Made by a program: the position numbers and the translations under genes. A DNA stretch of 64,000 nucleotides. Source: Balanoglossus misakiensis (taxonomy: Eukaryota; Animalia; Hemichordata). Within the stretch, counting starts at the first letter, position 1. Every line of letters starts with the position of its first letter. The stretch covers positions 15,724,550 to 15,788,549 of the forward strand of contig CM082579.2 in the NCBI GenBank assembly GCA_040954595.2. Reading direction: 5' to 3'. The notes beneath the pieces were generated by a model. The model saw only the letters and a list, made by a program, of their open reading frames with translations. It was not told where the DNA came from and did no database searches. This document shows positions 1 through 64,000 of the stretch, piece by piece.

Positions 1-1
1 A

Positions 2-359
2 GACGATGTACGTCTCCTGTATAATGAATGTATCACCAGTCCTTTTCGCATTATTGGTGTTTCAGAAACCTGGCAAATCAATAATCCAACTTTTTTTAAT
101 TTGCCAAATTACTCTTTTGAGTTAAATAGCAGAAACATCGGCCGGGGTGGCGGGGTAGGGGCATATATTCATTGTTCTCTTAAATACAAACTGTTAAACT
201 TTAATGTGGTTCATTCTGAATCACTATGGTTTGAAATATGCGGGTTAAAGAATCGCATAGTTGTCGGTGTGTTATATCGCAAACCAGGAACTAGTGTCAC
301 AGAGTTTGAAGACAGTCTTTTTAATGTTCTTTGTTCTTTGAAACTGGATAAAAAACATT
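2..359 (+). pseudogene. N-terminal part of the LINE ORF2 apurinic endonuclease, cut by the Ngaro insertion
   Basis: Open frame DDVRLLYNECITSPFRIIGVSETWQ...KLDKKH. Removing 360-4270 restores aaa aaa cat tgt att ctt atg = KKHCILM. Confidence 0.9.
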
Positions 360-496
360 TAGGCCCAACCCCTTGGGTGTAATTTGGGGCGCCCTCTGTG
401 TAGTGCGTCTTCCCGCCTTCCGGAGAGAATTGCTACTTTTGTAGGGCTTCCGCCATCTTGTAGAGTCACTTTTTCGAGCAGTCGCTCGCTTAAAAC
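360..496 (+). repeat. Ngaro split direct repeat A1
   Basis: Identical by eye to 3835-3971. Confidence 0.95.
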
Positions 497-539
497 TTCT
501 TCCAAAAATCCGTCTTTTTAGCCGCTTTGTCGTCACAAT

Positions 540-1718
540 ATGTCCGACCACTCAGACAGCGAAACTCTCCCACAGTCCGAAAGGCGGACTCCCAACTGCT
601 CTGGCTGCAAACAAGCAGTAAAAGGGCATCGCGCTCTTGGATTACAGCCAGGCCCAAACTGCACAGGCGTGCCCCAACCGCAAGGCGCAGATGGAAGCTC
701 TGCCATTCCCACCACATCCGTCGTCGTCGAACAGACTGACTCACTCCAGCTCGAAGATCTACAAGCCAGACAGGCAGAACTGTTACAGGAAAAGCAACTC
801 CTACTGCAGAAACGAGAGCAGCGTGCATTACAGACCCGCTCCAGCATCTCAGAACTAGAACACGAACTTGCCGCCCTCCGAGTGCGGGATGCCAACACAA
901 GTCCCATGCAACCGCCTCCATCGATCCCTTTATCGTCGGGCAACGGCTGTCCAACAACACTGGACACCCTTCGTCAAAACCCAGCGGCCAACCAAGCAGT
1001 CGACGCACAACTCTCTCACATCGTTAATTCGGCATTTGGCGCCTCCGCATTGCCAACGTCCATCGGACAGTCTACTCGTGCTGAATGGCCGATCGGCTAC
1101 ATGTCACAAGGTAAGCCAGGAAAGTCCCCTCGTGACTCTCAAGCCCCTAGCTTCGCAGACGAATCCAGAGTGAAATGGCCACATTTGCGCCTACCTCGCG
1201 AAAAAGGAGGAAAAGTCCCCAAATTCGACAACTTAACCATCGCACAACTGGTCAGAGGTGAATTAGAAATACTCAACTCCGTCTACCTGCCCATCTCGTC
1301 TGAGGAACGCGCTCCCAGATCACTGCATCTACAGAACTTAATGAGACTCGCTCATAAGCACGATTGGTCAGACGTACTGAATTTTCACGGTACCATCTTA
1401 GAAAAGATACAAAGCGCAGAACTACGTTGGCAAGACTGCTTCGACCGTTATGAAAAAGAACTTCTCTCACCCGACACCCTGAAATCCGTCAAACAAGGCA
1501 CTGATAGCGGCAAGACACAGGCCGTCAAGAAGAGCGATATTTGTTACAAATACAACCTCCAGACATGCGAATGGGGCGACAAGTGTTTTAGACGCCACAT
1601 CTGCTATCACTGTTTCAAAATTAACAACACAGCCACACCTCACAGCGGCAAAGACTGCCACCTCGCCACCAGCAAGAAGAATGACAGCTCCAATGGTGAT
1701 GCATCTGATTCGGACTGA
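540..1718 (+). CDS. Ngaro ORF1, Gag-like protein with a coiled coil and C-terminal Cys/His zinc finger
   Basis: 392-aa intact ORF directly after A1. Q/E/L-rich coiled-coil segment; CYKYNLQTCEWGDKCFRRHICYHC...H...C, as in DIRS/Ngaro Gag. Confidence 0.82.
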   Translation: MSDHSDSETLPQSERRTPNCSGCKQAVKGHRALGLQPGPNCTGVPQPQGADGSSAIPTTSVVVEQTDSLQLEDLQARQAELLQEKQLLLQKREQRALQTRSSISELEHELAALRVRDANTSPMQPPPSIPLSSGNGCPTTLDTLRQNPAANQAVDAQLSHIVNSAFGASALPTSIGQSTRAEWPIGYMSQGKPGKSPRDSQAPSFADESRVKWPHLRLPREKGGKVPKFDNLTIAQLVRGELEILNSVYLPISSEERAPRSLHLQNLMRLAHKHDWSDVLNFHGTILEKIQSAELRWQDCFDRYEKELLSPDTLKSVKQGTDSGKTQAVKKSDICYKYNLQTCEWGDKCFRRHICYHCFKINNTATPHSGKDCHLATSKKNDSSNGDASDSD

Positions 1719-1909
1719 ACTTCAGTTGTTGGGTTGACTCCCAGGTTCACAGAGACTACATTGTGTTCGGTCTCTTCCTCATAGAACATTCCGTACTCTT
1801 CTGCATTGGCAGAATTTTCTAGCGCTCGGTCACCGTCCTACGCTAACATTCGGGCTCCCTGGTCACATACACCACGCCCTTCATGCATCTCAGGCCATAC
1901 AGCCGCATC

Positions 1910-2227
1910 ATCTGACATTGTGTCTCACTCAGCGAACGAGGACCCACCGTCCTCGTCCACTTCAAACATTGTAACAATTCCTCCGATTTCAGCTTCGCCT
2001 CTGACATCGCTGTATTTAAACTTTCCGTCGAGCATTCAGGTCGCTCATGAGACCTTCATATACTTCAAATCTGACATTGTGTCTTACTCAGCGAACGAGG
2101 ACCCACCGTCCTCGTCCACTTCAAACATTGTAACAATTCCTCCGATTTCAGCTTCGCCTCTGACATCGCTGTATTTAAACTTTCCGTCGAGCATTCAGGT
2201 CGCTCATGAGACCTTCATATACTTCAA
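1910..2227 (+). repeat. 159-bp tandem duplication at the RT deletion breakpoint
   Basis: tctgacattgtgtct... at 1911 and 2070; near-identical copies. Confidence 0.92.
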
Positions 2228-2229
2228 TA

Positions 2230-2442
2230 TTTACGAGAGTTATGGCTAGTGTCCACACTCAATAGTTTTGACTTAAAGCGGTGCATATTCAGGGTCAGGA
2301 TAATCGCTTAGCTGACCATTTAAGCAGATGGCACATTTCTCAGCATCACAGTTTTGAATTTCATGCGTTAACCAATAGTATGCATGTGATAGAGGTGGCA
2401 GTGCCAGTCACATATTTCACTAACTTTCTCTATGACCTGTAA
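2230..2442 (+). pseudogene. RNase H C-terminal remnant of Ngaro pol
   Basis: LRELWLVS...(frameshift)...VHIQGQDNRLADHLSRW matches the DIRS RNase H motif HIxGxxNxxADxLSR. No RT motifs upstream. Confidence 0.8.
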
Positions 2443-2505
2443 GCTTCACTGTCCATGTTCCCAGCGTCGAGATGTATTCTCAGTTAGGTTTCATTCCTTA
2501 TTTCA

Positions 2506-3500
2506 GGGTCGTCATGGCTTGCCCTTCACCAGCAAACAACAGCCTTACAAGCTTCCGCATTTGCTACAGGGACAGTCCAAAATTTGAAAAGCCAGTGGAA
2601 GGCTTTCTTATTGTTTTGCCACTTCTTCGGCCTCAAGCCAACACCGGCATCACCGCATGTTCTTTCCATGTTTCTTACCTTTTTATCTCGTTCAGTCAGT
2701 TCAGTGCAGTCACTGAAAAACTACTTGCATGGTGTTTCTAAATTGCATTCGTATTTAGGCATTGGATGTTCGGCCTTAGAGAGTTTTCAAGTCAAACTGA
2801 CTTTGAGAGGTCTTCAGCGAGTTCATCCCCAGTCATGTACTCAGAAGCTGTCCATCACTCCGCATATCATGTTAGCTTTACATAGGTTGTTAGATTTTTC
2901 CAACCCTTTTCATCAAGTTTTTTCGGACCGCTTGCTTATTGGGTTTTTTCACATTTCTCAGGAAGTCCAACCTTACTGTTCCTTCTCGCACGACCTTTGA
3001 CCCCCAGAAGCACCTGTGTCGGGGGGGATATACAGTTTAGTGCTTTTGGGCTACACGTTCTCATTCGTTGGTCAAAAACCAATCAGTTCCACGATCGCGT
3101 GTGCTCAATCCCAGTTGCGCGGTTACCAGGCTCAGTGTTATGCCCAGTCACGTCTTTCGAACGCATGCGCGACTTGATCCCAGCTCCAGCCGGAGCACCA
3201 GCATTTGTCTATCCTTCACAGGGTACCCTAGTCCCCCTCACCCACAGCGCATTTGTGTCTTTTCTGCGTTCCGTCTTAGCGCAAGCCGGGTTCAACCCCT
3301 CTCTCTACTCAGGCCATAGTTTCCGCAGGGGCGGCGCTTCTTTCGCTTTCGAAGCAGGGGTTCCTGGGGAACTTATCAAATTGCACGGGGACTGGAAATC
3401 ATCCGCTTACTTGCGCTACTTACATGTCAGCCCACAAAAGTGCTGCTCAGTCACCACCCTTATGCAAGAGCATTTGCGTTCCCACTTCAATCAGGCTTGA
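2506..3500 (+). pseudogene. Tyrosine recombinase with frameshifts near 2925 and 3025
   Basis: SAFATGTVQNLKSQW; FFTFLRKSNL (catalytic R, in an alternate frame at ~2945-2975); SKTNQF; LCPV; YSGHSFRRGGAS; HGDWKSSAYLRY. Confidence 0.9.
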
Positions 3501-3618
3501 AGTTTTCACATCTTTTCTCCATTGTGTTAGGTATCTTTCTAGTAAGTTCCTCGGCAGTTTTGTATTTTACTCGCTAATGGGAACTCCCTGAATGCTTCCC
3601 CTCCCCTGGTTTGGCGGC

Positions 3619-4270
3619 TTGGAGCTGGTTTTGTCAAACTCTTTTTCATCTGCATATTAAAGATTTTGCCAAGTTTCCGCCAACCCATGAGTGTGTCGCA
3701 TTCTGTTCCTTCCCATTAGCCACTAGTTTTCAAACATTTATACTGTTCGAGTGTTTCAGGTGTATTTGTATACAAGACGTGTTTTCCTGTACAATTGTTA
3801 TATAAGTAGAGTTCCACAGAGGCAGCCACTAATTTAGGCCCAACCCCTTGGGTGTAATTTGGGGCGCCCTCTGTGTAGTGCGTCTTCCCGCCTTCCGGAG
3901 AGAATTGCTACTTTTGTAGGGCTTCCGCCATCTTGTAGAGTCACTTTTTCGAGCAGTCGCTCGCTTAAAACCCCACCCACCACTACCCATGGCTTTTCTT
4001 TGTATGTTTGTTATATTTATTTTATTTACCTTTATTCACATGGTTTATAAGTGGTTGGAGCTGGTTTTGTCAAACTCTTTTTCATCTGCATATTAAAGAT
4101 TTTGCCAAGTTTCCGCCAACCCATGAGTGTGTCGCATTCTGTTCCTTCCCATTAGCCACTAGTTTTCAAACATTTATACTGTTCGAGTGTTTCAGGTGTA
4201 TTTGTATACAAGACGTGTTTTCCTGTACAATTGTTATATAAGTAGAGTTCCACAGAGGCAGCCACTAATT
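3619..4270 (+). repeat. Ngaro 3' repeat block B1 (3619-3834), A2 (3835-3971), B2 (4055-4270)
   Basis: Two 216-bp B copies (ttggagctgg...gccactaatt) flank the second A copy and a short unique spacer. Confidence 0.95.
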
Positions 4271-4278
4271 GTATTCTT

Positions 4279-6711
4279 ATGGGTGACTTTAATATTGATG
4301 TGTCAAGTCCAGATTCAAGTGCTCGGGATTTTATACCAAGGATGCCATGTCTTCATCTAGAACAGTTAATCTCCTCCCCAACTCGTATTACAAGTACTTC
4401 CAAGTCGACCATTGATCATATTTATTCCAATATTAGCTCTTGTCACATTGATGCTGGTACAATTATTGCTGATATTTCAGATCACTTACCTATTTTCTCT
4501 ATTTTCAACAACTTCAATGTCCACACGCCATTTGTACGGTCAGTTTGTACAAGGAATTTCAGGCGCTATAACTCTGCTCGTTTTATTTCTGATTTAATTA
4601 ATGTTAACTGGAACGTTGTTATGCATAACAATAGCTGTGTAAACACTGCTTTTGACACCTTCAGCAATTTGTTCAGCCAGGTGTGTGACCATCATGCCCC
4701 ACTTGAGGTTAAAACTATTAAGGCCAAGTGTAACAAAAATCCCTGGATTACCAAAGCTATTAAGAAGTCAATTCGCACCAAACGCAAACTATATGCTAAA
4801 GTTGTCACCACACAACATGAACCAAGTGCTGTTGCTCGCTACACAACCTACAGAAATATTCTTACAAGTGTTTTAAGAAAAGCCAAAAGGGTGTATTATG
4901 CTAATTTATTCACTGTAAACAACAATGGTAAAGTGTGGAATGTTGTAAATGAGTTGCTTGGTAAAAACACTACTTTAGATAAAGCACCAGATCAGTTAAA
5001 GGTCAATGTAAATGGGATTGAAAGGTTGGTAGATAAGCCAGCTGATATGGCTAAGTGTTTTAATGACTTCTTTGTACATGTGGGTCAAAATCTGGCAAAA
5101 CACATTCCAAAAACCACAAAAGATTTTAAAAATTATATGAATGATCCTATGCCAAACTCTTTTTTTCTCCATCCTGTTACGGCTGCTGAGATAAAAGAGA
5201 TTTTGGTGCATCTTGACAGTAATAAGGCCAGTGGGTGGGATAATATTCCTCCAAGACTCCTAATTGATGCAGCTGATGTTATTGCTCAACCTTTGACCCA
5301 CATCATAAATATGTCTTTCTGTACCGGTGTCTTCCCTAATTCCTTAAAAGTCGCTAAGGTTAAACCTATCTTCAAGAAAGGAGAACAGAACATTGCTGGG
5401 AACTACAGACCCATCGCCATTTTATCAATGTTCAGTAAAGTGATAGAAAAAGTGGTAAACAAACAAGTGATTACTTACCTTGATAAATATAATATATTAT
5501 ATAAGCACCAGTATGGCTTTAGAAAGAACCATAGCACCAAGCTCACTTTGATTAACTTAGTTAACCACTTGTTAAAAGAAATTGATAAGGGGAATTCCAC
5601 ACTGGGGGTGTTTATTGACTTCAGCAAAGCTTTCGATACCATTCACCATGCCACTTTATTGTCCAAGCTTGAACATTACGGGTTTAGGGGCCCCTGCCAG
5701 CATTGGTTTAACAGCTACCTCACAGACCGCTCACAGTATGTCACATTAACCAGTCATGTTTCAGAAAAGTCCTTGATCCACAATGGAGTCCCACAGGGAT
5801 CAGTTTTGGGCCCAACCCTTTTCCTTATTTATATCAATGACCTTCCAAATTCTTCTACATTTTTTGATTTCCGTTTATTTGCTGACGACTCCAATCTCTT
5901 CCATTCCTTCTCAGGTGCAGATAGTATTAACTTGACTCATATATCCTCTTATTTAAATGATGTTCAGCAATGGTGCAATGCCAACAAACTAACAATTAAT
6001 AGGGCCAAGACTCACTTTATTATTTTTAGGGGTCGGCAGAAAAAACTTAATGTTCTTGGGTCATTGCAAATCCAGAATGAAGAAATCAAAGAGGTTGATG
6101 TGATACCATTTGTTGGGGTTTTATTGGATAAGCATCTGTCATGGTCACATCAAATTAACAAAATAAATAATCTCATTAGGAAGCACTGTGGAATTTTATA
6201 CAAGATTAGAAATATTTTACCACTCCATATCAGAATTTTGTATTACAACGCCTTCATACTCCCCCATGTTACATATGGTCTTGAGGTTTGGGGCAATACT
6301 TACCCCACAAAGTTACGTTGTATCCAAGTTGCCCAAAAAACAATTGTACGTATAATGCTTTTCAAATCACACATGGACCATTCTTCTCCTCTCTTTAATC
6401 AACTGAATATTTTGGATACTACCAAGCTTCACAGTTATTTACTAGGTTCCTTCATTTATTATTTATATCACCAGAAATCTCCACATTCACTTTCAGATTA
6501 TTTTAACACAACAAGTCATGAGCATAATACCAGAATTTGGTTACATCACTATCTACGCCCGTTCCATGCCAAAACAAACTCAGGCCAGTTCTCGATATCA
6601 CATACTGGAGCAAAAATCTGGAACGATATTCCTCCACAAATTAAGTCTTCAAATACTTTATGCCAATTTCGTAGGACATTTAAACAACACCTCTTAAACC
6701 AGTACAAATGA
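4279..6711 (+). CDS. LINE ORF2 remainder: endonuclease C-terminus plus reverse transcriptase
   Basis: 810-aa open frame with GDFN, SDH, NYRPI, FIDFSKAFDTI, GVPQGSVLGPTLFLIYINDL and FADD. Confidence 0.93.
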   Translation: MGDFNIDVSSPDSSARDFIPRMPCLHLEQLISSPTRITSTSKSTIDHIYSNISSCHIDAGTIIADISDHLPIFSIFNNFNVHTPFVRSVCTRNFRRYNSARFISDLINVNWNVVMHNNSCVNTAFDTFSNLFSQVCDHHAPLEVKTIKAKCNKNPWITKAIKKSIRTKRKLYAKVVTTQHEPSAVARYTTYRNILTSVLRKAKRVYYANLFTVNNNGKVWNVVNELLGKNTTLDKAPDQLKVNVNGIERLVDKPADMAKCFNDFFVHVGQNLAKHIPKTTKDFKNYMNDPMPNSFFLHPVTAAEIKEILVHLDSNKASGWDNIPPRLLIDAADVIAQPLTHIINMSFCTGVFPNSLKVAKVKPIFKKGEQNIAGNYRPIAILSMFSKVIEKVVNKQVITYLDKYNILYKHQYGFRKNHSTKLTLINLVNHLLKEIDKGNSTLGVFIDFSKAFDTIHHATLLSKLEHYGFRGPCQHWFNSYLTDRSQYVTLTSHVSEKSLIHNGVPQGSVLGPTLFLIYINDLPNSSTFFDFRLFADDSNLFHSFSGADSINLTHISSYLNDVQQWCNANKLTINRAKTHFIIFRGRQKKLNVLGSLQIQNEEIKEVDVIPFVGVLLDKHLSWSHQINKINNLIRKHCGILYKIRNILPLHIRILYYNAFILPHVTYGLEVWGNTYPTKLRCIQVAQKTIVRIMLFKSHMDHSSPLFNQLNILDTTKLHSYLLGSFIYYLYHQKSPHSLSDYFNTTSHEHNTRIWLHHYLRPFHAKTNSGQFSISHTGAKIWNDIPPQIKSSNTLCQFRRTFKQHLLNQYK

Positions 6712-7046
6712 ATTTGTAATTTTCTTGATGTAGTATGATGCTGTTTTGTTTGTTTGTTTGTTTGTGATTGTTGTTCCTTTCTTTTTTCCATTACCATTTG
6801 CAATGGATAACTTTACACTGTTGTAGTGAGATCGTACTTGAATCACGCTTCAAGCGTTCCCTCAACATTATCTTTTTTTTTCTGTAACCAAGCAAGCTAT
6901 ATTGTAGGAGTACAGGCTAGACTAGCTGTGGCTATTTCCTGACTCCATATTTACCCACCATTTGTATTTTTACCTATCATATGTACCCTTTAATTAATGG
7001 GTAAATAAAACATTATTATTATTATTATTATTATTATATAACTGAC

Positions 7047-8249
7047 CTGGTTAGCAGTTGAAGGACCATACCAAAAGCTGTTGTCAGCAAAAGCATCATC
7101 ACCATCTGTCCTCAACATGGCTTGAGCAGTCATTATCACTCCTGTTTCTGTGCCATGATCTGCTCGCAAGATCCTGGGGCAACCTGCAAACAAATTAGGA
7201 TTGACATTGGCAGCTCTTACAGTTAAAATGTTAACCCCCCCCCCAAAAAAAAAAAAAAAAAAATTGTACACACTAGATTTAATTTTTAAGAAAGATTTTC
7301 ATTCCAAATGCTTTACTGCCTACACGTAGTTTCAATGTTTTTCAACACAGCCTGGATATGTGAAGATCATTACAATGTTGCCACAGGAAATATTGGGTAC
7401 AAGACTAATATGAGCATGCAATGGATAATTGTCATTGATTAGTGGTTGGCTAAATTTATCGCCTTTACCCAGTTCAGAAATGTCAATAAAACAAATTTTG
7501 TCAAAATGATATGTTTAACAACCTTGAGTGAATGTGTCTATTACCTTTCAGCTTCTCAACTGTGTCTATGAAATAGGAAGCAACTTTGCTTGGATCATTG
7601 TTTGATGCACCAACTTTCAACCACAACACCCTTCGCGAAAATCTATAGAAAACAAAGTTATTATTAATTTTCAAATTAAAAAAGGAATAAGTAAATTTCA
7701 TTGCATAAACATATTTCCACAGAATTGTTACTAAATGTGCTTCATTAATCTTAGCTTTCATCAATATTGTGATTCTCAAAAAACCAATGGTGTTACAATG
7801 GGTCTCCAGCATTCCTCAGAAAGGTTTGTATAGATGATAAGTTGATAGCACTTACCCATCGATGCAACCATGAATGGCAAATCCATATGGAGATAGTTTA
7901 TCATACCCATCTAAAAAAAAAAATCAAAACACAATGTCATACATGCCTAAATGTAGGGATAAACTGTTAATGCCATCTTGAAAATTTGCAGTGCATTATG
8001 GGTCAATTGAGTTCCGGTTGGGGGGAGTAGCGTCTACAACCTATCCATTTCCAGCGGTTTAGTCAGATTTTCTTCATGTAACTACTACTACTAACGTTAC
8101 TTGAAGAAAATCTGACAAAACTGCTGGAAAATTGGATAGGTTGTAGACGCTACTCCTCCCCCCCCCAACTGGGACTCAATTGACCGATAATGCACTGCAA
8201 ATTTTCAAGATGGCGTTAACACAGTTTATCCCTATATTTAGGCATGTAT

Positions 8250-8320
<71 letters not shown>

Positions 8321-11300
8321 CTGCATTCACAAACACCTCTGGAGGGGGGGGGGGGGCGGGAGAATTCATTTTTTTTTACCGCTAATTTTCACATGCCCCC
8401 CTTCCGAACTGCCAATATTTTCAAATCCCCCCCTTCCGAACTGCCAAAATTTTGAAATCCCCCCCCCCCATTTTCTTTCACAGAGCAAAACACATCACCT
8501 ATCTATCTTGTAAAAAGAAAAACAGCGCTCCCATGAAAAGAATTTGAAACTGATGTTTCCCCTCATCAGTAGGTATTAAAACTGAACATTGTTTTTATTT
8601 TTTAAGTACATATATTTGTATTCTGTGTTGGGAGACATTGTAAACCGAGAATTGAAGGGGGTGGGTTTGGGAGGGGGTGCTCAAAGCTGCATTTTAATGA
8701 ACCCGGCAAAAGCAAATTAACTCAACTACCGGTATGTTGGGGAGGACAAATTTAACCGTCGTCGCTCAAAGTTATCATGGGGTGGGGCAAGTCCCCTGAC
8801 CTGGGACACTAGATAAACCAGTCTATGATTAAAAGGTGTTGATGAATGGAGGGGGTAGGTGTGGGAGGGGGTGTCCCCCTCCCACATTAGAAAATTTTGT
8901 AAAATAAAGGGCGCGAAACTGCATATTTGTGGACTCAAAATAAATATTTAGTCATTAAAGTTTTCAAGTCCCCCCCTTTCAGTCCCTAAATTATTTCAAA
9001 TCCCCCCCCCTTACATACCCTCAATTTTTTCAAATCCCCCCCCCTCAATTCTCCTGCCCCCCCCCCCTCCAGAGGTGTTTGTGAATGCAGCCTAATACGA
9101 TTTGGGAGTTCGTTGCAAGTACTGCTGGCAGAGTGCTCGATGGTGTAAATCCAGAGCTTGATAGTAGAGTGTGCAAGGGAACTAAGGCTGTTTTGACATA
9201 GGCGGTGTATTACTGTTCAGTTTCGTGTAAGCGGGGCCTACACTCGTCAGATACTGATGCCTGAATGATGGTGAAGGGTGTGGACAACAGGGAATTGGGT
9301 AGGGTGGATATGCAAATGGGCCTACATTTGAATGGGAGTGTGTATTGATTGGGGCTGTGTGGAGGGGTGCTGATTGGCCAGATTCTTCAGGAGGAATTTG
9401 CTGGAGTGGCGGCATGTGCTGACGAGTTCGTTACGTTTGTTGAGTGTGGCTAGTTTTGGTTTGCATATGATGAAATATTTTTCCCAAAGACATAGGTTGC
9501 ATCTGTTGCTGGTGGGGGTATAGGGGCTAGCTTGTTTTATTGTTTTCCATGTGATTTTGTGTTCTATGTGCTCGTCCTTTAGTTTCCAAATGTATTTACT
9601 GAGTTCTGTACTGTTCTTTTTGGCGGCGTTCCTGAATGAGTCCTTGTGGTTGTTGAAGCGGGTCTTGAAGGTGTTGGCAGTTAGTCCGACGTAGGTTTGG
9701 TCTGGCTTGCTATCCTGCGTAGTAACGGTGGCTTGGTATACAATTGATTCGGTCAGGCAGTGTCCTGACATTGGGCAGTTTGCAGGTGACCGGCAGTTGC
9801 ATTGTTTTTTAGTGCTGTTGTCGTTGTTGCTGGAAAGTACCGATTTGTTGTGATTCTGGATGGTTTGTGCTGTGTTGCTCATGGTGCTGTAGCTTATTTT
9901 TACTGTGTTCCGGTTGAATATCTTGTGGAGGGTGTGGCTTGGTGGGAATTCTTCGTTAATTATTTTGAGGAACTCTCTCCCTATATGTGTGGCGACGTTT
10001 TTACTGTACGGTGGGGTGTACCATATTATGTTCCTGCTGCGGTTTCTCTTGTGGGCTTGTGGTTGTTCTGTTGGCGGCGTGAATTTCAGTTCATGTTTGT
10101 ATCCGCTTTTGTAGATGGCCTGTTGGTATAGTGGTGCGGCCGTGTTGAAGCATTCGTCGTCATATGAAATTTCTGAGAGTCGCTTGTTGATGGATTCTGG
10201 TATGTTTTTGAGGATTCCTGGTGGGTGGTTTGATTTGCTGTGGACGTATTGCGGTATGTTGTTGGGTTTCGTGTAGGGCTGGTATTTTCCGGTGGTTAGG
10301 TTCAGGGTGGTGTCGAGAAAGTTCACAATTTTTTTGTTGGCTTCGATTGTGATTTTCAGTCCATATTGGTTGAAGATGGCGCAGAGGTCTTTCTTTTTGC
10401 GTTCCACTTGTCGTGCTGACGCCTTGATTATACCGAGGCCGTCGTCCCTGTATAGGCCAAATTGGTTGCCGTGTTTTTTGGTGATCTCGTGGAGTATGAA
10501 TGTGCCGACAAGCTCGCATGTTTCGGCGCCATCGTAGCTACCCATGGTTACGTCAAATAGGTTGGATGATGATTTTTTCGTCCATTGTTCATTTTCGTTG
10601 AAGAGGCATGATCTCTTGGCATGGGTGATAATTTCTTTTTCGTCATTGGTGATATTATCATGGTTGGATGCAAATTCCAGCGCTGTGTTGAGCAGGTCGG
10701 CCGAGATGGATGGGTAAAAGTCTACCACATCGAATGCAATGAATGAATATTGGTGCTTGTTGGGGATGCTATTAAACCATTTTAGGACTGCTTTGGTGCT
10801 CTTCCATTGGTTGAGACCTGTCTTTGTGATGACTTTCTTGTTGATTCTGTCTAGTATTTGTTTGCTGATTTTTCCGATTTCTGATTTTGCTGGGTTGATG
10901 AGACGGCATGTAGGCTTGTTTTTGAAGTTGGGCTTATGGTCTTTCAGGGTTATGAATGCTTCCCTTTTGGCTGTGGTGTTGATTCTGTCACCAAGGTCTA
11001 GTTTTGCTGCAATGTGGGCGGCGTCGGTTTCGATCATTTTGGTGGTTTCCGGGGGGACCTTCTTATATGACTTAGTAATGTTCTTGCTTAGTAAGGTATT
11101 GTAGGAAGGGGGGTCCATCTTGTAAAAGTTGTTGGATTTGTCTGCTGGTACGAGGAGGTCCTGGGATTTCTTGATTTTGCTAACATCTGATGCTAGTTGT
11201 CTTTGGAAGCGGCAGTTAATATTTTGAAATTTTATGTTTTCGATCATGTTCAGCAGCCTGCCTTCAAAGCTTACCAATTCTTGAATTTGCGGTGGTGTCT

Positions 11301-14300
11301 TTTTTGAGTTGAATCCGTATGTTTCTTTGTTTATGGCACGTGTTTCTGGGTTTAGAAAGAAGTAGGCTTTCCAACTCATGCGTCTGCATAGGTGCTCGGT
11401 TTTTTCTATCAGTTTCCTGTTGTACTCACGTTCTGATGGTAGTCCGATGTTCTTCGTTGAATAGTCAAAACTTCTGGGTTCCATGACAGTGGTATTTGCG
11501 AAGAGTGCTCGACACAAAGGAGCGTAGTAATACGATTTGGGAGTTCGTTGCACGACGAATGCTTCAACACGGCCGCACCACTATACCAACAGGCCATCTA
11601 CAAAAGCGGATACAAACATGAACTGAAATTCACGCCGCCAACAGAACAACCACAAGCCCACAAGAGAAACCGCAGCAGGAACATAATATGGTACACCCCA
11701 CCGTACAGTAAAAACGTCGCCACACATATAGGGAGAGAGTTCCTCAAAATAATTAACGAAGAATTCCCACCAAGCCACACCCTCCACAAGATATTCAACC
11801 GGAACACAGTAAAAATAAGCTACAGCACCATGAGCAACACAGCACAAACCATCCAGAATCACAACAAATCGGTACTTTCCAGCAACAACGACAACAGCAC
11901 TAAACAACAATGCAACTGCCGGTCACCTGCAAACTGCCCAATGTCAGGACACTGCCTGACCGAATCAATTGTATACCAAGCCACCGTTACTACGCAGGAT
12001 AGCAAGCCAGACCAAACCTACGTCGGACTAACTGCCAACACCTTCAAGACCCGCTTCAACAACCACAAGGACTCATTCAGGAACGCCGCCAAAAAGAACA
12101 GTACAGAACTCAGTAAATACATTTGGAAACTAAAGGACGAGCACATAGAACACAAAATCACATGGAAAACAATAAAACAAGCTAGCCCCTATACCCCCAC
12201 CAGCAACAGATGCAACCTATGTCTTTGGGAAAAATATTTCATCATATGCAAACCAAAACTAGCCACACTCAACAAACGTAACGAACTCGTCAGCACATGC
12301 CGCCACTCCAGCAAATTCCTCCTGAAGAATCTGGCCAATCAGCACCCCTCCACACAGCCCCAATCAATACACACTCCCATTCAAATTTAATGACTAAATA
12401 TTTATTTTGAGTCCACAAATATGCAGTTTCGCGCCCTTTATTTTACAAAATTTTCTAATGTGGGAGGGGGACACCCCCTCCCACACCTACCCCCTCCATT
12501 CATCAACACCTTTTAATCATAGACTGGTTTATCTAGTGTCCCAGGTCAGGGGACTTGCCCCACCCCATGATAACTTTGAGCGACGACGGTTAAATTTGTC
12601 CTCCCCAACATACCGGTAGTTGAGTTAATTTGCTTTTGCCGGGTTCATTAAAATGCAGCTTTGAGCACCCCCTCCCAAACCCACCCCCTTCAATTCTCGG
12701 TTTACAATGTCTCCCAACACAGAATACAAATATATGTACTTAAAAAATAAAAACAATGTTCAGTTTTAATACCTACTGATGAGGGGAAACATCAAATTTG
12801 TTTGGTAAAGACAGGTGTCCATGTTCAGAAGGTCCGGTTTAGACAGGTTCAGACTGTACAATCAGTTAATTTGCTTACCAATGTGCCATACATAATTTGG
12901 TCCTTTACATCTGTACTCACGCCGTATTAACCGGCGATGCAGGCGTCGTTGAACGTTTATTGGATCCAGGATCCTAAGAAGTTTTCGTACAGTCTCCCTA
13001 CAAAAAAAGAAATCTATTTATTACATATTTTAATAAAATAAGAATAATCTGCAATTTAATTGAAATGAGATTTGTAATAAATCTGGGCCAAAGTTTTTAT
13101 TCAATGAGTGAAATAGATTTGACATTTGCACTTCAACTTTAGATTAGCAGGGAGAATTAGGAAACAAGTCCATCACCTGTTATTTTCTTGCCAAGGGAGC
13201 TTATTCAAATAGCATTTCCCTTACATCAATCAGCCATTTCAAATAAAAGACCCTTGTTGATGATATCAATGAACACTTATGTTTGCATTATTGTTTTTAT
13301 CATTCCAGTATTACAAAAAAAATTTTTTTACCTTTTAACCATCAATTGGTGCTTAGTTCTCAGGATAGCTAGCATTTCATTTGCTCCAACAATGCAGCCA
13401 GACCCTGTATTCAGTTCTGTCTGTAAATGAATAAAGGAAAGGATGGTTGGATAGATTGATAGATGTGTGAACAAATGAATGAACACATTCAATATTAGAA
13501 TAGCTGACATTCACAGTTGAAAAAATTAGTTAATAAAATGTGACATAAATCGAATACTTTTGAAATTGCTTCTAATCCATGCAAGTGGTAGAACACAAAC
13601 AACTGACATAAATGAATTAATTTCCTAGCAACAATGTCCCTCGCATATCTGCCCAAATGACAAAAGGGTGACCAGGAAAATGGAGTTCTTCTGCAAGATG
13701 TTCAGAATTTGATTTTAATTTGTTATACTGAATGTGTGCAATTAAGTCAGACTTGGGAAGTGGTGTCACTAATTAAATGTAGGTTAGGGTAAAGAGCTTA
13801 ACATACAAGCACAGCAGAAACAATGTCATCAAAAGATGACTGTGCTCTTCTCCCTTTTCGATAGAGTCCAAGGTGATGGAGGAATTTGCGCTTGAAGTAT
13901 GAAAACCTACAGAGTCAAAATAAAGTGAGAGTGAGTTGTACACTAAAGGGATAACATAAAAGGAAGAGACTGGTCATTACACAATTTCCAAGTAACAGAT
14001 AATAAAATAATGTAAGTTTACCACTCAAAAGTAAAGTTATTATGTTTTTAATGCTGTTTACCTCAAACGGAATCCATGTTGTTTTACCATTACATAATAA
14101 ATTAATTTGTGTGTATAACCATACGAGAAATACTTCTTAATGAGTTCCCTTTGCTCTGTAAGAAAATAATATTCACAAGTGACTTGTGTAAAATTGGCAA
14201 TCTAACATAAAAGGAAATTATCTATCTGTTTGCATTAAATGCAGTATTTTGGTTTCAGGTTTTAGGTGTACATGTACCCCTATTCTACAGCTTTGAAGAG

Positions 14301-14838
14301 CCAACCCCATCAAGGAACCATTCTGTTTTTTATCTAAGCATTAAATAGTGGTTTCATATATCCATGTAAATGCTGTTGTTTCATAAGAATTGGCCAGTTA
14401 TTGTGCTATTTCCCAATTCATTCTAATGCTAGTTTGCATAGCTAAGTGCCAGTAAACAGTTAATTTGCCAGACTTCACCAACATAATAATAATTCATTGT
14501 AGCAATCTAACACTGAGTGGGAAATAAATGGGAATTCAATTTCAACAAAATTAATCTGATTATTGCTGAATTTTAAAAGCTGAGAATTTCATCATGTTTA
14601 AATGCTGAACAAGAAACTGAAATAAACTGAGAACATAATAGTTGCTAGCCTGGTCTCCATACCCTGTGTGTTTTATAGATAGACTCGCACACTAGGTATG
14701 GATACCAGGCTATAGTTGAAATCTTAAGACACAGTAAAGCTTCAAATCTGATCAATGCCTTTCCTTCTTTCAATGTTTAGAAAGAACATGTAAAGTAACG
14801 TCATAAAATTCATAATGAAACTTACCTAGAGTAGCCAT
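7047..14838 (-). CDS. Spliced DDE integrase-core/transposase gene (IS3EU-like); 3' exons lie beyond the LINE, outside the window
   Basis: GT-AG exons 14838-14826, 14155-14062, 13906-13807, 13420-13332, 12997-12879, 7910-7856, 7642-7545 and 7183-7047 join in phase without stops: MATLEQRELIKKYFSYGYTHKLI...RETVRKLLRILDP...RREYRCKGPNYVWHIDGYDKLSPYGFAIHGCIDGFSRRVLWL...NNDP...GCPRILRADHGTE...GPSTANQ. Exon 1 is the least certain. Confidence 0.85.
7934..8254. mobile_element. Palindromic foldback MITE with ~148-bp arms
   Basis: atgtcatacatgcctaaat... at 7934 is the reverse complement of ...atttaggcatgtatgacat ending at 8254. Short central spacer near 8083-8095. Confidence 0.8.
8253..8317. repeat. (TA)n microsatellite
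   Basis: About 32 perfect TA units. Confidence 0.98.
8319..9092. mobile_element. Non-autonomous PIF/Harbinger-type MITE
   Basis: TIRs GGCTGCATTCACAAACACCTCTGGAGGGGGG / CCCCCCTCCAGAGGTGTTTGTGAATGCAGCC, flanked by TAA on both sides (8316-8318, 9093-9095). No ORF. Confidence 0.8.
9200..9262 (-). ncRNA. Type I hammerhead ribozyme in the Penelope pLTR/3' UTR
   Basis: Minus strand reads AGGC-auca-GUAU CUGACGA GUGUAG-gccccg-CUUACAC GAAA CUG-aa-CAG UA AUAC-acc-GCCU. It has the conserved core, stem II, a short stem III and a bulged stem I. Confidence 0.85.
9322..11553 (-). CDS. Penelope-like RT plus GIY-YIG endonuclease, with a Cys-rich linker (Neptune-like)
   Basis: 743-aa ORF: KPTCRLI, FDVVDFYPSI, MGSYDGAE, YRDDGL, FLD; linker CNCRSPANCPMSGHC; IVY...YVGLT...FKTRFNNH; CNLCLWEK. 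The true start may be the Met at ~11484. Confidence 0.92.
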   Translation of the reverse strand: MQRTPKSYYYAPLCRALFANTTVMEPRSFDYSTKNIGLPSEREYNRKLIEKTEHLCRRMSWKAYFFLNPETRAINKETYGFNSKKTPPQIQELVSFEGRLLNMIENIKFQNINCRFQRQLASDVSKIKKSQDLLVPADKSNNFYKMDPPSYNTLLSKNITKSYKKVPPETTKMIETDAAHIAAKLDLGDRINTTAKREAFITLKDHKPNFKNKPTCRLINPAKSEIGKISKQILDRINKKVITKTGLNQWKSTKAVLKWFNSIPNKHQYSFIAFDVVDFYPSISADLLNTALEFASNHDNITNDEKEIITHAKRSCLFNENEQWTKKSSSNLFDVTMGSYDGAETCELVGTFILHEITKKHGNQFGLYRDDGLGIIKASARQVERKKKDLCAIFNQYGLKITIEANKKIVNFLDTTLNLTTGKYQPYTKPNNIPQYVHSKSNHPPGILKNIPESINKRLSEISYDDECFNTAAPLYQQAIYKSGYKHELKFTPPTEQPQAHKRNRSRNIIWYTPPYSKNVATHIGREFLKIINEEFPPSHTLHKIFNRNTVKISYSTMSNTAQTIQNHNKSVLSSNNDNSTKKQCNCRSPANCPMSGHCLTESIVYQATVTTQDSKPDQTYVGLTANTFKTRFNNHKDSFRNAAKKNSTELSKYIWKLKDEHIEHKITWKTIKQASPYTPTSNRCNLCLWEKYFIICKPKLATLNKRNELVSTCRHSSKFLLKNLANQHPSTQPQSIHTPIQM
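11552..12390 (+). pseudogene. Inverted copy of the Penelope GIY-YIG region
   Basis: 280-aa ORF matching the C-terminus of 9322-11553 apart from K>Q (STKKQ/STKQQ) and the junction residues. Confidence 0.92.
12386..12794. repeat. Inverted copy of MITE-internal segment 8551-8959
   Basis: 409-bp reverse-complement match. The identical 70-aa spurious ORFs at 8726-8938(-) and 12407-12619(+) confirm it. Confidence 0.93.
14646..14712. repeat. Small hairpin / mini-MITE in intron 1
   Basis: tagcctggtctccatacc ... ggtatggataccaggcta inverted arms. Confidence 0.65.
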
Positions 14839-15139
14839 AATTCTCATCAGCAACAGTTGCCTTGGAGTAGCATGTTGATCTTATGCGCATGCTCTGTACG
14901 AACATCGGTTGACCATATGATAACAAACGTAAAAATTATAATTTGCTAATAACAATAATTTATTTAAAATATCTAAGCCTATAACGTTGAAAGACTTTTA
15001 GCTCAGTGTTCTAACAAATGCATGGGAGACCTAGCAGCAGTTCAGCATCTCGAGATTTTGCCTTGTGATTTACTCTTTGACTACAAAACCTTAACTAAAG
15101 AGGAGACCGAGAAGAAAAAGCCGCTGTCCAAAATCGCCG

Positions 15140-15404
15140 ACAACTCTTTAGCTGAAACGCCAATGCGCATGTGTAGAATGCCGGTGCGACAAAACTCTCC
15201 AGAAACGCCGATGCGGGAAAACTCTTTAGCTGAAACGCCAATGCGCATGTGTAGAATGCCGGTGCGACAAAACTCTCCAGAAACGCCGATGCGAGAAAAC
15301 TCTAGCTGAAACGCCGATGCGACAACTCTCCAGAAACGCCGATGCGACAACTCTGTAGAAACGCCGATGCGACAACTCTGTAGAAACGCCGATGCGACAA
15401 CTCA
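15140..15404. repeat. Minisatellite of ~25-26-bp units (aactctNNagaaacgccgatgcgac) including a 78-bp duplication
   Basis: gacaactc at 15321, 15346, 15371 and 15396; 78-bp copies start at 15142 and 15220. Confidence 0.9.
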
Positions 15405-18246
15405 TCAAATCACCGGTTGTGATTTTGTCGGCGCCGGTAGATTGAGTAAAGGTGTCGGCAAAAATTTGGTTGTTACCGGCATTTTAGATTACGGCGTCGG
15501 CACCCAATGTGCGTCATATTTTCAGCATATGCGTTCCTATCGTTTGTCTATGGACTTTACCCATGTATTGAGAGAAGTTGTCGGGGGTCCCCAACGGCTT
15601 TCCATAACAGACACTAGCGTTCGTTAGCAACGGTAATCAAGTCGGATTTCCTTCGGCCTGGCTCTGCAAAAGACCCGACACTCTAGTACAAAGACGTTGG
15701 CTAAGTCGGGCAAACCGAACAGGGAAAGTCACAGCGGGTCAACACTCGACATTTGTTCCGGTAGGACAAATCACTGCATTATTGCCTGTCAATTTATAGA
15801 GAAAGCCCGAATTTAACCAGGGCGTTTCAAACACCGACGTTAGTTGGGGCACGGCCTGCAGTACTGCCGGGTAAGCTGACATCAGCGTACCGCATATAAT
15901 GTAGGGGGGGGGGGAACAGAACGGTTAAATACTACATTTATCAGATATCAGCTAATTTTGGACAATCATCTAAAATGTAAATCATCTTTTCATATTTGGA
16001 TATCTGATGATGTATGACATTTCCATTATATGTAAAAATGGTGCTGATTATAAAAATGCACTCTGAATGAGCTGATTTAATGCAAAATTGCGTTTTATTC
16101 GTTTTTGCACCAAAAAGGTCATTTTTAGGCAAAATATTCTTTATTTTTTTAATTCGGTGACCTGATCATATATAAACAATTGCTTGTATGTTAAAAGTTT
16201 TTATGACTTTTAAAAGCAGTGACACTGGCGGCATTCAACACGAAAATAACAATTTTAGCCACAATTTGGTCAAAATGGTAAATTTTTGAAAATTACAAAA
16301 AATACCTGTTTTCTACATTTTCGGAAATCTGATGGAGTATAGAATGCTCTTCGTATGTATATATCGATACAAATTCCACAAAAGACCGTCTAATTTGGCT
16401 CACTGCAGACAAAATTGCGTTTTACAAAATTTTCCTTGAAAATGTCATTTTTAGAAAAAAAAAATTAAAAAACCTTTTATCTTCGAATTTGGTGCCCTGA
16501 TCATATATGACATGTTGATTGTATGTTAAAACTTTCGACCACTCCAAAAATGCAGGGATATTGACGGAATTCAAGAAAAAATAGTCATTTTGGCCATATT
16601 TTGACAAAAATGGTAAATTATTAAAAAATCATAAAAAATTAACTCTTTTCTTCATTTTCGGAAATATTATGGAGCATGAAGTGTCGTTCTCTTCTAAAAA
16701 GTGCTGCAAATTCCAGAAAAGGCGGTATAATTTGAATCACCCAAGACAAAATTACCATTTTCGACTTTTTTTCGAAATATTGTTTTTTTACAAAATAAAT
16801 AAGAATAAATTCTTTTCTTAGTTTCAAACAGGTAGAGATACTTTCCACACGGGTTTTCTAACATTGAATTCCCGTTCATCAACTCAGATTTCCTACAGCA
16901 TAAGTCGGCTAAAACCCTGAGACTTTAGAGCAGAAACAGTTGCACACTGGTAACGTTGAACAAGTCGATTTTTCTACGGCCTGGCTCGGCTAAATCTCCG
17001 TCACAATATGACAGACACTATCGTACGTTAGCAACGGTGATCAAGTCAGATTTTCTACGGCATGGCTTGGATAAAGCCCCGGCACTAGAGCAGAAACACG
17101 CGTACAGAGACCACGTTGATCTACTCACATTTCCTTCGGCCTGGCACGGCTGATGCCCCGGCACTATATATAGGACACAGACTGGCGTAAGTTAACAACG
17201 GTAATCACGTCGGGTTTCCTACGGCCTGGCTCAGCTGAAGCCCCGGCGCTCTAGAGCAGAAACAGGCGTACATTGACCACGTTGATCAAGTCAGATTTCC
17301 TACGGCGTGACTCGGCTGGTGCACCGGCTCTATATGACACAGACTGGCGTAAGTTATCAACGGTGATTACGTCGGATTTCCTACGGCCTGGTTTAGCTGA
17401 AGCCCCGGCACTTTAGAGCGGAAACTCGCGTACATTGACCACGATGATCAAGTCAGATCTCCTACGGCCTGGCTCGACTAAAACCCCGGCACACCATGAC
17501 AGACACTAGCGTTCGTTAGCAACGGTGATCAAGTCGGATTTCCTTCGGCCTGGCTCTGCAAAAGACCCGACACTCTAGTACAAAGACGTTGGCTAAGTCG
17601 GGCAAACCGAACAGGGAAAGTCACAGCGGGTCAACACTCTACATTTGTTCCGGTAGGACTGCATTATTGCCTGTCAATTTATAGAGAAAGCCCGAATTTA
17701 ACCAGGGCGTTTCAAACACCGACGTTAGTTGGGGCACGGCCTGCAGTACTGCCGGGTAAGCTGACATCAGCGTACCGCATATAATGTAGGGGGGGGGGGG
17801 ACAGAACGGTTAAATACTACATTTATCAGATATCAGCTAATTTTGGACAATCATCTAAAATGTAAATCATCTTTTCATATTTGGATATCTGATGATGTAT
17901 GACATTTCCATTATATGTAAAAATGGTGCTGATTATAAAAATGCACTCTGAATGAGCTGATTTAATGCAAAATTGCGTTTTATTCGTTTTTGCACCAAAA
18001 AGGTCATTTTTAGGCAAAACATTCTTTATTTTTTTAATTCGGTGACCTGATCATATATAAACAATTGCTTGTATGTTAAAAGTTTTTATGACTTTTAAAA
18101 GCAGTGACACTGGCGGCATTCAACACGAAAATAACAATTTTAGCCACAATTTGGTCAAAATGGTAAATTTTTGAAAATTACAAAAAATACCTGTTTTCTA
18201 CATTTTCGGAAATCTGATGGAGTATAGAATGCTCTTCGTATGTATA

Positions 18247-18507
18247 TGTAGTAAATACCGGTTACTAACCTGGTAGGTACTACGGGTTGTCTTATTCCGG
18301 GCCACAGAGTTTTGCTTGGTACTGGTAGTCAGTCCTGGTAGCGTGTTGCTCTGATGCTGGTCCGGGTCGTTCTGGTTCTGATAGTTGAGAAACGTGGGTA
18401 AAAACCAGTAGCACAGGTGCAGGGCATTCCGTAGTGCAATTACGTCAGAGGCGTCCCACCTGTACAGCAGGGCGCCACCAACGGCCAGAAGCCCACAAAT
18501 TACTACA
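18247..18507 (-). repeat. 3' LTR
   Basis: tgtagtaaatacc...aattactaca; by eye 2 substitutions and 1 indel versus the 5' LTR. Confidence 0.96.
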
Positions 18508-18528
18508 CTCTTCCCACTTTTCTTTTTT
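18508..18528 (-). promoter_or_regulatory. Polypurine tract
   Basis: AAAAAAGAAAAGTGGGAAGAG directly before the 3' LTR. Confidence 0.88.
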
Positions 18529-18629
18529 GGCAGGATGGTCAACCTAGGGATCTCAAAAGGCTAGAGAAGTTAACGTATTTTTCCCACCCCTGCAATCTGC
18601 CAACCTCATGGTCTTGGCGAGATTGATCC

Positions 18630-21404
18630 CTAGTGATATAGACGTCTGGTGTTACGGACAGTTGCTTCAAGAAGGTGCACTAGATCAGTCCCCCTTGAGT
18701 TAGCAACAGCCACGGCCACATCCCCTATAAGAGCTGGAGTACTGGTTACATCACGAGGGCCCCCAAGATACGGCGAATCTGTTTCGATTAACAGACGCTC
18801 GATGGGCACCTCCTTCAAAGCTCGAATCTGGCAACGGTCAAATTTGGTGGTCGTGATGGAGAAACCGAAGTAACAATTCTTGAAGCGCTTCGACCACCTT
18901 TGAACAGTGTTGACCGTACCAGTAAAATTGTGGATATGTATTTTCTGCCGTGGCGAACACCATTCCTGTACTAATTGCAATGCTTGGCAATGCACATCTG
19001 ACCCATACTGGTCCCCATATGGCCCTCTAATGTGCAGGACTAAGGGTTTCTCAGGCACACACATGGCAAGTGCTCGAGAGAGAACCCTGTCTTGGGCGCT
19101 CCCGTATTTACTTGGCTCTGTGCGGTCGAGACCCACCTCCCCAAGGGCGGCTACCTGTGTGCTCGTGACAAGCCGCTTGAGGGCTTTAAAGGTCCTTTCG
19201 TCGGCTCTTGGAGCTTTCCTTGGATGGATCCCGATGGCGATACTCCAACCTTTGGGCCGGTTCAAATCCATGGGGTAGTACTCCGGATCGCAAAAGACCT
19301 CGACGCCCCCAATGATGTTGACAGGAAAATTCGCCCTTGGGCCATTATGCCAGTTAACCAAAGCTACTGATGTTGCAGGGCAGTCCCTACCGCGAAATCG
19401 AGCCAGTGTTCGGTCAAGATGAAAGTGGGAATCCATGGCTTCCAATAGACTGTCTGATTGTAGATAATCCTGTGCTGTCCCCTGTAACTCTTGCTCAATA
19501 GGTTGGTCAGCTTGGGATTCTATTGTAATTGAGTCCAGTATCACGTATTCAACCGGGAGCTCAATTTCTGATGGTGGGATCGGGACTGAGTCCTGTATCA
19601 CGTGATCAACAGGTTGCTCAGCCTGTGGGATCCTTTCAGTACAGTCTAATGGAATTTCTTTCTCTACTTGATCACCCCATGAGATTCCCTGGGACGTGGA
19701 GTCCTGTATCACGGATTCAACAGGTTGTTCCATTTCTCCCATACCTATAATCATTGCCAAGTCTTGGTGTGCGTCCTCCACATGGATCGGACTATTTCCT
19801 GAGGCTACAGGTGAATATGTGATCTCCCTCGCATGAGTTGGAGATTGGAACTCACCTTCATTTTCGGAAACCATTTCCTGGTCGACACAGGAGCCAGTCT
19901 CCCCCCTAGGGGTAGGTGACCGCGGCTCGCCGTGATCTGCCTCAGGATTCTCTGTTACCATTTCCTGGTCTGCACTTGGCGAGCAGGAGACAGTCTCCCC
20001 CGTAAGGGTAGGTGACTGAGGATCTCCGTGCTCTGCCTCGGGGCCTTCCAGTTCCGGCATCGGATGACATGGTGAATGCGAGGTGATCTCCGCCACTGGG
20101 GTGGGAGACCGGGACTCACCATGCTCCCTTGGGGGTACCACGGGTTGGAAGGCTTCCCGCTGCTCCTCAGTCAGGTGCGAAAGGAGGATGACGAGAATCC
20201 TCCAATGCAGCAGGACGGCTGGTGAATTCGGTGGGTGCAGCGAGAATCGTCGTGGTACGGCCCATCCGCTGGTCTGGCACAGTCGCTTCATCATCAGACA
20301 GTTGGCTTCGGTGAGCGCAGAGGATGCTGGGACTTCTTCCAAGTGATGTTGCAGGAAGTACTCCAGCAGCTTGGTGACAGTTCCTCTGGGGCCCAAAACC
20401 CAGCCCGCCAGCTTCAGCAGGGCATGAGTAACATCAGCTGTCTGCATGATAAGGGGGTTTTCCTGTAGACGGGGGTCGATATGGTAGAAGAAGCAGTGCC
20501 GTTTGAGACGTTTGGAGGTCTGCCCACATCCTGGAATAGGGCAGGTACATGAGCGGCTGTTGGTAGATTTTCTGCTTCTTCTACCCCTACAGGAATTGGT
20601 CGCCGCAGTCGTGGTGGTCTTTGACTTCGGCACCCCCTTCGGCTCCTGTGCCATCCATACAACGGAGCGTCGCCGCCGCTTCCTGTCACGCTGTATGGTC
20701 ACCTCCAAACGAGATTCCTCACCCCGCTCTCGCTTCTTTGGTTTAGTGGCCGCCATCTTCTGCGTTCCTCTCCATGGCTGGCTTGATGTCTTTCGTGGTG
20801 GCTCACGGGGGGTACTTTTCCGTGGCTCTGCCAGGGGTCGCCGCGCAGCTACTGCTGAGTACAATTCACGGGGCGCTGCAGAAGATGGTTGTGTCGATGT
20901 TCTTCGGGGTGAGGATGCCCGCGATGTTGAGGCGATGGAGGTGACTGGGTCCCTGCCTTGCATGGTGTCTTCTACTACAACCGTCTCCCCCGACTTCTTC
21001 AGCAGGTGCTTGACAGTCGGGAGATCGGGCTGCGTCTGTAGGCGAACATCACGGCAGGGTCCAGACGTGACGGTACTGCTGGGACGGGACTTCCGTTGCG
21101 GGATCCTGTTCTTATGCGGATCCCGATGGAGAAGATGCTTGTACAGCCATTCCTCGGAGAAGATCACATCGGCTTCGCGGCGTGTAGTCTCCACCCAATG
21201 CCAATGGCCTCTCCGAGATGCTAGTTGATACTGGCGTAACAGCATCCTCTCCTTTTCAGGGAGCGTGACCTTGGCCAGCCCGATGCCGTAGGTGAGGTCG
21301 AGTGGTGGAAGCAGAATCCGTTTCCGGTCTGCCTCCACCACTTCTTGCCAGGTCATATGCTGCTTCTTAGGGCGAGGTCCCCCGCGATACCGCTGGGAGT
21401 CCAT
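18630..21404 (-). CDS. Gypsy ORF3 (924 aa): basic N-terminus, C2H2-like finger, acidic S/P-rich repeats and C-terminal TatD-family nuclease
   Basis: AMDSHFHLD, IGIHP, ALGEVGLD, PLVLHIR, IHIHNFTG, CYFGFS, ERLLIETDSPYL and NTRRLY are the TatD motifs in order (~19440-18630). CPIPGC...LKRHCFFYH lies upstream. The first ATG is at 21404. Confidence 0.9.
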   Translation of the reverse strand: MDSQRYRGGPRPKKQHMTWQEVVEADRKRILLPPLDLTYGIGLAKVTLPEKERMLLRQYQLASRRGHWHWVETTRREADVIFSEEWLYKHLLHRDPHKNRIPQRKSRPSSTVTSGPCRDVRLQTQPDLPTVKHLLKKSGETVVVEDTMQGRDPVTSIASTSRASSPRRTSTQPSSAAPRELYSAVAARRPLAEPRKSTPREPPRKTSSQPWRGTQKMAATKPKKRERGEESRLEVTIQRDRKRRRRSVVWMAQEPKGVPKSKTTTTAATNSCRGRRSRKSTNSRSCTCPIPGCGQTSKRLKRHCFFYHIDPRLQENPLIMQTADVTHALLKLAGWVLGPRGTVTKLLEYFLQHHLEEVPASSALTEANCLMMKRLCQTSGWAVPRRFSLHPPNSPAVLLHWRILVILLSHLTEEQREAFQPVVPPREHGESRSPTPVAEITSHSPCHPMPELEGPEAEHGDPQSPTLTGETVSCSPSADQEMVTENPEADHGEPRSPTPRGETGSCVDQEMVSENEGEFQSPTHAREITYSPVASGNSPIHVEDAHQDLAMIIGMGEMEQPVESVIQDSTSQGISWGDQVEKEIPLDCTERIPQAEQPVDHVIQDSVPIPPSEIELPVEYVILDSITIESQADQPIEQELQGTAQDYLQSDSLLEAMDSHFHLDRTLARFRGRDCPATSVALVNWHNGPRANFPVNIIGGVEVFCDPEYYPMDLNRPKGWSIAIGIHPRKAPRADERTFKALKRLVTSTQVAALGEVGLDRTEPSKYGSAQDRVLSRALAMCVPEKPLVLHIRGPYGDQYGSDVHCQALQLVQEWCSPRQKIHIHNFTGTVNTVQRWSKRFKNCYFGFSITTTKFDRCQIRALKEVPIERLLIETDSPYLGGPRDVTSTPALIGDVAVAVANSRGTDLVHLLEATVRNTRRLYH

Positions 21405-21407
21405 GAT

Positions 21408-21430
21408 CTGTACAAGAAAGAATAAGAGAC
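21408..21430 (-). promoter_or_regulatory. 3' splice acceptor upstream of ORF3
   Basis: GTCTCTTATTCTTTCTTGTACAG|ATCATGGAC: polypyrimidine tract plus CAG, 3 nt before the ATG and just after the pol stop. Confidence 0.7.
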
Positions 21431-21439
21431 ATGATGAGG

Positions 21440-23775
21440 TTACACTGAAACTGCGCTTATTTCGCTTGGTTTGCAGTTGGGACAAGAAAACAGTGCTTTT
21501 TTCTTAATTTCGGTTGGTGTAACATTCACACACGCTCCATGAAACCATTCATAGCAATAATCACACTGGATCATAAGTTTCCCATCATCAGGTTTCCTGC
21601 AAAGGCAATATACTTCACCCATTCCTGCGCTGTCCTTAAGTAAGGTCTTCCTAAAGGTTACTATCCAGCGAGGAAGCTCTTTATCCTGGCAAGGCTTTAG
21701 CCGATCGTGATGGGCGGTCCAAACCTCTCTTCGCAATTTGATGCGGAAGAGATAGGGTGTGATTTTGGTGATGATGACCCCTGGTCCTTTCCAAGGTGGG
21801 CACAGTTTACGGCATTTGCCTTTCGTGGATCCGGTATCCAACAGATATACTGGATCCCCGACCTTGAAGGACTGCTTGTTCACTCGGAGGTCGTAATCAC
21901 GTTTCATTCTTTCTTGTGTGGTCTTCAGTATTTCCCGCGCTGTCTCATGAGAATTCATTATGGCCTCCTCCAATTCGTACACATACCCCTCATGAGATTG
22001 GTCAGTGTTTGTCCTGGGAGGCCGGAATACAAGATCAGCAGGCTGGTTTATTTCCCTACCTAACATCATCCGGTTGGGCGTAAAACCAGTGCTGCGGTTG
22101 ACTGAAGAGCGGAGAGCTCCGGCGATCTGTGAGAGAAATTTATCCCATTCTTTCTGTGACTTGATGTAGCATCTGATTGCGTTCATCAAAGTGCGATTCT
22201 GCCGTTCCGCCTGGCCATTAGCAGATGGTCTGTAAGAAGTGGTTCTTGTTTTATGGATATGAAGAATCTCACAAATCACTGAAAATAACTGACTTTCAAA
22301 GTTTCTTCCCTGGTCAGTGTGAATTTCAAATGGATACCCGAACCTGGTAAAGAATTCAGCTACTGCGGCGTGTGCTGTTTCCTCAGCATTTTGGGTTGGC
22401 AGCGGTATACATTCTACCCACTTGGTGAATTGATCTACCATTACCAGGATATAATCATTACCTCGAGGTGTCTTGGGTAACGGCCCTAGGAAATCCAAGT
22501 GAACTCGTTCCATCGCTGCCCCCGCATGAAATAGGGTCAGCTGATGTCGGTGGTGTCTGTGTGCTTTCTTGTCGTGATTGCAAATTGCACACATTGTGAC
22601 ATACTTGCGGATGTCGTGGGACATCCTATACCAATGGTATTTGGTCCTGATTCTGGCTTGAGTGCGCTGTATTCCCTGGTGCCCACAAGATGGAATATCA
22701 TGATTCAACCGTATAACTTCATCTTTCATGGTATTAGGGATGACTAGTTGTTTGGTGTTTTCATCTGTGGCCGACTTTCTCCACAGTACTCCCTCCTCAA
22801 TGAAGTATAGGTCACGGTTGATCCAATAATTCTTTGCTGCAGGGCTGGAGAGTCTCAGCTCTCCTTCCTCAGGAACTTTCCCAGTTTCAAGCCATGTGAT
22901 GAGAATCCCCAGTGTTTTATCAGTCTGCTGTGCCTGTTGGTATTCTTTGTGAGAATATCCTAGGATGGCTGTTCCCAGTTTAGTGGAATCCTCTCTGGAT
23001 AGTATGCAGACTTGTACAGGATCCGGAAAGTGGGAAATTTCGAGGTTCGAATGAGGCACGTCGATTAGTTCGTCCTGGACTGTGTCACGGGTGATTCCGC
23101 AGCAAGTTAATAGACCCAAGTTACCTCCAGGGTCCCATGGCCAGGTCTCTTCATCTTGAATTGCTGGTTGTATTTGTGGGTCCATGCTACCGGTACATTG
23201 GTTCACCACATATGGCCCTTCTTTTTGGTGGAGTTGGCTGTTCCTGTGTTTGTCTCTGGGTTCAGCCATGGTAAGGGGAATTACATCATCCACCTCATTG
23301 ATGAACGGGCTCCAGTTTCGATGTGCTCTGCTGCAATAGTTGCATCCCCCGCAAGGTAAGGATTCCAATTTTGTTCCATGCTCAAAATTGGTGCAGGCAC
23401 TTTGCTCGGGTAATCTTGACAGGGAGTCGGCGTTGATGTGTTGTTTTCCTGGTCGGTGTTGCACAGTAAAGTTGTACTGGCTTAGTTCTTCTAGCCAGCG
23501 AGCTAATTGGCCTTGTGGTTCTTTGAATCGTATTAGCCATAGCAAACTGTGATGATCTGTCCGTACCAGAAATTTATTACCAAGCAAGTAGTATCGAAAC
23601 TGCCGGGTGAACCTTACGACTGCCAGCAATTCTTTTCTTGTGGTGCAGTACCGTCTCTGTTCAGGTGTCAGGGCATAATTTCCATAAGAAATTGTTCTCT
23701 CCTTGCCGTTCTGTATCTGGGATAACTCAGCTCCGATGGCAAAGTCTGAGGCATCCGTGTCTAGAATGAAGTTAT
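21440..23775 (-). CDS. Pol 3' part: RNase H, integrase and C-terminal PHD finger
   Basis: ILDTDASDFAIG...RKELLAVV...TDHHSL...ADSLSR; HHCC (H...GHQG...CAIC); HLDFLGP, TDQGRNFES, QAER; GPY-like WKGPG; VYCLCRKPDDGKLMIQCDYCYEWFHGACV...CPNC. Confidence 0.95.
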
Positions 23776-24462
23776 AATAATAATAATAGTTTATTCAGAT
23801 ACAATATAGGCCACCGGCCTCTGTGTATACAAACTAGTACGTCACCTGAAATCTCCGGAGGACGCAAAAATGTAAAATAATTGTCGAATTACATCATGGC
23901 CATGAAAAAGGAAAGAAACGAATCACACTTCAGATCGTTTTTTCGTGGCAAAAAATACAAATTTTGACAGATTACGCAAGATACTTGGGTTACATGATTG
24001 CATGAGGAGGTAAAATTTATCGTAGGTTGGCATAAAATAGTAATATCTAGGAATATACTTGACTCGTAAATCCGCATAGAATGGACACACAATACAAAAG
24101 TGAAATTCATCCTCTATCTCATTACCATTACAATAGATACATGTTCTATCTTCACGATTATTGCGTAATCGCCTGTCAGCTTCGATACGTAAAGCGTGCG
24201 CTGATATTCTAAATCTACAAAGTGCCTCTCGAAAGTGCGACTTTTCAATCATGTTGAAATACAATTCTCGTCGAAAAATATGTTTGAACTTTCTGTAAGA
24301 GTCTAGTTTAGGAAACAAACGTAGACTAGTATGCCAGTTTTGAACATCTAGATCATGACAACGCTGTTTGAATAAGGAAATAAAATTGACATTGTTACCA
24401 ACCCCCTGATTAACCCATGCCTCACCCATTCCATAGGAAAAAAGTAACATTTTCACATCGTG
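23776..24462 (-). mobile_element. 5'-truncated LINE (RTEX/CR1-like ORF2 C-terminus) inserted in the Gypsy RNase H
   Basis: 13-bp TSD agaatgaagttat (23763-23775, 24463-24475) and (ATT)n tail. ORF 23923-24456 reads RFRISAHALRIE...CIYC...IEDEFHFCIVCPFYADLR. Confidence 0.9.
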
Positions 24463-26585
24463 AGAATGAAGTTATCCTTTGTATTGGGCAAGGTCAGAAC
24501 AGGGGCAGCGGTGAGTGCTTTCTTGATGTCCTCAAAAGCTTGATGTTGCTCATACCCCCAGGCGAATGGTTTCTTCCCGGTTACACTGTACAGAGGTACC
24601 GCTAACTTGGCATAATCCTTGATGAAGGCGCGATGGTAGTTCGCAAATCCTGCAAATTTTTCCACGTCCTTCGTGTTGATAGGGATTGGCCATTCTTGGA
24701 TCATCCGAATAGATTGATCTTCAAGAGATATTCTGTTTCTACCAACTTTCCTAGCCAGGAAACTTACTTCCTGTTGGAATAACTCACACTTTCTTGGCTT
24801 GAGTTTCAGTTGGTACTTCCGTAGTCGTTTGAAGACTTCCCGGAGATTTTTAAGGTGTTCTTCGAAGCTTGATCCGAGCACCATTATATCATCCAGAAAT
24901 GCCAGTACGATGTCCCAAGTTAGGCCCCTTAGTACTAGGTTCATCACTCTGGAGAAAGTAGCAGGTGCGTTGCACAGACCAAACGGCATTCGGGTAAATT
25001 CGTACAAACCGTATTTGGTGGTGAAAGCCGTTTTCTTGCAGTCGGGTGGATTAATACTTATCTGCCAGTATGCCGAGTTGGCGTCCAACTTGGAGAACCA
25101 TAGACATCCTGATAGAGTGTCCATACAATCCTCCACCAATGGCAGCGGAAAAACGTCCTTTACGGTGATGTTGTTTAGGGCTCGATAATCCACACACCAA
25201 CGCACGCTTGCATCTCGTTTTCGCACTAGAACTGGTGCCGAAGCCCATTCGGAGATTGATGGCCTTATAACTCCGGCATTCAGCATTTTCTTTAAGTGGG
25301 CTTCTTCTTCCCCTGCAAAACACATTGGAGTGCGCCGTAGACGTTGCTTTATTGGTGGATTGTCTTTTGTGTCGACGCTATGTGTGATTGCAGTGAAATT
25401 TCCCAGATCAAATTCGTCCTTGGCGAAAACATCTTCGTAATCGAACAGAAGTTTATGTAGTTGGGTTTGTTCATCTGCTTGAAGATGACTGCAGGATCTT
25501 TCAAACAGATTTCCTAAATGTGAAGGTAGCCCGCCTACCGGCTGAGGGCGTACTTCAGTCTTCTGTTGGGCGTCAGGTGATGGGACGGTGATCACCTCCA
25601 CTTCTGTAGCTGATGCGATAGGATCCTTGCTCTTCAGAGTTATATAATTCTCCGTCGGGTTGACTAAACAAACCTTAGGTGATTGTTCCCCCGAGTGAAG
25701 TGTCCTGGGCATCATTACTTTCAATCCCTGGGTTGGTTCTACCAAATAGTCGGTTAGATCCGTATCGAGTAAACAGGATATTCTGACCACACTATTCGGT
25801 GGGATGATTGTCCGTCGCTTCAAAGTTACCTTTGCCACTTTCGGCGAATGATCCCTCTGTCCAAGGGTCATAGGTATGTTTTCCTCCCCCAAATGGAGCC
25901 AGTTGTTACTCATGTTGATGGTTGCTCCATTTGCTTGTAGGAAATCAACTCCCAGTAGCATTTCGTCGCCTATTGGGGCTACGTATATATCGGCATTGAA
26001 GACGGCACGTCCTAGCTGGATGTCAACGGGTCCGACCAGGTTGGCTTTCATGGTTAACTGTCTTCCAGCTGTTTGCATGGTAACTTCCCGCAATATTGGA
26101 GGTTTTACTCGCAGACTGTTGTACAGTTGGTCAGAGATAATAGTGACTTCTGCGGCGGTATCGATGATAGCGGTAGCGGACTGGTCTCCAATTTTTGCTG
26201 GGATGCTATACATTGAACTGGACACAAGTTGGTTAATGACAACCATAGGCATGTCATTAGCTTCGGATGTTGCCATACTGGTCTTTGACGATTTTGTCTC
26301 TTCCACTGTTGAGTTGGTCACATCTGCGCAATGTGTACCATCATCAGTTGGAGTTGGTATAGTCGTTGTATACACATCTGCACAATGTGTATTGACATCA
26401 AGTGTTACCGATTCAGCTGATGGCGATGGCACGTCAATATTACAGTTGCGATCGCCCTCCGTGGAAGCGTTGAGGCCATAGGTTATGGGTTGTTGGGTCA
26501 AACTTTGGCCTCTGGGCTTGACCCTTTGGTGTTTAATGGACTGGCCGGCGCTGTTTCCTTCTTTTCTGATGTTCCATGGGGACAT
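24463..26585 (-). CDS. Pol 5' part: aspartic protease, RT and start of RNase H (-1 frame relative to gag)
   Basis: AIIDTAAEVTII; WASAPVLVRK, CVDYRALN, LDANSAYWQI, MPFGLCNAPATF, AFLDD. Confidence 0.95.
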
Positions 26586-28171
26586 TCCCTCTTAAAATGG
26601 CCTATCTCGCCGCACCCATAGCAACCACGGCTTCTCGGAGATGGGGATCAGTACCTTGATGTCTGCTGCGTTGTCACCACTTTGGTTAATTCGGCCAGTT
26701 GGGTGGTGACAGTCTGCAAAGTTGCGCTGATTGCCGACATCTGCGTCTCCAGCCTCGACATCCTCCCCTGCATCTCAGTTCCTCCGTCTTTGCTTCTCGG
26801 GCGGATGGGAGCTCTTTCAGGAGAGGGTGATTGTTTTCGCTCATACCTGGAGACAGATCGTGCTTCGATGTTGGTTTTCGGGTATTCCGGATCAGGACTT
26901 ACAAATCGTACTTCCCGCCTCTGCGATCGGATGCCATAGATTGCTTGATGATTATACTGGAATCTTTTGACAGTATCGATCGCTGCTTCGATGGAAGTTG
27001 GACGCTGATTTGCTGCCCATTGGCCTGCTTCTCGATCACAACATCCTTGGCAAAAGCGCATCACAGCTTGAAGCTCTATGGTGGCATCGCTGCTTTCTTG
27101 AAATGCCTGCATCGCAAGTGAATAAACCCTGTCCGCCCATTCTTCTAATTTCTCCTCGGTGTTTTGTCGGATCTGGGCGAACTGAAGCTGACTGGATTCT
27201 GGAATCTCTTTCAAGCCGAATCGTTTCTCCAGTTTTTTTAGCAGCTCGTGATAGCTGACGTCTGCGTTTTTCTGGAGGATCCTGGTATAAACTTCACTTG
27301 CTTTCCCCTCTAAACACCAGCACAGATAATTTTTGCATTCATTGAATGACATGTCCTGCATCTCGGCAAATTTCGTGAATTTTACCTGATATGCCTGCCA
27401 GTTTCCGGAGCCATCGTAGATTAGCGTCCTGGGAACTGACATTGGGATGTGACGATGACTTGATCTGTCCATCCGGTTATCATGCTGGTAGTAGAGTTGA
27501 GTTCTGGGAGGAGCGAATTCTGTTGGATAATGGCCATCATAATAATCCGGTGATGCACCCGCTCGTGGTCTGGACACATTCACCCGTGATGGACGATAAT
27601 TCTGCTCATCTTCAGGCCAGGTCGCATATCGCTGTTCATCGCGAACACTTCGTGGATATGGTCTACCATACGCAGGAGCATCTGGCCTGTACGCAGGATG
27701 GAATGAACTATCATACCCCCGAGAGTCGGTATGATGTTGACTTACCCTATCCTGTGTATAGTCTGGTTCGTCAAATCGCCTCGATCGAATAGGTGCTTTG
27801 GGTTGTTGATGTCGTGAAGGTCGTTGAACATGTCTGCTTTCGCGTTCTTTCGTGACCTTGTCAATCCTTTCCATCCATTCCTTCATGCTATCTTCATCAC
27901 TATCCTTCCCGCTGTCTTCCTCATCTTCCCAGAACGGGGCGAGATGGGTAGTTGTGTTCATGGATGGTTTGGCTGAAGCACCTGGTGGGTCGAAGTCGGC
28001 CATCTCCGTGAATTCTTCGGATGGTTTGAACCTAGGAATACTGCATACCATCTCATATGTTACATAGCCATGTCGTTCACGTAATCGCAGAATCGCCTTG
28101 GCTATTTTCCGTCCCACTCCAGGTAGACATTGAAGAGTTCCTAGAGTACTGGTGTTGACGTTGATTTTCAT
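26498..28171 (-). CDS. Gag with N-terminal helix-hairpin-helix and C-terminal CCHC knuckle; in-frame TGA at 26650-26648
   Basis: Starts MKINVNTSTLGTLQCLPGVGRKIAKAILRLRERHG; capsid-like YDGSGNWQAY...LEGKA...LEKRFG. After the TGA the frame continues SPSPRSRGCYGCGEIGHFKRECP to a stop at 26500-26498. Confidence 0.85.
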
Positions 28172-29339
28172 GATGGCGCGTTAGAAATTATTGAGATGGA
28201 AGTTGCAGATACCGTTGTCGGAAAATATTACCCACACAAGGACAGAGTAATATTTAACAAAGTGATATTACTCGTAATATTTACTGAGCAATACCCAAAT
28301 TGATCAGTTTGTCACAAGAATAATCAACGACAATGACCAATCAATTATATCACAACAATAATAGAACCCGCAATTATACAGAGTAATATAATGTGATAAT
28401 AAGACTAGTACGACTGATATCAATAATACAATAATTGGAATGGCTCACAATAATAAAACTCGCAATAATACTGAGTAATACAATGCGACACCAAATATTA
28501 TTGATATAGCGAATAATTGAACAGTTTCAACACTTACCAATTGCTGAGGAATTACAGTTCTGTACTGATACTGTGTGGTACAACTAGTAAAAATGCGAAA
28601 CAAAGCGGAATTTGTTAAAGCGAAACTTTTCAGAAGTAAAACAACAGATAAAAGACAAGTCCGAAAGCTGGAACTTGTCCGCACAAAAAGTACGTAAAAT
28701 TATGACGAAAGGTGCGGTGTACAGAACTGCCACAAAAAATGGCTTCTTTGACGAAATGGCTTCCTCGTCAATGCAATGGTGGCACCAATACTAGCAGAAA
28801 GTTACTTTCCAAGCTATCCGTACACACACAACGGCAGTATAACGGGCTAGGAAGTATAACTGCAAATCTTACCTTGCCGTGTTCGGAAGTTCGCCGTACA
28901 CACAAAAAATACGGTAAGACAAAGTACACGTAAAACAACACAGAAATAAGTTGTGAAACTTTTCCTTGAAACGTGCACAGAAAAAAACGGCACAGTGTAG
29001 CGGAAAATTCCTCTCACTGAATTTCTTGAACTTGGCCCCAGCTGTCCGAACTTCAATAAATATTACAAGCTTTACCGGAACAACTGGAGATTCGTTCCCA
29101 GTTTTCTCTCGACTTCACCTAGTTCTCTGTCTCCCACCAGAAAAACTAATGAAGACGGTTTCTTGGTGCAAGTGTTGAAAACTGAAAGCACTTGGGCGTC
29201 CGCACTACTCCTATAAGTTTCAAGCGGAAAGCCGCGACGCAACTTTAACGATAGCGAGTACTCCGACTACTTATCCTCAAAAATCGGCAAAAAGTTACCA
29301 ACGGAGTTTTTTCACCTTTTCCCCACTAGGGTTGAAAAG

Positions 29340-29350
29340 TCGCAGCGCCA
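29340..29350 (-). promoter_or_regulatory. Primer-binding site, probably tRNA-Ser
   Basis: TGGCGCTGCGA begins 2 nt after the 5' LTR. It resembles the complement of a tRNA-Ser 3' end (from recall, not aligned). Confidence 0.75.
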
Positions 29351-29352
29351 AT

Positions 29353-29612
29353 TGTAGTAAATACCGGTTACTAACCTGGTAGGTACTACGGGTTGTCTTA
29401 TTCCGGGCCACAGAGTTTTCTTGGTACTGGTCGTCAGTCCTGGTAGCGTGTTGCTCTGATGCTGGTCCGGGTCGTTCTGGTTCTGATAGTTGAGAAACGT
29501 GGGTAAAAACCAGTAGCACAGGTGCAGGGCATTCCGTAGTGCAATTACGTCAGAGGCGTCCCACCTGTACAGCAGGGCGCCACCAACGGCCAGAAGCCCA
29601 CAAATCACTACA
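29353..29612 (-). repeat. 5' LTR
   Basis: tgtagtaaatacc...aatcactaca. Confidence 0.96.
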
Positions 29613-32600
29613 TATATATCGATACAAATTCCACAAAAGACCGTCTAATTTGGCTCACTGCAGACAAAATTGCGTTTTACCAAATTTTCCTTGAAAATGT
29701 CATTTTTAGAAAAAAAAAAAAAAAAACCTTTGTTCTTCGAATTTGGTGCCCTGATCATATATGACATGTTGATTGTATGTTAAAACTCTCGACCACTCCA
29801 AAAATGCAGAGATATTGACGGAATTCAAGAAAAATAGCCATTTTGGCCATATTTTGACAAAAATGGTAAATTTTTAAAAAATCATAAAAAATTAACTCTT
29901 TTCTTCATTTTCGGAAATATTATGGAGCATGAAGTGTCGTTCTCTTGTAAAAAGTGCTGCAAATTCCAGAAAAGGCGGTATAATTTGAATCACCCAAGAC
30001 AAAATTGCAATTTTTCGACTTTTTTTCGAAAAATTGTCTTTTTTACAAAATAAATAAGAATAAATTCTTTTCTTAGTTTCAAACGGGTAGAGATACTTTC
30101 CACACGGGTTTTCTAACATTAAATTCCCGTTCATCAACTCAGATTTCCTACAGCATAAGTCGGCTAAAACCCTGAGACTTTAGAGCAGAAACAGTTGCAC
30201 ACTGGTAACGTTGAACAAGTCGATTTTTCTACGGCCTGGCTCGGCTAAATCTCCGTCACAATATGACAGACACTAGCGTACGTTAGCAACGGTGATCAAG
30301 TCAGATTTTCTACGGCATGGCTTGGATAAAGCCCCGGCACTCTAGAGCAGAAACACGCGTACAGAGACCACGTTGATCAAGTCTGATCTCCTACGGCTTT
30401 GCTCGACTAAAACCCCGGCACACTATGACAGACATTAGCGTTCGTTAGCAACGTTGATCAAGTCAGAATTCCTACGGCATGGCTTGGCTAAAGCCCTGGC
30501 ACTCTAGAGCAGAAACACGCGTACAGAGACCACGTTGATCTACTCACATTTCCTTCGGCCTGGCACGGCTGATGCCCCGGCACTATATATAGGACACAAA
30601 CTGGCGTAAGTTAACAACGGTAATCACGTCGGGTTTCCCACGGCCTGGCTCAGCTGAAGCCCCGGCACTCTAGAGCAGAAACAGGCGTACATTGACCACG
30701 TTGATCAAGTAAGATTTCCTACGGCGTGACTCGGCTGGTGCATCGGCTCTATATGACACAGACTGGCGTAAGTTATCAACGGTGATTACGTCGGATTTCC
30801 TACGGCCTGGTTTAGCTGAAGCCCCGGCCCTTTAGAGCGGAAACACGCGTACATTGACCACGATGATCAAGTCAGATCTCCTACGGCCTGGCTCGACTAA
30901 AACCCCGGCACACCATGACAGACACTAGCGTTCGTTAGCAACGGTGATCAAGTCGGATTTCCTTCGGCCTGGCTCTGCAAAAGACCCGACACTCTAGTAC
31001 AAAGACGTTGGCTAAGTCGGGCAAACCGAACAGGGAAAGTCACAGCGGGTCAACACTCGACATTTGTTCCGGTAGGACTGCATTATTGCCTGTCAATTTA
31101 TAGAGAAAGCCCGAATTTAACCAGGGCGTTTCAAACACCGACGTTAGTTGTGGGCACGGCCTGCAGTACTGACGGGTAAGCTGACATCGGCGTACCGCAT
31201 GTAATGTAGGGGGGGGGGGAACAGAACGGTTCAATACTATATTTATTAGATATCAGCTACTTTTGGACAATCATCTAAAATCTAAATCATTTTTTCATAT
31301 TTGGATATCTGATGATGTATGAAATTTCCATTATATGTAAAAATGGTGCTGATTATAAAAAATGCACTCTGAATGAGCTGATTTAATACAAAATTGCGTT
31401 TTATTCGTTTTTGCACCAAAAAGGTCATTTTTAGGGAAAACATTCTTTATTCTTTAAATTCGGTGACCTGATCATATATAAACAATTGCTTGTATGTTAA
31501 AAGTTTTAATGACTTTTAAAAGCAGTGACACTGGCGGCATTCAACACGAAAATAACAATTTTAGCCACAATTCGGTCAAAATGGTAAATTTTTGAAAATT
31601 ACAAAAAATACCTGTTTTCTACATTTTCGGAAATCTGATGGAGTATAGAATGCTCTTCGTATACATATATCGATACAAATTCCACAAAAAAACGGCCAAT
31701 TTGGCTCACTGCAGACAAAATTGCGTTTTACCAAATTTTCCTTGAAAATGTCATTTTTAGAAAAAAAATAAAAAAAACCTTTGTTCTTCGAATTTGGTGC
31801 CCTGATCATATATGACTTGTTGATTGTATGTTAAAACTTTCGACCACTCCAAAAATGCGGAAATATTATGGAGCATGAAGTGTCGTTCTCTTGTAAAAAG
31901 TGCTGCAAATTCCAGAAAAGGCGGTATAATTTGAATCACCCATGACAAAATTACCATTTTCGACTTTTTTTCGAAAAATTGTGATTTTTACAAAATAAAT
32001 AAGAATAAATTATTTTCTTAGTTTCAAAAGGGTAGAGACACTTTCCACACAGGTTTTTTAACATTGAATTCCCATTCATCAACTCAGATTTCCTACAGCA
32101 TAAGTCGGCTAAAACCCTGACACTCTAGAGCAGAAACAGTTGCACACTGGTAACGTTGAACAAGTCGATTTTTCTACGGCCTGGCTCGGCTAAATCTCCG
32201 TCACAATATGACAGACACTAGCGCACGTTAGCAACGGTGATCAAGTCAGATTTTCTACGGCATGGCTGGGATAAAGCCCCGGCACTCTAGAGCAGAAACA
32301 CGCGTACAGAGACCACGTTGATCAAGTCTGATCTCCTACGGCTTGGTTCGACTAAAACCCCGGCACACTATGACAGACACTAGCGTTCGTTAGCAACGTT
32401 GATCAAGTCAGATTTCCTACGGCATGGCTTGGCTAAAGCCCTGGCACTCTAGAGCAGAAACACGCGTACAGAGACCACGTTGATCTACTCCCATTTCCTT
32501 CGGCCTGGCACAGCTGATGCCCCGGCACTATATATAGGACACAGACTGGCGTAAGTTAACAACGGTAATCACGTCGGGTTTCCTACGGCCTGGCTCATCT

Positions 32601-34768
32601 GAAGCCCCGGCACTCTAGAGCAGAAACAGGCGTACATTGACCACGTTGATCAAGTCAGATGTCCTACGGCGTGACTCCGCTGGTGCACCGGCTCTATATG
32701 ACACAGACTGGCGTAAGTTATCAACGGTGATTACGTCGGATTTCCTACGGCCTGGTTTAGCTCAAGCCCCGGCACTTTAGAGCGGAAACACGCGTACATT
32801 GACCACGATGATCAAGTCAGATCTCCTACGGCTTGGCTCGACTAAAACCCCGGCACACTATGACAGACACTAGCGTTCGTTAGCAACGTTGATCAAGTCA
32901 GATTTCCTACGGCATGGCTTGGCTAAAGCCCTGGCATTCTAGAGCAGAAACACGCGTACAGAGACCACATTGATCTACTCACATTTCCTTAGGCCTGGCA
33001 CGGCTGATGCCCCGCACTATATATAGGACACAGACTGGCGTAAGTTAACAACGGTAATCACGTCGGGTTTCCTACGGCCTGGATCAGCTGAAGCCCCGGC
33101 ACTCTAGAGCAGAAACAGGCGTACATTGACCACGTTGATCAAGTCAGATTTCCTACGGCCTGGTTCGACTAAAACCCCGGCACACCATGACAGACACTAG
33201 CGTTCGTTAGCAACGGTGATCAAGTCGGATTTCCTTCGGCCTGGCTCGGCAAAAGACCCGACCCTCTAGTACAAAGACGTTGGCTAAGTCGGGCAAACCG
33301 AAGAGGGAAAGTCACAGCGGGTCAACACTCGACATTTGTTCGGGTAGGACTGCATTATTGCCTGTTAATTTATAGAGAAAGCCCGAATTTAACCAGGGCG
33401 CTTCAAACACCGACGTTAGTTGGGGGCACGGCCTGCAGTACTGCCCGGTAAGGTGACATCGGCGTACCGCATATAATGTAGGGGGGGGGGGGGGAGAAAC
33501 AGAACGGTTCAATACTACATTTATCAGATATCAGCTAATTTTGGACAATCATCTAAAATCTAAATCATCTTTTCATATTTGGATATCTGATGATGTATGA
33601 AATTTCCATTATATGTAAAAATGGTGCTGATTATAAAAATGCACTCTGAATGAGCTGATTTAATACAAAATTGCGTTTTATTCGTTTTTGCACCAAAAAG
33701 GTCATTTTTAGGCAAAACATTCTTTATTTTTTTAATTCGGTGACCTGATCATATATAAACAATTGCTTGTATGTTAAAAGTTTTTATGACTTTTAAAAGC
33801 AGTGACACTGGCGGCATTCAACACGAAAATAACAATTTTAGCCACAATTTGGTCAAAATGGTAAATTTTTGAAAATTACAAAAAATACCTGTTTTCTACA
33901 TTTTTGGAAATCTGATGGAGTATAGAATGCTCTTCGTATGTATATATCGATACAAATTCCACAAAAGACCGTCTAATTTGGCTCACTGCAGACAAAATTG
34001 CGTTTTACCAAATTTTCCTTTAAAATGTCATTTTTAGAAAAAAAATAAAAAAACCTTTGTTCTTCAAATGTGGTGCCCTGATCATATATGACATGTTGAT
34101 TGTATGTTAAAACTTTCGACCACTCCAAAAATGCAGAGATATTGACGGAATTCAAGAAAAAATAGCCATTTTGGCCATATTTTGACAAAAATGGTAAATT
34201 TTTAAAAAATCATAAAACATTAACTATTTTCTTCATTTTCGGAAATATTATGGAGCATGAAGTGTCGTTCTCTTGTAAAAAGTGCTGCAAATTCCAGAAA
34301 AGGTGGTATAATTTGAATCACCCAAGACAAAATTACCATTTTCGACTTTTTTTCGAAAAATTGTCTTTTTAACAAAATAAATAAGAATAAATTATTTTCT
34401 TAGTTTCAAACGGGAAGAGATACTTTCCACACGGGTTTTCTAACATTGAATTCCCGTTCATCAACTCAGATTTCCTACAGCATAAGTCAGCTAAAACCCT
34501 GACACTCTAGAGCAGAAACAGTTGCACACTGGTAACGTTGAACAAGTCGATTTTTCTACGGCCTGGCTCGGCTAAATCTCCGTCACAATATGACAGACAC
34601 TAGCGTACGTTAGCAACGGTGATCAAGTCAGATTTTCTACGGCATGGCTTGGATAAAGCCCCGGCACTCTAGAGCAGAAACACGCGTACAGAGACCACGT
34701 TGATGAAGTCTGATCTCCTACGGCTTGGCTCGACTAAACCCCGGCACACTATGACAGACACTAGCGTT

Positions 34769-34955
34769 ATTATTATTATTATTATTAAGAATTGTTTAAA
34801 ATGCGCTACACATACGTCTCAGCGCATTGTGCACAGCTAAAACAGTAGATTAAAAAATACAAGGCTGGTAAAAATAGTTAAAAGGACACAATCGAACACG
34901 TTACACATAAAACCGAGTAAAAAGGTATGTTTTCAAATTACGCTTAAAAATATTG
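34769..34955 (-). mobile_element. Severely 5'-truncated L2-type LINE inserted in a satellite monomer
   Basis: TSD agcgtt (34763-34768, 34956-34961) and (TAA)n tail. The minus strand encodes NIFKRNLKTYLFTRFYV* followed by an AATGCGCT...AGCGCATT stem-loop. Confidence 0.82.
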
Positions 34956-37900
34956 AGCGTTCGTTAGCAACGTTGATCAAGTCAGATTTTCTACGGCATG
35001 GCTTGGATAAAGCCCCGGCACTCAAGAGCAGAAACACGCGTACAGAGACCACGTTGATCAAGTCTGATCTCCTACGGCTTGGCTCTACTAAAACCCCGGC
35101 ACACTATGACAGACACTAGCGTTCGCTAGCAACGTTGATCAAGTCAGATTTCCTACGGCATGGCTTTGCTAAAGCCCTGACACTCTAGAGCAGAAACACG
35201 CGTACAGAGACCACGTTGATCTACTCACATTTCCTTCGGCCTGGCACGGCTGATGCCCCGGCACTATATATAGGACACAGACTGGCGTAAGTTAACAACT
35301 GTAATCACGTCGGGTTTCCTACGGCCTGGCTCAGCTGAAGCCCCGGCACTCTAGAGCAGAAACAGGCGTACATTGACCACGTTGATCAATTCAGATTTCC
35401 TACGGCGTGACTCGGCTGGTGCACCGGCTCTATATGACACAGACTGGCGTAAGTTATCAACGGTGATTACGTCGGATTTCCTACGGCCTGGTTTAGCTGA
35501 AGCCCCGGCACTTTAGAGCGGAAACACGCGTACATTGACCACGATGATCAAGTCAGATCTCCTACGGCCTGGCTCGACTAAAACCCCGGCACACCATGAC
35601 AGACACTAGCGTTCGTTAGCAACGGTGATCAAGTCGGATTTCCTTCGGCCTGACTCTGCAAAAGACCCGACACTCTAGTACAAAGACGTCGGCTAAGTCG
35701 GGCAAACCGAAGAGGGAAAGTCACAGCGTGTCAACACTCGACATTTGTTCGGGTAGGACTGCATTATTGCCTGTCAATTTATATAGAAAGCCCGAATTTA
35801 ACCAGGGCGTTCCAAACACCGACGTTAGGTGGGGGCACGGCCTGCAGTACTGCCGGGTAAGCTGACATCGGCGTACCGCATATAATGTAGGGGAGGGGGG
35901 GGGGGAACAGAACGGTTCAATACTACATTTATTAGATATCAGCTAATTTTGGACAATCATCTAAAATCTAAATCATTTTTTCATATTTGGATATCTGGTG
36001 ATGTATGAAATTTCCATTATATGTAAAAATGGTGCTGATTATAAAAAAATGCACTCTGAATGAGGTTATTTAATACAAAATTGCGTTTTATTCGTTTTTG
36101 CACCAAAAAGGTCATTTTTAGGCCAAACATTCTTTATTTTTTTTAATTCGGTGACCTGATCATATATAAACAATTGCTTGTATGTTAAAAGTTTTTATGA
36201 CTTTTAAAAGCAGTGACACTGGCGGCATTCAACATGAAAATAACAATTTTAGCCATAATTTGGTCAAAATGGTAAATTTTTGAAAATTACAAAAAATACC
36301 TGTTTTCTACATTTTCGGAAATCTGATGGAGTATAGAATGCTCTTCGTATGTATATATCGATACAAATTCCACAAAAGACAATCTAATTTGGCTCACTGC
36401 AGACAAAATTGAGTTTTACCAAATGTTCCTTGAAAATGTCATTTTTAGAAAAAAAACTAAAAAAACTTTGTTCTTCGAATTTGGTGCCCTGATCATATAT
36501 GACATGTTGATTGTATGTTAAAACTTTCGACCACTCCAAAAATGCAGAGATATTGACGGAATTCAAGAAAAAATAGCCATTTTGGCCATATTTTGACAAA
36601 AATGGTAATTTTTTAAAAAATCATAAAAAATTAACTCTTTTCTTCATTTTCGGAAATATTATGGAGCATGAAGTGTCGTTCTCTTGTAAAAAGTGCTGCA
36701 AATTCCAGAAAAGGCGGTATAATTTGAATGACCCAAGACAAAATTACCATTTTCGACTTTTTTTCGAAAAATTGTCTTGTTTTACAAAATAAATAAGAAT
36801 AAATTCTTTTCTTAGTTTCAAACGGGTAGAGATACTTTACACACGGGTTTTCTAACATTGAATTCCCGTTCATCAACTCAGATTTCCTACAGCACAAGTC
36901 GGCTAAAACCCTGACACTCTAGAGCAGAAACAGTTGCACACTGGTAACGTTGAAAAAGTCGATTTTTCTACGGCCTGGCTCGGCTAAATCTCCGTCACAA
37001 TATGACAGACACTAGCGTAAGTTAGCAACGGTGATCAAGTCAGATTTTCTACGGCATAGCTCGGATAAAGCCCCGGCACTCTAGAGCAGAAACACGCGTA
37101 CAGAGACCACGTTGATCAAGTCTGATCTCCTACGGCTTGGCTCGACTAAAACCCCGACACACTATGACAGACACTAGCGTTCGTTAGCAACGTTGATCAA
37201 GTCAGATTTCCTACGGCATGGCTTGGCTAAAGCCCTGGCACTCTAGAGCAGAAACACGCGTACAGAGACCACGTTGATCTACTCACATTTCCTTCGGCCT
37301 GGCACGGCTGATGCCCCGGCATTATATATAGGACACAGACTGGCGTAAGTTAACAACGGTAATCACGTCGGGTTTCCTACGGCCTGGCTCAGATGAAGCC
37401 CCGGCACTCTAGAGCAGAAACAGGCGTACAGTGACCACGTTGATCAAGTCAGATTTCCTACGGCGTGACTCGGCTGGTGCACCGGCTCTATATGACACAG
37501 ACTGGCGTAAGTTATCAACGGTGATTACGTCGGATTTCCTACGGCCTGGTTTAGCTGAAGCCCCGGCACTTTAGAGCGGAAACACGCGTACATTGACCAC
37601 GATGATCAAGTCAGATCTCCTACGGCCTGGCTCGACTAAACCCCGGCACACCATGACAGACACTAGCGTTCGTTAGCAACGGTGATCAAGTCGGATTTCC
37701 TTCGGCCTGGCTCTGCAAAAGACCCGACACATTAGTACAAAGACGTTGGCTAAGTCGGGCAAACCGAAGAGGGAAAGTCACAGCCGGTCAACACTCGACA
37801 TTTGGTCGGGTAGGACTGCATTATTGCCTGTCAATTTATAGAGAAAGCCCGAATTTAACCAGGGCGTTTCAAACACCGACGTTAGTTGGGGGCACGGCCT

Positions 37901-40900
37901 GCAGTACTGCCGGGTAAGCTGACATCGGCGTACCGCATATAATGTAGGGGGGGGGGACAGAACGGTTCATTACTACATTTATTAAATATCAGCTAATTTT
38001 GGACAATCATCTAAAATCTAAATCATTTTTTCATATTTGGATATCTGATGATGTATGAAATTTCCATTATATGTAAAAATGGTGCTGATTATAAAAAATG
38101 CACTCTGAATGAGCTGATTTAATACAAAATTGCGTTTTATTCGTTTTTGCACCAAAAAGGTCATTTTTAGGCAAAACATTCTTTATTTTTTTAATTCGGT
38201 GACCTGATCATATATAAACAATTGCTTGTATGTTGAAATTTTTTATGACTTTTAAAAGCAGTGACACTGGCGGCATTCAACACGAAAATAACAATTTTAG
38301 CCACAATTTGGTCAAAATGGTAAATTTTTGAAAATTACAAAAAATACATGTTTTCTACATTTTCGGAAATCTGATGGAGTATAGAATGCTCTTCGTATGT
38401 ATATATCGATACAAATTCCACAAAAGACCGTCTAATTTGGCTCACTGCAGACAAAATTGCGTTTTACCAAATTTTCCTTGAAAATGTCATTTTTAGAAAA
38501 AAAATAAGAATAAATTCTTTTCTTAGTTTCAAACGGGTAGAGATACTTTCCACACGGGTTTTCTAACATTGAATTCCCGTTCATCAACTCAGATTTCCTA
38601 CGGCATAAGTCGTCTAAAACCCTGACACTCTAGAGCAGAAACAGTTGCACACTGGTAACGTTGAACAAGTCGATTTTTCTACGGCCTGGCTCGGCTAAAT
38701 CTCCGTCACAATATGACAGACACTATCGTACGTTAGCAATGGTGATCAAGTCAGATTTTCTACGGCATGGCTTGGATAAAGCCCCGGCACTCTAGAGCAG
38801 AAACACGCGTACAGAGACCACGTTGATCTACTCACATTTCCTTCGGCCTGGCACGGCTGATGCCCCGGCACTATATATAGGACACAGACTGGCGTAAGTT
38901 AACAACGGTAATCACGTCGGGTTTCCTACGGCCTGGCTCAGCTGAAGCCCCGGCACTCTAGAGCAGAAACAGGCGTACATTGACCACGTTGATCAAGTCA
39001 GATTTCCTACGGCGTGACTCGGCTGGTGCACCGGCTCTATATGACACAGACTGGCGTAAGTTATCAACGGTGATTACGTCGGATTTCCTACGGCATGGTT
39101 TAGCTAAAGCCCCGGCACTTTAGAGCAGAAACAGGCGTACATTGACCACGTTGATCAAGTCAGATTTCCTACGGTGTGACTCGGCTGGTGCACCGGTTCT
39201 ATATGACACAGACTGGCGTGAGTTATCAACGGTGATTACGCCGGATTTCCTACGGCATGGTTTAGCTGAAGCCCCGGCACTTTAGAGCGGAAACACGCGT
39301 ACATTGACCACGATGATCAAGTCAGATCTCCTACGGCCTGGCTCGACTAAAACCCCGGCACACCATGACAGACACTAGCGTTCGTTAGCAACGGTGATCA
39401 AGTCGGATTTCCTTCGGCCTGGCTCTGCAAAAGACCCGACACATTAGTACAAAGACGTTGGCTAAGTCGGGCAAACCGAAGAGGGAAAGTCACAGCGGGT
39501 CAACACTCGACATTTGTTCGGGAAGGACTGCATTATTGCCTGTCAATTTATAGAGAAAGCCCGAATTTAACCAGGGCGTTTCAAACACCGACGTTATTTG
39601 GGGGCACGGCCTGCAGTACTGCCGGGTAATCTGACATCGGCGTACCGCATATAATGTAGGGGGGGGGACAGAACGGTTCAATACTACATTTATTAGATAT
39701 CAGCTAATTTTGGACAATCATCTAAAATCTAAATCATTTTTTCATATTTGGATATCTGATGATGTATGAAATTTCCATTATATGTAAAAATGGTGCTGAT
39801 TATAAAAAATGCACTCTGAATGAGCTGATTTAATACAAAATTGCGTTTTATTCGTTTTTGCACCAAAAAGGTCATTTTTAGGCAAAACATTCTTTATTTT
39901 TTTAATTCGGTGACCTGATCATATATAAGCAATTGCTTGCATGTTAAAAGTTTTTATGACTTTTAAAAGCAGTGACACTGGCGGCATTCAACACGAAAAT
40001 AACAATTTTAACCACAATTTGGTCAAAATGGTAAATTTTTGAAAATTACAAAAAATACCTGTTTTCTACATTTTCGGAAATCTGATGGAGTATAGAATGC
40101 TCTTCGTATATATATATCGATACCAATTCCACAAAAGACCATCTAATTTGGCTCACTGCAGACAAAATTGCGTTTTACCAAATTTTCCTTGAAAATGTCA
40201 TTTTTAGAAAAATAAAATAAAAAAACCTTCGTTCTTTGAATTTGGTGCCCTCATCATATATGACATGTTGATTGTATGTTAAAACTTTTGACCACTCCAA
40301 AAATGCAGAGATATTGACGGAATTCAAGAAAAAATAGCCATTTTGGCCATATTTTGACAAAATGGTAAATTTTTAAAAAATCATAAAAAATAAAACTCTT
40401 TTCTGCATTTTCGGAAATATTATGGAGCATGAAGTGTCGTTCTCTTGTAAAAAGTGCTGCAAATTCCAGAAAATGTGGTATAATTTGAATCACCCAAGAC
40501 AAAATTACCATTTTCGACTTGTTTTCGAAAAATTGTCTTTTTTACAAAATAAATAAGAATAAATTCTTTTCTTAGTTTCAAACGGGTAGAGATACTTTCC
40601 ACACGGGTTTTCTAACATTGAATTCCCGTTCATCAACTCAGATTTCCTATAGCATAAGTCGGCTAAAACCCAGACACTCTAGAGCAGAAACAGTTGCACA
40701 CTGGTAACGTTGAACAAGTCGATTTTTCTACGGCCTGGCTCGGCTAAATCTCCGTCACAATATGACAGACACTAGCGTACGTTAGCAACGGTGATCAAGT
40801 CAGATTTTCTACGGCATGGCTTGGATAAAGCCCCGGCACTCTAGAGCAGAAACACGCGTACAGAGACCACGTTGATCTACTCACATTTCCTTCGGCCTGG

Positions 40901-43900
40901 CACGGCTGATGCCCCGGCACTATATATAGGACACAGACTGGCGTAAGTTAACAACGGTAATCACGTCGGGTTTCCTACGGCCTGGCTCAGCTGAAGCCCC
41001 GGCACTCTAGAGCAGAAACAGGCGTACATTGACCACGTTGATCAAGTCAGATTTCCTACGGCGTGACTCGGCTGGTGCACCGGCTCTATATGACACAGAC
41101 TGGCGTAAGTTATCAACGGTGATTACGTCGGATTTCCTACGGCATGGTTTAGCTGAAGCCCCGGCACTTTAGAGCGGAAACACGCGTACATTGACCACGA
41201 TGATCAAGTCAGATCTCCTACGGCCTGGCTCGACTAAAACCCCGGCACACCATGACAGACACTAGCGTTCGTTAGCAACGGTGATCAAGTCGGATTTCCT
41301 TCGGCCTGGCTCTGCAAAAGACCCGACACATTAGTACAAAGACGTTGGCTAAGTCGGGCATACCGAAGAGGGAAAGTCACAGCGGGTCAACACTCGACAT
41401 TTGTTCGGGTAGGACTGCATTATTGCCTGTCAATTTATAGAGAAAGCCCGTATTTAACCAGGGCGTTTCAAACACCGACGTTATTTGGGGGCACGGCCTG
41501 CAGTACTGCCGGGTAAGCTGACATCGGCGTACCGCATATAATGTAGGGGGGGGGGGACAGAACGGTTCAATACTACATTTATTAGATATCAGCTAATTTT
41601 GGACAATCATCTAAAATCTAAATCATTTTTTCATATTTGGATATCTGATGATGTATGAAATTTCCATTATATGTAAAAATGGTGCTGATTATAAAAAATG
41701 CACTCTGAATGAGCTGATTTAATACAAAATTGCGTTTTATTCGTTTTTGCACCAAAAAGGTCATTTTTAGGCAAAACATTCTTTATTTTTTTATTCGGTG
41801 ACCTGATCATATATAAGCAATTGCTTGCATGTTAAAAGTTTTTATGACTTTTAAAAGCAGTGACACTGGCGGCATTCAACACGAAAATAACAATTTTAAC
41901 CACAATTTGGTCAAAATGGTAAATTTTTGAAAATTACAAAAAATACCTGTTTTCTACATTTTCGGAAATCTGATGGAGTATAGAATGCTCTTCGTATATA
42001 TATATCGATACCAATTCCACAAAAGACCGTCTAATTTGGCTCACTGCAGACAAAATTGCGTTTTACCAAATTTTCCTTGAAAATGTCATTTTTAGAAAAA
42101 TAAAATAAAAAAACCTTCGTTCTTCGAATTTAGTGCCCTGATCATATATGACATGTTGATTGTATGTTAAAACTTTCGACCACTCCAAAAATGCAGAGAT
42201 ATTGACGGAATTCAAGAAAAAATAGCCATTTTGGCCATATTTTGACAAAATGGTACATTTTTAAAAAATCATAAAAAATAAAACTCTTTTCTTCATTTTC
42301 GGAAATATTATGGAGCATGAAGTGTCGTTCTCTTGTAAAAAGTGCTGCAAATTCCAGAAAATGTGGTATAATTTGAATCACCCAAGACAAAATTACCATT
42401 TTCGACTTGTTTTCGAAAAATTGTCTTTTTTACAAAATAAATAAGAATAAATTCTTTTCTTAGTTTCAAACGGGTAGAGATACTTTCCACACGGGTTTTC
42501 TAACATTGAATTCCCGTTCATCAACTCAGATTTCCTACAGCATAAGTCGGCTAAAACCCTGACACTCTAGAGCAGAAACAGTTGCACACTGATAACGTTG
42601 AACAAGTCGATTTTTCTACGGCCTGGCTCGGCTAAATCTCGTCACAATATGACAGACACTAGCGTACGTTAGCAACGGTGATCAAGTCAGATTTTCAACG
42701 GCATGGGTTGGATAAAGCGCCGGCACTCTAGAGCAGAAACACGCGTACAGAGACCACGTTGATCAAGTCTGATCTCCTACGGCTTGGCTCGACTAAAACC
42801 CCGGCACACTATGACAGACACTAGCGTTCGTTAGCAACGTTGATCAAGTCAGATTTCCTACGGCATGGCTTTGCTAAAGCCCTGACACTCTAGAGCAGAA
42901 ACACGCGTACAGAGACCACGTTGATCTACTCACATTTCCATCGGCCTGGCACGGCTGATGCCCCGGCACTATATATAGGACACAGACTGGCGTAAGTTAA
43001 CAACGGTGATTACGTCGGATTTCCTACGGCCTGGTTTAGCTGAAGCCCCGGCACTTTAGAGCGGAAACACGCGTACATTGACCACGTTGATCAAGTCAGA
43101 TTTCCTTCGGCGTGACTCGGCTGGTGCACCGGCTCTTTATGACACAGACTGGCGTAAGTTATCAACGGTGATTACGTCGGATTTCCTACGGCCTGGTTTA
43201 GCTGAAGCCCCGGCACATTAGAGCGGAAACACGCGTACATTGACCACGATGATCAAGTCAGATCTCCTACAGCCTGGCTCGACTAAAACCCCGGCACACC
43301 ATGACAGACACTAGCGTTCGTTAGCAACGGTGATCAAGTCGGATTTCCTTCGGCCTGGCTCTGCAAAAGACCCGACACTCTAGTACAAAGACGTTGGCTA
43401 AGTCGGGCAAACCGAAGAGGGAAAGTCACAGCGGGTCAACACTCGACATTTGGTCGGGTAGGACTGCATTATTGCCTGTCAATTTATAGAGAAAGCCCGA
43501 ATTTAACCAGGGCGTTCCAAACACCGACGTTAGTTGGGGGCACGGCCTGCAGTACTGCCGGGTAAGCTGACATCGGCGTACCGCATATAATGTAAGGGGG
43601 GGGGGACAGAACGGTTCAATACTACATTTATTAGATATCAGCTAATTTTGGACAATCATCTAAAATCTAAATCATTTTTTCATATTTGGATATCTGATGA
43701 TGTATGAAATTTCCATTATATGTAAAAATGGTGCTTATTATAAAACATGTACTCTGAATGAACTGATTTAATACAAGATTGCGTTTTATTCGTTTTTGCA
43801 CCAAAAAGGTCATTTTTAGGCAAAACATTCTTTATATTTTTAATTCGGTGACCTGATCATATATAAACAATTGCTTGTATGTTAAAAGTTTTTATGACTT

Positions 43901-46900
43901 TTAAAAGCAGTGACACTGGCGGCATTCATCACGAAAATAACAATTTTAGCCACAATTTGGTCAAAATGGTAAATTTTTGAAAATTACAAAAAATACCTGT
44001 TTTCTACATTTTCGGAAATCTGTTGGAGTATAGAATGCTCTTCGTATGTATATATCGATACAAATTCCACAAAAGACCGTCTAATTTGGCTCACTGCAGA
44101 CAAAATTGCGTTTTACCAAATTTTCCTTGAAAATGTCATTTTTAGAAAAAAAAATAAAAAAACCTTTGTTCTTCGAATTTGGGGCCCTGATCATATATGA
44201 CATGTTGATTGTATGTTAAAACTCTCGACCACTCCAAAAATGCAGAGATATTGACGGAATTCAAGAAAAATAGCCATTTTGGCCATATTTTGACAAAAAT
44301 GGTAAATTTTTGAAAAATCATAAAAAATTAACTCTTTTCTTCATTTTCGGAAATATTATGGAGCATGAAGTGTCGTTCTCTTGCAAAAAGTGCTGCAAAT
44401 TCCAGAAAAGGCGGTATAATTTGAATCACCCAAGACAAAATTACCATTTTCAACTTTTTTTCGAAAAATTGTCTTTTTTTACAAAATAAATAAGAATAAA
44501 TTCTTTTCTTAGTTTCAAACGGGTAGAGATACTTTCCACACGGGTTTTCTAACATTGAATTCCCGTTCATCAACTCAGATTTCCTACAGCATAAGTCGGC
44601 TAAAACCCTGACACTCTAGAGCAGAAACAGTTGCACACTGATAACGTTGAACAAGTCGATTTTTCTACGGCCTGGCTCGGCTAAATCTCGTCACAATATG
44701 ACAGACACTAGCGTACGTTAGCAACGGTGATCAAGTCAGATTTTCAACGGCATGGGTTGGATAAAGCGCCGGCACTCTAGAGCAGAAACACGCGTACAGA
44801 GACCACGTTGATCAAGTCTGATCTCCTACGGCTTGGCTCGACTAAAACCCCGGCACACTATGACAGACACTAGCGTTCGTTAGCAACGTTGATCAAGTCA
44901 GATTTCCTACGGCATGGCTTTGCTAAAGCCCTGACACTCTAGAGCAGAAACACGCGTACAGAGACCACGTTGATCTACTCACATTTCCATCGGCCTGGCA
45001 CGGCTGATGCCCCGGCACTATATATAGGACACAGACTGGCGTAAGTTAACAACGGTGATTACGTCGGATTTCCTACGGCCTGGTTTAGCTGAAGCCCCGG
45101 CACTTTAGAGCGGAAACACGCGTACATTGACCACGTTGATCAAGTCAGATTTCCTACGGCCCGACTCGGCTGGTGCACCGGCTCTATATGACACAGACTG
45201 GCGTAAGTTATCAACGGTGATTACGTCGGATTTCCTACGGCCTGGTTTAGCTGAAGCCCCGGCACTTTAGAGCGGAAACACGCGTACATTGACCACGATG
45301 ATCAAGTGAGATCTCCTACGGCCTGGCTCGACTAAAACCCCGGCACACCATGACAGACACTAGCGTTCGTTAGCAACGGTGATCAAGTCGGATTTCCTTC
45401 GGCCTGGCTCTGCAAAAGACCCGACACTCTAGTACAAAGACGTTGGCTAAGTCGGGCAAACCGAACAGGGAAAGTCACAGCGGTTCAACACTTGACATTT
45501 GTTCCGGTAGGACTGCATTATTGCCTGTCGATTTATAGAGAGAGCCCGAATTTAACCAGGGCGTTTCAAACACCGACGTTTGTTGGGGGCACGGCCTACA
45601 GTACTGCCGGGTAAGCTGACATCGGCGTACCGCATATAATGTAAGGGGGGGGGGGGGCAGAACGGTTCAATACTACATTTATTAGATATCAGCTAATTTT
45701 GGACAATCATCTAAAATCTAAATCATTTTTTCATATTTGGATATCTGATGATGTATGAAATTTCCATTATATGTAAAATTGGTGCTTATTATAAAACATG
45801 CACTCTGAATGAACTGATTTAATACAAGATTGCGTTTTATTCGTTTTTGCACCAAAAAGGTCATTTTTAGGCAAAACATTCTTTATTTTTTTAATTCGGT
45901 GACCTGATCATATATAAACAATTGCTTGTATGTTAAAAGTTTTTATGACTTTTAAAAGCAGTGACACTGGCGGCATTCATCACGAAAATAACAATTTTAG
46001 CCACAATTTGGTCAAAATGGTAAATTTTTGAAAATTACAAAAAATACCTGTTTTCTACATTTTCGGAAATCTGATGGAGTGTAGAATGCTCTTCGTATGT
46101 ATATATCGATACAATTTCCACAAAAGACCGTCTAATTTGGCTCACTGCAGACAAAATTGCGTTTTACCAAATTTTCCTTGAAAATGTCATTTTTAGAAGA
46201 AAAAAAGAAAAAACCTTTGTTCTTCGAATTTGGTGCCCTGATCATATATGACATGTTGATTGTATGTTAAAACTCTCGACTACTCCAAAAATGCTGAGAT
46301 ATTGACGGAATTCAAGAAAAATAGCCATTTTGGCCATATTGTGACAAAAATGGTAAATTTTTGAAAAATCATAAAAAATTAACTCTTTTCTTCATTTTCG
46401 GAAATATTATGGAGCATGAAGTGTCGTTCTCTTGTAAAAAGTGCTGCAAATTCCAGAAAAGGCGGTATAATTTGAATCACGCAAGACAAAATTGCAATTT
46501 TTCGACTTTTTTTTCGAAAAATTGTCTTTTTTACAAAATAAATAAGAATAAATTCTTTTCTTAGTTTCAAACGGGTAGAGATACTTTCCACACGGGTTTT
46601 CTAACATTGAATTCCCGTTCATCAACTCAGATTTCCTACAGCATAAGTCGGCTAAAACCCTGACACTCTAGAGCAGAAACAGTTGCACACTGGTAACGTT
46701 GAACAAGTCGATTTTTCTACGGCCTGGCTCGGCTAAATCTCCGTCACAATATGACAGACACTAGCGTACGTTAGCAACGGTGATCAAGTCAGATTTTCTA
46801 CGGCATGGGTTGGATAAAGCCCCGGCACTCTAGAGCAGAAACACGCGTACAGAGACCACGTTGATCAAGTCTGATCTCCTACGGCTTGGCTCGACTAAAA

Positions 46901-49900
46901 CCCCGGCACACTATGACAGACACTAGCGTTCGTTAGCAACGTTGATCAAGTCAGATTTCCTACGGCATGGCTTGGCTAAAGCCCTGGCACTCTAGAGCAG
47001 AAACACGCGTACAGAGACCACGTTGATCTTCTCACATTTCCTTCGGCCTGGCACGGCTGATGCCCCGGCACTATATATAGGACACAAACTGGCGTAAGTT
47101 AACAACGGTAATCACGTCGGGTTTCCTACGGCCTGGCTCAGCTGAAGCCCCGGCACTCTAGAGCAGAAACAGGCGTACATTGACCACGTTGATCAAGTCA
47201 GATTTCCTACGGCGTGACTCGGCTGGTGCACCGGCTCTATATGACACAGACTGGCGTAAGTTATCAACGGTGATTACGTCGGATTTCCTACGGCCTGGTT
47301 TAGCTGAAGCCCCGGCACTTTAGAGCGGAAACACGCGTACATTGACCACGATGATCAAGTCAGATCTCCTACGGCCTGGCTCGACTAAAACCCCGGCACA
47401 CCATGACAGACACTAGCGTTCGTTAGCAACGGTGATCAAGTCGGATTTCCTTCGGCCTGGCTCTGCAAAAGACCCGACACTCTAGTACAAAGACGTTGGC
47501 TAAGTTGGGCAAACCGAAGAGGGAAAGTCACAGCGGGTCAACACTCGACATTTGTTCCGGTAGGACTGCATTATTGCCTGTCAATTTATAGAGAAAGCCC
47601 GAATTTAACCAGGGCGTTTCAAACACCGACGTTAGTTGGGGGCACGGCCTGCAGTACTGCCGGGTAAGCTGACATCAGCGTACCGCATATAATGTAGGGG
47701 GGGGGAACAGAACGGTTCAATACTACATTTATCAGATATCAGCTAATTTTTGACAATCATCTAAAATGTAAATCATCTTTTCATATTTGGATATCTGATG
47801 ATGTATGAAATTTCCATTATATGTAAAAATGGTGATGATTATAAAAATGCACTCTGAATGAGCTGATTTAATACAAAATTGCGTTTTATTCGTTTTTGCA
47901 CCAAAAAGGTCATTTTTAGTCAAAACATTCTTTATTTTTTTAATTCGGTGACCTTATCATATATAAACAATTGCTTGTATGTTAAAATTTTTTATGACTT
48001 TTAAAAGCAATGACACTGGCGGCATTCAACACGAAAATAACAATTTTAGCCACAATTCGGTCAAAATGGTAAATTTTTGAAAATTACAAAAAATACCTGT
48101 TTTCTACATTTTCGGAAATCTGATGGAGTGTAGAATGCTCTTCGTATGTATATATCGATACAATTTCCACAAAAGACCGTCTAATTTGGCTCACTGCAGA
48201 CAAAATTGCGTTTTACCAAATTTTCCTTGAAAATGTCATTTTTAGAAGAAAAAAAGAAAAAACCTTTGTTCTTCGAATTTGGTGCCCTGATCATATATGA
48301 CATGTTGATTGTATGTTAAAACTCTCGACTACTCCAAAAATGCTGAGATATTGACGGAATTCAAGAAAAATAGCCATTTTGGCCATATTTTGACAAAAAT
48401 GGTAAATTTTTGAAAAATCATAAAAAATTAACTCTTTTCTTCATTTTCGGAAATATTATAGAGCATGAAGTGTCGTTCTCTTGTAAAAAGTGCTGCAAAT
48501 TCCAGAAAAGGCGGTATAATTTGAATCACCCAAGACAAAATTACCATTTTCGACTTTTTTCGAAATATTGTTTTTTTTACAAAATAAATAAGAATAAATT
48601 CTTTTCTTAGTTCCAAACGGGTAGAGATACTTTCCACACGGATTTCTAACATTGAATTCCCGTTCATCAACTCAGATTTCCTACAGCATAAGTCGGCTAA
48701 AACCCTGACACTCTAGAGCAGAAACAGTTGCACACTGGTAACGTTGAACAAGTCGATTTTTCTACGGCCTGGCTCGACTAAAACCCCGGCACACTATGAC
48801 AGACACTAGCGTTCGTTAGCAACGTTGATCAAGTCAGATTTCCTACGGCATGGCTTGGCTAAAGCCCTGGCACTCTAGAGCAGAAACACGCGTACAGAGA
48901 CCACGTTGATCTTCTCACATTTCCTTCGGCCTGGCACGGCTGATGCCCCGGCACTATATATAGGACACAAACTGGCGTAAGTTAACAACGGTAATCACGT
49001 CGGGTTTCCTACGGCCTGGCTCAGCTGAAGCCCCGGCACTCTAGAGCAGAAACAGGCGTACATTGACCACGTTGATCAAGTCAGATTTCCTACGGCGTGA
49101 CTCGGCTGGTGCACCGGCTCTATATGACACAGACTGGCGTAAGTTATCAACGGTGATTACGTCGGATTTCCTACGGCCTGGTTTAGCTGAAGCCCCGGCA
49201 CTTTAGAGCGGAAACACGCGTACATTGACCACGATGATCAAGTCAGATCTCCTACGGCCTGGCTCGACTAAAACCCCGGCACACCATGACAGACACTAGC
49301 GTTCGTTAGCAACGGTGATCAAGTCGGATTTCCTTCGGCCTGGCTCTGCAAAAGACCCGACACTCTAGTACAAAGACGTTGGCTAAGTTGGGCAAACCGA
49401 AGAGGGAAAGTCACAGCGGGTCAACACTCGACATTTGTTCCGGTAGGACTGCATTATTGCCTGTCAATTTATAGAGAAAGCCCGAATTTAACCAGGGCGT
49501 TTCAAACACCGACGTTAGTTGGGGGCACGGCCTGCAGTACTGCCGGGTAAGCTGACATCAGCGTACCGCATACAATGTAGGGGGGGGGGGAACAGAAAGG
49601 TTCAATACTACATTTATCAGATATCAGCTAATTTTTGACAATCATCTAAAATGTAAATCATCTTTTCATATTTGGATATCTGATGATGTATGAAATTTCC
49701 ATTATATGTAAAAATGGTGATGATTATAAAAATGCACTCTGAATGAGCTGATTTAATACAAAATTGCGTTTTATTCGTTTTTGCACCAAAAAGGTCATTT
49801 TTAGTCAAAACATTCTTTATTTTTTTAATTCGGTGACCTTATCATATATAAACAATTGCTTGTATGTTAAAATTTTTTATGACTTTTAAAAGCAATGACA

Positions 49901-52900
49901 CTGGCGGCATTCAACACGAAAATAACAATTTTAGCCACAATTCGGTCAAAATGGTAAATTTTTGAAAATTACAAAAAATACCTGTTTTCTACATTTTCGG
50001 AAATCTGATGGAGTATAGAATGCTCTTCGTATGTATATATCGATACAAATTCCACAAAAGACCGTCTAATTTGGCTCACTGCAGACAAAATTGAGTTTTA
50101 CCAAATTTTCCTTGAAAATGTCATTTTTAGAAAAAAAAATAAAAAACCTTTGTTCTTCGAATTTAGTGCCTGATCATATATGACATGTTGATTGTATGTT
50201 AAAACTTTCGACCACTCCAAAAATGCTGAGATATTGACGGAATTCAAGAAAAAATAGCCATTTTGGCCATATTTTGACAAAAATGGTAAATTTTTAAAAA
50301 ATCATAAAAAATTAACTCTTTTCTTCATTTTCGGAAATATTATAGAGCATGAAGTGTCGTTCTCTTGTAAAAAGTGCTGCAAATTCCAGAAAAGGCGGTA
50401 TAATTTGAATCACCCAAGACAAAATTACCATTTTCGACTTTTTTTCGAAATATTGTTTTTTTTACAAAATAAATAAGAATAAATTCTTTTCTTAGTTCCA
50501 AACGGGTAGAGATACTTTCCACACGGATTTCTAACATTGAATTCCCGTTCATCAACTCAGATTTCCTACAAGTCGGCTAAAACCCTGACACTCTAGAACA
50601 GAAACAGTTGCACACTGGTAACGTTGAACAAGTCGATTTTTCTACGGCCTGGCTCGGCTAAATCTCCGTCACAATATGACAGACACTAGCGTAGGTTAGC
50701 AACGGTGATCAAGTCAGATTTTCTTCGGCATGGCTTGGATAAAGCCCCGGCACTCCAGAGCAGAAACACGCGTACAGAGACCACGCTGATCAAGTCTGAT
50801 CTCCTACGGCTTGGTTCGACTAAAACCCCGGCACACTATGACAGACACTAGCGTTCGTTAGCAACGTTGATCAAGTCAGATTTCCTACGGCATGGCTTGG
50901 CTAAAGCCCTGGCACTCTAGAGCAGAAACACGCGTACAGAAACCACGTTGATCTACTCACATTTCCTTCGGCCTGGCACGGCTGATGCCCCGGCAGTATA
51001 TATAGGACACAGACTTGCGTAAGTTAACAACGGTAATCACGTCGGGTTTCCTACGGCCTGGCTCAGCTGAAGCCCCGGCACTCTAGAGCAGAAACAGGCG
51101 TACATTGACCACGTTGATCAAATCAGATTCCTACGGCGTGACTCCGCTGGTGCACCGGCTCTATATGACACAGACTGGCGTAAGTTATCAACGGTGATTA
51201 CGTCGGATTTCCTACGGCCTGGTTTAGCTCAAGCCCCGGCACTTTAGAGCGGAAACACGCGTACATTGACCACGATGATCAAGTCAGATCTCCTACGGCT
51301 TGGCTCGACTAAAACCCCGGCACACTATGACAGACACTAGCGTTCGTTAGCAACGTTGATCAATTCAGATTTCCTACGGCATGGCTTGGCTAAAGCCCTG
51401 GCATTCTAGAGCAGAAACACGCGTACAGAGACCACATTGATCTACTCACATTTCCTTAGGCCTGGCACGGCTGATGCCCCGCACTATATATAGGACACAG
51501 ACTGGCGTAAGTTAACAACGGTAATCACGTCGGGTTTCCTTCGGCCTGGCTCAGCTGAAGCCCCGGCACTCTAGAGCAGAAACAGGCGTACATTGACCAC
51601 GTTGATCAAATTAGATTCCTTCGGCGTGACTCGGCTGGTGCACCGGCTCTATATGACACAGACTGGCGTAAGTTATCAACGGTGATTACGTCGGATTTCC
51701 TACGGCCTGGTTTAGCTGAAGCCCCGGCACTTTAGAGCGGAAACACGCGTACATTGACCACGATGATCCAGTCAGATCTCCTACGGCCTGGCTCGACTAA
51801 AACCCCGGCACACCATGACAGACACTAGCGTTCGTTAGCAACGGTGATCAAGTCGGATTTCCTTCGGCCTGGCTCTGCAAAACACCCGACACTCTAGTAC
51901 AAAGACGTTGGCTAAGTCGGGCAAACCGAAGAGGGAAAGTCACAGCGGGTCAACACTCGACATTTGTTCCGGTAGGACTACATTATTGCCTGTCAATTTA
52001 TAGAGAAAGCCCGAATTTAACCAGGGCGTTTCAAACACCGACGTTAGTTGGGGGCACGGCCTGCAGTACTGACGGGTAAGCTGACATCGGCGTACCGCAT
52101 TTAATGTAGGGGGGGGGGGGAACAGAACGGTTCAATACTATATTTATTAGATATCAGCTACTTTTGGACAATCATCTAAAATCTAAATCATTTTTTCATA
52201 TTTGGATATCTGATGATGGATGAAATTTCCATTATATGTAAAAATGGTGCTGATTATAAAAAATGCACTCTGAATGAGCTGATTTAATACAAAATTGCGT
52301 TTTATTCGTTTTTGCACCAAAAAGGTCATTTTTAGGCAAAACATTCTTTATTTTTTTATTCGGTGACCTGATCATATATAAGCAATTGCTTGCATGTTAA
52401 AAGTTTTTATGACTTTTAAAAGCAGTGACACTGGCGGCATTCAACACGAAAATAACAATTTTAACCACAATTTGGTCAAAATGGTAAATTTTTGAAAATT
52501 ACAAAAAATACCTGTTTTCTACATTTTCGGAAATCTGATGGAGTATAGAATGCTCTTCGTATATATATATCGATACCAATTCCACAAAAGACCGTCTAAT
52601 TTGGCTCACTGCAGACAAAATTGCGTTTTACCAAATTTTCCTTGAAAATGTCATTTTTAGAAAAATAAAATAAAAAAACCTTCGTTCTTCGAATTTAGTG
52701 CCCTGATCATATATGACATGTTGATTGTATGTTAAAACTTTCGACCACTCCAAAAATGCAGAGATATTGACGGAATTCAAGAAAAAATAGCCATTTTGGC
52801 CATATTTTGACAAAATGGTACATTTTTAAAAAATCATAAAAAATAAAACTCTTTTCTTCATTTTCGGAAATATTATGGAGCATGAAGTGTCGTTCTCTTG

Positions 52901-55900
52901 TAAAAAGTGCTGCAAATTCCAGAAAATGTGGTATAATTTGAATCACCCAAGACAAAATTACCATTTTCGACTTGTTTTCGAAAAATTGTCTTTTTTACAA
53001 AATAAATAAGAATAAATTCTTTTCTTAGTTTCAAACGGGTAGAGATACTTTCCACACGGGTTTTCTAACATTGAATTCCCGTTCATCAACTCAGATTTCC
53101 TACAGCATAAGTCGGCTAAAACCCTGACACTCTAGAGCAGAAACAGTTGCACACTGATAACGTTGAACAAGTCGATTTTTCTACGGCCTGGCTCGGCTAA
53201 ATCTCGTCACAATATGACAGACACTAGCGTACGTTAGCAACGGTGATCAAGTCAGATTTTCAACGGCATGGGTTGGATAAAGCGCCGGCACTCTAGAGCA
53301 GAAACACGCGTACAGAGACCACGTTGATCAAGTCTGATCTCCTACGGCTTGGCTCGACTAAAACCCCGGCACACTATGACAGACACTAGCGTTCGTTAGC
53401 AACGTTGATCAAGTCAGATTTCCTACGGCATGGCTTTGCTAAAGCCCTGACACTCTAGAGCAGAAACACGCGTACAGAGACCACGTTGATCTACTCACAT
53501 TTCCATCGGCCTGGCACGGCTGATGCCCCGGCACTATATATAGGACACAGACTGGCGTAAGTTAACAACGGTGATTACGTCGGATTTCCTACGGCCTGGT
53601 TTAGCTGAAGCCCCGGCACTTTAGAGCGGAAACACGCGTACATTGACCACGTTGATCAAGTCAGATTTCCTTCGGCGTGACTCGGCTGGTGCACCGGCTC
53701 TTTATGACACAGACTGGCGTAAGTTATCAACGGTGATTACGTCGGATTTCCTACGGCCTGGTTTAGCTGAAGCCCCGGCACATTAGAGCGGAAACACGCG
53801 TACATTGACCACGATGATCAAGTCAGATCTCCTACAGCCTGGCTCGATTAGAACCCCGGCACACCATGACAGACACTAGCGTTCGTTAGCAACGGTGATC
53901 AAGTCGGATTTCCTTCGGCCTGGCTCTGCAAAAGACCCGACACTCTAGTACAAAGACGTTGGCTAAGTCGGGCAAACCGAAGAGGGAAAGTCACAGCGGG
54001 TCAACACTCGACATTTGGTCGGGTAGGACTGCATTATTGCCTGTCAATTTATAGAGAAAGCCCGAATTTAACCAGGGCGTTCCAAACACCGACGTTAGTT
54101 GGGGGCACGGCCTGCAGTACTGCCGGGTAAGCTGACATCGGCGTACCGCATATAATGTAAGGGGGGGGGGGGACAGAACGGTTCAATACTACATTTATTA
54201 GATATCAGCTAATTTTGGACAATCATCTAAAATCTAAATCATTTTTTCATATTTGGATATCTGATGATGTATGAAATTTCCATTATATGTAAAAATGGTG
54301 CTTATTATAAAACATGTACTCTGAATGAACTGATTTAATACAAGATTGCGTTTTATTCGTTTTTGCACCAAAAAGGTCATTTTTAGGCAAAACATTCTTT
54401 ATATTTTTAATTCGGTGACCTGATCATATATAAACAATTGCTTGTATGTTAAAAGTTTTTATGACTTTTAAAAGCAGTGACACTGGCGGCATTCATCACG
54501 AAAATAACAATTTTAGCCACAATTTGGTCAAAATGGTAAATTTTTGAAAATTACAAAAAATACCTGTTTTCTACATTTTCGGATATCTGTTGGAGTATAG
54601 AATGCTCTTCGTATGTATATATCGATACAAATTCCACAAAAGACCGTCTATTTTGGCTCACTGCAGACAAAATTGCGTTTTACCAAATTTTCCTTGAAAA
54701 TGTCATTTTTAGAAAAAAAAATAAAAAAACCTTTGTTCTTCGAATTTGGGGCCCTGATCATATATGACATGTTGATTGTATGTTAAAACTCTCGACCACT
54801 CCAAAAATGCAGAGATATTGACGGAATTCAAGAAAAATAGCCATTTTGGCCATATTTTGACAAAAATGGTAAATTTTTGAAAAATCATAAAAAATTAACT
54901 CTTTTCTTCATTTTCGGAAATATTATGGAGCATGAAGTGTCGTTCTCTTGCAAAAAGTGCTGCAAATTCCAGAAAAGGCGGTATAATTTGAATCACCCAA
55001 GACAAAATTACCATTTTCAACTTTTTTTCGAAAAATTGTCTTTTTTTACAAAATAAATAAGAATAAATTCTTTTCTTAGTTTCAAACGGGTAGAGATACT
55101 TTCCACACGGGTTTTCTAACATTGAATTCCCGTTCATCAACTCAGATTTCCTACAGCATAAGTCGGCTAAAACCCTGACACTCTAGAGCAGAAACAGTTG
55201 CACACTGGTAACGTTGAACAAGTCGATTTTTCTACGACCTGGCTCGGCTAAATCTCCGTCACAATATGACAGACACTAGCGTACGTTAGCAACGGTGATC
55301 AAGTCAGATTTTCTACGGCATGGCTTGGATAAAGCCCCGGCACTCTAGAGCAGAAACACGCGTACAGAGACCACGTTGATCAAGTCTGATCTCCTACGGC
55401 TTGGCTCGACTAAAACCCCGGCACACTATGACAGACACTAGCGTTCGTTAGCAACTTTGATCAAGTCAGATTTCCTACGGCATGGCTTAACTAAAGCCCT
55501 GGCACTCTAGAGCAGAAACACGCGTACAGAGACCACGTTGATCTTCTCACATTTCCTTCGGCCTGGCACGGCTGATGCCCCGGCACTATATATAGGACAC
55601 AGACTGGCGTAAGTTATCAACGGTGATTACGTCGGATTTCCTACGGCCTGGTTTAGCTGAAGCCCCGGCACTTTAGAGCGGAAACACGCGTACATTGACC
55701 ACGATGATCAAGTCAGATCTCCTACGGCCTGGCTCGACTAAAACCCCGGCACACCATGACAGACACTAGCGTTCGTTAGCAACGGTGATCAAGTCGGATT
55801 TCCTTCGGCCTGGCTCTGCAAAAGACCCGACACTCTAGTACAAAGACGTTGGCTAAGTCGGGCAAACCGAACAGGGAAAGTCACAGCGGTTCAACACTTG

Positions 55901-58900
55901 ACATTTGTTCCGGTAGGACTGCATTATTGCCTGTCGATTTATAGAGAGAGCCCGAATTTAACCAGGGCGTTTCAAACACCGACGTTTGTTGGGGGCACGG
56001 CCTAAAGTACTGCCGGGTAAGCTGACATCGGCGTACCGCATATAATGTAAGGGGGGGGGGGGGGGGGGCAGAACGGTTCAATACTACATTTATTAGATAT
56101 CAGCTAATTTTGGACAATCATCTAAAATCTAAATCATTTTTTCATATTTGGATATCTGATGATGTATGAAATTTCCATTATATGTAAAATTGGTGCTTAT
56201 TATAAAACATGCACTCTGAATGAACTGATTTAATACAAGATTGCGTTTTATTCGTTTTTGCACCAAAAAGGTCATTTTTAGGCAAAACATTCTTTATTTT
56301 TTTAATTCGGTGACCTGATCATATATAAACAATTGCTTGTATGTTAAAAGTTTTTATGACTTTTAAAAGCAGTGACACTGGCGGCATTCATCACGAAAAT
56401 AACAATTTTAGCCACAATTTAGTCAAAATGGTAAATTTTTGAAATTTACAAAAAATACCTGTTTTCTACATTTTCGGAAATCTGATGGAGTGTAGAATGC
56501 TCTTCGTATGTATATATCGATACAATTTCCACAAAAGACCGTCTAATTTGGCTCACTGCAGACAAAATTGCGTTTTACCAAATTTTCCTTGAAAATGTCA
56601 TTTTTAGAAAAAAAAAGAAAAAACCTTTGTTCTTCGAATTTGGTGCCCTGATCATATATGACATGTTGATTGTATGTTAAAACTCTCGACTACTCCAAAA
56701 ATGCTGAGATATTGACGGAATTCAAGAAAAATAGCCATTTTGGCCATATTGTGACAAAAATGGTAAATTTTTGAAAAATCATAAAAAATTAACTCTTTTC
56801 TTCATTTTCGGAAATATTATGGAGCATGAAGTGTCGTTCTCTTGTAAAAAGTGCTGCAAATTCCAGAAAAGGCGGTATAATTTGAATCACGCAAGACAAA
56901 ATTGCAATTTTTCGACTTTTTTTTCGAAAAATTGTCTTTTTTACAAAATAAATAAGAATAAATTCTTTTCTTAGTTTCAAACGGGTAGAGATACTTTCCA
57001 CACGGGTTTTCTAACATTGAATTCCCGTTCATCAACTCAGATTTCCTACAGCATAAGTCGGCTAAAACCCTGACACTCTAGAGCAGAAACAGTTGCACAC
57101 TGGTAACGTTGAACAAGTCGATTTTTCTACGGCCTGGCTCGGCTAAATCTCCGTCACAATATGACAGACACTAGCGTACGTTAGCAACGGTGATCAAGTC
57201 AGATTTTCTACGGCATGGGTTGGATAAAGCCCCGGCACTCTAGAGCAGAAACACGCGTACAGAGACCACGTTGATCAAGTCTGATCTCCTACGGCTTGGC
57301 TCGACTAAAACCCCGGCACACTATGACAGACACTAGCGTTCGTTAGCAACGTTGATCAAGTCAGATTTCCTACGGCATGGCTTGGCTAAAGCCCTGGCAC
57401 TCTAGAGCAGAAACACGCGTACAGAGACCACGTTGATCTTCTCACATTTCCTTCGGCCTGGCACGGCTGATGCCCCGGCACTATATATAGGACACAAACT
57501 GGCGTAAGTTAACAACGGTAATCACGTCGGGTTTCCTACGGCCTGGCTCAGCTGAAGCCCCGGCACTCTAGAGCAGAAACAGGCGTACATTGACCACGTT
57601 GATCAAGTCAGATTTCCTACGGCGTGACTCGGCTGGTGCACCGGCTCTATATGACACAGACTGGCGTAAGTTATCAACGGTGATTACGTCGGATTTCCTA
57701 CGGCCTGGTTTAGCTGAAGCCCCGGCACTTTAGAGCGGAAACACGCGTACATTGACCACGATGATCAAGTCAGATCTCCTACGGCCTGGCTCGACTAAAA
57801 CCCCGGCACACCATGACAGACACTAGCGTTCGTTAGCAACGGTGATCAAGTCGGATTTCCTTCGGCCTGGCTCTGCAAAAGACCCGACACTCTAGTACAA
57901 AGACGTTGGCTAAGTTGGGCAAACCGAAGAGGGAAAGTCACAGCGGGTCAACACTCGACATTTGTTCCGGTAGGACTGCATTATTGCCTGTCAATTTATA
58001 GAGAAAGCCCGAATTTAACCAGGGCGTTTCAAACACCGACGTTAGTTGGGGGCACGGCCTGCAGTACTGCCGGGTAAGCTGACATCAGCGTACCGCATAT
58101 AATGTAGGGGGGGGGGGGGAACAGAACGGTTCAATACTACATTTATCAGATATCAGCTAATTTTTGACAATCATCTAAAATGTAAATCATCTTTTCATAT
58201 TTGGATATCTGATGATGTATGAAATTTCCATTATATGTAAAAATGGTGCTGATTATAAAAATGCACTCTGAATGAGCTGATTTAATACAAAATTGCGTTT
58301 TATTCGTTTTTGCACCAAAAAGGTCATTTTTAGTCAAAACATTCTTTATTTTTTTAATTCGGTGACCTTATCATATATAAACAATTGCTTGTATGTTAAA
58401 ATTTTTTATGACTTTTAAAAGCAATGACACTGGCGGCATTCAACACGAAAATAACAATTTTAGCCACAATTCGGTCAAAATGGTAAATTTTTGAAAATTA
58501 CAAAAAATACCTGTTTTCTACATTTTCGGAAATCTGATGGAGTATAGAATGCTCTTCGTATGTATATATCGATACAAATTCCACAAAAGACCGTCTAATT
58601 TGGCTCACTGCAGACAAAATTGAGTTTTACCAAATTTTCCTTGAAAATGTCATTTTTAGAAAAAAAAATAAAAAACCTTTGTTCTTCGAATTTAGTGCTT
58701 GATCATATATGACATGTTGATTGTATGTTAAAACTTTCGACCACTCCAAAAATGCTGAGATATTGACGGAATTCAAGAAAAAATAGCCATTTTGGCCATA
58801 TTTTGACAAAAATGGTAAATTTTTAAAAAATCATAAAAAATTAACTCTTTTCTTCATTTTCGGAAATATTATAGAGCATGAAGTGTCGTTCTCTTGTAAA

Positions 58901-61900
58901 AAGTGCTGCAAATTCCAGAAAAGGCGGTATAATTTGAATCACCCAAGACAAAATTACCATTTTCGACTTTTTTTCGAAATATTGTTTTTTTTACAAAATA
59001 AATAAGAATAAATTCTTTTCTTAGTTCCAAACGGGTAGAGATACTTTCCACACGGATTTCTAACATTGAATTCCCGTTCATCAACTCAGATTTCCTACAA
59101 GTCGGCTAAAACCCTGACACTCTAGAACAGAAACAGTTGCACACTGGTAACGTTGAACAAGTCGATTTTTCTACGGCCTGGCTCGGCTAAATCTCCGTCA
59201 CAATATGACAGACACTAGCGTAGGTTAGCAACGGTGATCAAGTCAGATTTTCTACGGCATGGCTTGGATAAAGCCCCGGCACTCCAGAGCAGAAACACGC
59301 GTACAGAGACCACGCTGATCAAGTCTGATCTCCTACGGCTTGGTTCGACTAAAACCCCGGCACACTATGACAGACACTAGCGTTCGTTAGCAACGTTGAT
59401 CAAGTCAGATTTCCTACGGCATGGCTTGGCTAAAGCCCTGGCACTCTAGAGCAGAAACACGCGTACAGAAACCACGTTGATCTACTCACATTTCCTTCGG
59501 CCTGGCACGGCTGATGCCCCGGCAGTATATATAGGACACAGACTTGCGTAAGTTAACAACGGTAATCACGTCGGGTTTCCTACGGCCTGGCTCAGCTGAA
59601 GCCCCGGCACTCTAGAGCAGAAACAGGCGTACATTGACCACGTTGATCAAATCAGATTCCTACGGCGTGACTCCGCTGGTGCACCGGCTCTATATGACAC
59701 AGACTGGCGTAAGTTATCAACGGTGATTACGTCGGATTTCCTACGGCCTGGTTTAGCTCAAGCCCCGGCACTTTAGAGCGGAAACACGCGTACATTGACC
59801 ACGATGATCAAGTCAGATCTCCTACGGCTTGGCTCGACTAAAACCCCGGCACACTATGACAGACACTAGCGTTCGTTAGCAACGTTGATCAATTCAGATT
59901 TCCTACGGCATGGCTTGGCTAAAGCCCTGGCATTCTAGAGCAGAAACACGCGTACAGAGACCACATTGATCTACTCACATTTCCTTAGGCCTGGCACGGC
60001 TGATGCCCCGCACTATATATAGGACACAGACTGGCGTAAGTTAACAACGGTAATCACGTCGGGTTTCCTTCGGCCTGGCTCAGCTGAAGCCCCGGCACTC
60101 TAGAGCAGAAACAGGCGTACATTGATCACGTTGATCAAATTAGATTCCTACGGCGTGACTCGGCTGGTGCACCGGCTCTATATGACACAGACTGGCGTAA
60201 GTTATCAACGGTGATTACGTCGGATTTCCTACGGCCTGGTTTAGCTGAAGCCCCGGCACTTTAGAGCGGAAACACGCGTACATTGACCACGATGATCCAG
60301 TCAGATCTCCTACGGCCTGGCTCGACTAAAACCCCGGCACACCATGACAGACACTAGCGTTCGTTAGCAACGGTGATCAAGTCGGATTTCCTTCGGCCTG
60401 GCTCTGCAAAACACCCGACACTCTAGTACAAAGACGTTGGCTAAGTCGGGCAAACCGAAGAGGGAAAGTCACAGCGGGTCAACACTCGACATTTGTTCCG
60501 GTAGGACTACATTATTGCCTGTCAATTTATAGAGAAAGCCCGAATTTAACCAGGGCGTTTCAAACACCGACGTTAGTTGGGGGCACGGCCTGCAGTACTG
60601 ACGGGTAAGCTGACATCGGCGTACCGCATTTAATGTAGGGGGGGGGGGGGAACAGAACGGTTCAATACTATATTTATTAGATATCAGCTACTTTTGGACA
60701 ATCATCTAAAATCTAAATCATTTTTTCATATTTGGATATCTGATGATGGATGAAATTTCCATTATATGTAAAAATGGTGCTGATTATAAAAAATGCACTC
60801 TGAATGAGCTGATTTAATACAAAATTGCGTTTTATTCGTTTTTGAACCAAAAAGGTCATTTTTAGGGAAACATTCTTTATTCTTTAAATTCGGTGACCTG
60901 ATCATATATAAACAATTGCTTGTATGTTAAAAGTTTTAATGACTTTTAAAAGCAGTGACACTGGCGGCATTCAACACGAAAATAACAATTTTAGCCACAA
61001 TTCGGTCAAAATGGTAAATTTTTGAAAATTACAAAAAATACCTGTTTTCTACATTTTCGGAAATCTGATGGAGTATAGAATGCTCTTCGTATACATATAT
61101 CGATACAAATTCCACAAAAAACGGCCAATTTGGCTCACTGCAGACAAAATTGCGTTTTACCAAATTTTCCTTGAAAATGTCATTTTTAGAAAAAAAAATA
61201 AGAAAAACCTTTGTTCTTCGAATTTGGTGCCCTGATCATATATGACATGTTGATTGTATGTTAAAACTTTCGACCACTCCAAAAATGCAGAGATATTGAT
61301 GGAATTCAAGAAAAAATAGCCATTTTGGCCATATTTTGACAAAAATGGTAAATTTTTAAAAAAATCATAAAAAATTAACTCTTTTCTTCATTTTCGGAAA
61401 TATTATGGAGCATGCAGTGTCGTTCTCTTGTAAAAAGTGCTGCAAATTCCAGAAAAGGCGGTATAATTTGAATCACCCAAGACAAAATTACCATTTTCGA
61501 CTTTTTTTCGAAATATTGTTTTTTTACAAAATAAATAAGAATAAATTCTTTTCTTAGTTCCAAACGGGTAGAGATACTTTCCACACGGATTTCTAACATT
61601 GAATTCCCGTTCATCAACTCAGATTTCCTACAAGTCGGCTAAAACCCTGACACTCTAGAACAGAAACAGTTGCACACTGGTAACGTTGAACAAGTCGATT
61701 TTTCTACGGCCTGGCTCGGCTAAATCTCCGTCACAATATGACAGACACTAGCGTAGGTTAGCAACGGTGATCAAGTCAGATTTTCTACGGCATGGCTTGG
61801 ATAAAGCCCCGGCACTCCAGAGCAGAAACACGCGTACAGAGACCACGCTGATCAAGTCTGATCTCCTACGGCTTGGTTCGACTAAAACCCCGGCACACTA

Positions 61901-64000
61901 TGACAGACACTAGCGTTCGTTAGCAACGTTGATCAAGTCAGATTTCCTACGGCATGGCTTGGCTAAAGCCCTGGCACTTTAGAGCAGAAACACGCGTACA
62001 GAAACCACGTTGATCTACTCACATTTCCTTCGGCCTGGCACGGCTGATGCCCCGGCAGTATATATAGGACACAGACTTGCGTAAGTTAACAACGGTAATC
62101 ACGTCGGGTTTCCTACGGCCTGGCTCAGCTGAAGCCCCGGCACTCTAGAGCAGAAACAGGCGTACATTGACCACGTTGATCAAATCAGATTCCTACGGCG
62201 TGACTCCGCTGGTGCACGGGCTCTATATGACACAGACTGGCGTAAGTTATCAACGGTGATTACGTCGGATTTCCTACGGCCTGGTTTAGCTCAAGCCCCG
62301 GCACTTTAGAGCGGAAACACGCGTACATTGACCACGATGATCAAGTCAGATCTCCTACGGCTTGGCTCGACTAAAACCCCGGCACACTATGACAGACACT
62401 AGCGTTCGTTAGCAACGTTGATCAATTCAGATTTCCTACGGCATGGCTTGGCTAAAGCCCTGGCATTCTAGAGCAGAAACACGCGTACAGAGACCACATT
62501 GATCTACTCACATTTCCTTAGGCCTGGCACGGCTGATGCCCCGCACTATATATAGGACACAGACTGGCGTAAGTTAACAACGGTAATCACGTCGGGTTTC
62601 CTACGGCCTGGCTCAGCTGAAGCCCCGGCACTCTAGAGCAGAAACAGGCGTACATTGACCACGTTGATCAAATTAGATTCCTACGGCGTGACTCGGCTGG
62701 TGCACCGGCTCTATATGACACAGACTGGCGTAAGTTATCAACGGTGATTACGTCGGATTTCCTACGGCCTGGTTTAGCTGAAGCCCCGGCACTTTAGAGC
62801 GGAAACACGCGTACATTGACCACGATGATCCAGTCAGATCTCCTACGGCCTGGCTCGACTAAAACCCCGGCACACCATGACAGACACTAGCGTTCGTTAG
62901 CAACGGTGATCAAGTCGGATTTCCTTCGGCCTGGCTCTGCAAAACACCCGACACTCTAGTACAAAGACGTTGGCTAAGTCGGGCAAACCGAAGAGGGAAA
63001 GTCACAGCGGGTCAACACTCGACATTTGTTCCGGTAGGACTACATTATTGCCTGTCAATTTATAGAGAAAGCCCGAATTTAACCAGGGCGTTTCAAACAC
63101 CGACGTTAGTTGTGGGCACGGCCTGCAGTACTGACGGGTAAGCTGACATCGGCGTACCGCATTTAATGTAGGGGGGGGGGGAACAGAACGGTTCAATACT
63201 ATATTTATTAGATATCAGCTACTTTTGGACAATCATCTAAAATCTAAATAATTTTTTCATATTTGGATATCTGATGATGGATGAAATTTCCATTATATGT
63301 AAAAAAGGTGCTGATTATAAAAAATGCACTCTGAATGAGCTGATTTAATACAAAATTGCGTTTTATTCGTTTTTGCACCAAAAAGGTCATTTTTAGGGAA
63401 ACATTCTTTATTCTTTAAATTCGGTGACCTGATCATATATAAACAATTGCTTGTATGTTAAAAGTTTTAATGACTTTTAAAAGCAGTGACACTGGCGGCA
63501 TTCAACACGAAAATAACAATTTTAGCCACAATTCGGTCAAAATGGTAAATTTTTGAAAATTACAAAAAATACCTGTTTTCTACATTTTCGGAAATCTGAT
63601 GGAGTATAGAATGCTCTTCGTATACATATATCGATACAAATTCCACAAAAAACGGCCAATTTGGCTCACTGCAGACAAAATTGCGTTTTACCAAATTTTC
63701 CTTGAAAATGTCATTTTTAGAAAAAAAAATAAAAAAAACCTTTGTTCTTCGAATTTGGTGCCCTGATCATATATGACATGTTGATTGTATGTTAAAACTT
63801 TCGACCACTCCAAAAATGCAGAGATATTGACGGAATTCAAGAAAAAATAGCCATTTTGGCCATATTTTGACAAAAATGGTAAATTTTTAAAAAATCATAA
63901 AAAATTAACTCTTTTCTTCATTTTCGGAAATATTATGGAGCATGCAGTGTCGTTCTCTTGTAAAAAGTGCTGCAAATTCCAGAAAAGGCGGTATAATTTG

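What the first reader, a model, noticed from the sequence alone, without database searches (positions are those of the whole stretch)
18630..21404. LTR retrotransposon carrying a TatD nuclease gene in the env position
Seen: an intact 924-aa ORF lies between the integrase stop and the PPT, inside matched LTRs with a TSD, so it is part of the element. Its last ~270 aa keep all the TatD metal-binding motifs (DxHxH, GExGLD, LHxR, HxFTG, ETDxP). Known: TatD proteins are TIM-barrel 3'-5' exo/AP-endonucleases, and the usual Gypsy ORF3 is env. I know of no described TatD-bearing Gypsy lineage. Inference: a captured nuclease might process or repair cDNA or integration intermediates, remove RNA:DNA or abasic intermediates, or act against host defence or competing elements.
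Basis: partly seen in the sequence, partly recalled or inferred. Interest (0 to 1): 0.92.

Follow-up and report, generated by a model that had tools for sequence, protein, structure and literature searches.

The report
Gypsy retrotransposon clade carrying TATDN2-like nuclease
A young jumping gene carries, where retroviruses keep their envelope gene, an intact TatD nuclease gene related to the animal R-loop-clearing enzyme TATDN2; the same gene sits at the same place across an old branch of related elements, so it is likely a conserved accessory enzyme that would trim the element's own RNA structures.

Summary
Observation confirmed. A Gypsy element (LTRs differing at 3 of 261 positions, TATA target duplication proven by empty satellite sites) carries an intact 924-aa ORF3 between the integrase stop and the PPT, ending in a class II TatD domain (Pfam E 8e-35, TatD fold). 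TatD is not a one-off: in 56 contigs from two other assemblies, 15 of 15 with a PHD-tipped integrase have the same ORF3 downstream. They form one clade in RT and integrase trees (100/99). Integrase and TatD distances correlate, catalytic residues are kept, dN/dS is 0.14, and a splice-acceptor-like site precedes the ATG (10 of 11). The nuclease groups with animal TATDN2 rather than bacterial TatD (TATDN1/3 not in the tree) and adds a zinc-finger-like domain with no fold match. Best guess, untested: a separately expressed nuclear 3' nuclease that clears R-loops or structured RNA of the element. No paper found; Repbase could not be searched. The scan noted the same layout earlier in a sea urchin. 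Closest precedent: DEDDy ORF3s of rotifer Juno/Vesta.

The parts
29613..29616 (-). 5' copy of the 4-bp target-site duplication TATA
   Evidence: empty sites in 14 other satellite units
29353..29612 (-). 5' LTR, 260 bp, TG...CA
29340..29350 (-). Primer-binding-site-like sequence TGGCGCTGCGA, 2 nt after the LTR; TGGCGCT also follows the LTR in relatives L174 and L177
   Evidence: the tRNA was not identified by a tool
28532..28875 (-). Splice-donor-like sites in the 5' leader (AAG|GTAAGA at 28872, TTG|GTAAGT at 28537); use inferred, not shown
26648..28171 (-). gag, 507 aa, with an N-terminal helix-hairpin-helix motif and a PNMA/Retrotrans_gag capsid region
24463..26591 (-). pol, 5' part: aspartic protease and reverse transcriptase, ending at the insertion
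23775..24462 (-). Inserted LINE-like 3' fragment with (TTA)n tail and 12-bp duplication; it interrupts pol. The LINE label rests on tail, duplication and recalled likeness; Pfam gave no hit
21440..23774 (-). pol, 3' part: RNase H, integrase (H2C2, rve, SH3-like) and C-terminal PHD finger
21408..21430 (-). Splice-acceptor-like pyrimidine tract and CAG, 3 nt before the ORF3 ATG
18630..21404 (-). ORF3, 924 aa: small helical domain (about 15-90), basic disordered stretch (100-280, 24% K+R), zinc-finger-like plus helical domain N2, acidic disordered linker, TatD domain
20142..20561 (-). ORF3 domain N2 (residues 282-421): C-x4-C...H-x4-H followed by a helical part ending in NSPAxLxHWR; found in 48 of 48 first homologues and 0 of 15 host TATDN2 rows; no fold match
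18633..19445 (-). ORF3 TatD domain (residues 654-924), class II HxH type; H660, H662, E756, H791, H825, E874 and D876 present
18508..18528 (-). Polypurine tract
18247..18507 (-). 3' LTR, 261 bp
18243..18246 (-). 3' copy of the target-site duplication TATA

Best explanation
This is the third gene of an old clade of Gypsy LTR retrotransposons, an intact TatD nuclease gene related to animal TATDN2 that was likely captured once, is predicted to be made from its own spliced message, and likely works in the nucleus as a metal-dependent 3' nuclease that clears R-loops and other structured RNA of the element. Shown: position inside the LTRs, TatD fold and ligands, recurrence behind a PHD-tipped integrase, co-divergence with pol, purifying selection, grouping with TATDN2 against bacterial TatD. 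Inferred: single ancient capture; splicing from a leader donor to the acceptor before the ATG; nuclear location and nucleic-acid binding through the basic disordered stretch and domain N2; substrate. The proposed benefit is that full-length element RNA keeps being made, and that R-loop damage or silencing signals at element loci in germ cells are reduced. Confidence in the shown part is about 0.95; the number below is for the mechanism.
For: Recurrence: 15 of 15 contigs with a PHD-tipped integrase have N2 plus TatD downstream; 5 of these were picked by integrase similarity alone and all 5 carry it. P0121 holds integrase, PHD and TatD in one frame. A PPT follows ORF3 in 8 of 11 contigs checked. 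Integrase tree 14 rows 100/99; RT tree 9 rows 100/99; each count includes P0094, whose TatD link is by cluster only. Integrase versus TatD identity: Spearman 0.42, p 0.001, n = 13. The RT split between clade A and the L192 group mirrors the TatD split between types A and B. E756, H727, H791 and H825 kept in 19 of 19 type A domains at a median 38% identity. dN/dS 0.14 in both unsaturated pairs. Acceptor-like site within 15 nt of the ORF3 ATG in 10 of 11 elements, against 12% of 2343 background ATGs. Mobile TatDs plus TATDN2 versus bacteria 100/99; the extra His at 823 is in 23 of 23 element-type, 15 of 15 TATDN2 and 0 of 39 bacterial rows. [quoted passage not shown] It is germ-cell expressed (PMC12709183, passages).
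Against: No biochemical or expression data. TATDN1 and TATDN3 are absent from the tree, and so is any TATDN2 known to be the host gene of a mollusc or echinoderm. Mobile TatDs are sister to, not nested in, the TATDN2 rows, so the donor is not pinned and substrate preference may have changed. TATDN1 and TATDN3 are AP endonucleases and ssDNA exonucleases (PMC10085689, passages), so the fold does not fix the substrate. The gene is dispensable in the sister group: L188 has a repeat of its 5' end about 560 nt after the pol stop and no ORF3, and L190 has none in 1061 nt. In 5 of 16 clade A elements the ORF3 frame does not open within 200 nt of the pol stop, and L181 has a stop in it. The 11 ORF3 variant sites listed for the window's own family are 8 non-synonymous to 3 synonymous, 9 of them in predicted disordered parts (only 40 of 213 variant rows were shown). 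Most dS values are saturated.
Confidence: 0.45

Rival explanations
1. ORF3 is a replication or integration helper: it trims 3' ends of primers or cDNA, or cuts abasic sites in cDNA and at integration gaps, inside the particle or the pre-integration complex.
For: Class II TatDs have 3'-5' ssDNA exonuclease and AP endonuclease activity (PMC10085689, passages). It is inherited with pol. One copy elsewhere fuses it in frame to integrase (P0121). 3'-end processing was proposed for the rotifer DEDDy ORF3s (PMC5408684, Discussion read).
Against: RNase H motifs are intact in the window and almost all kept in 8 relatives. ORF3 is a separate gene with its own ATG and acceptor-like site, with no evident route into particles. 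The fused form is 1 of the 15 listed members of its cluster, where 9 are the stand-alone 862-aa form. Human TATDN2 has minimal activity on plain RNA-DNA duplexes. Most Gypsy elements manage without it.
Confidence: 0.25
2. ORF3 is a counter-defence nuclease: it destroys double-stranded RNA, small-RNA precursors or stray cDNA that would trigger piRNA/RNAi silencing or innate sensing.
For: TATDN2 cuts hairpin RNA both exo- and endonucleolytically. Other Gypsy lineages independently took up 3'-5' exonucleases as ORF3 (PMC5408684), which suggests a shared need. Orchid Gypsy elements carry an active m6A demethylase (PMC9289625, passages). TatD evolves much faster than integrase (median 38% versus 66% identity), as conflict genes often do (inference).
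Against: No direct evidence. dN/dS is 0.14 where measurable, with no sign of positive selection. It overlaps with the best explanation, differing mainly in target.
Confidence: 0.22
3. ORF3 is passive cargo: a host gene picked up by chance and carried along without benefit.
For: Absent from some sister elements; broken or shifted in 5 of 16 clade A copies; rotifer ORF3s showed no departure from neutrality within the genome.
Against: Catalytic residues kept in 19 of 19 domains while synonymous sites are saturated, dN/dS 0.14, conserved position and acceptor, and a conserved partner domain that host TATDN2 lacks.
Confidence: 0.03

Closest known systems
Juno and Vesta LTR retrotransposons of bdelloid rotifers with DEDDy exonuclease or GDSL esterase ORF3 (PMC5408684; abstract, first part of Results and Discussion read)
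   Same: Gypsy-type element with an enzymatic, non-env ORF3 after pol; predicted 3'-5' exonuclease with intact catalytic residues; function untested.
   Different: Other fold (DEDDy versus TatD TIM barrel); rotifer-specific, recent and patchy, whereas this is fixed across a deep clade and co-diverges with pol; those elements have dUTPase, this one has a PHD-tipped integrase and an HhH-tipped Gag.
Animal TATDN2 (PMC10711561, PMC12709183, PMC10085689; passages read)
   Same: Class II HxH TatD domain at the C-terminus behind a long disordered N-terminus; shared extra His (823) and FCDP-like loop; same catalytic Glu/Glu/Asp; sister group in the tree.
   Different: About 30% identity; HFH signature (23 of 23) in place of HCH (13 of 15); extra folded domains N1 and N2; single open frame inside a retrotransposon; near-identical multi-copy clusters of 17 to 182 members.
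env ORF3 of errantiviruses (PMC13524379, passages; splicing of env recalled)
   Same: Position between pol and the 3' LTR; acceptor-like site before its start, as for env messages.
   Different: No transmembrane segment or env domain; soluble nuclease fold.
AlkB-carrying orchid Gypsy elements (PMC9289625) and planarian Burro elements (PMC6431247); passages read
   Same: Capture of host nucleic-acid enzymes as extra Gypsy ORFs.
   Different: Other enzymes; the giant-transposon review has 0 occurrences of TatD.

Membership tests
Ty3/Gypsy LTR retrotransposon | Direct LTRs TG...CA with short TSD, PBS and PPT | tested here: met
Ty3/Gypsy LTR retrotransposon | gag then pol in the order PR-RT-RH-IN | tested here: met
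   pol interrupted by an insertion in this copy
Ty3/Gypsy LTR retrotransposon | Placement in a named Gypsy clade (GyDB or Repbase reference tree) | not testable with these tools
   No reference element library; trees hold only fetched contigs
TatD family (PF01026) | Profile match above the curated cut-off | tested here: met
   120.9 bits versus 27
TatD family (PF01026) | TIM-barrel metallohydrolase fold | tested here: met
   Foldseek top matches are TatD, E down to 4e-12, TM 0.7-0.8 by target
TatD class II | N-terminal HxH motif plus Glu, His, His, Glu, Asp ligands | tested here: met
   class definition from PMC10085689
TatD family (PF01026) | Metal-dependent nuclease activity | not testable with these tools
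   Needs an in vitro assay
TATDN2 subfamily | Groups with TATDN2 in a tree that holds all three eukaryotic clades | tested here: inconclusive
   Sister to 9 TATDN2 rows (named so by a source or grouping with those) against 25 bacterial rows including E. coli TatD, YcfH and YjjV, 100/99; TATDN1 and TATDN3 were not available
TATDN2 subfamily | Long disordered N-terminal region before the nuclease domain | tested here: met
   pLDDT under 50 over 402 residues; feature from PMC12709183 and PMC10085689
TATDN2 subfamily | R-loop-specific RNA 3' nuclease activity | not testable with these tools
   Needs an in vitro assay
env-bearing Gypsy (errantivirus-like) | ORF3 is a membrane glycoprotein with a transmembrane anchor | tested here: not met
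   Highest 19-residue Kyte-Doolittle mean 1.38; only Pfam hit is TatD
Juno/Vesta DEDDy-ORF3 elements | DEDDy exonuclease ORF3 and dUTPase between PR and RT | tested here: not met
   ORF3 is TatD; no dUTPase hit in the PR-RT frame

The most novel reading that the evidence does not exclude
A very old lineage of animal Gypsy retrotransposons took the host's germ-line R-loop nuclease TATDN2, fitted it with a new zinc-finger targeting domain, and has used it ever since as a dedicated accessory factor that strips RNA from R-loops or duplexes at element loci, so evading silencing and DNA-damage responses. It would be the first element-encoded R-loop resolvase, and many TatD or TATDN2 genes annotated in molluscs and echinoderms would be this cargo.
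Probability: 0.3. Interest if true: 0.85.

Novelty: new variant of a known kind. Interest (0 to 1): 0.68.

Why it matters
It adds a third-gene class to Gypsy elements that, unlike the patchy rotifer cases, is fixed across a deep clade and co-diverges with pol, so it is a real part of that life cycle. It links retrotransposon biology to TATDN2 and R-loop control in germ cells, and the enzyme can be tested in a tube with published substrates. It also bears on annotation: relatives are listed as uncharacterised host genes, as 'tatD' or 'putative deoxyribonuclease TATDN2' in bivalves, and as bacterial 'TatD family hydrolase' in genome bins. The repeated choice of unrelated 3'-5' nucleases as ORF3 points to a common unmet need of these elements.

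Tried and rejected
No whole genome is held for the window. Scans of metagenome and genome contigs with alignment A1 were swamped by bacterial TatD (80 loci each, 24-33% identity, used only as outgroup); viral contigs gave 12 pattern matches and no relative. A search for fused forms of 1972-5000 aa found none among 7183 candidates (weak evidence). No RNA holder was listed, so expression and splicing were not tested. Domain N2 folds confidently (pLDDT 88.9) but matched nothing: Foldseek PDB and viral E above 1, VIA best Z 3.2, ESM Atlas best 0.89 to unnamed clusters; this does not show the fold is new. A search of earlier findings by sequence found nothing. Rejected: TatD as a nested host retrogene or neighbouring gene (it lies inside the LTRs and recurs with pol); bacterial origin; replacement of a dead RNase H; env. 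Literature searches with no description of TatD in a retrotransposon, judged from listings: TatD + retrotransposon (21 of 21 listed), TatD + gypsy (3 of 3), TatD + transposable element (30 of 37 listed). PMC6431247 and PMC10294476 have 0 occurrences of TatD in the main text. No supplementary files were read, and element libraries in supplements, Repbase, Dfam, GyDB or subscription journals could hold a note on this ORF.

Full report
Observation. The minus strand carries a Gypsy-type element from 29612 to 18247. The LTRs (260 and 261 bp, TG...CA) differ by two substitutions and one indel, so the insertion is young. It sits in one unit of a roughly 2-kb satellite; 14 other units in the window show the empty site with a single TATA, which proves the 4-bp duplication, and public contigs show the same empty joint. 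A PBS-like TGGCGCTGCGA follows the 5' LTR and a PPT precedes the 3' LTR. Gag has an N-terminal helix-hairpin-helix motif; pol runs PR-RT-RH-IN with a C-terminal PHD finger. Pol is interrupted at the RT/RNase H border by a LINE-like fragment with a 12-bp duplication, which the finding did not mention. ORF3 (21404-18630, 924 aa) is open, lies between the pol stop and the PPT, and ends in a TatD domain (Pfam E 7.8e-35; 12 solved-structure matches, all TatD-type; fold). It has no transmembrane segment.

Protein anatomy. The AlphaFold model (49-row alignment) has three confident parts: a small helical domain (about 15-90), domain N2 (282-421) and the TatD barrel (about 654-924), joined by a basic and an acidic disordered stretch. 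N2 starts with C-x4-C...H-x4-H and ends in NSPAxLxHWR. A profile of N2 hits 48 of 48 first homologues and 0 of 15 host TATDN2 rows.

Relatives. The TatD region found 64 proteins of 508-1617 aa; named ones come from Ruditapes, Saccostrea, Dreissena, Pinctada, Magallana, Mya, Haliotis, Pecten, Strongylocentrotus and Anneissia. The full search gave 196 clusters at E up to 1e-30. Five of ten clusters looked up have 5 to 182 members that are the same ORF on many contigs, as expected of a mobile gene; a sixth 5-member cluster is mixed with a host kinase. One member, P0121, holds integrase, PHD and TatD in one frame, and another, P0094, is a complete pol with PHD that clusters with a TatD ORF.

Genomic context elsewhere. 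Searching 380 prokaryotic genome assemblies with N2 gave 11 matches in 2 (G374, G375). These contigs are LTR elements with PHD fingers, which I infer to be animal DNA binned with a bacterium; the host is not known. I examined 56 contigs: 11 found by N2, 40 taken from the 121 integrase matches (mostly the top ranks) and 5 from a PF01026 search. All 11 with an integrase core at least 61% identical to the window's, and all 4 more where only the PHD end is on the contig, have N2 and TatD downstream: 15 of 15. Five of the 11 were picked by integrase alone. Of 34 contigs with a more distant integrase, 1 (L192) has a TatD ORF3, of a second type B; only 10 of the 34 extend more than 2.5 kb past the integrase core, so many are uninformative. 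A PPT follows ORF3 in 8 of 11 contigs checked, and L174 and L177 continue into an LTR-sized stretch and the same PBS start.

Evolution. TatD-A elements form one clade by integrase (14 of 47 rows, 100/99) and by RT (9 of 39 rows, 100/99); both counts include P0094. Integrase and TatD pairwise identities correlate over 13 elements (Spearman 0.42, permutation p 0.001; medians 66% and 38%); shared ancestry makes this a test of joint descent, not of co-adaptation. In the RT tree the sister group holds L192 (100/96), and in the TatD tree types A and B are sisters (97/91), which fits one capture before the split. In that sister group L188 and L190 lack ORF3, so it can be lost. Ligands are kept in 19 of 19 type A and 4 of 4 type B domains. 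Domains were cut out by the HxH and ExD motifs, so those positions are fixed by construction, while E756, H727, H791, H823 and H825 are not; 14 rows lacking the motifs were dropped (the fragment L227, 7 bacterial, 6 proteins). dN/dS is 0.14 for L172/L173 (35.5 synonymous, 17.5 non-synonymous changes in 259 codons) and for L224/L225; the other 11 pairs are saturated or nearly so. Against: the 11 listed ORF3 variants in the window's own family are 8 non-synonymous to 3 synonymous, 9 in disordered parts, and in 5 of 16 clade A elements the frame does not open near the pol stop.

Origin. In a 61-row tree, 27 mobile-type TatDs are sister to 9 TATDN2 rows (fish, frog, crustaceans, nematodes, tardigrade; some named so by a source, others unnamed but grouping with them), and together they are split from 25 bacterial rows including E. 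coli TatD, YcfH and YjjV at 100/99. The His at 823 is shared with 15 of 15 TATDN2 rows and 0 of 39 bacterial rows. TATDN1 and TATDN3 could not be included, and of the type B rows only L192 is shown to lie in an element, so 'TATDN2-related' is likely, not proven.

Expression. In 11 elements where ORF3 opens within 200 nt of the pol stop, 10 have a pyrimidine tract and YAG within 15 nt before the ATG, against 12% of 2343 background ATGs; the elements are kin, but their synonymous sites are saturated. Donor-like sites lie in the window's leader, though 7 sites of similar score occur in the whole element. A spliced message is inferred, not seen.

Mechanism. Human TATDN2 degrades the RNA of R-loops and hairpins, not DNA, barely touches plain RNA-DNA duplexes, and needs its disordered N-terminus (PMC10711561, passages); it protects germ cells (PMC12709183, passages). 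ORF3 has the same layout and catalytic residues, is a separate gene, and sits beside an intact RNase H. I therefore favour a nuclear nuclease acting on R-loops or structured RNA of the element (0.45) over a cDNA or integration helper (0.25), a silencing or sensing suppressor (0.22) and passive cargo (0.03).

Novelty. Enzymatic non-env ORF3s are known (PMC5408684; PMC9289625). No paper on TatD in a retrotransposon turned up (listings only, apart from the passages named). Also consulted as passages: PMC10085689, PMC13524379, PMC2836005, PMC6431247, PMC10294476, PMC6962438. Repbase, Dfam, GyDB and supplements were not seen. This scan's earlier notes report the same layout in a sea urchin and degenerate TatD fusions in a flatworm; I did not see those sequences, and my evidence comes from other DNA. 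Verdict: a real, conserved and apparently undescribed variant of a known kind; interest 0.68.

Noticed in passing
window:8551-12794: Penelope-like retroelement (RT plus GIY-YIG-like tail by motif, recalled; no Pfam hit), 752-aa frame at 11580-9322, with a perfect 838-nt inverted copy of its 3' part and perfect 412-nt inverted outer arms.
   Followed up: no
window:15600-64000: Satellite of roughly 1.9-2.4 kb units, each holding a short array of diverged 81-bp repeats; its summed depth in public contigs is about 1000 times that of the element.
   Followed up: partly
window:522-3500: Gag-like ORF with a CCCH-like end and a broken tyrosine-recombinase-like frame (HSFRRGGA), resembling a DIRS/Ngaro-type element (recalled likeness).
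   Followed up: no
window:4246-6711: 821-aa LINE ORF2-like frame (endonuclease end plus RT motifs), CR1/L2-like by recall.
   Followed up: no
window:28066-28171: Gag starts with a helix-hairpin-helix motif (Pfam HHH_3, E 1.5e-6), also matched in L173, L174 and L177; unusual for Gag and possibly another clade marker.
   Followed up: partly
G374 and G375: These bacterial genome assemblies hold 121 integrase matches and 24 non-bacterial-type TatD matches, so they contain much animal retroelement DNA.
   Followed up: yes
P0063, P0064, P0350, P0352, P0340: Some relatives add other domains: PF08719 (NADAR, name recalled) beside TatD, or a CCHC zinc knuckle before it.
   Followed up: no
L192:7221-9731, L223-L225: Second, shorter TatD ORF3 type (about 500 aa, NYVFP loop) in the sister lineage without a PHD finger; bivalve proteins named 'tatD' and 'putative deoxyribonuclease TATDN2' fall in this group.
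   Followed up: partly
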